Below the pieces are notes generated by a model. That model did not search any database. It was not told the DNA's origin and saw nothing but the letters and a program-made list of their open reading frames with translations. Positions 1 through 64,000 of a stretch of DNA of 64,000 nucleotides are shown here, in pieces (position 1 is the stretch's first letter; every line of letters starts with the position of its first letter). The translations under genes and the position numbers were made by a program. Source of the DNA: Eledone cirrhosa. Taxonomy: Eukaryota. The DNA lies in NCBI GenBank assembly GCA_964016885.1, contig OZ024761.1:18662001-18726000 (forward strand), written 5' to 3'.

Positions 1-442
1 CATATATGTATATAAGTATATATATATATACATATATGTATATAAGTATATATATATATATACATATATGTATATAAGTATATATATATATAGATATATG
101 TATATAAGTATATATATATATATATACTTATATGTATATAAGTATATATATATATATACATATATGTATATAAGTATATATATATATATACATAGATGTA
201 TATAAGTATATATATATATACATATATGTATATAAATATATATATATATATATGTATATAAGTATATATATATATATATGTGTGTGTATAAATATATTGT
301 ATATATATGTGCATATAAATATATATATATATATATTAACAATCCTGTTGATACACAACCCTTAATAGATAGATAAGGATACATGAGATAGATAAAGAAA
401 TAGATTGATGGCTATGGATACATAAATAGAGAGGTAGATAGA

Positions 443-1025
443 TATATTTCTTTATTAGCCACAAGGGCGCACAAGAAAAGGGGACAATTACAGAGAGGTA
501 GATAGATATATTTCTTTATTAGCCACAGGGGCACAAAAGAAGGGGACAAATACAAAGGGGGAAGTTTACATACAATAAAAACGTGTAAAATGTTATCACA
601 GATGGAATTTAAAAGTTAGTCGATTTTCCCTAATAGAGGGAGACAGTTTATATGGGTAACACATACCCCCCAAAAAAAATGTGCAACCCTCATCTCCAGG
701 AGTACGAAGAGCTTGTACTCCTTTCCTCTCCTCCTCCTTTTCCTCAACCTACAGGCTGATATAGAGAGAAGGCCCATTCACTCGGGCCATTCTCGCCACT
801 TTCACCCACCTTTCATAAAACTTGCTGGGGTACAGCACCTCTCTCTCCATCCTGATTCTTCTTCCAAAGTGGTATTTGAAAAAAAAAATCAGTTGTTGGC
901 CGGAGAGAAAGGTGTCTGACCTCAGCCCTTTCAACCTTGTCCACCATACAACCTCTTTCGCCATAGCTATCACACAAAGGAAAACCGCCTCTCCTTCGTT
1001 TTTGAAGGAGGGTGGCGGTTTGATC
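443..1025 (-). mobile_element. LINE 3' fragment, Tx1/L1-like
   Basis: AVFLCVIAMAKEVVWWTRL...FYERW resembles a Tx1/L1 ORF2 end; tail gtggctaataaagaaat duplicated at 445 and 508, related tail at ~11600. Confidence 0.5.
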
Positions 1026-1595
1026 ATAGATAGATAGAGAGAGAGAGAGAAATGGAAAAGATAGATAGGAAAAGGATAAAGAAATAGATCGACATCTAAA
1101 TAGATATGGAGATAGATAAATAAATAGAGGGATAGATTAGACGACATTCAAACTCAGAACCTTAATAATGTCGCCCCCTTCTCACTTCCCCATCCACACA
1201 GCCCCTTTATGACTTCACATAGTAGTCATCGATAAATTTTCTAAAGAATGTTCTCTTCAATCACTGCACACATCTCACTTAACCCAGTTTCTACAAACAC
1301 ACGAGGTTCGGCTGGAAAGTTCATAAGTTCACTATGAAGGAATGATGCTAGGGCTGTGAAATCTTGCATGCATTAATTCCAACTCTTCTTATCAATAATA
1401 ACCGCATTGTTTCTATCCAGGGACTGTGTTGATAATTAAACCTCATTTGGTAATTCCATGAGAGTATCTTGGTCAGCTTATGTACTTTGTGTGTGTGTGT
1501 ATGTGTATGTGTACACACACACACAAATATATACATATATGTCAATACTGGAATTGAATAATCATGATTATAGCGGTATGTCATACATCAAATCA

Positions 1596-1653
1596 TATAT
1601 TTTGTCTGATGAAAACGTACTTAAACAACATGAAATATGTATAATAAAGTATA
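1596..1653 (+). ncRNA. Degenerate hammerhead motif
   Basis: tatattttgt-CTGATGA(1606)-weak stem II-GAAA-tatgta-TA-ataaagtata. Confidence 0.55.
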
Positions 1654-2067
1654 TATTTTGATTATGTGAATATTTTTCATATGTTAACATTTTGAATAAT
1701 ATATATAAATATATATATATAATATATATATATATATAAAGTGGATTTTGTCGATTTCGGATTTACAGAAACCTAGCGGGGATATTATAGATTATATGTG
1801 ATGTATATTATATGGTATATATTATGTATTGTGTATGATGTCGACGCAATGGTCCAGGTTAGTCAAAAATTTTTCCTGAGTTCAGTCTTTTTCATCGCTA
1901 TGGTCACTGCGGCCCGTCTATCGGTCGTTGTCTTCAATTTGCAAAGCTGTCTGAACGTAATGTTATAACTCTAGGGTTATATACCCTATTGAGTGCTCAG
2001 CTGCACACCCTGACTGCATTCGTTAGCTTGGCTGCAACCAGAGCTTTGTTGATGCTGTACTAAATTT

Positions 2068-2135
<68 letters not shown>

Positions 2136-4348
2136 CATACAAATAATTGTTTCTACTTTAGGCACAAGGCCAGCAATTACCAAGTACATTACTGGTACTT
2201 TATTTTATCGACCCCGTAAGGATGAAAGGCAATTTAACCTCGGCGGGATTTGAACTCAGACTGTAAAGGGACGTAACTATGCTGGAAAGCATGGCGTCCA
2301 ACCCTCTACCGATACTGCCAATTCACCGACATACAAATAATGAATCAAAACATATCAAATGTTTAGAATTTTGTGTTTCTCAATAAGCAGGCTCAATAGA
2401 CTATATCTAGAGCCTGATGGAGATGATGAAGGACCGTGACGAGTGGAGAGATGCTGTGCTGAATAAGACCCGTCCCACCCTTGCAAGCAGGGAAAAGCGG
2501 ACGTAAAATGATGATGATGATGATGATATACACTAGGGTAGGCTGAATAGGAAGGAGTGATGCTAGAGCTGTGAATTCTTGCATGCATTAATTTCAACTC
2601 TTCTTAATAATAATTGCATTGTTTCTATCCAGGGACTATGTTGAGAAATAAACCTTATTTGGTCATTCCATGAGAGTATTTTGGTTAGCTTATGAACTTT
2701 TCAGCCGACCCTCAAAAACCCGCATCTTCAAAAAGAAATTATCGAAATAGTTTGATTTTTAAAATAATTGTTTCTTGATTAATTGATTAATAACATTTAT
2801 TTATGTATTTATAAATAAAATGTTTTTCTTTTTTAATAATGATTTCTAGTATAGGCACAAGGCCAGCAATAATCCCAGTGTATTACTGGTACTTTATTTT
2901 ATCGACCCCGTAAGGATGAAATGTAAAGTTAACCTCGGCGGAATTTGAACTCAGACCATAAAGGGCCGTAACTCTATGCCGCAAAGCATGGCGTCAGACC
3001 GTCTACCGATACTGCCAATCCACTACCTTTTTTTCTTTTTTAATTATAAATCAGAGTCGATAGTGTAAAAATACGCACACATGTACACCAGGTCCGAACA
3101 CAGAGGAGCCGAACTCCCAGTGTCATCGCCTCCATCTCTCTCGCCCTCCACATCTCTCACTTGTGTTTCTACGTTTTGGTACAAGGTCAGCTATTTGAAG
3201 GGACGGGGCGGGGGGGGGAGTCGATTACACCGACCCTAATACGTTGCTGGTACTTTATAATGAATCTGCGACCCCTATTCCCCACGTAGCGACGTGCAGA
3301 GGTCTGGCGATACCCGGGGAAAATCTCGATTGTATGCCCCAAAGACTCAAGTATAAGGCCTAATATACTGGCAAAGGAAAACATTTTGAATATATAAACA
3401 CGGATGAAACATGAAATGCACGCTTTATTCGATTTTAATATAAATCAATCAAATTAAATTCTTTTCCCCAAAGGATGCCCGGGACCAACACACCGTCGCC
3501 GCCCCTCAGCACGTTACTCTCGCCACGTAAGTATCACAGGCAAAGCTAACCTAGGTGGGGTTTGAACTCAGAGCGTAGAACATCCTAGCTAAATATCACA
3601 AAGCATTTTATACGAGGCTCTACCGATACTGCAAATGCAATCACCCTTTATAATAATTACTTCATAGAGTTACGGCCCTTGCCATTCCGACTTCAAACCC
3701 CGCCGAGGTTAACTTTGCCTTTCATCCTCACGGCGTCCATAAAATAAAGTACCAGTAATACACTGGAATTTGCTGGCCTTGTGCCAAAAGTAGAAACAAT
3801 AATAATTACTTCTGATATTGTATTGACACAGGGCCAGCAATTTTTGCTTTTGTGACGAGGTGGATGGGGGTGGACCTCGATTATATTGATACCCCAGTGC
3901 ATGACTGGTATTTTAATCGATTTAGTTTTCCTTTTATTTAATTTTTAGCAAGTTTGATTTTTACTGAAGCTGAAAAGAAAATTACGTCGTGCGTTTAAGG
4001 GCGTGCCCACATATATATATATATTAGAAAGATCGAGTATCGAAAAATCGGCGCACGAGTTCACGATAAACGAGATTCGATAAGAGCGGCAGAGGGCTCA
4101 ATAATTCAGATGAATCAGAGCTATAACTATCGTTAAAATACCGTCACATATAGAACAAGTCTACAATCAACCATACGATTTAAAATCGATAGAGGAAGAT
4201 TCGGGACAAACAGATAAAAAATATCAATAAAACAATACGTCAATAATTTAAATGATTGGGCACGCCCTTAAACGCACGACGTAATTTTCTATATATATAT
4301 ATAAATAAATAACGCCTTTAAATGCACTACGAAATTATTATATATATA

Positions 4349-4545
4349 TAGGAACGAGTAGGACCCCGACGGCTGAGCTCAAGCCGTTTCGACAGCTAAT
4401 TCTGTCCAGAATTAGCCGTCGAAACGGCTTGAGCTCAGCCGTCGGGCTCCTACTCGTTCCTATTACCCACTCTACTACCCTAAGTATTCAGTACTTTGGT
4501 GCGTTATGGTCCACCTGGTTCCTTACCACATTTCCTTCGTTATAT
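4349..4545 (+). mobile_element. (TA)n-embedded hairpin element; copies ~7180-7280, 25270-25332, 46828-46992, 55553-55743, 57040-57200
   Basis: shared gaccccgacggctgagctc..ccgtttcgacagcta hairpin and tail taagtattgagtact..ggtgcgttatggtccacctgg. Confidence 0.7.
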
Positions 4546-4727
4546 ATACTTTAACTTTAATTATATCTCATAAAATAATACAACTGGTTTTTCCACATTA
4601 TACATATTGTTAGCACCCCAAACACTTAAATTGGGTTTATATTTTAATATAACCTAATGTTTGTTGAGTGAGATGGTTACCAGTCAGAGTTTAGCTTTAA
4701 ACTATCTCTATTATTGTATTAATTAAT

Positions 4728-4758
<31 letters not shown>

Positions 4759-5830
4759 ATACAGGTACACGTGTGTGTTGGTGTGCTTTTGAGTTTGTTG
4801 GGGTGTGCTTCTATATATGTGACTGTTTATATAAATATGCGGGCATGTGGATGTGTGTATATATCTATATATATATATGTGTGTGTGTGTGTGAGTATGT
4901 AAGGATATATATGAATGAGAAGAGGAGTGTTATATGTGTGTGTGTGTGTGTGTACACACATATATGTGTGTAAGTGTGTATATCTATATATGTATGTTGT
5001 CATTCGTCCAGTCGTAGCACGAGAAAGTTGGTCACTTAGAATTAACTCCTATCATTACTAGAAGACACCCAATGGTTGTGGCGGATAAAATTAATCTTAC
5101 TATCTATCTATCTCTCCTTTTTCTTTCCTTCACTGCCCTTCCCTTTTTGTCATTCTCTCTTACTACACGACAACTGAACTGGTAGTGGTGGCGACGGAGA
5201 GGAGATGGACTATAATTAATCTCTATCTCTATCTCCCTCTCTCTCTTTCCTTCATTATTTTTCACTTCTTGTCATTCTCTCTCTCTCTCTCTCTTTTTCT
5301 GTCTTTCCCTCATTGTTCTTCTCTCTCTCTTACTACAAGACAACAGCATTGGTAGAGAAGGCGGACAATAATTAATATCTCTCTCCTTTTCTTTCCTTTC
5401 ATTGTTCCTCTTCTTGTCGGCCCCCCACCCTTCTCTCTCTCCTAACTAAACACCTCTTTTTAAGAAAAAATAACAAAACATACAACAAACATCTCGGAAA
5501 AGCTATAGTTCAAAGAAGTTCATAAACTCAAAAAATCAATTTTGTTTCCATCTTATATAACATATACATACAACCTAGAGTGCGTGTGTTTAAAATACTG
5601 TACTGAAAACCTAATGACCACTGAATTCGTCTGAACAGAGTTTAAGATATAATTTCTATTCTAGATGAAGCAATAAGCTGGAACTTCGAAGTCACTGTCA
5701 CTTTCCTCTTCATATATATATATGTATATATATGCTTTGGTGACTCTTCTTTCGTGACTGTCACCTGTTGCAGAGAGAACAGAAGGGAAAAGAGAGAGAG
5801 AGATAGCAACAGAGACAGAGCCACACACAA

Positions 5831-6111
5831 ATGGAGACATCTCGTGCTGAGCACCAACAATATGTTGGTAGCAGGGCTGGTAAGGAAGTCGATCATGTAT
5901 GGCCACTGCCTGATTCAACAGCAATAAATGGGATTCTAATATCCAGCCTGTCCTTCGTATTTTTCCAAAGCATAGCTTTCGTCATAGCCCGATACTTAAA
6001 GAAGAACGCAGTACCTTCCTTATTAAACGACCCCACTCAACATTGGCGATGGAAAAATGTGTCTGTCTCTTTTATTCACGCAGTTATCGTGTCTGTTTGC
6101 TGTTTAATATG
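5831..6111 (+). CDS. TLC (TRAM-LAG1-CLN8) domain membrane protein, TLCD1/2-like, coding exon 1 of 5
   Basis: ATG at 5831; encodes ...WRWKNVSVSFIHAVIVSVCCLI, matching the TLCD W.W.N..VS..H motif; donor G|GTAAGT at 6111/6112, phase 2. Confidence 0.9.
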
Positions 6112-7009
6112 GTAAGTTACAACTGGAATAATTTTTGTTTTAATTGTTGTTATAATTATAAATATATTTAAAACTTTTTCTCCGGACCAATCACCTAGCT
6201 ATACCCTTACCCGTTGTTCACCTATAAACATCGTTTAAAACAAACCAAACTAATGATGTTACACGTTTTTTCTGATCGGGGTGTTTATATAACAACTCCA
6301 GCTTGTTTATCTATCTTTCAATCCACACCTCGTGTCTTCTGCAATGTTCTATAGATGTCGCGCACTTATTTGGTTACCCATTTATCTCTCTATGTATCTA
6401 TCTGTCTGTCTATGTACCAATCTATCTACCTACCTATCTATCTGTCCATTTATTTATATATCTATCTTTGTACCTATCTGCCTGTCCATCTACCTATCTA
6501 TCTATCTTTGTACCTATCTGTCTGTCTATCTACCTATCTGCCTGACTATCTACCTATCTATCTATATGTCTATATATTTATTTGTATCTATCTATATTTA
6601 ATTAATGAAAACAAAACAAAACCAAATCCCAAACTATCCAACTAAACATTTCTGCTAAATAAGTAAGCTTAAGAAACTTCGCTTAATCCTGATTTAAGAT
6701 TTATTCAGATATATCCATGCAATATTAAAGTTTTTTTTTTGTTCAACTATACATACACATATATATGCAAATTGAAGGATGAGTATTTTAAACTTTATTT
6801 TATTCTGAGTTAAGGCTCTATTGATTTTTCCCTGGATTTCACCAAATTCTGTGGATGAATCTATATCCTGATTCTTTTTGAATTGAGTTTCCCACATCTT
6901 ACGTTAACTATTTTTCCATTTTGACGCTATAGTCACTTATATATTATGGAATACTGTTGGCTTCTTGCTACAATAATTTCTATACTTTTCATTTATGTTT
7001 GCATGTATG

Positions 7010-7046
<37 letters not shown>

Positions 7047-7294
7047 TAGATTATATTGGAGTTTACCAATATATGTCCTGGTAAAGATTATAGAAGCTCA
7101 ATGCTAATCAGTATCCTTGATAGAAAGATAAACAGATAAGGATTTTAGCAGTTTTAAACTAGTAAAACCATTTCAGCAGAGTACTCGGTACTTGGAATAG
7201 TAGAGTGTAACTATATTAAAGGGAGTTGGGAATTAGCTGTCGAAACGGTAGGAGCTCAGCCGTCGGGCCTCGACACCCTCTAATATATATATAT

Positions 7295-7388
7295 AATGTA
7301 TGAAAATGTATACACTTTGATGACTTGTACAGGCAATATTTATTAGAATGTTGTTGAAGTGTATATACATTTTTGGGACACCCTGTAT
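7295..7388. mobile_element. Tc1-like MITE remnant
   Basis: aaaatgtatacactt ... aagtgtatatacatttttgggacaccctgTA. Confidence 0.5.
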
Positions 7389-8213
7389 ATATATATATAT
7401 ATATATATATTTTACAAAGAAACACCCTTTCCGTTGTAGTGTGTAACGAAGTAATCCCTTTTACGGTTTAAAAAAAATGTTTTTTTTTCTGATTAATTTT
7501 CATTCATTTAATTCTTATATAATTCATCATTATTATTATTATTTCCCACCTATTCTTGAGATTATCGTGGGGTAAAGACTCCCTCCTCAGTGAATATATG
7601 TAAATCATATTCATTATATAAATTATTCCAGTTATTTCATATATAAATAAAACAATGCTTCTTAATTTAGTTCGCGCTTCTTTTTAAATATATATTTATA
7701 ATAATTGTTTCTACTTTTGGCACAAGGCTAGCAATTTTTTCAGTGCATTACTGGTACTTTATTTTATCGACCCCGTAAGGATGAAAGGCAAAGCTAACCT
7801 CGGCGGGATTTGAACTCTGACCATAATAATAATGAAAATATTGTGTACAGTGCTCAGGTGCACTACAACTCATCAAAAGTGTATGTATAGTACATAGGGT
7901 AATGTGCATCTGAATTACATATATGTCAAATGTGTTTGTAGTTCTCTCTCTGTAGAGTTAATACAATCTTTATTTTATTTACTTACTTGAAAATAAAAAT
8001 GTTTGGTTTGATTTAAAAATGTATATCTTAGTGAAATTTCCCATCAGCCTCATCTTGTCCAAACAAGAGAACTCGCGTCTTTGCCTTCTTTTCGCTCTCT
8101 TTCTAACTTGAATCTTGCTATCTTATTTAGTAACTAAACATTCCATTGCTGTTATTGCCTATACTTTCTCTGTATCTCTTTCTCTCCTCTCTCTCTATCT
8201 CTCCCTTTTTTTT

Positions 8214-8954
8214 TCTGATCTCTCTCTAGCTCTTTCTCTCCCTGTCTTTCCTGATCTCTCTCTAGCTCTTTCTCTCCCTGTCTTTCCTGATCTCTCTCTA
8301 GCTCTTTCTCTCCCTGTCTTTCCTGATCTCTCTCTAGCTCTTTCTCTCCCTGTCTTTCCTGATCTCTCTCTAGCTCTTTCTCTCCCTGTCTTTCCTGATC
8401 TCTCTCTAGCTCTTTCTCTCCCTGTCTTTCCTGATCTCTCTCTAGCTCTTTCTCTCCCTGTCTTTCCTGATCTCTCTCTAGCTCTTTCTCTCCCTGTCTT
8501 TCCTGATCTCTCTCTAGCTCTTTCTCTCCCTCTCTTTCCTGATCTCTCTCTAGCTCTTTCTCTCCCTGTCTTTCCTGATCTCTCTCTAGCTCTTTCTCTC
8601 CCTGTCTTTCCTGATCTCTCTCTAGCTCTTTCTCTCCCTCTCTTTCCTGATCTCTCTCTAGCTCTTTCTCTCCCTGTCTTTCCTGATCTCTCTCTAGCTC
8701 TTTCTCTCCCTGTCTTTCCTGATCTCTCTCTAGCTCTTTCTCTCCCTCTCTTTCCTGATCTCTCTCTAGCTCTTTCTCTCCCTCTCTTTCCTGATCTCTC
8801 TCTAGCTCTTTCTCTCCCTGTCTTTCCTGATCTCTCTCTAGCTCTTTCTCTCCCTGTCTTTCCTGATCTCTCTCTAGCTCTTTCTCTCCCTCTCTTTCCT
8901 GATCTCTCTCTAGCTCTTTCTCTCCCTGTCTTTCCTGATCTCTCTCTAGCTCTT

Positions 8955-8965
<11 letters not shown>
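8214..8965. repeat. 36-bp CT-rich minisatellite, ~21 copies (TLCD intron 1)
   Basis: unit cctgatctctctctagctctttctctccctgtcttt; source of the 392-aa PDLSLALSLPVF pseudo-ORF. Confidence 0.95.
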
Positions 8966-8985
<20 letters not shown>

Positions 8986-9037
8986 CTCCCTTTTTTCTCA
9001 CTATGTCTCTCTCTTTCTTTTCTCTCTCTGTCTCTCT

Positions 9038-9068
<31 letters not shown>

Positions 9069-9615
9069 TCTCTCTCTGTATATATCTCTATCTCTCCCTC
9101 TCCCCTAATGTCTACGCTACGCCCTTTTCTCTTATTCGTCTCCCTCATTACTCCGCCTCTCCCCCATCAATCGTCTTTCTATTTTCCCATTCTATATAAT
9201 ATAATAATAATTGTTTCTATTTTTGGCACAAGGCCAGCAATTAACCAGTACATTACTGGTAATTTATTTATTTTATCGACCCCGGAAGGATAAAAGGCAA
9301 AGTTGACCTCGGCGGTATATAATATAATAATAATAATAATAATGGTTTATTTATTTATTGTTTGTTTATTTATTTATTTATTTATAATAATGAAATTATT
9401 GTGTACAGTGTTCAGGTGCACTACAACTTCTTAAGTCAACGAATTCTAACTAGTCTTTAAAACATAAAACATCGTTCTTTCACAATAAATAGAACATGAA
9501 GAGTTGCCAAAAAACAAACAAAAACAAAACCAGCGCTCAATTGATAGGTCACAAAGTTTACAATAAAAAGCTTTTCCGATTTTTATTGTATATGTATAAT
9601 GTATATATATATATG

Positions 9616-9661
<46 letters not shown>

Positions 9662-9790
9662 TGTAATAACATATATAGTTATGTAATAAACAACATAATT
9701 ATCTTATGTTGTTTATTACATAACTAAAAAGCACTGTAGCCTACATAGAGCACTCTTTTCCTTTACCTTTCCTACGGAAATACTTCATTT

Positions 9791-9862
<72 letters not shown>

Positions 9863-11789
9863 GGTATATATATTTATATAAACTTTTACACACACATACA
9901 CATTTATATATATTATATAACATCTCTCCAATATAGTTCAGTCAAATTGTAGATAATAAAACTTTATATAACAATAAATATTGATTATTTCGGTCGTAGT
10001 AGTTCTGTTGTATTTGTGCAAGTTATTAACTGAAGGAATAATATTCCTCCCAAGTAAAAAGTCCTCACTTCTACACACACACATTTCCACACACATACAC
10101 ACATTTTTTTTTCAAATATACTTTTTTTCAATGGTATCTATTGATCATGGCCATCTTATCAAAGTTTTTGATTAAAATATTTGATTATGACAATCACGGG
10201 TTTCCATTGATTATTTGATTAGGTCAATCTTATCAAATAATAATTAATTATTGTTAATAAAATTGTGTTATATATATTGGTAGTTATGAAACAAATGGTT
10301 GTGTTGTATCTGAAGCAACTCTTTATTTAAGAGTATGGAGTGGGCTGGGGTGGGGTTGTGCTGTGGTGGAAGTAGAGTTCAAAATGTCTACTCAATCAAT
10401 TCAATAAAAAAAATTCAATTGGGGTTATGTTCCAGTGTTGTCACGGTCTACTGACTACAACTAACCAACCAACCAAAACACTACATAACATACCTGCAAC
10501 CTGTATTAATAGAAATGTCCTATTTAAAATATTCTTATTCTTAGTATTTTAGCAGTCAGGGTGACTGGCTTTTTTGTGGGCTTTCTCCACAAGTGACCCT
10601 TGGAATTCTTATGGTTAATAAAGAAAACCTTCTTTTTCTTTTTCTTCTTCTTCTTTTTCTTCTTTTTATTCTTCTTCTTTTTATTTTTATTTTTCTTCTT
10701 TTTATTTTTCTTTGCAGTATAGAGTTACACCCCTTTACGGTCTGATTTCAAATCCCGCCGAGGTTAACGTTGCCTTTCATCCTCACGGGGTCGATAAAAT
10801 AAAGTACCAGTAATGCACTGGGGTCGATTTAATCGATTCTCCCCTCCCCAAAATTGCTGGCCTTGTGCCTATACTAGAAATCATTATTATTATACATTAG
10901 TATATTAAGGGCGGTGGATTGGCAGTATCGGTAGGGGGTTGGACGACATGCTTTGACGCATAGAGTTACGGCCCTTGCCATTCTGAGTTCAAATCCTGCC
11001 GAGGTTAACTTTGCCTTTCATCCTTATGGGGTCGATAAAATAAAGTACCAGTAATACACTGGGTAATTGCTGGCCTTGTGCCAAAAGTAGGTAGAAACAA
11101 TTATTATTATACGTTAGTGTGTGTCAGACAACCAGAATACACTTCTCCATGCTTTCCAGTTTATAAAGCAAATGCACTGAGTTCATTCATCAACTTTTTT
11201 TTTTTTTGTTCGTAAAGTCCTCTGTATCGGTAGAGCGTCTGATAATATGCTATAGACTTATGGTCTTTTACGCTCTAATCTCAAATCGTGCGAAGGTTAG
11301 CTTTGCCTTTCATCCTTACAGGGTCGATAAGATAAAGTACCAGTAATGTACTTGGGTCTATTTAATTGTTGGCCTTGTGCCTAAGCCAGGAACCATTATT
11401 ATTATTATTATTGTTTTTATTTTTATTTATTTATTTATTTTTTATTTTTTTTTATTTTTATATATATATATATATATGTTTCTATGTCTTTTTTTATTTT
11501 CTTATATAAATAATAAAAATCTTTACATGCACAAAACCCACATCGTACCGTCCTGTACTGTCCTGTGCCGTCTGTAATGTTTTTCTTGATGTCAGCCCTT
11601 GTGGCCAATAAAGAAATCATTTAACTTTGCCTTTCATCCTTCCGGGGTCGATAAAATAAAGTACCAGTAATGCACTGGGTAATTGCTGGCCTTGTGACTA
11701 AAGTAGAAACAATTATTATAATTATTGTTCTTTGAGACTCGGTCATTGATGTTATTTAACTGGGAAGTTTGTTGAAATGAATATCAAGC

Positions 11790-12231
11790 CGTTACCTGCA
11801 GCCTCAGATATTCAGGACGTATCAGAGGGTTCTTGCTGTTCCCAGCAAGCATGCCTTTTGAAGTGTTCCAAAAAGCGGGGCTGGACGAATCTTCTTTAAC
11901 CATCCTTGGAAACTCTTTGAGACAGTACCTAGTGCTCCTACGACAATCGGGACGACCTTGATTTCATGGCAGTTCCAAATCCTTTTTAATTCCTGCTTTA
12001 AATCCTGGTATCGGTTAATTTTCTCCTTTTCTTGCACTCTCGTGTCAAAGGAGCAGGCCACATCTACAATCAGGCACAATCTTTTTTCCTTGTCCAAAAC
12101 CACCAGGTCAGGCCTATTGTGTTCTAATTTCTTGTCCGTCTGTATACTAAAATCCCATAGGACCTTCACTTGATCGTTTTCTATCACCGACTCTGGCTTA
12201 TGATCATACCACTTCTCAGAATGTGGTAAAC
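11790..12231 (-). mobile_element. 3' fragment of an R4/Dong-like non-LTR retrotransposon (restriction-like endonuclease domain)
   Basis: VLWDFSIQTDKKLEHNRPDLVVLDKEKRLCLIVDVAC...KINRYQDL...VPIVVGALG (PD..D REL signature); abuts an (ATT)n tract. Confidence 0.8.
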
Positions 12232-12262
<31 letters not shown>

Positions 12263-12290
12263 GTTATTATTATTATTAAATATTTTCCAG

Positions 12291-12373
12291 CTTCTACCAA
12301 ACACCCAAACTAACAGCAGACATGATCTCAACGCACACTCCTCTGTCACATGGCACAGTGGCATTATCTGCAG
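12291..12373 (+). CDS. TLCD-like protein, exon 2 (CFYQTPKLTADMISTHTPLSHGTVALSAG)
   Basis: ttttccag acceptor and G|GTCAGT donor; 83 nt; phases 2/1 join exons 1 and 3 in frame; not in the ORF track. Confidence 0.88.
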
Positions 12374-12392
12374 GTCAGTATATATATATATA

Positions 12393-12725
12393 TGGCTTAG
12401 TGGTTAGAGCATTGGCCTTGCAATCGAAAGGTTGTGAGTTCAATTCTCAGACCGGGTGATGTGTTGTTTCCTTGAGCAAGACACTTTATTTCACATTGCT
12501 CCAGTTTACTCAGCTGTAGAAATGAGATGATAGGGACTGAGGTCCCTATCATTCCACTGTAAAGTGGTCATGGAGGTGCCATGGCAAAAAAACACCCAGC
12601 ACTCACTGTAAATGAAGTTGGTGTTAGGAAGGGCATCCAGCTGTAGAAATCAAGCCAGAATCAGTTCCCGTCCCACCCTTGCAAGCAGGGAAAAAGCGGA
12701 CGGAAAATGATGACGATGATGATGA
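12393..12725 (+). mobile_element. tRNA-derived SINE (family 2) with (ATG)n tail; copies 27118-27446(-), 31685-31850(+), 47458-47790(+)
   Basis: A box ggcttagtggttagagc, B box gagttcaattctc, tail cccttgcaagcagggaaaagcggacgtaaaatgatg. Confidence 0.85.
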
Positions 12726-12929
12726 TATATATGGAGATAATTGTTTCTACTTTAGGCACAAGGCCAGTACATTACTGGTACTTTATTTTATCGACCCCGT
12801 AAGGATGAAAGGCAAAGTTAACCTTGGCGGGATGTGAACTCAGACCATAAAGGGACGTAACTATGCTAGAAAGCATGGCGTCCAACCCTCTACCGATACT
12901 GCCAATTCACCGCCTTGTATATATATGGA

Positions 12930-13440
12930 GATAATAATAATAATGAAATTATTGTGTAAAGTGCTCAGGTGCACTACAACTCGTCAATATAGTACATAGA
13001 ATAATACATAAATGTCAGGGAAGTACATGTGTGTATGTGTTAGATATAGTGTTGGCGGATCTCGGGAAGCATGGAGGCCTTAAAGGATCCAGTGTCTCGA
13101 CAGCTAACAACTGATGCAGGTAGTTTGTTCCATGCTTCAGCAACTCTGAGCGTGAAAAAATGTTTCCGAAAGTCATGGGAACTGTGCTGTTTTCTTACTT
13201 TGTGGGCATGTCCACGTGTGTTAGACACATGGAAATCGAGAAGGTACTCAGGGTTGTTGTTGGCAACATGGTTAACAATTTTGTGGGTGTTTACCAAGTC
13301 AGTTGCCAGGCGTCGGAGCTTCAATGAATCCATGCCCAGGGAAGCAAGGCGCTCAGAGTATGGTAGATGCCTGATGGAGGGTATTCGCTTGGTTGCTCGT
13401 CTCTGAACAGTTTCCAGACGGTCAATGTCCTGAGCAAGAT
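12930..13440 (-). mobile_element. CR1-like LINE 3' fragment
   Basis: QDIDRLETVQRRATKRIP...LRRLATDL...TRGHAHKV...RKHFFTLRVAEAWNKLP, typical CR1 ORF2 end. Confidence 0.8.
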
Positions 13441-13654
13441 AATGCCAAGTAATAATAGTTTCAAGCTCAATGTGTTTATATCATCACAGATAGAAACACA
13501 AATTCAAAAAAGTGTTTAGATTATTTAAAGAATAGAATTCAGGGACATTTAATAGAGGGTGGTGGTGGTTGGGTTATGTGTGTGTGTGTACTCTAATTGA
13601 TATCACTCCACATTGCCCCATACACTTTCATTTGGTCTTTTATATTTAATGTAT

Positions 13655-14135
13655 CTACTACTACACCATACCACTGCTACTATTATCACCATCACTACCA
13701 CCAGTACTACTATCACCACCAGTACTACTTTCACCAGTCCTATCACTACCACCACCACCACTACAATCACCAGTACTACTACCACCACTACTATCACCAC
13801 CACCTCTGCTACCACCACTGCTACACCAGTACTACTATCACCACCACTACCATCACCACCACCACCACTACAACCACCAGTACTACTATCACCACCACCA
13901 CTACAACCACCAGTACCACCACCACCACCACTACTATCACCACCACCACTGCTACCACCAATACTACTATCACCACCACTACTATCACCACCACCACCAC
14001 TACAACCACCAGTACTACTATCACCACCACCACTACAACCACCACCACCACCACCACCACCACCACTACTATCACCACCACCACTGCTACCACCAGTACT
14101 ACTATCACCACCACTACTACCACCAATACTACTAC
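13655..14135. repeat. (ACC/ACT)n degenerate trinucleotide tract
   Basis: direct inspection. Confidence 0.95.
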
Positions 14136-14229
14136 TCTTTTAACCAAATATCTGAATGGATTAGCTGTGGCCATGAGTTCATATGCACTTAATAGTGTGT
14201 GGGGGTGGGGTGGGGTGACAGTGTTGTTG

Positions 14230-14957
14230 TTATGGTGGTGATGGTGATGGCGTCAGTGTTGATAGTGGTAGTAGTGGTGATGATGATGGTAGCATTGGTG
14301 GTGATGATGATGGTAGCATTGGTGGTGATGGTGGTGGCAGTGGTGATGATGGTGACAGTGGTGTTGGTGGTGATAGTGGTGGTGGTGGTAGTAGTGGTGA
14401 TGATGATGGTAGCATTGGTGGTGATGATGGTGGTGGCAGTGGTGATGGTGGTGATAGCGGTGGTGGTGGTGATAGTGGTAGTAGTGGTGATGATGGTGGT
14501 GGCAGTGGTGATGATGATGACAGTGGTGTTGGTGGTGATAGTGGTGATAGCGGTGGTGATAGTGGTAATGGTAGTGGTAGTAGTGGTGGTGGTGATAGTG
14601 GTAGTAGTAGTGGTAATGGTAGTGGTGGTGGTGATAGTGGTGATAGCGGTGGTGGTGGTGATAGTGGTAGTAGTGGTGATGATGATGGTAGCATGGGTGG
14701 TGATGATGGTGGTGGCAGTGGTGATGGTGGTGATAGCGGTGGTGGTGGTGATAGTGGTAGTAGTGGTGATGATGGTGGTGGCAGTGGTGTTGGTGGTGAT
14801 AGCGGTGGTGGTGGTGATAGTGGTAGTAGTGGTGGTGGTGATAGTGGTAATGGTAGTGGTAGTAGTGGTGGTGGTGATAGTGGTAATAGTAGTGGTAATG
14901 GTAGTGGTAATGGTAGTGGTGATAGTGGTAGCAGTAGCAATGGTGGTGGTGGTGGTG
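14230..14957. repeat. (GGT/AGT/GAT)n degenerate trinucleotide tract
   Basis: direct inspection; complementary in composition to 13655-14135. Confidence 0.95.
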
Positions 14958-16339
14958 AGATTGAATTGGTTAGCAACAGCAATAACAACATCAGTCCACA
15001 TAGTAACACAATACTCCTGAGGATTGGAACAAAACAACAAAACATAAATAAAAAAAATCTTTTTACTATATAAACCCTCTCCCCCCTCACACACACATAC
15101 AGATATTGGTAATTAATTATCTTTGTCTCATTAGAAGGTGTGCAGGGGGTGGGTGGGTGATAGAATCAATGACACAGGTAATACAGGAGTATTACCTGTG
15201 TCATTGATTCTGTCTTATAGTTCTGAGATCACTTTGGTTATTGTTGTTGTTGTTTTGTTTAGCCCTAGGTCAGTCCTGTGCCAAGAGACAGACCTGTGGT
15301 CAAACATATTTCAGCTCTGCTCATCCCACCATTTCTTTCTTTGTCTTTTGGACATAAGTGTATCTAGGACTATAGGCAACAAATTGGCAGAGTGGTTAAG
15401 ACGTTAGATAGAATGCTTTATGGTATTCGTCCCTCCTCATTGCGAGCTCTAAGTTCAAATCCCGCTGTGGTCAACATTGCCTTTCATCCTTTCGAGGCCG
15501 ATAAATAAAAAGGACCAGTCCAGTTCTGTGATCGATTCTTTCTCTATAGAAAAAATCAGCTGTGTTCAGACCTGGAAAGGAGATGCGCTCTGCCAGACTT
15601 AATAAAAAAAAAACATGCCCAAGACACGCTGTGCTGTATGTTACTATGGCACCTCTGCAACTCCACCAGGAGTTACAGGTCCATATCATCATCGTCGTTT
15701 TACGTCCGTTCTTCCACGCTAGCATGGGTTAGACGGGTTGTCCTGTTGTGGGCAGTGTCCGGTCGGCTGACCTTGTCTTGCTCATACTGGAACTGATTCT
15801 GGCATGATTTCTACAGCTGGATGCGCTTCCTAACACCAACCGCATTTACAGTGAATATATATATATATATAGGACTACATTATTATACAGTGTCCTCTTA
15901 CTTGTTTCAGTCATTTGACTGTGGCCATGTTAGGGCACTACCTTGATTTAGTCGATCATATTAAAACCAGCCCAGTACCAGCACTACTGTATATATATAT
16001 ATATATATTGCAAAGTGGTCGTGGAGGTGCCATGGCAAAAAAGCACCCACCAAACACTGTAAAGTGGACATGTAGGCGCCATGGAAAAAAAGCAACCAGC
16101 ACTCACTGCAAATGAGGTTGGTGTTAGGAAGGGCAACCAGCTGTAGAAATCAAGCCAGAATCAGTTCCCGTATGAGCAAGACAAGGTCAGCTGACCGGAC
16201 ATGTAATACATAGGTGAGAAATAAACTAATCATTATAATAAACACGGTGGCTGAGGAGTTAAAAAGTTTGTTTCACAACCATATGATCCCAGGTTCAATC
16301 CCACCGATTGACATTTTGGCTAATACTAAGTCTTTATGA

Positions 16340-16570
16340 TAAAAACCACCCAGTCTACCCTGTTTGATGGTCGTTTTGGGGCCCATGATAAAAAGCACCC
16401 AGTCCACCCTGTTTAATGGTCATTTTGGGGCTGATCCAGTGCTACAACAACAAACCACCCAGTATACCCTGTAAGGTGGTCATTTCAGGGACTCATTAAA
16501 AAGCACTGTCCACCCTGTAAAGTGGTCATTTTGAGGGCACATTAAAAAGCACCCAGTCCACACTGTAACA
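16340..16570. repeat. Tandem expansion of a SINE-internal unit
   Basis: aaaagcacccagtccaccctgt..tggtcatttt repeated about 5 times. Confidence 0.7.
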
Positions 16571-16760
16571 TGGTTGGTGTTAGCAAGGGCATCCTGCTGT
16601 AGAAACCAAGACAAAATACAAATCTGTATGAGCAAGACGTAGTCTTTGGACCTGACTTGTCTCATAAATGTGACAACCTTTCTAACCCATGCAAGCATGG
16701 AAAATAGATGTTAAATGATGATGATGATGATACACACACACATATATATATGTATATGTG

Positions 16761-16822
<62 letters not shown>

Positions 16823-17706
16823 GTCGGGTCACTCTTGAGTGCTACTGGTAACATGTAACCCAGTACAACCTGTCGTGTGGTCGGGTCGTCGGCGACTAAA
16901 CCAGCAACCCCACCAAGTTCACTTGGTGAGGAGGATGATTTTGAACACCATGCAGGACAAAAAACAAAACCTGGCAAAGGGCGGAAGAACTCATAAGAGT
17001 CAACGGCCATCCGAAAGTGTGTAAATATGTATATACACATGCACCGCACGGTTAAACCACTGGGAGTGAAGGACCCCTAGCTTTTGTCAGGGCATTCTTC
17101 TAGGAGAAGGCAACTCAGGAAACTGGGATAACTCCGATATAAAACCTGCGGCTCAGTAGTTACCAATGATGTTGATCTTTTCTTCTTTTCGGGTTATAGC
17201 TACTGTCCCTCAGAGAGTGGGATTGGCTCAGTGCACAGTCTTTCCTCACTTTAAAAAATATATCTTCATGCACAGGCATTGCATGATAGAATTAATTAAT
17301 TGTTTCTACTTTAGGCACAAGGCCAGCAATTACCCAGTGCATTACTGGTACTTTATTTTATCTACCCCGTAAGGATGAAAGGCAAAGAATTAATTAATAA
17401 TTATTAATAATGGTATATCGTGCAATGGCCATACTCAATAACGAGGGGGCAGCCATCATATATATATATATATATATATATCGTTTGATTTGTCCAGGTC
17501 TGTTGTCTAACCTGATTAATTTTTTCGTTGTTTTAGTATTGTATGGCTGGGTTTTGCCTGCCGCAATTTTTAATTTGTCAAGCTATCTAAACGTAATGTT
17601 ATTACTCTAAGGACCTACCCTTATTGAGTGCTTTGCTACTCATTCCTTATTGTAGGTCGACTTTGCTTAGCCACAGCCAAAGCTTCGATTTCACTAAGCT
17701 TCCACT

Positions 17707-17755
<49 letters not shown>

Positions 17756-17909
17756 CGAGTTCACAAGGTCAACTGTTGTGGTGACACGTTTAAGACATAC
17801 ACATATATATATTTATGCAAATGGTCGTTTTTGGAAGCCTCCACAATGCAGCTGGAAAATGGACGTTAAATGATGATGATGTTGATGTTTCTTCTTCTTT
17901 TTTTTTCAG

Positions 17910-17992
17910 GTTATTTCCTCCATGACATAGTAGATATGGTCGTGTATGATCGATCTCGGAATTCCTTGGAGCTTCTGGTCCATCATGTTGTG
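17910..17992 (+). CDS. TLCD-like protein, exon 3 (GYFLHDIVDMVVYDRSRNSLELLVHHVV)
   Basis: polypyrimidine tract + CAG acceptor, GTGAGT donor; TLC-domain GYF..D and HH motifs. Confidence 0.92.
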
Positions 17993-18451
17993 GTGAGTGT
18001 TCAGGCGTGACTGGAAAAAAAAAACAGAAAAAAAAATGTTTGATTTTGGTGCAATTTTTTTACATGGCTGTTCTTTTTGTTCTTTTACTTGTTTTAGTCA
18101 TTAGAGTGGGGCCATGCTGGGGCACTGGAGGCGCGTTGTCCTACGATTATATTGTTGTGGGTTTGATTCCTGGACTGGGTTGTGTGTTGTGTTCTTGAGC
18201 AAGTCTTCATTTCATGTTGCTCCAATATAGTCTGCTGAAAATGAGTACCAGCAATAATTGTTTCTACTATTGGCACAAGGCCAGCAATTTTTTCCAGTAC
18301 ATTACTGGTACTTTATTTTATCGACCCCGTAAGGATGAAAGGCAAAGTTAACCTTGGCGGGATTTGAACTCAGACCATAGAGGGACGTAACTCTTTGCTG
18401 CAAAGCATGGCGTCAGACCCTCTACCGATACTGCCAATCCACCAGCAATAA

Positions 18452-18590
18452 TAGCTGGGAGTTTAATCCTGTAATGGACTGGCGTCCTGTCCAGGGGGGA
18501 GTCTTGTGCTCTCAGTCACTTAATGCCACAGAAACCAGGATAAGTACCGGCCTGATGAGCCGCTGAACCCGAGACAGACTTTTGACTTTA
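18452..18590 (+). mobile_element. Old SINE 3' part, Nin/Deu-domain-like
   Basis: atggactggcgtcctgtccaggggg..cagaaaccaggataagtaccggcctgatgagcc resembles the 3' region of widespread invertebrate SINEs. Confidence 0.5.
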
Positions 18591-19384
18591 GATGCTGGAG
18601 CACTGCCACCAGGAAACTTTTAATTGATCCTGTTGATCCCAGTACATACCTTACCTTACTCCCTCTCCTTTTCCATCACTGCATGCTCTGGCCTGGCTAA
18701 GGACCCAACAAACATTCTCGTGTTCTAATGGGAGAGTGCTGGTGTCATGATAAATTTAATTGTTTCTACTTTAGGCACAAGGCCAGCAATTACCCAGTGC
18801 ATTACTGGTACTTTATTTTATCGACCCCGTAAGGATGAAAGGCCAAAGTCAACCTCGGCGGGATTTGAACTCAGATCGTAAAGGGACGTAACTATGCTGG
18901 AAAGCATGGCGTCCGACCCTCTACCGATACTGCCAATCCACTTGATTATTTGAAAATCAAAGGCAGTGTCTTTCATGAAATATGGTAACGAAAGAGATAA
19001 GTTATGTTCTAACCACCATCTTAACAATGAGAAAGTTAGTTATATTAATAAATCCCTTCACATTTTTTATTATTTCTAAAATGATTTGAAAATTATAGGC
19101 AAGAGTGTCTTTCATTAGAAATATGATAATGAAAGGGTTGACTCTTTAGCATTTAAACCGGCCATATCCAGCCAGAATTCTATCACCACTTTCTGTTCTA
19201 ACTGGCCATAACCAATTGCTCATACTGATGTTAAGGTATTGTTCCCAAAATAAATAATATCAAAATCTCGTAGATTTTATATTTTTTGAAATAAAGTGTT
19301 TACCGTGGAAATACAATAATATATATAGAGTAATGTAAATGCTAAAGGGTTAAAATGTTTATATTTCTTTTATTTCTATTTCAG

Positions 19385-19556
19385 CTTCTAATTGCTTTCT
19401 CAATCCCTATTCTAACCTACAAAAGTGTGGGCTACATGTTGGTGGCTCTTTTGGTAGAGATCAACTCCATTTTTCTCCACTTCCGACAGTTACTACGGAT
19501 ACAAAAAGTGGATAAGAAGTCGTCACTATACAGACTTACTAGTCTTCTTAATTTAG
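19385..19556 (+). CDS. TLCD-like protein, exon 4 (LLIAFSIP...ALLVEINSIFLHFRQLL...LLNLG)
   Basis: tttcag acceptor, G|GTATGT donor; TLC-domain E.NS.FLH.R motif. Confidence 0.92.
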
Positions 19557-19659
19557 GTATGTACCTAGTTTATATATGAATGTTTTATTCCAGCCGCGTC
19601 TTACTATGGCTATTATGATTTCAGAACATCCACCAAAGCAACAAAAGTAAACCCTTACA

Positions 19660-20223
19660 AGTGACTTACTGTACAACACCTGATCTCGGATCAAGTCACT
19701 TACCAAATATGTACAACTCCGAATCTCAGATCAAGTCAATAACCAAACATGTACAACACCTGATCTTAGATCAAGTCATTTACCAAACCTGTACAAGACC
19801 TGATCTCAGATCAAGGCATTTACGAAACAGGTACACCTAATCTCTGATCAAGTCACTTACTAAACATGTTCACCTAATCTCTGATCAAGTCACTTACCAA
19901 ACATGTACAACATATGATCTCAGATCAAGTCACTTACCAAACATGTACAACATATGATCTCAGATCAGGTCACTTACCAAACATGTACAACATATGATCT
20001 CAGATCAGGTCACTTACCAAACATGTACAACACCTGATCTCGGATCAAGTCACTTACCAATCCTGTACAACATATGATCTCACATCAAGTCACTTACCAA
20101 ACATCTGATCTCAGATCATGCCATTTACCATACACCTGTTCTCAGATCAAGTCACTTGCCAAACCACATGTACAACATATGATCTGAGATCAAGCCACTT
20201 ACCAAACATCTGATCTCAGATCA
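19660..20223. repeat. ~40-bp minisatellite filling most of TLCD intron 4
   Basis: unit cagatcaagtcacttaccaaacatgtacaacatatgatct, about 14 degenerate copies. Confidence 0.92.
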
Positions 20224-20300
20224 AAACAAGACAAAACAAAACCAATTATTGTTAACTGTGATGTTTTTTCTGTATTAATATTTTGTTGTTCTATTGCCAG

Positions 20301-20524
20301 GTACATTCATCATATTCCGTATTGCGGCGTTGTGTTGGATGACTCGGTGGATTGTTATCAACAAGGCCAACGTTCCATTCTTTTTCTATGTCCTGGCTAA
20401 TATTGGTCTTACCACCACCACTGTCATGAACATAGTACTCTTCTATCGGTGTCTCAAAAGTGATTTTATCTGTCATACCACCTCGTCCACCACCACCACC
20501 ACCACCAATACCAAACTGGATTAG
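20301..20524 (+). CDS. TLCD-like protein, last coding exon (GTFIIFRIAALCWMTRW...TNTKLD*)
   Basis: ttgccag acceptor; conserved FR motif; TAG at 20522-20524; spliced CDS totals 843 nt (280 aa) with no frameshift. Confidence 0.9.
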
Positions 20525-22262
20525 ACACTAAAGTACCATACCACTACAGCCACCAACACCACTAATATCAAACTGGTTTAGACACTAAAGTACCATACCA
20601 CTACAGCCACCAACACCACCAATACCAAACTGGATTAGACACTAAAGTACCATACCACTACAGCCACCAACACCACCAATACCAAACTGGATTAGACACT
20701 AAAGTACCATACCACTACAGACAGTCACCAACACCACCAATACCAAACTGGTTTAGACACTAAAGTACCATACGGTGGATTGGCAGTAATTGGTAGAGCG
20801 TTGGACAACATGCTTTACACTAAAGTACCATACAACCACCACCACCACCTCCACCAATAGCAAATTGGATTAGACACTAAACTACCATACCACTATAGCT
20901 ACCAAACTGGATTAGATACTAAACTACCATACCACTATAGCTACCAAACTGGATTAGACACTAAACTACCATACCACTATAGCTACCAAACTGGATTAGA
21001 CACTAAACTACCATACCACTATAGCTACCAAACTGGATTAGATACTAAACTACCATACCACTATAGCTACCAAACTGGATTAGATACTAAACTACCATAC
21101 CACTATAGCTACCAAACTGGATTAGATACTAAACTACCATACCACTATAGCTACCAAACTGGATTAGATACTAAACTACCATACCACTATAGCTACCAAA
21201 CTGGATTAGATACTAAACTACCATACCACTATAGCTACCAAACTGGATTAGATACTAAACTACCATACCACTATAGCTACCAAACTGGATTAGATACTAA
21301 ACTACCATACCACTATAGCTACCAAACTGGATTAGATACTAAACTACCATACCACTATAGCTACCAAACTGGATGAGATACTAAACTACCATACCACTAT
21401 AGCTACCAAACTGGATTAGATACTAAACTACCATACCACTATAGCTACCAAACTGGATTAGATACTAAACTACCATACCACTATAGCTACCAAACTGGAT
21501 GAGATACTAAACTACCATACCACTATAGCTACCAAACTGGATTAGATACTAAACTACCATACCACTATAGCTACCAAACTGGATTAGATACTAAACTACC
21601 ATACCACTATAGCTACCAAACTGGATTAGATACTAAACTACCATACCACTATAGCTACCAAACTGGATTAGATACTAAACTACCATACCACTATAGCTAC
21701 CAAACTGGATTAGATACTAAACTACCATACCACTATAGCTACCAAACTGGATTAGATACTAAACTACCATACCACTATAGCTACCAAACTGGATGAGATA
21801 CTAAACTACCATACCACTATAGCTACCAAACTGGATTAGATACTAAACTACCATACCACTATAGCTACCAAACTGGATTAGATACTAAACTACCATACCA
21901 CTATAGCTACCAAACTGGATGAGATACTAAACTACCATACCACTATAGCTACCAAACTGGATTAGATACTAAACTACCATACCACTATAGCTACCAAACT
22001 GGATTAGACACTAAACTACCATACCACCACAGCTACCACCACCACCATCAATACCAAACTGGATTAGACACTAAACTACCATACCACCACAGCTACCACC
22101 ACCACCATCAATACCAAACTGGATTAGACACTAAACTACCATACCACCACAGCTACCACCACCACCATCAATACCAAACTGGATTAGACACTATACTGCC
22201 ATACCACCACAGCTACCACCACCACCATCAATACCAAACTGGATTAGACACTAAACTGCCAT
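20500..22262. repeat. Compound minisatellite (57-bp, 42-bp x ~27, then 60-bp units) beginning at the TLCD stop codon
   Basis: 42-bp unit actaccataccactatagctaccaaactggattagatactaa from 20881. Confidence 0.95.
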
Positions 22263-23382
22263 ACGGTGGATTGGCAGTAATTGGTAGAGCGTTGGACAAC
22301 AAGCTTTACGGCCTTCTACGTTCTGAGTTCAAATCCTGCTGAGGTTAGCTTTGCCTTTCATTTTTACAGGGTTGAGAAAATGAAAGTACCAGTCGTGGTA
22401 AATGTAGCACCAGTAATGTACTGGGGTAGATTTTAATTGACTAGGGATACAACCTAGAAAAATTACTGAATTTCCAAACCCCACACCACCCATATATAAA
22501 TGTATATATATATGTTCATATGTATATATATATATATATAAATATATACATATGTTCATATATATATATATATATACATATGTTTATATATATATATATA
22601 CATATGTTCATATATATATCTATCTAAGGCGGGTAAAATTCCCGAGATCCATGGACGAGTTCTCTCCAGCGGTCTCTGTCCCTCATTATCGCTGCCATGT
22701 CCTGCGTCTCCAACAGACCAGTGTCTGTCCTTAGAGCATCAACATACGTTAACCTTGGTCTTCCTCTTCTAGTGTGTCAATGTAGGGGCTCCCAAAGGAG
22801 CACTGAGTGCAATGTCAACTCTGGATGTCGGTCAGCATGTCCAGCTAACCTCAGTCAGAATGGTGGATGGGTGCTACACGAGAATGCTGAGGATGGCTCT
22901 GAACATTAATCAGTATACACTGAGGATGAAAACTCATATATATATATATATAAATATACACATATGTTCATATATATATATAAATATACATATTATGTTA
23001 TTATATATAATATGTATATATGTATATATATACATATATCATCATCAACATCATCATTTTACGTCCACTTTTCCCTACTTGCAAGGGTTGGACGGGTCCT
23101 ATTCAGCACAGCATCTCTCTACTTGTCACGGTCCTTCGTCATCTCCTCGGTGAGGAGATGACCTCCGTCCATATATATATATATAGAAGTGGTAACACAA
23201 CAGTTAGTTCACCACACCGAGAACAATTGTTTCACCTTAGCGGATCTGCTAAGGTGAAACAATTGTTCTCGGTGTGGTGAATTAACTGTTGTGTTACCAC
23301 TTCTACTTAACTCGTCCCATGGACTACCTCTCCCTCTCTCTCTCTCTCTCTCTGTATATATATATATTTATAAAACCATATT

Positions 23383-23448
23383 TATTCTATTATACATATT
23401 TCAAGGGCAACCAAGGCAAATTATGGTGCGCTTTCATCAGATAAAATA
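23383..23448 (-). ncRNA. Hammerhead motif (family A), inverted partner of 23980-24045
   Basis: reverse complement of the same core (tcatcag at 23434-23440). Confidence 0.75.
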
Positions 23449-23979
23449 CAGATTTGTTTTATAAATAAATATTGACATACCCAGAAAAAAGACAACCTTA
23501 ACGGTTGGAGCTTCTTAATTTTAATTTAATTTTAATCTAATATTTCAACCTATCATTATAAGTATTGTAATCAAAACGTAATGAACCCTGCATTATAAAT
23601 ATTATTCTTCCACGTTAATCTTATTTCTTCTTTCACGTAGATATACTTATGTATATTTCTCCTTTGAAACTTATTTCTTCACTCTATCTTCACTATCGAT
23701 ATATATAATCGTTCTTTCTTTCCTCTTCTATCTTTCTCCTTTCTTTTTTTCTTTTTTTCTTTTTTTCTTTTTTCTCTCTCCCTTACATATCATCTTCTTC
23801 CAACAGTTTAATTTAAATAAACCGTTATCTTTTCAACCTTTCGGACACTCTCATTTGCATACTCACTCATAACTTTGTATTACCCTCAATAAAATATTAT
23901 CTCCACTATCCAGGAAGCTCCAACCGTTAAGGTTGTCTTTTTTCCGGGTATGTCAATATTTATTTATAAAACAAATCTG

Positions 23980-24045
23980 TATTTTATCTGATGAAAGCGC
24001 ACCATAATTTGCCTTGGTTGCTCTTGAAATATGTATAATAGAATA
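23980..24045 (+). ncRNA. Hammerhead motif (family A)
   Basis: tattttat-CTGATGA(23988)-stem II-GAAA(24026)-tatgta-TA-atagaata. Confidence 0.78.
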
Positions 24046-24597
24046 AATATAGTTTCCATTTATTAATATATTGTGTATTTACTCCACTAAATTGTTGAGT
24101 GCTTTATATCAGTTATAAAAATTTTAAAGCTTGTTGAATCCCAACAAATTAAATATAACCTCTGCATATATATATATATATATATATACATATATACATG
24201 TTGCCTGCCAACTCGTTTACGAGTACGGCCACTACTTTATATCCATGTAGGAGAACCCCTACCGATGCGCTGAACGAGTGTGACTTTTTAGTCCAGCCAG
24301 CGACTTGAAAACTCTGGTACAAACACTACACTTGTGACAATTATTGACACAGTGCTGGGCCCATGGTACCATGTGATGACAAGGGCAGAGAGATCTCCAG
24401 ATATAAAGCAATGCCTGTGCCGTGAAGCTTTTATAGTGAGCAAAGGCACTGCACAAAGCCAGTCCCACTCTCTTAACCAAGATGATATTTACCAAAAAGA
24501 ACAAGAAGTCATACATACATACATACATACATATATTTATATGCATACACATATATATATATATATTTATATGTATATATATATATATTTATATGCA

Positions 24598-24643
<46 letters not shown>

Positions 24644-25005
24644 TACATATATATATATATAAATTACTGAATTTTCAAACCCCACCCTACACTCCCTTGC
24701 TTATTCCATCTGAACCTATTATTTAGGAGCTTTGGTATTTGAGGAAGGATGTTTTATACTATTGTTTGTTATTTAAATTGACCTTCAACAATGTACAATT
24801 GTGAAATACTTTAGTCCTTTGTTAGTTTTTACAAATGAAATAACTTACATGTTATTTGGTAGTGTTCTAGGTGTGTGTGTATGTATATATGTGTGTGTCT
24901 GTATGTATGTGTATGTATATATAGATATATATATATTTGTGTGTGTATATGTGTGTGTCTGTATGTATGTGTATGTATACATAGATATAGATATATTTGT
25001 GTGTC

Positions 25006-25050
<45 letters not shown>

Positions 25051-25366
25051 GTGTGTGTGTGTTTGTATATATGTGTGTGTCTGTATGTATGTGTATGTAT
25101 ATATAGATATAGATATATTTGTGTGTCTGAATATATATATATATATTTGTGTGTGTGTGTGTGTATATGTGTGTGTATATATCATCATCATCATTTAACA
25201 TCCATTGTCCATGCTAGGATGAGTATATATATAATGTGTGTATATAAATATATATATATATACTGCTGACTTAGTTTGGATTTAGCTGTCAAAATGGTGG
25301 AGCTCAGCCGTCGGGGTCTTGATTCTTTTCCTATATATATATGTGCATATGTTTATATATATATGT

Positions 25367-25398
<32 letters not shown>

Positions 25399-25606
25399 CT
25401 ATATATATATATGTATATATATATATGCCTGCATTACAACTGGTCTTGGCAGACTCACCCCACCTTTTATAACACTTTCTTCCATTAATCCACCATCTAT
25501 GTTAAAGTCAGGCAGCAGATTATGAAACCAGAAGATATGATTACATTATAAAGATAAGTAGAATTGTTTCAGTTAAGCATAGTTTCTGGAATGTAAGCCA
25601 CATAGC

Positions 25607-25656
<50 letters not shown>

Positions 25657-25734
25657 AAATTAGAAAAAAAAATATATATATATATATCATCATCATCATC
25701 ATTTTACGTCCGCTTTTCCCTACTTGCAAGGGTG

Positions 25735-25779
<45 letters not shown>

Positions 25780-25944
25780 ATTTAACCCATGCTAGTGTGG
25801 AAAATTGATGTTAAATGATGATGATATATATATATATATATATACATATACATACGTATGTATAAATTTATATATATTTATATATATATATATTTATGTA
25901 TATACATTTATATGTGTGTGTGTGTATATATATATATATATCAT

Positions 25945-26165
25945 GAAGGCTTGTGGCTGAGTGGTTAGAGAATTGGATTCACAATCTTGAGGTTGTGAGT
26001 TCGATTCCTGGACTGGGCGATGCGTTATGTCCTTGAGCAAGACACTTTATTTCACGTTGCTCCTTTTACTTGGAGTTGTGACCAATAGATAGTACTAGCA
26101 ACTGGAAAGATCAATGGAAACATTGTTTCCTCGGTCCGATTTGACGAAAGTCGATTGATCCTTTT
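25945..26165 (+). mobile_element. tRNA-derived SINE (family 3) ending in (TA)n; copies 57235-57445(-) and foldback 54255-54490
   Basis: tggctgagtggttagag A box, gagttcgattcc B box, tail tcggtccgatttgacgaaagtcgat. Confidence 0.75.
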
Positions 26166-26653
26166 ATATATATCATCATCATCATCGTTTAACGTCCATC
26201 TTCCACGCTTGCATGGGTTTGGACGGCAATTTTCTCACTTGAGGCAAGATTGGTTGTCCTGCTCGTATAGGACTGCCTGGCGGGTTTTCTACGGCTGGAT
26301 GCTCTTCCTAACACCAACCACGTTTACAGTGTAGAACTGGGAGGTTTTTACCGTGTTACCTACACGGCCACATTACAGCCTGGACTGTTTGTTTTTTTTT
26401 GTCGTGACACCTACACGACCTCATTTATTTAGGAATATATATATATAGGATAACAATGTTTTGTTTCAGGTAATCCAGTTAGAGGTTGTGAGTACTCTGT
26501 ATTGTGGATAGTTTTAACGTACGGCATTGTTTGACTCAACACGAGGTTTCCACACACATATGTGTATGTAAAAGGTAAACAGAAATAAAAAGCAAACAAC
26601 ACAGTACATGGAAGAAATATATTAGTTTAACGCTTGAAATAGCAAGAAATGAG

Positions 26654-26689
26654 TCTTAACGTTTCAGACTCTAGTCCTTCATCAGAAGA
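26654..26689 (-). ncRNA. Minimal hammerhead-like core; related copy at ~55415-55455
   Basis: minus strand: tctt-CTGATGA-aggac/taga/gtct-GAAACGTT-aaga. Confidence 0.5.
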
Positions 26690-27519
26690 TAGTTATAAAA
26701 AGAAGATTGAGAAGAGGAAGGAACAGGGGAAAAAGGGAAGAAAAAAACATACTGTGCTTATTCAGTTTAGCCTTCTTAGAGAGTTGTATATGTATATATA
26801 TGTATACACACACACACCACACACCACACACACCACACACACATATATATTATAGAATAACAAGAGGATGGACTGGTGTAATTCCTTAAAGGTTTGTTAT
26901 TCTATGAACATTTCAATGACCAGGTTCAGTATGAATCCAGTGACATCAGGTATTCCGAAATTTATCCAACAAAGGAATATAATAATAGACACAATCCAAG
27001 GTGCTGAAAAGCAGAGAGAATTGCCCAAGACAAGAAGGCGGCCAAAAATTAGCAGTTGCTAGTCCGGTTGGCCACCTTCAAGTCAAAAACCTTAATGAAT
27101 ATATCTATCTATTTCATCATCATCATCATCATTTTATGTCCGCTTTTCCCTGCTTGCAAGGGTGGGACGGGACCTGATTCTGGCTTGATTTCTACAGCTG
27201 GATGCCCTTCTTAACACCAACCTCATTTACAGTGTGGGCTGGGTGCTTTTTTTTGCTGTGGCACCTCCACAACCACTTTACAGTGGAATGATAGGGACGC
27301 CGGTCCCTATCATCTCATTTCTACAGCTGAGTAAACTGGAGCAATGTGAAATAAAGTGTCTTGCTCAAGGAAACACATCACCCGGTCTGTGAATTGAACT
27401 CACAACCTTTCGATTGCAAGGCCAATGCTCTAACCACTAAGCCATGTTATATATATATATATAGAGAGAGAGACACACACTATATTAATAAATGGAAACT
27501 ATATTTATAAAACCATATT

Positions 27520-27585
27520 TATTTTAATATACATATTTCAAGGGCAACCAAGGCAAATTATGGTGCGCTTTCATCAGATATATAC
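27520..27585 (-). ncRNA. Hammerhead motif (family A), stem I partly degenerate
   Basis: tcatcag at 27571-27577 with the family A stem II and GAAA strand. Confidence 0.65.
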
Positions 27586-28321
27586 AGATTTGTTTTATAC
27601 ATAAATATTGACATACCCAGAAAAAAGACAACCTTAACGGTTGGAGCTTCCTGGATAGTCAAATGTTTAAGCTTGTTGAATCCCAACAAATTAAATATAA
27701 CCTCTGCATATATATATATTTTTTATTTTTTTATTATTATTATTATTGGGATCGAAAGGCCATGGATCTGCACCTGAAGAATTTTGTATCAGCTGCTGAT
27801 GGCAGTGCAGTGTCTCCTGTGGCTGTACAGGCCCAAACGGGAATGGCAATCCTGTATACAATATGTTATATATATAAAAGCGAGGATGTGTGTGTGTCTG
27901 TGTACAACCTTGCATACTTAAGGCTTTTACAATTACCAACTGAATTTGACCAAATTTTCTGTGCACATTGTACAGGTCGCTAAGATTGTCACATCACAAA
28001 CATTTTTCAAATCGACTTACGTTGAGCAATAAAAAATCGGTAGCAAAATTGATGTAAGGGAGATAACCAACTTTATTGACAATCCTTATAAAAAAGGGAG
28101 ATAACCAACTTTTAAGAAATATAAACATCACATTCATTTGAAGATAAATCACTAATATTATCGTTTGTTTCTTGTTTATTCTTTGTTGCACTTTCAAAGT
28201 TAAAAAAACACTTGTTTTAACTTGTTTCACTATATACTATACTATCCAGGAAGCTCCAACCATTAAGGTTGTCTTTTTTTCAGTGTATGTCAATATTTAT
28301 TTATAAAACAAATCTGTATTG

Positions 28322-28387
28322 TATTTTATCTGATGAAAGCGCACCATAATTTGCCTTGGTGGCCCTTGAAATATGTATAATAAAATA
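28322..28387 (+). ncRNA. Minimal type I hammerhead motif (family A)
   Basis: tattttat-CTGATGA-aagcgcacca..tggtggccctt-GAAA-tatgta-TA-ataaaata. Confidence 0.8.
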
Positions 28388-28710
28388 AATATGGTTTTAT
28401 AAATATAGTTTCCATTTGTTAATATATTGTATATTTACTCCACTAAACTGTTGAGTGCTTTATATCAGTTATAAAAATGTTTAAGCTTGTTGAATCCCAA
28501 CAAATTAAATATAACCTCTGCATATATATATATATAGTTATACTTATATATAGAAAGAAGATAAGGGTAATATTGTACTTTACCCGATTACCATATATTC
28601 TTGTGCCTAACATAGAAACAATTATTTATACAATACAGATTTGTTTTATAAATAAATATTGACATACCCTGAAAAAAAGACAACCTTAACGGTTGGAGCT
28701 TCCTGAATAG

Positions 28711-28776
28711 TATTTTATTTGATGAAAGCGCACCATAATTTGCCTTGGTGGCCCTTGAAATATGTATAATAAAATA
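28711..28776 (+). ncRNA. Hammerhead motif (family A), core mutated (TTGATGA)
   Basis: matches family A except C3>T. Confidence 0.55.
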
Positions 28777-29789
28777 AATATGGTTTTATAAATAGTTTCC
28801 ATATTGTATATATATATATATATGTGTGTGTGTGTATGTATTGATTAAAATTATTTGTTTAAAAGAATAAATATTTTTGTTTGTAAGTAAATCCTTGTCT
28901 ATGTTTTTTTATTGAAGAAACCTCTATTGAAAATACACATGCATATATATATATATATATATATATGTATTTATATGTGTATGTACTTTGTATGTGTGTT
29001 TATACATGCATATATATATATATATATGTATTTATATGTGCATGTATGTGTATGTACTTTGTATGTGTGTTTATACATGCAGATATATATATATGTATTT
29101 ATATGTGTATGTACTTTGTATGTGTGTTTATACATGCAGATATATATATATATGTATTTATATGTGCATGTATGTGTGTTTATACATGCAGCTATATATA
29201 TATGTATTTATATGTGTATGTACTTTGTATGTGTGTTTATACATGCATATTATATCATCATCATCATCGTTTAACGTCCATCTTCCACGCTTGCATGGGT
29301 TTGGACGGGAGTTTTCCCACTTGAGGCAAGATTTGTTGTCCTGCTCGTATAGGACTGTCTGGAGGGTTTTCTACGGCTGGATGCCCTTTCCAACACCAAC
29401 CACGTTTACAGTGTGGACTGGGAGGTTTTTACCGTGTTACCTACACGGCCTCATTTGTTTCGGACTGGATGTTGTGGTACCAACATAACTTCACATTTAA
29501 GAGGGTGGGGGTAGTGGGACGGGGGTATATTTTTGTTAGAGGTGCCTACTGACTGTAGGTTTCGCTTTGTACTTAGGCAAGGTGGGTCTTCTGTATGACT
29601 CTGTATATATATGTATTAATAGGAAATATGTATTGTAGGAGAGGAGGAGACATATTGATGCCATTATATTAACAAACATTTCTCTGAGGAACTCATGTGG
29701 GTGAAACATTATGTAAGATTTATATAAAGAACTTGTTTTAACGGCTCGTAACTCCTTCATTTACTCATTTGCTTATATATATCATCACC

Positions 29790-30120
29790 ATCATCACTCG
29801 TCGACTACTGTCGAGATGATGGATCTCACTCTCATGCCCGAGAATCCCCTGTCCCCCATCGCTGCCCCCAGGTCCTGTCTGCTGATTCCCGTATCCCTAG
29901 AGATAACGTCAGGGAATGACAGCTTCCTACTCCTAGTCAGGCTGGAGTCAGGGTTCCAGAGCAAGAGAGCGGATATGATTTCATTGCTGGCACGGTGACA
30001 GTGGCCAGCAAATTGAGCTCTCCGGGATTTTAGAAGGGCAGAGGCTCGAGGGAGTTTGCCATAGATTTTAGACAAGGTGGGATGTCGTTTCCAGGATAGG
30101 TTTTGCACTCTCATTAAGAG
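29790..30120 (-). mobile_element. RTE-like LINE 3' fragment
   Basis: SWKRHPT...RRAQFAGHCHR...LLLWNP motif; (TGA)n tail. Confidence 0.72.
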
Positions 30121-30463
30121 GGGGGGGTATATGTGCCATCCAATCTCCTCTCAAGTTTTGATGTTAGTGTCCAAGTTTCGGATCCATAAAGTAATATATA
30201 TATATGTATCTATATCTCTCTCTATATATAGAGAATTTAGTATATCTACTAACATATGCGTACGGATGTACGCTAATGCCAGCAAATACACAGGTTATGT
30301 CATAGTACCTAGGTGTTTCAATGCAGGAGGATGCAGAACAATAATATAAAAGACGTAAAATAAGAAAATTTTAAAAATTAACTTACGTAAGTTAATTTAA
30401 AAAATTTTTTTTTTAATTTTCTTATTTTACGTCTTTTATATTATTGTTCTGCATCTCTCTCTC

Positions 30464-30494
<31 letters not shown>

Positions 30495-30785
30495 CTGATG
30501 GTAGCTAAGATGCTTCCATAGGCAGTATGCCGGTTGAGCACTCTGTGCTCTTACGAGTATGATAGAACGAAAAATGAGTGATGCATCTGACCTCAATTTA
30601 TTGTGTTACAGTTGTTCCCCCGGCGAGAGAATATGATCCGAAATCATTAGACGTGTCCGTCGAACCTGTGGGTCCAGAATCAGACAGATCCACACAATGA
30701 TCGCGACTCGAGCTGTCCACCGGGGAAACAGTTGTAACACACAATAAATTGAGTTCAGATGCATCACTGATTTTTCGTTTTCTAT

Positions 30786-30819
<34 letters not shown>

Positions 30820-30867
30820 ATATAAATATATAATATAAGATCAAAAGATGGTTAAAAGAGTTCCAAG

Positions 30868-30938
30868 TATTTTATTATGCGCATTTCAAAAACAAATATC
30901 ATCATGAGATGACATCTGCGTTCTCATCAGATAAAATA
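30868..30938 (-). ncRNA. Hammerhead motif, inverted copy of 31057-31127
   Basis: mirror arm of a palindrome centred at 30997/30998. Confidence 0.8.
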
Positions 30939-31056
30939 GGGAGACATGATATGAAGCTTAAAAGACACTTGTGAATAGTGAAGTTTTAAATCAACATATG
31001 TTGATTTAAAACTTCACTATTCACAAGTGTCTTTTAAGCTTCATATCATGTCTCCC

Positions 31057-31127
31057 TATTTTATCTGATGAGAACGCAGATGTCATCCCATGATGATATT
31101 TGTTTTTGAAATGCGCATAATAAAATA
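31057..31127 (+). ncRNA. Minimal type I hammerhead ribozyme motif
   Basis: tattttat-CTGATGA(31065)-gaacgcagatgtcatc/ccat/gatgatatttgttttt-GAAA-tgcgca-TA-ataaaata; perfect 8-bp stem I, long stem II, palindromic stem III. Confidence 0.85.
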
Positions 31128-31641
31128 CTTGGAACTCTTTTAACCATCTTTTGATCTTATATTATTTATACTCCAGTCCCACAAACTGTAGAGTGCTACT
31201 TATCCGATATTTGCATTGCTTTATTGTACTACAATAAAACTCACCTCCTACATATATATATATATATATACACATATATACAAAATACACACATTGCATA
31301 CATATATATACATATTTGTGTGTGTTTGTTTATTTAACCCGCAGCACACTCTGTAAAGATGTAGAGATCAGGTGAAGTGGAAAAGAGTCAGTAGACTTGT
31401 GGAGGACCTCATTACTAGTGTTGATTGTGGTGGGGTGATAGCAGTAGTGGTGGGGATAATGACGGTGGTGGTGTTGACAGTAATGATGATGATGATGATA
31501 GTGGTAGTGGTGGTTATAGTATTAGTATCACGTCTGCTAGTGATGACTAAATCGAACAATTTAGGACAAAGTCTCATTTTAGTTTCTTGTTCTGTAATTC
31601 TGTATATAAGTCAATCGCCTCCCCTCTCTCACATCTATATA

Positions 31642-31684
<43 letters not shown>

Positions 31685-31964
31685 GACTTAGTGGTTAGAG
31701 CATTGGCCTGGCAATCGAAAGGTTGTGAGTTCAATTCTCAGACCGGGTGATGTGTTGTTTCCTTGAGCAAGACACTTTATTTCATATTGCTCCAGTTTAC
31801 TCAGCTGTAGAAATGAGATGATAGGGACCCCAGTCCCTATCATTCCACTGCAATTTTATCATTTTTTTTACTAAAAAGTCACCATCGTTCAGCGCATCGG
31901 CAGGGTTCTCCTACATGGATATAAAGTAGTGGCCGTACTCGAAAACGAGTTGGCAGCCACCATG

Positions 31965-32010
<46 letters not shown>

Positions 32011-32159
32011 TGTATATATATAATATAAGATCAAAAGATGGTTAAAAGAGTTCCATGTATTTTATTATGCGCATAAAACTCATCTCCTACATATGTATAT
32101 ATATATGTATGTATATATATATGTATGTATGTATATATGTATGTATGTATATATATATG

Positions 32160-32191
<32 letters not shown>

Positions 32192-32419
32192 TGTATGTAT
32201 GTATATATATATGTATGTATGTATATATGTATGTATGTATATATATATGTATGTATATATATATGTATGTATATATATATGTATGTATGTATATATGTAT
32301 GTATGTATATATATATGTATGTATATATATATGTATGTATGTATATATATATGTATGTATATATATATATATATATATATATGCATATTTATATATGTAT
32401 ATATATATATATGTATGTG

Positions 32420-32477
<58 letters not shown>

Positions 32478-34084
32478 TGTATATATATCATCATCATCGT
32501 TTAACGTCCATATTCCACGCTTGCATGGGTTTGGACGGGAGTTTTCCCACTTGAGGCAAGAGTGGTTGTCTTGCTCGCATAGGACTATCTGGCGGGTTTT
32601 CTACGTGTAGAACTGGGAGGTTTTTACCGTGTCATCTACACGGCCACAATACAGCATGGACTGTGTGTTTTTTTGTCGTGACACCTACACGACCTCATTT
32701 GTTTCGGTGTGTGTGAGGTCGGAATTTATCAAGTCGTCCCAGGTTTTTCTGGGTCTGCCTACTCCGTGGCTACCGTCTATTTTTATTGCCCTGCACTTTT
32801 TTTATACAGCTGTCGTCTTTCATGCGCATCACGTGACCATACCAACGTAGCCTTCTCTGTACCTAGTCAGCCACCGTGGCGTGTGTAGTACCACCTTAAC
32901 GCACGGAAGTGTGATAGTTAGGGAAAGAAGTGAAGGGTCTGGAAGAAGTTGACGGAGCTATTACTTCTGCTGACAACAAAGTGCAGGCTGTATAATGACT
33001 GCCAGCGATCTGCAGTGCTACATGGGAGCGAGACATCAGCCTTGATTGCAGAAAACCCGAAATGGTTAGAAAGAAGAGGAAGCGAGTATGCTCCTGTGTA
33101 TGTGTAATGTTAGTATACTCGGACAGAATAGCTTAAATGAATTAAAAGAAGAAAAAAAAAAGTAGGTATGAGAGGAACTGGATGTAGTGTGCAGGAGATA
33201 AGACTGCGGTAGTATGCACACGTGATGTGTATGGTAGAAGCTAGCAATTATATAAACAAATGTAGAGAAATTTCAGTGGACGTAACTGGTGTCGAGAGAG
33301 GTCTTAAGTAGTCTCCCTTGAATAGCGTGGTCATCTTCAATCTGCTGGAGATAGTTTAGATGTTTTTTTTTGTCGTGCAACGATTGTCAATACACACGCG
33401 TGTAAACCTCTCGCTCTGTATGTATATTTATCGTGTAGCATGAGTGTATCTATATAGCTGGAAAAAGGAATACATACGAATATAAGTAGGTACGTATATA
33501 TGTATATATATATATATTTTTTTTCAGGTCTTTACGATAATGAGGGACAGAGATCGCTGGAGAGAACTCGTCCATGGATCTCGGGAATTTTACCCGCCTT
33601 AGATAGATATATATATATATATGAATGTGTTAATGTGTATAACCCAACGAAACTTAAGTACCTGTATATGTCACTGTTGTAACTATATATATAGGTATGT
33701 GTGTGTATGTACACGTTTGTGTATTATATACATGTGCGTGTATTTATTTATGTATGTATGTATGTATGGTTGGATGTATCTATGTGTGTGTGTGTAATTC
33801 AATTTTGTTTGAAACCAGATTACGGTTTCCTCATTATGCATTGATCTATATATACAGGTAAATATTTCAGAAGAAAAGTTTCTCTCCTTCAACTTTTCTA
33901 CAGTTAAATCCCCAGTTTCCATTTATATCAAAGGCCCCAGTTTTATTTTCATCAAAGGTGCATGTATAGTACATAGAATAATTGTTTCTACGTTTGGCAC
34001 AAGGCCAGCAAAACCCAGTGTATTACTGGTACTTTATTTTATCGACCCCGTAAGGATGAAAGGCAAAGTTAACCTCGGTGGGAT

Positions 34085-34630
34085 TGTACAAATGTTCAAA
34101 TGGCAGGAAAGTGAACAGTGTATGAGTCATGATATACATGTGTGCGTGTGTATGGAGTGAGGATATCGGGTGTAGTGTTGGCAAATTTCAGGAAGCATGG
34201 AGGTTTTTAAAGATGCAGTGGCTCGACAGCTAATAACTGATGCAGGTAGTTTGTTCCATGGAGGTTTTAAAGGATGCAGTGTCCCAACAGCTCACAACTG
34301 TTGCAAGTAGTTTGTTCCATGGAGGTTTTAAAGGATGCAGTGTCTCGACAGCTAACAACTGATGCAGGTAGTTTGTTCCATGGAGGTTTTAAAGGATGCA
34401 GTGTCTCGACAGCTAACAACTGATGCAGGTAGTTTGTTCCATGCTTCAGCAACTCTGAACGTGAAAAAATGTTTCCGTAAATCATGGGAGCTGTTTTGTT
34501 TTCTGACTTTGTAGGCATATCACGTGTGTTAGACACATGGAATTCAAAAAGGTACTCAGGGTTGTTGGCAAGATGGTTAATAATTTTGTGGGTGTTTACC
34601 AAGTCAGTTGCCAGACGTTGGAGCTTCAAT
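34085..34630 (-). mobile_element. CR1-like LINE 3' fragment with internal ~61-bp tandem expansion
   Basis: homologous to 13040-13330; unit catggaggttttaaaggatgcagtg..gtagtttgttc repeated about 4 times at 34196-34440. Confidence 0.78.
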
Positions 34631-34769
34631 TATTGTTCAAATAATACATATGTACGCAGCATATATACTTAAATCCCCTCCAATACCAAAACTGTTATGG
34701 AAGCTCTGCACACACATACATATATATACATTTATATACGTATATAAATCATTGCTGCGAAAACTAAGA

Positions 34770-35400
34770 CACTCGTCCTTGCAAGGAAGCAGTCGCAGTG
34801 CACTCTACATGTGAATGGAGTTCCACTAAAGCAGGTGAAGTATCTCGTGGGCTGTGTTCACGAGTGATGGGAGGCAGGAGGCGTAATTAAGTGCAAGAAT
34901 TGCGAAAGCTGGTGCAGCAATCCGCCAGCGTCAACATTCGGTAATCAGAACTGGGGCGGGTGTAAAAGCCAAACTCGTTATCTTCAGTTCGGTATTCGTG
35001 CCAACCTTTACCTATGCTCCAAAAGAATACGCTCTCGAATACAAGTAACTAAAATAGAGTTCCCCCGAAGGGCCTTTAGGGCAACCCTACTCGATAGAGT
35101 TCGTAGCTCGGAGATCAGTCACTTCAAGTAGACACGCTACTCCCCCGAGATCACAGCTACGATACTATGGGCACGTGGTTAGAATGTCTCAGGAAAGAAT
35201 CGCTGGACAGATTTTACGGGCAAAAGCCAACCAGCAGGAAACCCAAGGGTAGACCTCGAACAAGATGGTTGGATAACATCCATGAGTTTGGCTGATCTCG
35301 CTGGATCATATGGAGACGGTTGCTTCTGACAGTAACCGCTGGGAGGAATGCTTGAAGACTTTGCCCCAACGACCCTCTCAAGAATAAGTGGGCGAAGAAC
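34770..35400 (+). mobile_element. Degenerate RTE-like LINE fragment
   Basis: remnant motifs KQVKYL, FSSVFVPTFTYA, LRYYGHV, GRPRTRWLD. Confidence 0.55.
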
Positions 35401-38400
35401 ACATTCATGTTGGAGAAACCCCATTTCGGTCATTACCCAAGATCCATAATCATAGGTAATGGGTAGCGCAGGCACGAACACAAAATTGACGATGGCGACA
35501 TTTGATGAAGTTCCCTCCCCTGAAAATCCACTAAAATTGGAAATCTTTACAACAGCATTGAGAATGGTTTGCAGCTGGCTTTCAAATCCTGCTGACATTA
35601 ACGTTTCCTCTCAATTCTTTCGGAGGTCGATTTTTTTTTTCTGCTGTCCTTAAGTACCAAAGAACTATCTTTTATGGGGCAATGAAAATAAAAATCACTC
35701 GACCTTATTTAGCACCAAGTTTGTAAAAAAAGTCAGACCAACTATCACCGTCGTTCCAGCCCTATACATTTATGTATTAGGACTACATTTAGAGTAGAAT
35801 GTGATTTTGAGGAAGAGTTAGCTGCTTCAACTAGCAGGTCGAGTGGTCAGCTTACAGACTCCTTTGTTAAGCTCAACTAGTCTTATTTGATTGTACTTGT
35901 TCAATATAATAGCCAGTTGTTCTTTTATCACAAACCATGTTCAACCCTTTTTTGCTGCCAACTTGACTATCATGCGCCGTCGAGACCTTTCCTCGGCGTC
36001 GGATATGCTTTGTAGCATAGTTACAGACGTTCTGAGTTCAAATCCCGCCTAGGTTAGCTTTGCCTTTCATCCTTAAGAGATCGATAAAACAACGTACCAA
36101 CAATGCACTCGAGTCGATTTTCTCCTCCCATCCAAAACATTGTAGGCTTCGTGTCTAAATCAGAAATCTTTATATCTCCAGTTTCAGTCGTTGCCGTATT
36201 TATAACAAACGGTACTACTAATTTTGAAAATAATTAAGGACTTTGCTGGATTTAATATAAATTTCATTAAGCTGGTGTTTATGTGTGACGGATTAAGAGA
36301 ACCGTTCGCTAGTCAGACGATATGTAGTGTAGTATTTCGTTACGACTCTACTTTATGGTTTCAAACCTCGCCAAGGTCAACGATATTTTTATCGAGCTCG
36401 GAGCAATAATATATATGTATACCGGGTTCAACCCCAGAAATACCTCAATACATATAGAGTATAAATATTTAATATAGAAATTGTTTCATTCTAAGGAAAG
36501 CAGAGCTTTATACTTCGAATGAAAGTTCTAGTCCTGTAGAAGCCATTTCTATATTAATTATATGTTAAGTACCAGGGGGATTCGATATAATCGGCTTGCC
36601 GCCCGCCGCTAAATTGCTGGCCTTGCTCCAATCTTAAGAACGAATTACTAAGCCAGTGTTTCAAACAACTGAACAAAAAGCTCTTAAAAAAAAAAAAAAT
36701 ATATATATATATATATATAAAAAGGTTTTATTTAATGTTGGCTGTAAAACCAGACAGCTTTATATCAAAGAACCAGAGATGGTTTGGTATGAAAAGGACT
36801 AAGCCACCCATGACCATATTGCTGAATAGTTTGGACCAGTCTGGCAGCTTGCCCGTGTGAAATGATGCATGTCTTTTCTTCTTTACATGTAAAGAATACA
36901 TTAACCCACCCCTCCCCCCAAGACAAACATACATTGAAGCAGTGTGTGTGTGTGCGCAAAATGGCCGAGTATTTCCACAATCACTTGTGGAATGGTGTCA
37001 ACGCAGGTACCACAGTAAAACTGAAATACAAAACTACATAATTGTGAAGTGTGTATATATATATATTAATAAATGGAAACTATATTTATTTTATATATAT
37101 TTCAAGGGCAACCAAAATATATATAAAAAAATAATTATGGTTTTATAAATATAGTTTCCATTTATTAATATATTGAATATTTACTCCACTAGCTGTTGAG
37201 TGCTTTATATCAGTTATAAAAATGTTTAAGCTTGTTGAATCCCAACAAATTAAATATAACCTCTGCATATATATATATATACACATACATACACACAGAA
37301 TCATCGTTTAACATCTTTTTTCATTTTAGCATGGGTTAGATGTGGGTGTCTTATTTGTGGCAAGCCAGATCAGATGACCTTGTCTTGCTCATATATACAT
37401 ACGTATATGTATTTTAAATACCTATAAATCTACTTTTAGCATTTAAAATGGCCATGTCCGGTAGCCAGAATTCCTTCAATTGCTGTTCAAACTGGCCGCT
37501 CATATTTATGTTATGTAGAGGTATTGTTCTCAGATTTGATATTATGTGAGGTAAAGCCTGTACCGTCAAAATATAATAGTAAATATAGAGTAATGTAAAT
37601 GCTAAAGGGTTATACATTCATTTCTAGCAGACAGTACTAGTCAGAAGCTGGCACTATTTTATTAAGCTCAAGAGAGAAGGCAAAAATTGAGCTTTGCATG
37701 AGCCAAAACAAAGCCAGCAATGCTATTTTATTCAACTGTCTCCACACTTGCTTATCTATCATGTATGTCAGACAAGGTCATCTGACCTGACTTATCTCAA
37801 ATAGGACAACCCGTCTGGAAAATAACGCAATATATAAATGTATCAGCGCTGGAGATATATATATATATAGGTTAATGTCCATTTCCCCACACAAACATGG
37901 GCTAGACAAGTCAGATTAGGTGAGTGTAGTTTGTTCATGCAGAACTATATCTGGTGAGATATATACATATTGGCACAATAATACACCATTTGTTTGTATA
38001 TTTATATCTAACCATTTCCAATCATTTGTTGTGGACATCCATAGTAATAGACCTGTAGTGTAGGACCTTAATTCATCTTGTTGCTACTGATGTTGGGGAC
38101 ATCAATAGTAATTAATAGGCCTATAGTGTAGGACCCTAATTCACCTTTCTATTGGCAGTCACAACATGAAATACATTTTTCTCGAGCACACCATGCTGCT
38201 GAGCCCAGGAATTAAACCCTGCAACCTAATGATCAGGAGTCCAACAACACCGTAACCTCTAGGCTACAAGACTTCCAAAGTTATCTAACCGATTTTCTCA
38301 AAGGAAATAAAAAATAAAAACATGGCCCACATTTTGGTCAACACAAAATAAACAAACACAAAGAAATGATAGTAAAAAAAAAAAAATAACAGGTGAAATA

Positions 38401-39997
38401 ACACTGAAAAGGATTTATATTTACAGAAAGAAAAATATGACAAGTTACAATGGTAGGAGAGATGGAGACAAGAACACCAGTAGCTAACAAATCATACATA
38501 CCTAACACATTATCGCCAGTAACTAATACATCATACCAGCAGGCTTTGACACATACATGCACACCACTAACTTCCACACATCACACATACCAACCACCAG
38601 AACAAAAGTAGTTAACTTAAACACACCTACCAGACTTCCAAACACCATACCATCAGATTATAACACTAGTAACATACATATCACCCAACTAACACATACA
38701 TGCATACCACACCATCAGGTTACAACACTAGCAATACACATACCACCTAACATCCATGCATACCATACCATCAGACAAACAGATCTAATTTCCTTTCATT
38801 TTAATTCAATTTTAATTCCATACAATAACAAAACAAGTTATTTCTGTATAACAGACACATTTACAGAGCAAAGTAGCAGAGTTTTTTTTGGCGATTTTTC
38901 TTCTTTTTTTTTTTTTGTTCTTTGGGGGGGGAGAAGAGGGTTTAAAATTTTTATTTTATATACTTTTTGCTTTCCTTTTTGCTGAGATTTCACTCAAGTG
39001 AAGGAAGAGGAAAAATATTTACAGCTCAAAAGAGGAAGACTGTTTTCAGAGGCAGAAAAGATGTTCCTTAAATGAGCATTGGTGAAACCGGGAGATGTAG
39101 CTAAATATGTGCGATATCTTATTTTTACTGAAGTGGAAACCAGGAGAGAAAATAAAAAAAAAAAACTAAAGAGGGGGGGGGGGGGGGGGAGAAAAAAAAG
39201 AGGGGGCGGGGGATGTTAATGGTAAGGGCTACAAAATAAATCGAGTCACCATCCCAATCTGTATGTGTTTCGCTATATAAAAGGGAAAGCTGGCCAGAGT
39301 TTAAATGAGTTGTGAGTAGTGGAGCTAGAGCAAGAAGAGAGGATTATAATTACTGCAAGATTTAATTTTTATTACCATAAAATTAAATACTTGCACACCG
39401 TGTTTAAATTTAAATAACTTCTCGTGTTTCTGTTTTGTCTTTTTTGTTCTTACAACTCCTGGCAAAGACGAATTATTATATTGAAACAAAGTTTTAATTC
39501 AAAGTTTTGAAAAGATTAAAAAAAAAAAATTATATATATATATATTATATATAAGAAATAAAAATCCCCACAACCACTTGCAGGTTTTGTGCAGTGGTAA
39601 GCATGGCTGGTTGGTCGCAGTGTTGTCTTAAATGGTAAAACTGTTTTCTTTAACAAACAAAGAAAAAAAACAAACAAAAACAATGTGTGAGGTGAAGCAG
39701 AATCTTTAGCAGCTACCCTTAACAATAATAATAATTATACAGGCAGAAGACAATCCAAAGTTGAGATGGTCACCATGAAAAGTTACTGAAGTGTCTTAAG
39801 AAAGAACGAAGAAAAAGTTAAAAAAAAAAAAATATTAACAGAAAAAGACGCTACCCAATCTTTTTCACACATTTTTTTTCTTCCTTATATATATTTATAT
39901 ATAGATATAGATATATATTTATACATCATACATAGTTCATTATATTTTCTTCAGTCTTTAAATAATAATAATAATATATTTAAAAAAAAAAAAAAAG

Positions 39998-40267
39998 CTA
40001 TCCTGACTTAAACAGAAGGATAGCAACTTGGCCCAAGTAGAAGTAGATAAAATGTTTGGTTTCATGGGTGACATAACTTCCAAAGTTACGTCCCACAATG
40101 CAATGCCAAGTTGGGTTGAACTTCTTGTCAAACTCCTTCTTGATATAAGCAGCAATGTCCTTCTCTATGTTGAACTTGTCGAGAGCTTGAGTGGCACAGT
40201 CTATAGCATCTGACTGCATTTCTTCAGACATATCGGCATTCTTGATGACGGCTTTTCTCTCAGACAT
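39998..40267 (-). CDS. DYNLL: Dynein light chain LC8 (DYNLL1/2 family), 89 aa, single coding exon
   Basis: [89 protein letters not shown] is the near-invariant LC8 sequence; T-tract + CAG acceptor 6 nt upstream of the ATG (exon starts 40273). Confidence 0.97.
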
Positions 40268-40413
40268 CTTGAACTGGAATGACAAAAAAAAAAAAAAAGA
40301 CATTAGTCATCACATCCGTCAACATCATTTAACATCCATTTTCCATGCTATATATATAGCAAGAGAGATGACAAAGAGATAGAAACAAACAGACATTTAT
40401 ATACACACACACA

Positions 40414-40612
40414 TACAAAGGTGGGCTGAAAAGTTCATCAGCTGACTGAAGGAGTGATGCTAGAGCTGTGAAATGTGAAATCTTGGATGCATTAATTTCA
40501 ACTCTTAATAACTGCATTGTTTCCTTCCAAGGGCAATGTTGAAAATTAAACTACATTTGGTCATTTCATGAGTAATTTGGAAATCCTATGAAGTTTTCAG
40601 ACCAACCCTCAT
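40414..40612. mobile_element. Mariner-type MITE; copies 1301-1485, 2532-2714, partial 43535-43628
   Basis: TIR ~tacgagggtcggctgaaaagttcata / tatgaacttttcagccgaccctc; shared interior. Confidence 0.7.
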
Positions 40613-43600
40613 ATTTATATGCAGCCATCACACATTGTACATGTATGCCAAGAACACACAAGATCCAAAAGACTGTCTTAGCAATATCCGTTCCAGCTAT
40701 CTTGTGGTCAAACCTCAGACAGATCAACTTTGCTTTTTACCCTTTCAAGGTTGATAAGTAAAGTATCAATAAAGCACTGGAGTCGGTTCTCTCTCTAGAA
40801 GAAATCAACAGTGGGAGGGGGGGGGGGGGGAATGCTCAGCCAATTACACACACACAATGGTTCTCCTAAGGGGAGCGGAGAAGAATCAGTTAGGTAGGGC
40901 ACTCAATACATTAATGGAGACTGTTACCATAGTTTGAAATCATCAGGAATGCCCTGATGATTTCAAACGAAAGTTCCAACCTTGTAGAAACCATTTACAC
41001 ACACACACACACTATTTAAATATATAAATTAGAACCAAAAAGAATTGGTAATTCTACCATCCTCTCAATCAACTACCCCACCAAACCAAAGCCATGTCAC
41101 TCATTAGAAATTAATTATTACAATCAAGCTTTGTTGATAAATACACTAATGTCACATAACACTTTTCATCAATCGCATAAAAAATTAGGCTATTATCCTA
41201 AGGCAATCTAAAGACACTTAAAGCAACAATTTATACAACATTCCACCTTATACAGAGGTTATATTATCACATCTTAAACGAAAGACACATACATATTAAC
41301 GTTTTTTTCTCCCCCCCCCCTTTTTTTAAAGGCCGCTACAATGCAGATAAATATAAATTGCAATCGAAAGAAACCGAGTATAAAACCTCTGGAGAAGGAA
41401 AAAAGATGAGAGCCGCTTGCGGGAACCGAACCATAGAGGCTCCAAACACTTAAGTACATTACTATTACAGTGTATGTATATGACCTTTTCTTTAAAAAAA
41501 AAAAAAAAAAAAAAAGAGGAAAATTTTGTTGAAATTTCCAACTACGTACATACTCAACATCCATCCAAATTATATTATTACGACATAGTTAAAGCTACCT
41601 GTTTGAAGATAGAAAGAAATATGTATATATGCTGTATCTTTAAAAAAATGTGTAAATAGAAGGAAAGGTGAAAATAATTACGGGCGAGGTGTTAGCGCCT
41701 CCGAAAGCACGTGATATTAGTACGCTCATCCTAAATGTGGTTTAATTCCTAATTGATGATGTAAAGCGAAACGACAGAGAGAGAGAGAGAGCGAGCGAGA
41801 GGAAGGGAGGGAAGGAGAGGGAGTTGACATTATCGATATACCGACTGGCAGGCAGGCAGACAGAGACATCTTTAGAGGGATGGATGTAGGAAATGAAACC
41901 AACGAGGGAGGGAGGGAGAGAGAGAGAGAGGGGGGAGCAATGGAAACACGAAGGGGAGATGAAGATAGAGAGGAAAGACGAACAGAGAAATATATAGAAT
42001 GCGTGTGTGAGAGATTGAAGTTGGGGGTGGGGTGGGGGCAGTGCAGCAATTTTGTTAGTGTGCAATGGAACTGACATGGTGTACGTCAGTCGTTGAGGAG
42101 AGGAAGAGAAATCATTATTCCCAAACAATGAACTGATGTTGGAAACGTCTGTGAGTGTGTGTGTGTGTGTGTGTATAGGAACGTATATATATGTGTGTGC
42201 GCGTATGTATGTATGTATATACTCTCTCCAGCCTCTCTGATGTAACAATTTGAGATTCAAGTGAAGCATCTGTAATTCTGCTGTAACCCGAAACATTATC
42301 ACGTAGTTACATCTCTTGTTAAATGTCACACAACAGCAGAGAGACGGAGAGAAACTGGAGTTTTGTGTGTAAACACACAATTTGTAGGTGTGTACGTTTG
42401 TAGTTGTCTGTGTGTGTGTGTATATATATACACATATATAATACACACGTTCGATTCATTTATTTATTAACTACACATATATATATTTTTTAAATGTGCA
42501 CGTGTATAAGTATTTGTAGGCCTATGTATATATCTGTGAGAGTGTAATGAAGGTGTGTGAAACACGATCAAACGAGACCATCTCTCTACCAAGAACTATG
42601 AAAGAATTTTAACAATTTCGACAAGGATTATCGTAAAAATCTTACAAACAGAATGACATTCCTCTGTCATTTCATCTTTTGCTATGGAGAGGGAGAGAAA
42701 GAGATGGGAAGGGTTGTTTTTTTTAAATAACCCTTTTGATGTTTTTATAATAGCTTCGTTAACATAAATCCCTTCCCTCAATTATTTTAATCTACAAAGG
42801 ATAATTTTCATTATATTAGAATATTACAAGAGGAGTCCCACCCTTGCAAGCAGGGAAAAGCGGACGTAAAATGATGATGATGATGAGATAGAGATAAAGA
42901 GACATTATTATAAATAACTATATTGTTTGACCGTTGTAATTCTTGACTTTTTTACTACAAGACGCTTAAAGAATGGTAAATTAAAAACTTTTTTTTAAAT
43001 AAAAAAACAAAAAAAACTGTCATAACCAGAAGTTATACGCATTTAACTATCAAAGAAAAAAAAAAGGGGGGTTTCTTTTTCATATCAAACCACCTCTGGT
43101 TTTACAATAGAAATCAGTCTTAAAAGTATTTATATTTATTTAAGAAACTTCCCACTATAATTTTCATGTTAAAACCTTTAAGTTATGCCCCAAATAATTC
43201 AAACGGTAAAGTGGACCACTTCAAATTTATTTTTCAAAAGTTATTCGAAAATCGTAGGGGTCTGTGTTATTATAAATATGGCAACAGAATGGTTAAGATA
43301 AGCTAAAGTAGAAGCATTCGATGTAGCATATTACTGGTACTTTTGAGGGAGGAGAGGTCATCTTGAACTTTAATTCTTTTACTAGTTTCAGTTAAGAGAT
43401 CGCTGGGCACTGCCTTAAAAAGAAACATGTTTAATAAGACTCCTTCATAAATTACTGGCGCGGGGGACCAAAACCACCACCAACATGCGGGGGTCGGTTA
43501 AAAAGTTTATCTCATCTTTTTAAAATTTTTTTATTAATAACTGCATTGTTTCTTACCAGGCACAATGTTGAAAAATAAACCTCATTTGGTCATTCCATGA

Positions 43601-44354
43601 GAACATCTTGGCCAGCCGATCCTCGTCTATTGACATCACTCCCAACAAACACTTTAACCTATTGGGGCCACTGAGGGATCATAAAACCGTGCTAATTAAT
43701 GACATCTCACCGCATCCTCCCTATTAGTAATTAATAGACAAACTCCAGACAACGAGGGAGACTCCCCATTATGCGATCGCTCGTGCGCTATGCTAGAAAC
43801 TGCAGCGAAATTCTCCCTCAAATCACACCACATACAGCCTCAAGTGAAACATGAGTGTTGTTAAGTCACTGGCATTCACAAAAATCAGACGAGGAAGCTA
43901 CGGCTGGCTTAATTTTTCATTCATTATACACCTAAACGGATTTAGTTTTCAAATGAAAACTTAAATACCTACACTCATTCTAAGTCATTAGAGACCGCTT
44001 AATGTTATGTTAATTCAGTTAAACTATTTAATTTTATATATATATAAAAACCCTCCAGGGCAGTTCGGGGAAGGAGATAACCCCTCGCCGTTCATTCGAA
44101 CAGAATTTCTTTTTTAAATGAATCAAAAACCATATATATAAAGAACCCCAGCCCAGCATCGTACAGTTAAAAAATGATATGACTGAACACTAATATAATT
44201 TGGACCAGATAAAAATGCTGATGCAGTTAATGGATAAACATTTAGATGGTGTCTGCGAGTTAGAAAGATGATCTCGTACATACGTATCTGAGATGCGTTT
44301 ATGTATGAATGTATTTATGTGAAAAAGATTTAGTAGAGATGTGAGAGGGATGCG

Positions 44355-44440
<86 letters not shown>

Positions 44441-45685
44441 CGTATAAGAGGTATGTATGAGATGATTTTGCTGAACGAGAGACATTCGTTAGTATGTATA
44501 CGTCAGGTGTATGACATGACTTACTAAGTGTGAAAGGCATTCGTTAGTATGTGTGTGTGTGAGGGATGCGTTTAGTATGTATGTTTATGAGAAGGATGCT
44601 TTACTATATGTATGTAAAGGCGTTAGTACGCGAGAAGACTTTAGTATACATGTTTTTAAAATAGACAGATAGATAGATAGATAAAGAGAGATGCTTGTTC
44701 CCAGCACGAGAAATGATCGGAGTGTTTCAGTTTGAAAAGCTCCTCTCTGAACGCCTAGAATCGTCTAGAAGAAAGACGAAGCAAACATTGGGAGGCATTG
44801 GCAGATGAAAACCGACACTTGTTCGTCACTTTTGGCATTTTCCAGCATACACACACACACACAAGGGATTCTCGATTCTTTTAGGGGCGAAACATTCTAG
44901 CCCAGCCTCACTTTTCTCCTGACAGGGTGGGAACATCGCAAAGCAAAAGAAAAAAAAAAAACAAAAAAAACTAGCATTTACCGAAGTTTGACCTAATCAA
45001 GATAGAAATTAGGAATCAGAAATTAAAATCAAGACAGAATCTACCGTGTTTGTTTGCTTTTTAAATTAATATTATGTGAAATTGGCAGCATCCTTTCTTC
45101 TTTTCTCTCAAAATACGAAAATGGAGAAAGGCGCAATCGAACCTGGTTCACTTCTCCCATCGAATAACTTGGAGCCAATGTTATCTAGCTACAGGTGAAC
45201 AATATATTATCAGTTATATACGACAGCCAATTTAGGTAGAGACATGTACTTTTATTAAATTTTAAATCGATCAATAATAACAAAAAGAGAAGGAAACATG
45301 ACACTATATACATTTATATATATAGTCGTGTTTTTTTCCTTTCTTATATATGTCAATGAATGGAGGGGGGGGGGGATAATTTAACCCGTGCTTAAATCGA
45401 ATTCTTTTAAAATTTCGAATTCATTCCATAACGTTTTTTTTTTTTCATTCATATATATATATATATATACATACATACACATATGTATGAAATAAATTCA
45501 AATTCTTTAAAAACATTTTAAATACAAGAATACCTTTTCGTTTAAATATTATTGTTTTCACAAGAACAGGAATGAAATACTTTTATTTTATTTTCGTGAG
45601 ATCGGGGAGGAGGTGAAAGAAATTTAAAAATTGACGCCAAAAAATATAAATACTTTAAAAAAATTAAACAAAATAAAATACATAC

Positions 45686-45880
45686 CAATTCTGTTTGGAC
45701 TCGGCAAGAATCTTATTAATAAATTATTATTGATGCTGTTTTTTCCTTTCGTGTCCCTTTTTTCACCTTTTTTCGCTGCACAGTAGAATTGTTCTACCGC
45801 TTCTGGAATAAGGGGAACTGCTTGTTGCTTAGCAACCGAAAGAACTACCGCTGGACTCGACTTGCGTGCAGCCGAATAAA
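45686..45880 (-). other. Probable non-coding first exon (5' UTR) of the LC8 gene
   Basis: minus-strand G|GTATGT donor at 45686/45685 directly downstream of a CCAAT-box promoter; the LC8 coding exon begins at a splice acceptor and so needs an upstream exon; 5' end approximate. Confidence 0.6.
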
Positions 45881-45899
45881 AAAACAAAAAAAAACTTTC

Positions 45900-46200
45900 T
45901 AGCTCTTTGATTGGTCGGTAGAAGCGCTCTGATTGGTCGCTTTGGACGGCATTCGACAGTGGCTTATATCAACCCGTCATGCATTTCGTCGCTCACTTCC
46001 GTCTAATCATCATGGCCGACAGATTTGAAAAATAAAGTGTATAGTGCCACGAAGAAGGCGGCGATGGCAGTACGGGGAGGGGGCGGGCGGTAGAGAGAGG
46101 AGGTGACGGGGCAGGGATTAGTAAGAAGCGGGAATCGAAGCGAGGGTGGAGGAGGAGGATTACTGATGCTGTTACCATGGAGAAGAGACGCGCTTTTTCA
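45900..46200. promoter_or_regulatory. CpG-rich promoter region, probably of LC8
   Basis: two TGATTGGTC (CCAAT) boxes at ~45908 and ~45930, ETS-like CACTTCCG ~45994, YY1-like CATGGCCG ~46011, GC box GGGGCGGG ~46080, in an otherwise AT-rich context. Confidence 0.6.
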
Positions 46201-47789
46201 AATGCCGGTTCGGTCTTCTTATTTTCCACGCAACCAAACATGAGTTTGAAGACAATTCATGACCTTTACTTATAAAAAGACATTCAGTCAGACCGTAACT
46301 TTAAGATAAGCTCTCGATGTATATATGCTGGCATGTTTGTGTGGTAAAGGAGTACCCTTTCATATAAATATTATATATATATATATATAAATTATTAAAA
46401 AAATAATGAATAAACAAAGAAACAGTTCCTTATATTAAAAAAAATTCATTATTAAACGATCGTAAAATAATGAATTTTTTTTAATTTTTTAATATAAGGA
46501 ACTGTTTCTTTGTTTATTCATTATTTTTTTTAATAATTTATCTTGACTCTGTTTTCCGTTTATTTTTCACCGAAAGTAGTTTTTGAATGCATCTTCTCTT
46601 TTCATGATATCCGGATTACATCGAGTTCTTCATACGGATTGGACACTACCGTAAACTTTTGGTAGATTTATCTATATATATATATATATATATCTGCGTG
46701 TAAAATATTTCCGTAGAAATGGTAAAAGAAAAAAGTGTGCTCTATGTATAATACAGGGCTATTTAATTATGTAATAAGCAACACAATATAATATAATATA
46801 ATATAATATAATATATATATATATATAACATAGAAGGTGTGGTAAGATACCAGGTGGACCATAACGCACTAGAGTACTCAATACTTAGGGTAGTAGAGTG
46901 GCTAATAGAAAAAGAGTCAGGACCCCGACGGCTGAGCTCCAGCCGTTTCGACAGCTAGATCAGTCGAAACGACGGGAGCTCAGCCGTCGGGCAAGACTCA
47001 CTATTTAGCAAAAAATAAATCGAAATAAAAACATCTCCATTTCATTGTAATGTGGTTCCTCGTATATTGACATCACTCCCAACAAACACTTTAACCGATT
47101 GGGGCCATTGAGGGGTCATAAAACCGTGGTATAAACTTTTTAACCGACCCCCGTATGTTGGTGGTTTCGATCCCCGCGCTAGCAATTTATGAAGGGGTCT
47201 TATTAAACCTGTTTCTTTGTAAGGCAGTGCCACAGTATGATCGCAGTCTCTTAACTGAAAACCTTCCTTAATTTTATATATAAAGACTCTGCGGTGGCGA
47301 AACCGGGGTGACCGCTAATCGTGGTACACAATATATTTTTAAAATGTTTACACACACAACATTCATCTCATCTTACATTTCCCCCACAAACACAGAATTC
47401 ATTCTTCTGTTATAGTTCGCTCCCAACTTACTATTCCCGTGTGTTCGTCCGATGGAGGCACACGGCTTAGTGGTTAGAGCATTGGGCTTGCAATCAAAAG
47501 GTTGTGAGTTCAATTCTCAGACCGGGTGATGTGTTGTTTCCTTGAGCAAGACACTTTATTTCACATTGCTCCAGTTTACTCAGCTGTAGAAATGAGATGA
47601 TAGGGACTGGGGTCCCTATCATTCCACTGTAAAGTGGTCGTGGAGGTGCCACGTCAAAAAAGCACCCAGCACTCACTGTAAATGAGGTTAGTGTTAGGAA
47701 GGGCATCCAGCTGTAGAAATCAAGCCAGAATCAGTTCCCGTCCCACCCTTGCAAGCAGGGAAAAGCGGACGTAAAATGAAATGATGATG

Positions 47790-47822
<33 letters not shown>

Positions 47823-48007
47823 TATAAATATTAATAAAATAGATGTTCTTTTGATCAATTAAATTATATTTCAAAGGTACAACAGTACAACATATAATGA
47901 TACATGACATACCCTGAGATGTTAAATGGTTAAGATTTAATCAAGGTAGTCTTGATTAAATCTTAAATCTTAACCATTTAACATCTCAGGGTATGTCATG
48001 TATCATT

Positions 48008-48062
48008 ATATTTTGTCTGATGAGGACGTACTGTTGTACCTCTGAAATATGTATAATAAAAT
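48008..48062 (+). ncRNA. Hammerhead motif
   Basis: attttgt-CTGATGA(48017)-ggacgtac/tgtt/gtacctct-GAAA-tatgta-TA-ataaaat. Confidence 0.75.
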
Positions 48063-49176
48063 TTAATTGATCAAAAGAACATCTATTTTATTAATATTTA
48101 TATTTTAATATTAATAACTCTTGAAAATATTTACTTGTAGAGTGTTTCCAATCTACTGTAAAACTTATCAGGTTATATATATATATTTATTATAAGAACA
48201 GATTAAAGTTCAAACAAAGAATCGCTGCTTTCACCTTTAATGGGTTTATATATATATAATCCTTATCGAGCCCTCTTCGGATTTTAGTCTTCACAATTAT
48301 TATTACTATATATATAGGGCGGTGAATTGGCAGTATCGGTAGAGGGTTGGACGCCATGTTTTCTAGCATAGTTACGTCCCTTTACAGTCTGAGTTCAAAT
48401 CCCGCCGAGGTTAACTTTGCCTTTCATCCTTATGGGGTCGATAAAATAAAGTACCAGTAATGTACTTGGTATTTGCTGGCCTTGTGCCTAAAGTAGAAAC
48501 AATTATTACTATATATATATATAGAGAGAGAGAGAGAAAAGGTAAAGGAAAGAAGAGTGCTCTATGTATAGTACAGAGCTTTTTAATTACATAATAAATA
48601 TAATTATTCCATTATATATATATAGAGAGAGATTCCATACAATGGCGGTTTTCCCTGTTTTATTGATGGCACACGACCCCTCTCTCTCGTGTGTTACCCT
48701 TTCAACATATTGTATTTTAAAGAGCTCAGGATTCCTTTTCATTTGAGCACATAATTTACAGGGAATAACGAGAATCTATGGCTCCGTTAAATTATCGTGA
48801 TATATATATATATATGAGAGAATATATATTTCATTTCATTTCATTTGAGTTTGAGTCCATGCTCAGGCCAAGTCGAAGACTCCACTCTCAGAGTCTGGTG
48901 TGGTTGCCAGGTTGGATTCTCTGTTTAATTTTGACATGTGTAGGAGCGAGTTTGAGTCAGTTTGTGCTCATTGTGTATATCCTGGGAGATGGGGTTCATC
49001 TCTAATGGTGCTTAAGTATCTATCCAGCTGCAATTTGAATGATTCCACACTGCATCCTGATAGATTTCTGACATGTACCGGAATGGAGTTGAATAGTTGT
49101 GCCCCTCGAACCAACAGACTTGACTCTCGCAGGGTTTTTGCTGCCTGGCCATATGAGAGAATATATATATATGAGA

Positions 49177-49236
<60 letters not shown>

Positions 49237-49661
49237 TATGGGGAGAGGAGGGGTGTAATATCTCGACCGCGGCGCCAAGCGCTTTTGGCTTGTGTGTTCA
49301 GAAAGCCTTCTGAAAAAGCGTATACCCACTCTGTATCTTGCCATGCATCAAGTACTCCCATATTTATTTTCTTGATTTATTCTTTTAAATTGAGTCTGGC
49401 AAACCCTATTGTTCATAGCTAGTAGGTTTTTTTTCACCCTAGCGAATCTGGTCCCTTAGGATTTGAACACATATATGTATATATATATATATCTGTGTTT
49501 ATCTCTCTTTTATATTCAATTATATTACACGGCTCTGAAAAATCTCTTTCCTTGAGCTATTTAATTGTAAGAGACTATTTTGAGTTTCTAACTCAATATA
49601 TACCTTTGATATATTATTAAGTTTAGTCCCGGGGCGAGACGCTTATGAGATTTTATTATTT

Positions 49662-50185
49662 TTGGCGATGAGGTCAACTTTGCCTTTCATCCTTACGGGG
49701 TCGATAAAATAAAGTACCAGTAATGTACTGAGTAATTGCTGGCCTTGTGCCAAAAGTAGAAACAATTATTTTTGGCGATGGATTGGCAGTATCGGTAAAG
49801 GGTCGGACGCCATGCTTTTGACGCGTAGAGTTACAGCCCTTGCCATTCTGAGTTCAAATCCCGCCGAAGTTAACTTTGCCTTTCATCCTTACGGGGTCGA
49901 TAAAATGAAGTACCAGTAATGCACTGGGTAATTGCTGGCATTGTGCCAAAAGTAGAAACAATTATTTTTGGCAGTATCGGTAGAGGGTCAGACTTGCTTT
50001 CCAGCATAGTTACGTCCCTTATATATACGATCTGAGTTCAAATCCCGCCGAGGTTAACTTTGCCTTTCATCCTTACGGGATCGATAAAATAAAGTACCAG
50101 TCACGTACTGCGGTCAATTTGATCGACTTTTCCCTCCCCTCCCCCCAAATTGCTGGCCTTGTGCCTATATAAGAAACCATTATTT
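49662..50185 (+). mobile_element. Head-to-tail cluster of SINE family 1 copies
   Basis: three consecutive cores, each starting at the ttatttttggc end of the previous one. Confidence 0.8.
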
Positions 50186-50266
50186 CAAAGTACTGTAATG
50201 TGATCATCCCTTTGTTCAATTCTGAGCCTTATTTGAAATGGTTCTATGTATATATATTTATATATT

Positions 50267-50307
<41 letters not shown>

Positions 50308-50441
50308 CAGAGGTTATATTTAATTTGTTGGGATTCAACAAGCTTAACATTTTTTATAACTGATATAAAGCACTCAACAAGTGGTGGAGTATATATATAC
50401 AATATATTAACAAATGGAAACTATATTTATAAAACCATATT

Positions 50442-50507
50442 TATTTTATTATACATATTTCAAGGGCCACCAAGGCAAATTAAGGTGCGCTTTCATTAGA
50501 TAAAATA
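50442..50507 (-). ncRNA. Hammerhead motif (family A), core mutated (CTAATGA)
   Basis: family A element in a foldback at ~50305-50637. Confidence 0.55.
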
Positions 50508-50632
50508 CAGTACAGATTTGTTTTATAAATAAATATTGACATACCCTGAAATATGTATAATAATTTGCCTTGGTGGCCCTTGAAATATGTATAATAAAAT
50601 AAATATGGTTTTATAAATATAGTTTCCATTTG

Positions 50633-50707
<75 letters not shown>

Positions 50708-51396
50708 AATTCGAAGTTGGAAAGCAACGACAATGCAGGTTTGGACAGAGAAAATTAAAAAGCAAGAAATAGGGTTTGTTTTTTTTAACATTAATTTATT
50801 CATATGTTCTGATATTTCGAGATTAATATCTCTCCATAAAATGTATATTGATGCATAAACGTATGTTGATGCCCTAAGGACAGACACTGGTCTGTTAGAG
50901 ACGCAAGACATGGCAGCGATAATGAGGGACAGAGACTGCTGGAGAGAACTCGTCCATGGATCTCGGGAATTTTACCCGCCTTAGAATATATATATATATA
51001 TATATATAAGAAGTTCACACCTGGGGTGAGACGCTTATGAAATTTCTTTATTTTAAAGTATTATTATGTGATCTTCCCTTCGTTCAATTCTGAGCTTTAT
51101 TTAAGATGGTTCTATATATATTATATATTAAGATGGTTCTATATATATTATACATACATACTGGCATCTACTTGTTTATGGTAGGGCCAATAACGGTGTT
51201 CAAATACCATGTGATCTTCAAAAAATAATTCCAACGAGATCAATTGATGACAGTTTTTGTCGTCAGTTTTCATCATATAAGATTGTATTGTGCATTTTAA
51301 ACAACCTACAGTCACACACATACATACTGACCCTCTGAAACGACCGTAAAACAATGAATTAGTGTATATATATATATATAATTAGAATTTATGCAT

Positions 51397-51485
<89 letters not shown>

Positions 51486-51489
<4 letters not shown>

Positions 51490-51634
51490 AAATTCCGTTA
51501 TAACGAATTTTTCAGTATAACGAAATTTTAATCGCCAAGGTAATAACAAACAAACGCTCGATTTGTTTCGGTCGATCCCGTTATAATTAATTTTTCGTTA
51601 CAACGTGAATTTCGTTATAACGAAATTTCACTGT
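51486..51634. mobile_element. Pogo/Tigger-like MITE
   Basis: terminal cagtgaaatttcgttataacg-type inverted repeats with internal cgttataacg repeats. Confidence 0.55.
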
Positions 51635-51635
51635 G

Positions 51636-51720
<85 letters not shown>

Positions 51721-51939
51721 CAATGAAAACAAAAGGCGGATATTGGTGTTTAATTAGTTTACTGTCTTACGATCGTTTCAGAAATTTGATTGAATCATGA
51801 TAAATCGATATATTGATCAACTGATAGTGGTTATGCGACCGCATATTATTAGTCTCCCTGACTAATTATATACATACATATACATAGTATAAGAATAAAG
51901 GAACAAAGAATCAGTGTTGCATTATAACATATTTAATAA

Positions 51940-52029
51940 CATATTACATGTGTTTCACTGTCGATCAGCTCGAGGAACGATCTATTATTGATCGAACCTG
52001 ACTCTGAAATCGAAAGATCCTCAGATATG
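51940..52029 (-). ncRNA. Hammerhead motif with long stem II
   Basis: minus strand: catat-CTGAGGA-tctttcgat...atcgacagt-GAAA-cacatg-TA-atatg. Confidence 0.65.
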
Positions 52030-52880
52030 CCTCAATATGTAAGCTCATCTCTGATGTTATGTCAATATCTCCCAGTTACCTCACGGTTTACCAACAGCTT
52101 AAAAAATGGTTAATACAAACCTTAGATAATTTGCAGATAAAAAATGCATAAGATAATATACCTGCAATAACAACATGGCCAGTAATTCGGAGGAATTTAC
52201 ATTTAACAAACAAACACCTATTGACTATAAACGACTCAAAATAATCCCATGGTTAATAGCTGTGAGTAACAAACAACACATGCACATAAATACGAACTAC
52301 AACACAAAAACACTTAAATGAAAATCACATACCGAACTCTATCTAGTGCTTTACATTACACCTTACATAAAAAATACCTACATTATCACCACATGCTTCT
52401 CTAACAAATTGCACACTACCTTAAATGTTTATAACAAATATAACTGTGTTATTTCAAGCAGAACATCTTTTTAACTCCTGACTCTCTTGTGTTATTTCAA
52501 GCAGAACATCTTTTTAACTCCTGACTCTCTTTATAACAAATATAACATGCTTTAACACCCCACACAAAATATGTTTATTTCAACTGCAGTATAACTCTTT
52601 CCTCATACATGCCTTATTGACTGTATTGACTCCTGCATTGTACACCAATTGTCCTTGTTTATAACTCCTTTGCCTGTGTTTTTTTGCTTGTGAATTTTTT
52701 GCTTGTGCTTTTTTCTTTTACTTATACCTATTACACTTTCAACCAATGCTGCCTGTAATTGTGTTATTTCAAGCAGAACATCTTTTTAACTCCTGACTCT
52801 CCACATGATGCCTTTGACACTAATAACAACTATGTACCCTAAATGTTCTAAATGACTAGGATTCTAGTTACACGTTTTCG

Positions 52881-52946
52881 ACATTCCTTATGCTCTGATG
52901 ATTCCAGACTTCCCTCTGGAAGAAACAATTGTCAGCTAATAAATGT
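52881..52946 (+). ncRNA. Hammerhead motif
   Basis: gct-CTGATGA(52895)-ttccaga/cttccc/tctggaa-GAAA-caattg-TC-agc; 7-bp stem II, palindromic stem III, GUC cleavage triplet. Confidence 0.8.
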
Positions 52947-53233
52947 TCTAAACTAAAATTTGATCGTTTTAACACTTTGTATCTCGGCTCTGTAAAACAC
53001 TTGAAAATTTGCATTGAGCCTTTTGTCATACCAGTAACCGGCTAGTACTTAGTACTACCCTACATATTTATATCAAACATATATAAATATAAATATAAAT
53101 ATAAATATTACTATATATATATATATATATACATACATATAACTCCGAAACACTCACACACACGCATGTATATATATATATATATAAGAATTGTAAGCCA
53201 ACAGGTTAAAATTAACTTCGTTTATTCATAGTC

Positions 53234-53292
53234 ACTGTTATATGTATTTCGGTGATAAACATTATGCAACAGCTATGACCTCATCAGACAGC
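53234..53292 (-). ncRNA. Hammerhead motif
   Basis: minus strand: gctgt-CTGATGA-ggt...acc-GAAA-tacata-TA-acagt. Confidence 0.7.
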
Positions 53293-53562
53293 TAGAATTT
53301 GAACAGAATAAACAGAAAAAAACATAACGATGGAATAAAGCTTACTTCTGTTATCTCGAATTTTGATATGCCCAGTGCTGAAATTTGTTGTTGTTTTCTC
53401 AAGGCACAGGTATAATTTAAGTGGAAAATCAAATAATTTTATTTATTTCTACGTCCTTTTCAAATTAACAAAATACAATCGCTAAGTATAAATATTGATT
53501 GACAGATTAATCAAGCAATTGATTAAATCTATAAACAGTTGCAATCACATATCACAAAATCA

Positions 53563-53594
<32 letters not shown>

Positions 53595-53858
53595 AATTGA
53601 GTTTGAATTATTTTCCCTCATCTTACGTTAAGTATTTTTCCATTTTGACATTATAGTCACTTATATATTATGAAATACTGTTGGCTTCACGCTCACAATA
53701 ATTTCTATACTTTAATTTATATATATATATATATATATATAGTATTAATTATACTATTTATGGTTATGTAAATACAAAAACCTTTTGCAGTTATATGTAT
53801 TTTTTATAACAGGAGGTCATATAACAGGAGGTCATATAACTGTCCATTCATTAATAAA

Positions 53859-53906
53859 TTGCTCCGAAGAATCCAAACCTCAGTTTGGAGGAAACAGCTG
53901 TAAGCA
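53859..53906 (+). ncRNA. Hammerhead-like motif with variant core CCGAAGA
   Basis: tgct-CCGAAGA-a-tccaaac/ctca/gtttgga-g-GAAA-cagctg-TA-agca. Confidence 0.6.
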
Positions 53907-53937
53907 CAATAATGTTTTGAACAGTTCTTTGGTTCTT

Positions 53938-53996
<59 letters not shown>

Positions 53997-54080
53997 TAAT
54001 AAATGAACAGAGAACAAAAAACAGAGAGGCAGTACAAATGATATTAGAATTAGTTTCACGTTTGCGAGTGGGGGTTGGAG

Positions 54081-54115
54081 GACGACGTTTCGGGCATAAG
54101 CCCTTCATCAGGAGA
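54081..54115 (-). ncRNA. Minimal hammerhead-like core
   Basis: minus strand: CTGATGA-a-gggc/ttat/gccc-GAAAC-gtc-GTC; stem I pairing poor. Confidence 0.45.
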
Positions 54116-54833
54116 ATAGTGGTTAGGAAGAGAGTTCCGAGGGTGTGTGGGGGAGTGGTGGAAAGACATTTAAAAAAAGGGAGGAAAAACAATTTGTTTA
54201 GAGAGTAAAGGGAATTTTCTAAAAGTACAAATAAAAATAAAAATAAAAATAAAAATCCAGGTAGAAGGAGCAACGTGAAATAAAGTGTCTTGCTCAAGGA
54301 CATAACGCATCGCTCGGTCCAGGAATCGAACTCACAACCTCTGGATTCGCAATCGTGAGGTTGTGAGTTCGATTCCTGGACCTGGCGATGCGTTATGTCC
54401 TTGAACAAGACACTTTATTTCACGTTGCTGCTTCTACCTGGAGTTGCCACCGATAGATAGTATTAGCAATTGGAAAGACCAACGGAAATATATTGTTTTT
54501 GAATGTATTGGCTTCTCCTCCATTTATTTTTGCGTATATATATATATATATAAATTAGAAATTAGAATTGGTGCTCTGAAATAGCGATATATATATGAAT
54601 TTATATATAGTGTATTTTGCAATACAATGTATGCTTAATTAAAAGCATTTCGAAGACCTTACGCTATTGTTTTAGAGTAGTGACACTCTCACTTACTTTA
54701 AATTTTCAGCAAACTGTTTGCTGAAAATTTAAAGTAAGTGAGACTGTCACTACTCTAAAACAATAGCGTAAGGTCTTCGAAATGCTTTTAATTAAGCATA
54801 CATTGTATTGCAAAATACACTATATATACATTC

Positions 54834-54879
<46 letters not shown>

Positions 54880-54881
<2 letters not shown>

Positions 54882-55239
54882 AAGGCAGGTAAAATTCCCG
54901 AGATCCATGGACGAGTTCTCTCCAGCGGTCTCTGTCCCTCATTATCGCTGCCATGTCCTGCGTCTCCAACAGACCAGTGTCTGTCCTTAGGGCATCAACA
55001 TACGTTAACCTTTGTCTTCCTCTTCTAGTGTGTCCATGTAGGGGCTCTCAAAGGAGCACTGAGTGCAAAGTCAACTCTGGATGTCGGTGAGCATGTCCAG
55101 CTAACCTCAGTCTCCTCTTTGCTGTAGTGGAGTCTGTGCTGCTGTATGGGTCTGGGACTTGGACACTGACCAAGAAACTCACTCAGATGGTGGATGGGTG
55201 CTACACGAGAATGCTGAGGATGGCTCTGAACATTAATCA

Positions 55240-55243
<4 letters not shown>
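54880..55243 (-). mobile_element. RTE-like LINE 3' end with inverted 5' segment; similar copy 22624-22935, short copies ~33535-33605 and ~50860-50985
   Basis: minus arm RLRLAGHAHRHPE.. joined to plus-strand ESVLLYGSGTWTLTKK..CYTRMLRMALNI. Confidence 0.75.
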
Positions 55244-55321
<78 letters not shown>

Positions 55322-55755
55322 ATATGTAAAGGGTAAACAGAAGTAAGAACACAATCGGTACAGTATATGGAAGGGATATATTAGGTTAACGCTTGATGTA
55401 GCAGGAAGAGGGACTTAACGTTTCGGAGTTTCGGACACTAGTTCTTCATCAGAAGAAAGAATGAGAAATAAGTTAGATTGAATGATGGGCGGGTTGAAAT
55501 TGGAAAAAATGTCTTTAAATAAAAATAACAGGCCCATTCCTGTTATATATATATAACAAAAAAGTGTGGTAAGAAACCAGGTGGACCATAACGCACCAGA
55601 GTACTCAATACTTAGGGTAGTAGAGTGGGTAATAGGAAAAGAGTCAGGACCCCGACGGCTGAGATCCGACCGTTTCGACAGCTAGATCCAAACTCAGTTC
55701 GGATCTAGCTGTCGAAACGGCCGGAGCTCAGCCGTCGGGGTCCCTTCTCTTCCCT

Positions 55756-55880
<125 letters not shown>

Positions 55881-56108
55881 ATAATAGTAATAATAATAAA
55901 ATTGAAGACTAAAATCCAAAGAGGGCTCGATAAGGAAAATATATATCAAATATATAAAGTAGAAGGGGTATTTAATTTGTTGGAAGTCCGACAAGTATAA
56001 ATGTTTATGACTGATTTAGAGCACTCAACAAGTTACTGACTATCCAGAGATAATCCATCCGATAAGGTATGATTTTCATGGATATGTCTATTTATAAAAC
56101 AAACCTTG

Positions 56109-56171
56109 TATTTTATCTGAGGAAAACGTACCAATGTGTTTTGGTACCCTTGAAATATATATAATAAAATA
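56109..56171 (+). ncRNA. Hammerhead motif (family A relative)
   Basis: tattttat-CTGAGGA-aaacgtaccaa/tgtgtt/ttggtaccctt-GAAA-tatata-TA-ataaaata; stem II sequence differs from family A but still pairs. Confidence 0.78.
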
Positions 56172-56210
56172 AATATGGTTTTATAAATATAGTTTCCATT
56201 TATTTAATAT

Positions 56211-56271
<61 letters not shown>

Positions 56272-56345
56272 GTTATTCCGGGTTGAATCGGAGGTAACCA
56301 CAGTAAGTAAGGTACTCAATACATTGCAGAGTATAAAAGTTTTAA

Positions 56346-56451
56346 TATAGATGAGATTCTACAGGACTAGAACTGTTTCATTCTTTAGAAATCATCAGGA
56401 ATCACTGATGATTTCTAAAGAATGAAACAGTTCTAGTCCTGTAGAATCTCA

Positions 56452-56458
<7 letters not shown>
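56346..56458. mobile_element. Foldback element with hammerhead-like core in both arms; related copies ~58780-58845, ~36470-36560, ~40932-40990
   Basis: inverted arms around ~56400; each reads CTGATGA-tttctaaagaat-GAAAC-agttcta-GTC. Confidence 0.6.
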
Positions 56459-56484
<26 letters not shown>

Positions 56485-57200
56485 CCAGATATAACTCCAT
56501 TCCAGTGGTCATCAACCTTTTGTGCACCAATACCTCCACTTCAACATGTCAAAAATTGTTATCCACCCCCACCCCACCCTCGTTTGATATGAAAACAGCA
56601 ATGATCGACTGCCAAGTGTAAACAAATTGGTGGGTAGTTGGTGTCAGATGTACAATAAATAACACGAATTGTCAGATAGAATGCTTTGCAGTATTCGTTT
56701 CAGTTTTCTGAACTCTTAGAGTTTAAATCCCGCCATCGACAATTAATGGATGAAAGGCAAAGTTGACCTCGGCGGGATTTGAAATCAGGGCGTTCAGAAA
56801 GCCGAAAAAGTACCAGTCTAGTACTGGGGTCGATTCTTCCACTATATATATCTCTTTCTCGATCCATTCTCTCACTCTCTATATCCTTCTTTGGAAGAAA
56901 TCTGCTGTATTCAGAAATCTGGAGAGGAAATGGGTTCCGCCAGGTTTTTAAAAAAAATGTCCAAGAAACACTGTATGTCAAAACTGTGCCTCTACGACTC
57001 CTCTTGGAGTTACGAGCAGGGTTGGATTTTATATATATATAACAAAGAAAGAGCGGTAAGATACCAGGTGGGCCATAACGCACCAGAGTACTCGATACTT
57101 AGGGGAGTTGAGTGGGTAATAGGAAAAGAGTCAGGACCCCGACGGCTGAGCTCCGGCCGTTTCGACAGCCAGATCTGGTTCCTTACCACAACTCCTTCGT

Positions 57201-57237
<37 letters not shown>

Positions 57238-57442
57238 GAACGATCGACTTTCGTCAAATCGGACCGAGGGAACAATGTTTCCGTTGATCTTTCCAATTGC
57301 TAATACTATCTATCGGTCGCAACTCCAGGTAGAAGGAGCAACGTGAAATAAAGTGTCTTGCTCAAGGACATAACGCATCGCCTGGTCCAGGAATCGAACT
57401 CACAACCTTACGATTGCGAATCCAATTCTCTAACCACTCAGC

Positions 57443-57482
<40 letters not shown>

Positions 57483-57961
57483 ACATTTTACAAGTGAAGC
57501 TTGTAGTCTTTCAGATTAAACACTGCATCAAAGGAAGGGGTTGTGATGATAGATAAAAGAAATCTTCTGGGGTGTGGTTAGATTAAGACAAACAACAACA
57601 ACAAACACGTGAGTGGTATTCGTGGTGAACATACCATCCAACACACGTTCACAGAAGAAATAAAGGCTTCGGCATAAAACATTTAAGACTCGCGTGGCAC
57701 AATGGTTAGAGTATCCGGCTCAGGATGTAAGGACGATTAGACATATATATACATATAGAAAACTTGTAATGAAACGATCGTTTGGAAGGAGAGATGTATT
57801 TAATTATGTCTCATAAAATAATTCAGCCGGCTATCTGCAAAATACAATATAATTAGCACCCCAAACATATAATTAGGGTTATACTCAGGTATATCCTAAT
57901 GTTTGTTGAGTGAGATAGATGTCGCTCGGAGTATTGCTTAAAGCTTTCTCTGTTAATGTAT

Positions 57962-58038
<77 letters not shown>

Positions 58039-58202
58039 TGTGTGTGTGTGTGTCTCTTGTGTATATACATATATATATGTATATATATATATGTATACAT
58101 ATATATACCTATTTACATACACACACATGCATATATATATATATGTGTGTGTTGGACCATGTATCTCTCTCTCTCTCGCTCTGTATATATAAATATATAT
58201 AA

Positions 58203-58225
<23 letters not shown>

Positions 58226-58233
<8 letters not shown>

Positions 58234-58704
58234 AAAGCGAGGATGTGTGTGAGTCTGTGGACAACTTTGGACAGCTAAGGCTTTTACAATTCCCAATCGA
58301 ATTTGACCAAATTTTCTGTGCACGCTGCACCTGTCGCTACGATGGTCACATCACAAACATTTTTCAAATCGACCCACGTTGAGCAATAAAAAATCGATAG
58401 CAATATTATTTTTTCTAAAGGTAGAAATCGTTCAAAACAAAATCCTTAAGGGACTTTCAACTTGAGACCTACAACTTTTCAACTGTAGCTTGCACATTTC
58501 TTTGTCACTTGCGACAAACTTGTAGGAGTTTATTCTCTGCACTACAAGGCTCTTAAGCGAGCATCGATTTTCTTCTAAGTCACATGCCTGTGTCAGCAAA
58601 CCCATAAAAACTAAATCCTTATGGGATTTTCCATTCAATTTCCTTCCTAGCTGTATATTCTTAGCATAATTTCAAACCCCGGGCAACGCCGGGTAAATCT
58701 GCTA

Positions 58705-58705
<1 letters not shown>
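58226..58705 (+). mobile_element. Non-autonomous Helitron-like element; 5' partial copy at ~27870-28230
   Basis: 5' tatataaaagcgaggatgtgtg; 3' hairpin cccgggcaacgccggg about 8 nt before a terminal CTAG followed by T. Confidence 0.75.
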
Positions 58706-58747
<42 letters not shown>

Positions 58748-58839
58748 ATAAACATGTCAGTGCATGTATCTCTCTCTCAGGGCTTCCTGATGATTTCTCA
58801 CGAATGAAACAGTTCTAGTCCGGTAGAAGCTTTTCTATA

Positions 58840-58926
<87 letters not shown>

Positions 58927-59050
58927 GTGTGTGTGTGTTTAGACAGGTGTATATACGGCAACAGCAATTGTTCTCTAGTTCCAGGTCAGTCTTACTGGTG
59001 AGAAAGAAGATTTACGTATGAATGATCATATAATCATATATTTCTAGCAT

Positions 59051-59081
<31 letters not shown>

Positions 59082-59097
59082 TATACATATATATATA

Positions 59098-59316
<219 letters not shown>

Positions 59317-59440
59317 ATGTATATATATATATATATACATGCGGCAGTTAGAATATTCTTTAGAGCCAGGCGAGCCGTTAGGCGGCCGCCGACCTGCTAG
59401 AAATAGCAGCGAAAAGGAGTACATTTCTTATATATATATT

Positions 59441-59627
<187 letters not shown>

Positions 59628-60052
59628 GGGTGGTGGGGTTCATATTTTTACTATCAATCCACTGCAGACGGGAATGTGAAAGAGGGGGCGGCGGTGAGTG
59701 TTAGATTCCAGCTTACGGGAGCGGCGCAGAGGGGTAAGGAGTGTAAGGCGAATGCCAATGGTGGTGGGGGCTTGGCTTCTGTGTGGAGGACGGAGTGGGG
59801 GATTGGTTTGTGGGTGGAGGACGGAGATTACACGCAGAATAAAACTTCAAATGACTATTTCAGTCTCTGTAAAAAAAAAAAAAAAAAAATAATGAAGAGA
59901 AGAAAAACTTACTCTTTCGCCCTATATGGCGGCCCTGCGTGTAGATGATGGTTGCTTGAAGTGGGGCTGAGTAGAGCCGAACTCCTGGCTAAATATTTCA
60001 TGGTTGGCTCTTGTTATTCAATTAATAACGCCACAGTGTATCTATAAAGTTT

Positions 60053-60110
<58 letters not shown>

Positions 60111-60365
60111 GTTTGTGTGTGCGTGTCTATGATATATATATATATACATACCTATATATACATATATATGTATATATATATATGTATACGTATATATACA
60201 TACGTATACATATATATATACGTATACATATATATATGTGTGTGTTAGTGTGCGTGTATGTATATATATATATATATATATGTGTGTGTATGTATATATA
60301 TATACACTGACGTATAGATATATGTATACGTATATGTATATGTATACGTATATATATATGTATAC

Positions 60366-60438
<73 letters not shown>

Positions 60439-60619
60439 CATATATATATATATACTCTTTTACCTGTTCCAGCCATCCGACTGAGGCCATGCTGGGGCAC
60501 CGCTCTTGTTGCTACACATTTTATCTCCAGCCTGTATTGGTTGGCCACTGGTGTAAGAGTAAAATATATATATATATAAGAGTAAAGTATATATATATAT
60601 ATATATATACATATATATA

Positions 60620-61050
60620 TGGTGGCTGCCAACTCGTTTTCGAGTACGGCCACTACTTTATATCCATGTAGGAGAACCCTTACCGATGCGCTGAACGAGT
60701 GACTTTTTAGTCCAGCCTGCGACATGAAAACTCTGGTACAAACACTAAACCTGTGACAATTATTGACACATAGTGCTGGGCCCATGGTACCATGTGATGA
60801 CAAGTGCAGAGAGATCTCCAGATATAAAGCAATGCCTGTGCCGTGAAGCTTTTATAGTGAGCAAAGGCACTGCACAAAGCCAGTCCCACTCTCTTAACCA
60901 AGATGATATTTACCAAAAAGAAGAACAAGTCAACATCATTGGATACCATCAGGGTTGCAGGTGTTATATCAGAGTTTTCCTTCTCCTACAATTCTGCCTT
61001 GAAAAAGGCTAAGGGGTCATCTCTCCCGGTGATTTTGAATGGCCATTGAC
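60620..61050 (-). mobile_element. RTE/BovB-like LINE 3' end with C2H2-like tail; copies 24198-24510 and 31885-31965
   Basis: [17 protein letters not shown] in the 24.3 kb copy; shared 3' tail gagttggcagccacc(AT)n. Confidence 0.62.
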
Positions 61051-61091
61051 TCTTAAGAGCTCCTTTGCCCATACATACATACATACATACA

Positions 61092-61122
<31 letters not shown>

Positions 61123-61913
61123 CAGACATACATACATATCAGACCTGCCAACTTCTAAAAACCCAAACGGGGAGTACCATGAAAATGTGGCCCAAAAGCG
61201 GGAAAAATGAGGCAATATGGTGAGATTTTGCATAATTGTTTCTACTTTTGGCACAAGGCCAGCAATTACCCAGTGCATTACTGGTACTTTATTTTATCTA
61301 CCCTGTAAGGATGAAAGGCAAAGTTAACCTCGGTGGCATTTGAACTCAGACCGTAAAGGGACGTAACTCTGCTGGAAAGCATGACGTCCGACTCTCTACC
61401 GATACTGCCAATCCACAACAAAATCGAATTATTTTACCTATTCATATGATTGTTTTACGATCGTTTTTGAAGGGTCGATCATATTAACATATTGACTGAT
61501 CTATAGCAGCTATATAACTGTATATTACCAGACTTCATATATAGGTTCGATCAGACGTTCTTAGGAAACAATGTTGTTGTTATTTTCATTATTATATTTA
61601 TACCTCATATCTGACTCTGTATGTAAGGAATTCACTCAGCGGAACACGGAACCTTTCTACGGATTTCATTGGATTACTCGGCATTAGATTACATTGACTT
61701 CTATCTATGGTGGTACAGACCCTACCACCGAGGGTAGACCACATTGAATATATATATATATATATTAATTGTATCTTTCAATATGAATGTAATCTCTAAG
61801 TGTGTACTGCCACTCTAAATGCTGTAATGAATGTTGACCCACAATATTTGCATATGTATCTGTATGTCTCTTGGGTGAAAAGGAGGTCATACAAGTGTTC
61901 ATTCATTAATAAA

Positions 61914-61961
61914 TTGCTCCGAAGAATCCAAACCTCGGTTTGGAGGAAACAGTTGTAAGCA
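61914..61961 (+). ncRNA. Hammerhead-like motif with variant core CCGAAGA, second copy
   Basis: same layout as 53859-53906; stem III cagttg. Confidence 0.58.
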
Positions 61962-62746
61962 TAAAAATGTTTTGAACAGTTCTTTGATTCTTATAATTCA
62001 TATATATATATATATATTTTTTAAAAACTACCTGGTTGAGTGCTTATTCGATTTGTGCTGCCTAAGCAATTTTTTGTATGATATACACATACTGAATTCA
62101 TTTGCCAAAATATGGGGAATTTCCGCTTGTGACTTACGCTTGTGCGTTTACTAACTTCTGCGTCACTCGCAAAATTGGTTACAGAACAAAATTACCTGTT
62201 GATAACGTGATATTCCTTGTTCGATCTTTATGCTGAAAGCTTATAGTTTTAAGCAGACAGTATTATTGATTTAGGTGTAGGGCGGTGGATTGGCAGTATC
62301 GGTAGAGAGTCGGACGCCATGCTTTGACGCATAGAGTTACGGCCCTTGCCATTCTGAGTTCAAATCCCGCCGAGGTTAACTTTGCCTTTCATCCTTACAG
62401 GGTCAATAAAATAAAGTACCAGTAATGTACTGGTGTAATTGCTGGCCTTGTGCCAATAGTAGAAACAATTATTGATTTAGGTGTCATAGAAACCCTACAT
62501 TTGGATTTTACCACCAATTCCATTTGGGTCCAGGTCGATTTTTATCATTTATTTTGTTTGACCTGTTTAACTTGATTTGTTTTTTGGCTTAGGTGGTTAA
62601 TGCCTTCTTAACCACTTTTTCAGTTTGTATGGCGTTTTAACATATTGTTTAGCTCTAATGTTTTTAACTATTGAGCGCTTGCCACCATTTCTACGATTTT
62701 GCGTTTCGTTTCGCTTTTTCTACCAGCCGAAATACGATTCTCGCTG

Positions 62747-62798
<52 letters not shown>

Positions 62799-62922
62799 CG
62801 GTAAATATTGATGCAATTCAATCAAGCACTCGACGTATTTTTTCCACATAAGAAAAACCGGAGTATATTTAGAATGAGAAAATGCAAAGTAGTTTCAGAT
62901 GTTAAAGTCCTTTATTGATAAG

Positions 62923-62997
62923 GCTGTGATACATATTTCGATATTGACAGTGGCCACACGATTCTGTGTACCCAGTGCCGTGATCTCATCAGACAGC
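62923..62997 (-). ncRNA. Hammerhead motif, left arm of a foldback
   Basis: minus strand: gctgt-CTGATGA-gat...atc-GAAA-tatgta-TC-acagc. Confidence 0.75.
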
Positions 62998-63124
62998 TTC
63001 TTATATAATAAGGTTATGTTCTCAAGGTAATCCAAACAGAAACGACAAGGGAACGGACAAAGCGTGTGTTCTTGAATCGTTTCTGTTTGAATTGCCTTGG
63101 GAACGTAGCCTTATTATATAAGAA

Positions 63125-63199
63125 GCTGTCTGATGAGAGCACGGCACTGGGTACACGGAATCATGTGGCCACTGTCGTCATTGAAATATGTATCACAGC
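63125..63199 (+). ncRNA. Hammerhead motif, right arm of a foldback
   Basis: gctgt-CTGATGA(63130)-stem II-GAAA(63183)-tatgta-TC-acagc. Confidence 0.72.
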
Positions 63200-63307
63200 A
63201 TTATCAATAAATGACTTTAACATCTGAAACTATTTCGCATTTTCTCATTCTCTCTTTCTCTCTCTACATATATTATCTTTTATTATTGGTGTTATTATTT
63301 TAAAATA

Positions 63308-63500
63308 AGGGCGGTGGATTGGCAGTATTGGTAGAGGGTTGGACGCCATGCTTTGCAGCATAGAGTTACGGGCCTTTACGATCTGAGTTCAAATCCCGCC
63401 GAGGTTAACTTTGCCTTTCATCCTTACGAGGTCGATAAAATAAAGTACCAGGAATGCACTGGGTAATTGCTGGCCTTGTGCCAAAAGTAGAAACAATTAT
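63308..63500 (+). mobile_element. Abundant ~190-bp SINE (family 1). About 20 copies, e.g. 2143-2330(-), 2836-3022(-), 10908-11105(+), 12738-12915(-), 18253-18442(-), 18758-18940(-), 22264-22440(+), 48317-48507(+), 61232-61415(-), 62279-62472(+)
   Basis: tRNA-like head (tggcagtatcggtag ... gagttcaaatccc), core gcctttcatccttacggggtcgataaaataaagtaccag resembling the MetaSINE domain, (ATT)n tail. Confidence 0.85.
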
Positions 63501-63901
63501 TGGTGTTATTGTTTTCACTCACTTGATTCTCCGATGTATCTATAAATACCAGTGCCATGTGTTACACCCTCCAGTATTCCGATGATTTGATCAGAGACAC
63601 ACACTGTAATTAAGGTCAAGTGACGCAATTTCGAGTGATTAGCGGCCTTTAGACTCACCTGATCAATGGAACAATTGTTAATACTGTAAATAAAACCCTT
63701 TTTGTACAGCCAACCATGTTATTCTTCACTCTTTCACTACTATTACTCCAAGAATAACCTGCATGAGAATTCTCGCAAACTCGCCACCTAACTAAGGAAA
63801 CCTCTTGTTGAGTCAAACAACGCCGTACGTTAAAACTATCCATAGTACAGAGTACGCACAACCTCTAACTGGATTACCTAAAACGATAATTTGTTATCCC
63901 A

Positions 63902-63968
<67 letters not shown>

Positions 63969-64000
63969 CTTTGCTAACTCATCTTTTCATATAAGTAGGC

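What the first reader, a model, noticed from the sequence alone, without database searches (positions are those of the whole stretch)
4349..4464. Hairpins that look like half a hammerhead mirrored about its stem II loop
Seen: the right arm reads attagccgtc-GAAA-cggct/tgagctc/agccg-TC-gggctcc. That is a stem II 3' strand, GAAA, a well-paired stem III, a GUC site and a stem I 3' strand. Where CUGANGA should be, the left arm is simply the reverse complement of the right arm. The same layout recurs at 46923-46992 and 55647-55743. The copies at ~7232 and ~57175 also stop at this loop. No copy in the window keeps CUGANGA. Inference: cDNA synthesis or repair repeatedly folds back at the ribozyme's stem II hairpin and copies itself, turning a quasi-palindrome into a perfect one. 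This would be a structure-driven route to foldback elements.
Basis: partly seen in the sequence, partly recalled or inferred. Interest (0 to 1): 0.78.

Follow-up and report, generated by a model that had tools for sequence, protein, structure and literature searches.

The report
Penelope retrotransposon head-to-head run-off hairpins
The hairpin is one of thousands of short head-to-head insertions of a Penelope-like retrotransposon whose two arms stop at the same point inside its hammerhead ribozyme motif, likely because two separately primed DNA copies run off the start of the element's RNA and are joined there, which would explain how these elements get their inverted ends.

Summary
The hairpin is real (54 of 56 bp; z -17.6). 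It is a short insertion of a Hydra-clade Penelope-like element (PLE); its tail 30-mer has 22,808 exact hits in the genome. The right arm is the 3' half of a hammerhead. Intact parents exist, but their core is mostly UUGANAA (5,771, the known U3-A8 variant), then CUGANAA (1,798); canonical CUGANGA is rare (21). Breakpoints cluster strongly: 55 of 90 tail arms end within -4..+10 of one point 18 nt upstream of GAAA. Fold-back at stem II fails: none of 67 inverted copies keeps the stem II 5' strand. In 39 of 40 long pairs exactly one arm carries the tail, and arm lengths are uncorrelated. The stop lies 29-31 nt downstream of a TATA-like word. A sister family stops 30 nt after a TATA box but at stem I, not stem II. 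Best model (inferred): both target strands are primed at two fixed RNA sites, both cDNAs run off the transcription start, and their ends are joined. No RNA data tested the start site. Inverted PLE ends and tails are known; the start inside the ribozyme and the pair statistics were not found in print.

The parts
4340..4349 (.). (TA)n target, left side
   Evidence: (TA)n on both sides in 64 of 67 sampled inverted copies
4349..4404 (-). tail-less arm, element positions +5 to +60 (+1 = the shared stop point); G4404 is shared by both arms (1-nt microhomology)
4404..4542 (+). tail-bearing arm, element positions +2 to +140
   Evidence: colinear with parent L151:4971-5110
4410..4448 (+). 3' half of a type I hammerhead: stem II 3' strand 4410-4420, GAAA 4421-4424, stem III to 4442, predicted cut after C4443, stem I 3' strand 4444-4448
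   Evidence: sequence; parents and pairing
4463..4542 (+). 80-nt 'tail' between the two fixed 3' ends (+60 and +140), both ending in TA
   Evidence: (TA loose ends at L151:5030 and 5110)
4541..4548 (.). (TA)n target, right side
46826..47005 (.). older-subfamily pair: tail arm on - strand (to about +7), tail-less arm on + from 46963 (+16); outer end approximate
55554..55743 (.). older-subfamily pair: both arms reach +1 (55694 and 55696)
   Evidence: parents L166, L169, L175-L177, L180
57040..57201 (.). tail arm on - strand (to about +7) joined to a 27-nt + strand piece of the tail end (+113 to +139)
7179..7283 (.). diverged pair: tail-only arm on - strand (read by eye) and tail-less arm on + from 7230 (+7)
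25273..25333 (+). lone tail-less arm from +1 to +60, ending in (TA)n

Best explanation
The hairpin is a short head-to-head insertion of a Hydra-clade Penelope-like retrotransposon into (TA)n, likely made when both target strands were primed at two fixed sites on the element's RNA and both cDNAs ran off its 5' end, a predicted transcription start inside the hammerhead's stem II loop, before being joined. Shown: the family, the two fixed 3' ends (+60, +140), the shared 5' stop, one tail per pair, independent arm lengths in long pairs, TATA-like spacing. Inferred steps: (1) Pol II starts at +1, so the mRNA begins with only the 3' half of the ribozyme, and a whole ribozyme exists only in the downstream pseudo-LTR. 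(2) The RT-endonuclease nicks both strands of (TA)n; one strand primes at +140, the other at +60. (3) Priming at the pseudo-LTR/tail near the cap gives two run-off cDNAs (short hairpins); priming at a downstream pseudo-LTR/tail gives two long, independently truncated arms. (4) The two cDNA 3' ends are joined by 0-4 nt microhomology, a template jump or A/T filler, so each arm serves as the template for the other's second strand.
For: Family: near full-length parent L151 and intact 719-aa ORF in L248 with RLRW, DKT, CxCX5C, VIY..YIG, CxxC and CxH motifs, matching the Hydra definition (PMC8557442 section 11). Stop point: 55 of 90 tail arms end at -4..+10; per-base stopping rate 12.5% there against 0.7% on each side; summed contig depth in two other runs of one sample rises from 132k to 1.5M across this point. 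Start-site signs: TATA-like word at -29 to -31 in most long copies and near-invariant T[T/C]AGT at +1 while the loop varies; in family 2 a TATA box at -30 in 12 of 12 long arms scored, and 14 of 14 short paired arms ending at -1..+9. Two cDNAs: tail at exactly one end in 39 of 40 long pairs, in 61 of 67 short pairs and in 7 of 7 family-2 short pairs; tail-less arm reaches further 5' in 20 long pairs, tail arm in 16; Spearman -0.07, p 0.70, n 38; no excess of symmetric pairs, 5 against 3.7 expected. Short arms pair with short and long with long. A related PLE cleaves and extends both strands and starts RT at two adjacent internal sites in vitro (PMC11167929).
Against: No RNA run was listed, so the start site is untested. 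A cap-derived extra G at -1 was inconclusive: G 20, A 5, C 25, T 60 of 110 arms, but G is just as common at other stop positions. The oldest subfamily has no TATA-like word at -31. Some centres sit symmetrically on small internal palindromes (L075, L086, L095, L127), which a snap-back explains equally well. Deletion across the centre of a perfect palindrome could also give asymmetric arms in either direction. In vitro the Anolis element showed no strand preference for either start site, whereas the pairs here need coordination. Full-length tandems start at -95 to -317, so some templates extend past +1.
Confidence: 0.62

Rival explanations
1. One cDNA is primed at +140, runs to the RNA 5' end, snaps back on a local microhomology and copies itself; the endonuclease or repair resolves the copy at +60, and later deletions across the palindrome centre make the arms unequal.
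For: Overlaps at 25 of 56 short junctions and symmetric centres at internal palindromes; arms nearly always carry the same subfamily marks. Self-priming was proposed for PLE inverted junctions (PMC3846280) and endonuclease resolution for the tail (PMC8557442).
Against: It needs a secondary deletion in 20 of 40 long pairs, some over 3 kb from one arm only (L230, L239). Arm lengths are uncorrelated and symmetric pairs are not in excess. Filler lies between the arms in 20 of 56 short junctions.
Confidence: 0.2
2. Two cDNAs are joined as in the best model, but the stop at +1 is an RT stall at the inner hairpin of the stem II loop, or a processed RNA end, not a transcription start.
For: An inner hairpin whose 3' base lies near +5 is predicted in most parents; a second group of ends lies at +4..+8.
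Against: The inner hairpin is weak and differs between subfamilies, while the stronger stems II and III cause few stops. Family 2 stops 30 nt after a TATA box, with a different ribozyme layout. A splice acceptor at the AG would remove +1 and +2, which many arms keep.
Confidence: 0.1
3. One reading: cDNA synthesis or repair folds back at the ribozyme's stem II hairpin and turns a quasi-palindrome into a perfect one.
For: Ends cluster within the stem II loop; two inverted copies reach -15 and -19.
Against: 0 of 67 inverted copies keep the stem II 5' strand or the whole loop; asymmetric pairs; family 2 stops at stem I with its ribozyme intact.
Confidence: 0.04
4. The hairpins are a MITE-like non-autonomous family copied from a few short palindromic masters.
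For: Fixed outer ends and very high copy number.
Against: 40 of 42 measured centres are distinct; every subfamily, and a sister family, makes its own hairpins.
Confidence: 0.03

Closest known systems
Hydra-clade Penelope-like elements (Craig et al. 2021, PMC8557442)
   Same: C-terminal GIY-YIG-type ORF with RW(K/R), DKT, CxCX5C, CxxC and CxH motifs; (TA)n targets; pseudo-LTR hammerhead; inverted 5'-truncated copy and a tail at one end.
   Different: Unit 3.1-3.6 kb (described as generally under 3 kb); core mostly U3-A8, not canonical; 80-nt tail (30-40 described); most copies are about 200-nt hairpins with one fixed 5' stop.
Poseidon of Anolis (PAc), in vitro (Frangieh et al. 2024, PMC11167929)
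   Same: Two adjacent RT start sites bounding the tail, near the RNA 5' region; both target strands cut and extended; AT-rich target; ribozyme activity dispensable for insertion.
   Different: In the parts read, the paper does not link this to head-to-head joints or to run-off at a start site, and it saw no strand preference for either site.
Adineta vaga Penelope inverted pLTRs (Arkhipova et al. 2013, PMC3846280)
   Same: Head-to-head inverted pLTRs, palindromes at the joint, tail on one pLTR, TATA and initiator-like words in the pLTR.
   Different: Explained there by self-priming on an antisense template; few copies, no breakpoint statistics.
U3-A8 hammerheads of Schistosoma Cercyon PLEs (PMC4209133) and other natural U3-A8 cores (PMC3088659)
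   Same: The same core covariation in a PLE pseudo-LTR.
   Different: Here stem III is a full 5-6 bp helix, and stem II has 6-9 bp with a loop of about 33 nt that holds the predicted start site.
L1 twin priming (recalled, no call)
   Same: Both target strands prime, and two cDNAs join at short microhomology.
   Different: L1 inverts a non-overlapping upstream piece; here both cDNAs copy the same stretch, giving a palindrome.

Membership tests
Hydra-clade PLE | RWK-like motif and DKT in place of DKG | tested here: met
   RLRW at 35, DKT at 117 of the 719-aa ORF of L248; definition
Hydra-clade PLE | CxCX5C linker, C-terminal GIY-YIG, CxxC and CxH motifs | tested here: met
   motifs at 572, 591/606, 670, 698. 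Motif match only: Pfam gave no family for the L151 and L153 fragments, PDB no significant hit
Hydra-clade PLE | (TA)n insertion target | tested here: met
   64 of 67 inverted copies have (TA)n on both sides
Hydra-clade PLE | generally under 3 kb (a tendency) | tested here: not met
   unit lengths 3118, 3523 and 3593 nt
Hydra-clade PLE | placement in an RT tree with named Hydra elements | not tested
   no tree built; reference sequences were not extracted from the supplement
EN+ PLE structure | pseudo-LTR partial tandems, inverted 5'-truncated copy, tail at one end | tested here: met
   L233, L241, L248, L262 tandems; 39 of 40 pairs with one tail
Type I hammerhead (intact parent) | three helices around the core with G10.1-C11.1, A15.1-U16.1 and H17 | tested here: met
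   87.9% of cells paired; 14 cells with a change on both sides, 2 of 500 shuffles as high. The 5' side was fixed by the search pattern and the rows are related, so this leans positive. Constrained fold within 0.7-2.2 kcal/mol of the minimum for 5 of 5 U3-A8 copies
Type I hammerhead (intact parent) | canonical CUGANGA core | tested here: not met
   21 of 7,669 pattern hits; 5,771 are U3-A8, a known covariation; 1,798 are C3/A8 mismatched. Rfam gave no hammerhead hit on the C3/A8 copy L034
Type I hammerhead (intact parent) | self-cleavage | not testable with these tools
   needs an in vitro assay
Type I hammerhead (the window's hairpin) | core and stem I/II 5' strands present | tested here: not met
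   absent; the arm starts at +2
MITE / foldback DNA element | a fixed internal sequence copied from a master | tested here: not met
   40 of 42 centres distinct
Non-LTR retrozyme | tandem monomers each with a complete hammerhead | tested here: not met
   copies are dispersed head-to-head pairs with half ribozymes; definition

The most novel reading that the evidence does not exclude
Penelope-like elements insert by obligatory twin priming: a protein dimer primes both target strands at two sites on one RNA and the cDNAs are joined end to end, which replaces separate second-strand priming and explains both the inverted end and the tail. In this family the promoter is built into the ribozyme (TATA-like word = stem II 5' strand, start site = loop II). 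The mRNA then begins with a substrate half-hammerhead that the 3' copy's catalytic half, 3 kb away, could complete in trans, and well over ten thousand ready-made ~55-bp dsRNA hairpins are scattered through the genome as by-products.
Probability: 0.35. Interest if true: 0.78.

Novelty: new variant of a known kind. Interest (0 to 1): 0.55.

Why it matters
How PLEs form their tandem and inverted ends is named as open in PMC8557442, and self-priming on an antisense template was the published guess (PMC3846280). This family offers tens of thousands of independent insertion records that separate the models, and it has an intact ORF copy (L248) for an in vitro test. A transcription start that splits a ribozyme would let one sequence be inert at the RNA's 5' end and active at its 3' end. 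A large young subfamily with a mismatched core (1,798 hits) suggests cleavage may be dispensable for spreading. The hairpins are self-contained dsRNA when transcribed. If the host is a cephalopod (my impression from recalled repeat types; not tested), they are candidate ADAR substrates: PMC5625713 reports very high dsRNA potential and hyper-editing in octopus without naming the repeats, in the passages seen.

Tried and rejected
Rfam on the window (150 of 297 rows listed, none a hammerhead) and on a parent: no hammerhead hit. Pfam and PDB: nothing. The homologue search gave 1,404 relatives, mostly unnamed, many with PF26215 or PF28514; the names of these families were not given. A fixed difference between the arms (GGGCTCC against GGGGTCC) looked like proof of two templates, but it was query bias: 71 sporadic hits, split about evenly between arm types, one concordant pair. 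Rejected. Cap-derived G at -1: inconclusive. RNA runs: no RNA holder listed. The repeat finder on the whole window was swamped by an unrelated inverted array. Whether ribozyme-dead subfamilies make more long copies: no clean count was possible, dropped. Earlier findings of this scan: nothing returned. Literature searches found no paper on this family, on twin priming in PLEs, or on a start site inside a PLE hammerhead. Repbase, Dfam and most subscription papers were not searchable, and the Hydra sheet and sequence files of the PMC8557442 supplement were searched once but not read through, so the family may already be catalogued there.

Full report
Observation. Window 4349-4404 is the reverse complement of 4407-4462 with two mismatches (-104 kcal/mol, z -17.6). 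The right arm continues for 80 nt to 4542, and both ends meet (TA)n. Related copies lie near 46.9, 55.6, 57.1, 7.2 and 25.3 kb. The genome is 3.0 Gb. A 30-mer from the tail has 22,808 exact hits and its reversed control none. The hairpin is therefore one copy of a very abundant repeat. I number positions from +1, the A of T[T/C]AGT 18 nt upstream of GAAA; the window's right arm starts at +2 and its left arm at +5.

The parent. Unfolded copies exist. L151 holds a pseudo-LTR, the tail, a frameshifted ORF and a second, degenerate pseudo-LTR. L248 holds an intact 719-aa ORF with RLRW, DKT, YRDD, CxCX5C, VIY..YIG, CxxC and CxH. These are the features given for Hydra-clade PLEs, which also target (TA)n (PMC8557442 section 11, read whole). 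The unit is 3.1-3.6 kb, longer than the 'generally under 3 kb' given there. The assignment rests on motifs: Pfam and PDB gave nothing, and I built no tree.

The ribozyme. Upstream of GAAA the parents carry a stem I 5' strand, a 7-nt core, G10.1, and a 6-9 bp stem II closed by a loop of about 33 nt. Exact pattern counts: UUGANAA 5,771, CUGANAA 1,798, YUGANGA 100, of which 21 are canonical CUGANGA; controls 0. U3-A8 is a known covariation, reported in Schistosoma PLEs (PMC4209133, passages) and as active (PMC3088659 section 8). On 22 copies picked to span subfamilies, 87.9% of cells pair and stem II shows compensatory changes (14 cells; 2 of 500 shuffles as high). The 5' side was fixed by my pattern and the rows are related, so this leans positive. 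Cleavage is untested.

Breakpoints. I took 90 of the first 100 listed tail hits, all from the first 27 Mb of contig C1 and all needing an exact 30-mer, so biased to younger tail-bearing copies. Ten were left out to fit the calls; two of these later proved to be long arms. Of 90 tail arms, 25 end at +11..+60, 55 at -4..+10, 3 at -30..-11 and 7 run past -50; stopping rates are 0.7%, 12.5% and 0.8% per base. A few placements at -4 are artefacts of a small local quasi-palindrome and really lie near +3..+5. 67 of 90 have an adjacent inverted arm: 61 end near +60, 2 carry the tail, 4 are cut shorter. In contigs of two other runs (one sample), summed depth rises from 132k at L151:4940-4963 to 1.5M at 4964-4987 and 3.8M beyond, is about 1.9M over the tail and falls to about 10k in the ORF, with TA loose ends at +60 and +140. 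Contig depth is a rough measure, but the steps fall where the sample puts them.

Fold-back at stem II fails. It needs the cDNA to reach the stem's 5' strand at -35..-25 and leaves the loop between the arms. The furthest any of the 67 inverted copies reaches is -19. The centres are two copies of the first bases after +1, with overlap in 25, blunt joins in 11 and filler, often A or T runs, in 20 of the 56 pairs re-measured. 40 of 42 measurable centres are distinct, so each was formed separately. In 13 of 56 the tail-less arm reaches at least 8 nt further 5' than the tail arm; in 10 the reverse.

Long pairs. I picked 40 loci from the listings for opposite-strand core hits within about 6 kb and one (L242) for two same-strand hits; both arms are therefore long by selection. 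39 have the tail at exactly one end, counting L228 with a partial tail and L233 with a shortened tail-less end; L250 is ambiguous. The tail-less arm reaches further 5' in 20, the tail arm in 16, they are equal in 2, and 2 are complex. For 38 pairs, with lengths read by hand from those calls, Spearman is -0.07 (p 0.70), the median difference 1,063 nt, and near-symmetric pairs are not in excess. Where resolved, junctions overlap by 1-3 nt. A single self-copying cDNA primed at the tail cannot give the 20 cases without later one-sided deletions, and one primed at +60 cannot give a tail. Short arms pair with short ones (67 cases); one short arm has a probable long partner (L110), and 5 of the 7 long tail arms have partners that also pass +1, the other 2 being unresolved. 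This suggests both primings use the same site on the RNA.

What is +1? In long copies T[T/C]AGT is nearly invariant while the loop around it varies. A TATA-like word starts at -29 to -31 in most of them and doubles as the stem II 5' strand; the oldest subfamily lacks it. A second family in the window (56340-56450; 17,196 exact hits) is tied to a related ORF in L323 (39-46% identity) and has a canonical CUGAUGA hammerhead. In 30 loci, 14 of 14 short paired arms end at -1..+9 of a point 30 nt after a TATA box (12 of 12 long arms scored; 3 more long arms were lost to indels, 1 lone arm is shorter), and 7 of 7 short pairs have one tail. That point is the start of stem I. The stop therefore follows promoter spacing, not stem II. 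TATA-to-start spacing and the initiator consensus are recalled knowledge. PLE promoters are known to lie in the pseudo-LTR (PMC2377424, passages; PMC3846280, passages). No RNA data were available, and a test for a cap-derived G was inconclusive.

Mechanism. The inferred sequence is transcription from +1; nicking of both (TA)n strands; priming at +140 and +60; run-off at +1, or independent truncation when a downstream pseudo-LTR is used; then end-to-end joining. The Anolis PLE cuts and extends both strands, starts at two sites bounding the tail, is predicted to be a dimer, and inserts without ribozyme activity (PMC11167929, parts 1-2 of 4 read), though it showed no strand preference for either site. 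The main rival, snap-back at the RNA end followed by deletions, is not excluded (0.2). Tandems starting at -95 to -317 need read-through RNA or a jump to the 3' pseudo-LTR; I could not tell which.

Known and new. Inverted 5'-truncated copies, tails, (TA)n targeting, opposite-strand hammerhead pairs and U3-A8 cores are all described. Eight literature searches showed no report of this family, of twin priming as the source of PLE inversions, or of a start site inside a PLE hammerhead. Repbase, Dfam and unread supplement files may hold the family. Also seen: bioRxiv 10.64898/2026.07.22.740005 (part 1 of 5) and PMC5625713 (passages). Verdict: a new variant of a known kind, interest 0.55.

Noticed in passing
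window 56340-56450, 40880-41000, 58770-58840: Second PLE family with a canonical CUGAUGA hammerhead forming head-to-head hairpins joined at the start of stem I; TATA box at -30; 17,196 exact hits; its tail shares an 11-nt word (GTATTGAGTAC) with family 1, a candidate protein-binding site.
   Followed up: yes
L031-L060, L214-L216; A young subfamily with a C3/A8 mismatched core (1,798 hits) has spread widely; its ribozyme is predicted to be impaired.
   Followed up: partly
window 62992(-)/63130(+), 30930(-)/31065(+), 23440(-)/23988(+), 27577(-)/28330(+), 48017, 53287, 55452, 26685, 54111: Further minimal hammerheads with CUGAUGA, several in head-to-head pairs; 30840-31160 is a near-perfect palindrome of about 300 nt. 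Probably other PLE families.
   Followed up: no
window 47897-48006: 110-nt palindrome directly upstream of a minimal hammerhead at 48017; its Rfam miRNA match is below the gathering score.
   Followed up: no
window 13669-14958: Two facing arrays of degenerate (CAC/TAC)n and (GTG/GTA)n that form a large inverted repeat.
   Followed up: no
window 20861-22038 and 8181-8967: Very homogeneous tandem arrays: 42 nt x 28 (98%) and 36 nt x 22 (97%).
   Followed up: no
window near 40227, - strand: Stretch that reads by eye like a dynein light chain exon (name recalled, not tested).
   Followed up: no
window 47464-47520: tRNA-like match just above the gathering score, likely a SINE head.
   Followed up: no
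L233, L241, L248, L262: Full-length units preceded by partial pseudo-LTRs starting at -95 to -317, upstream of the predicted start; 3' UTRs differ strongly between subfamilies while the ORF is about 90% conserved.
   Followed up: partly
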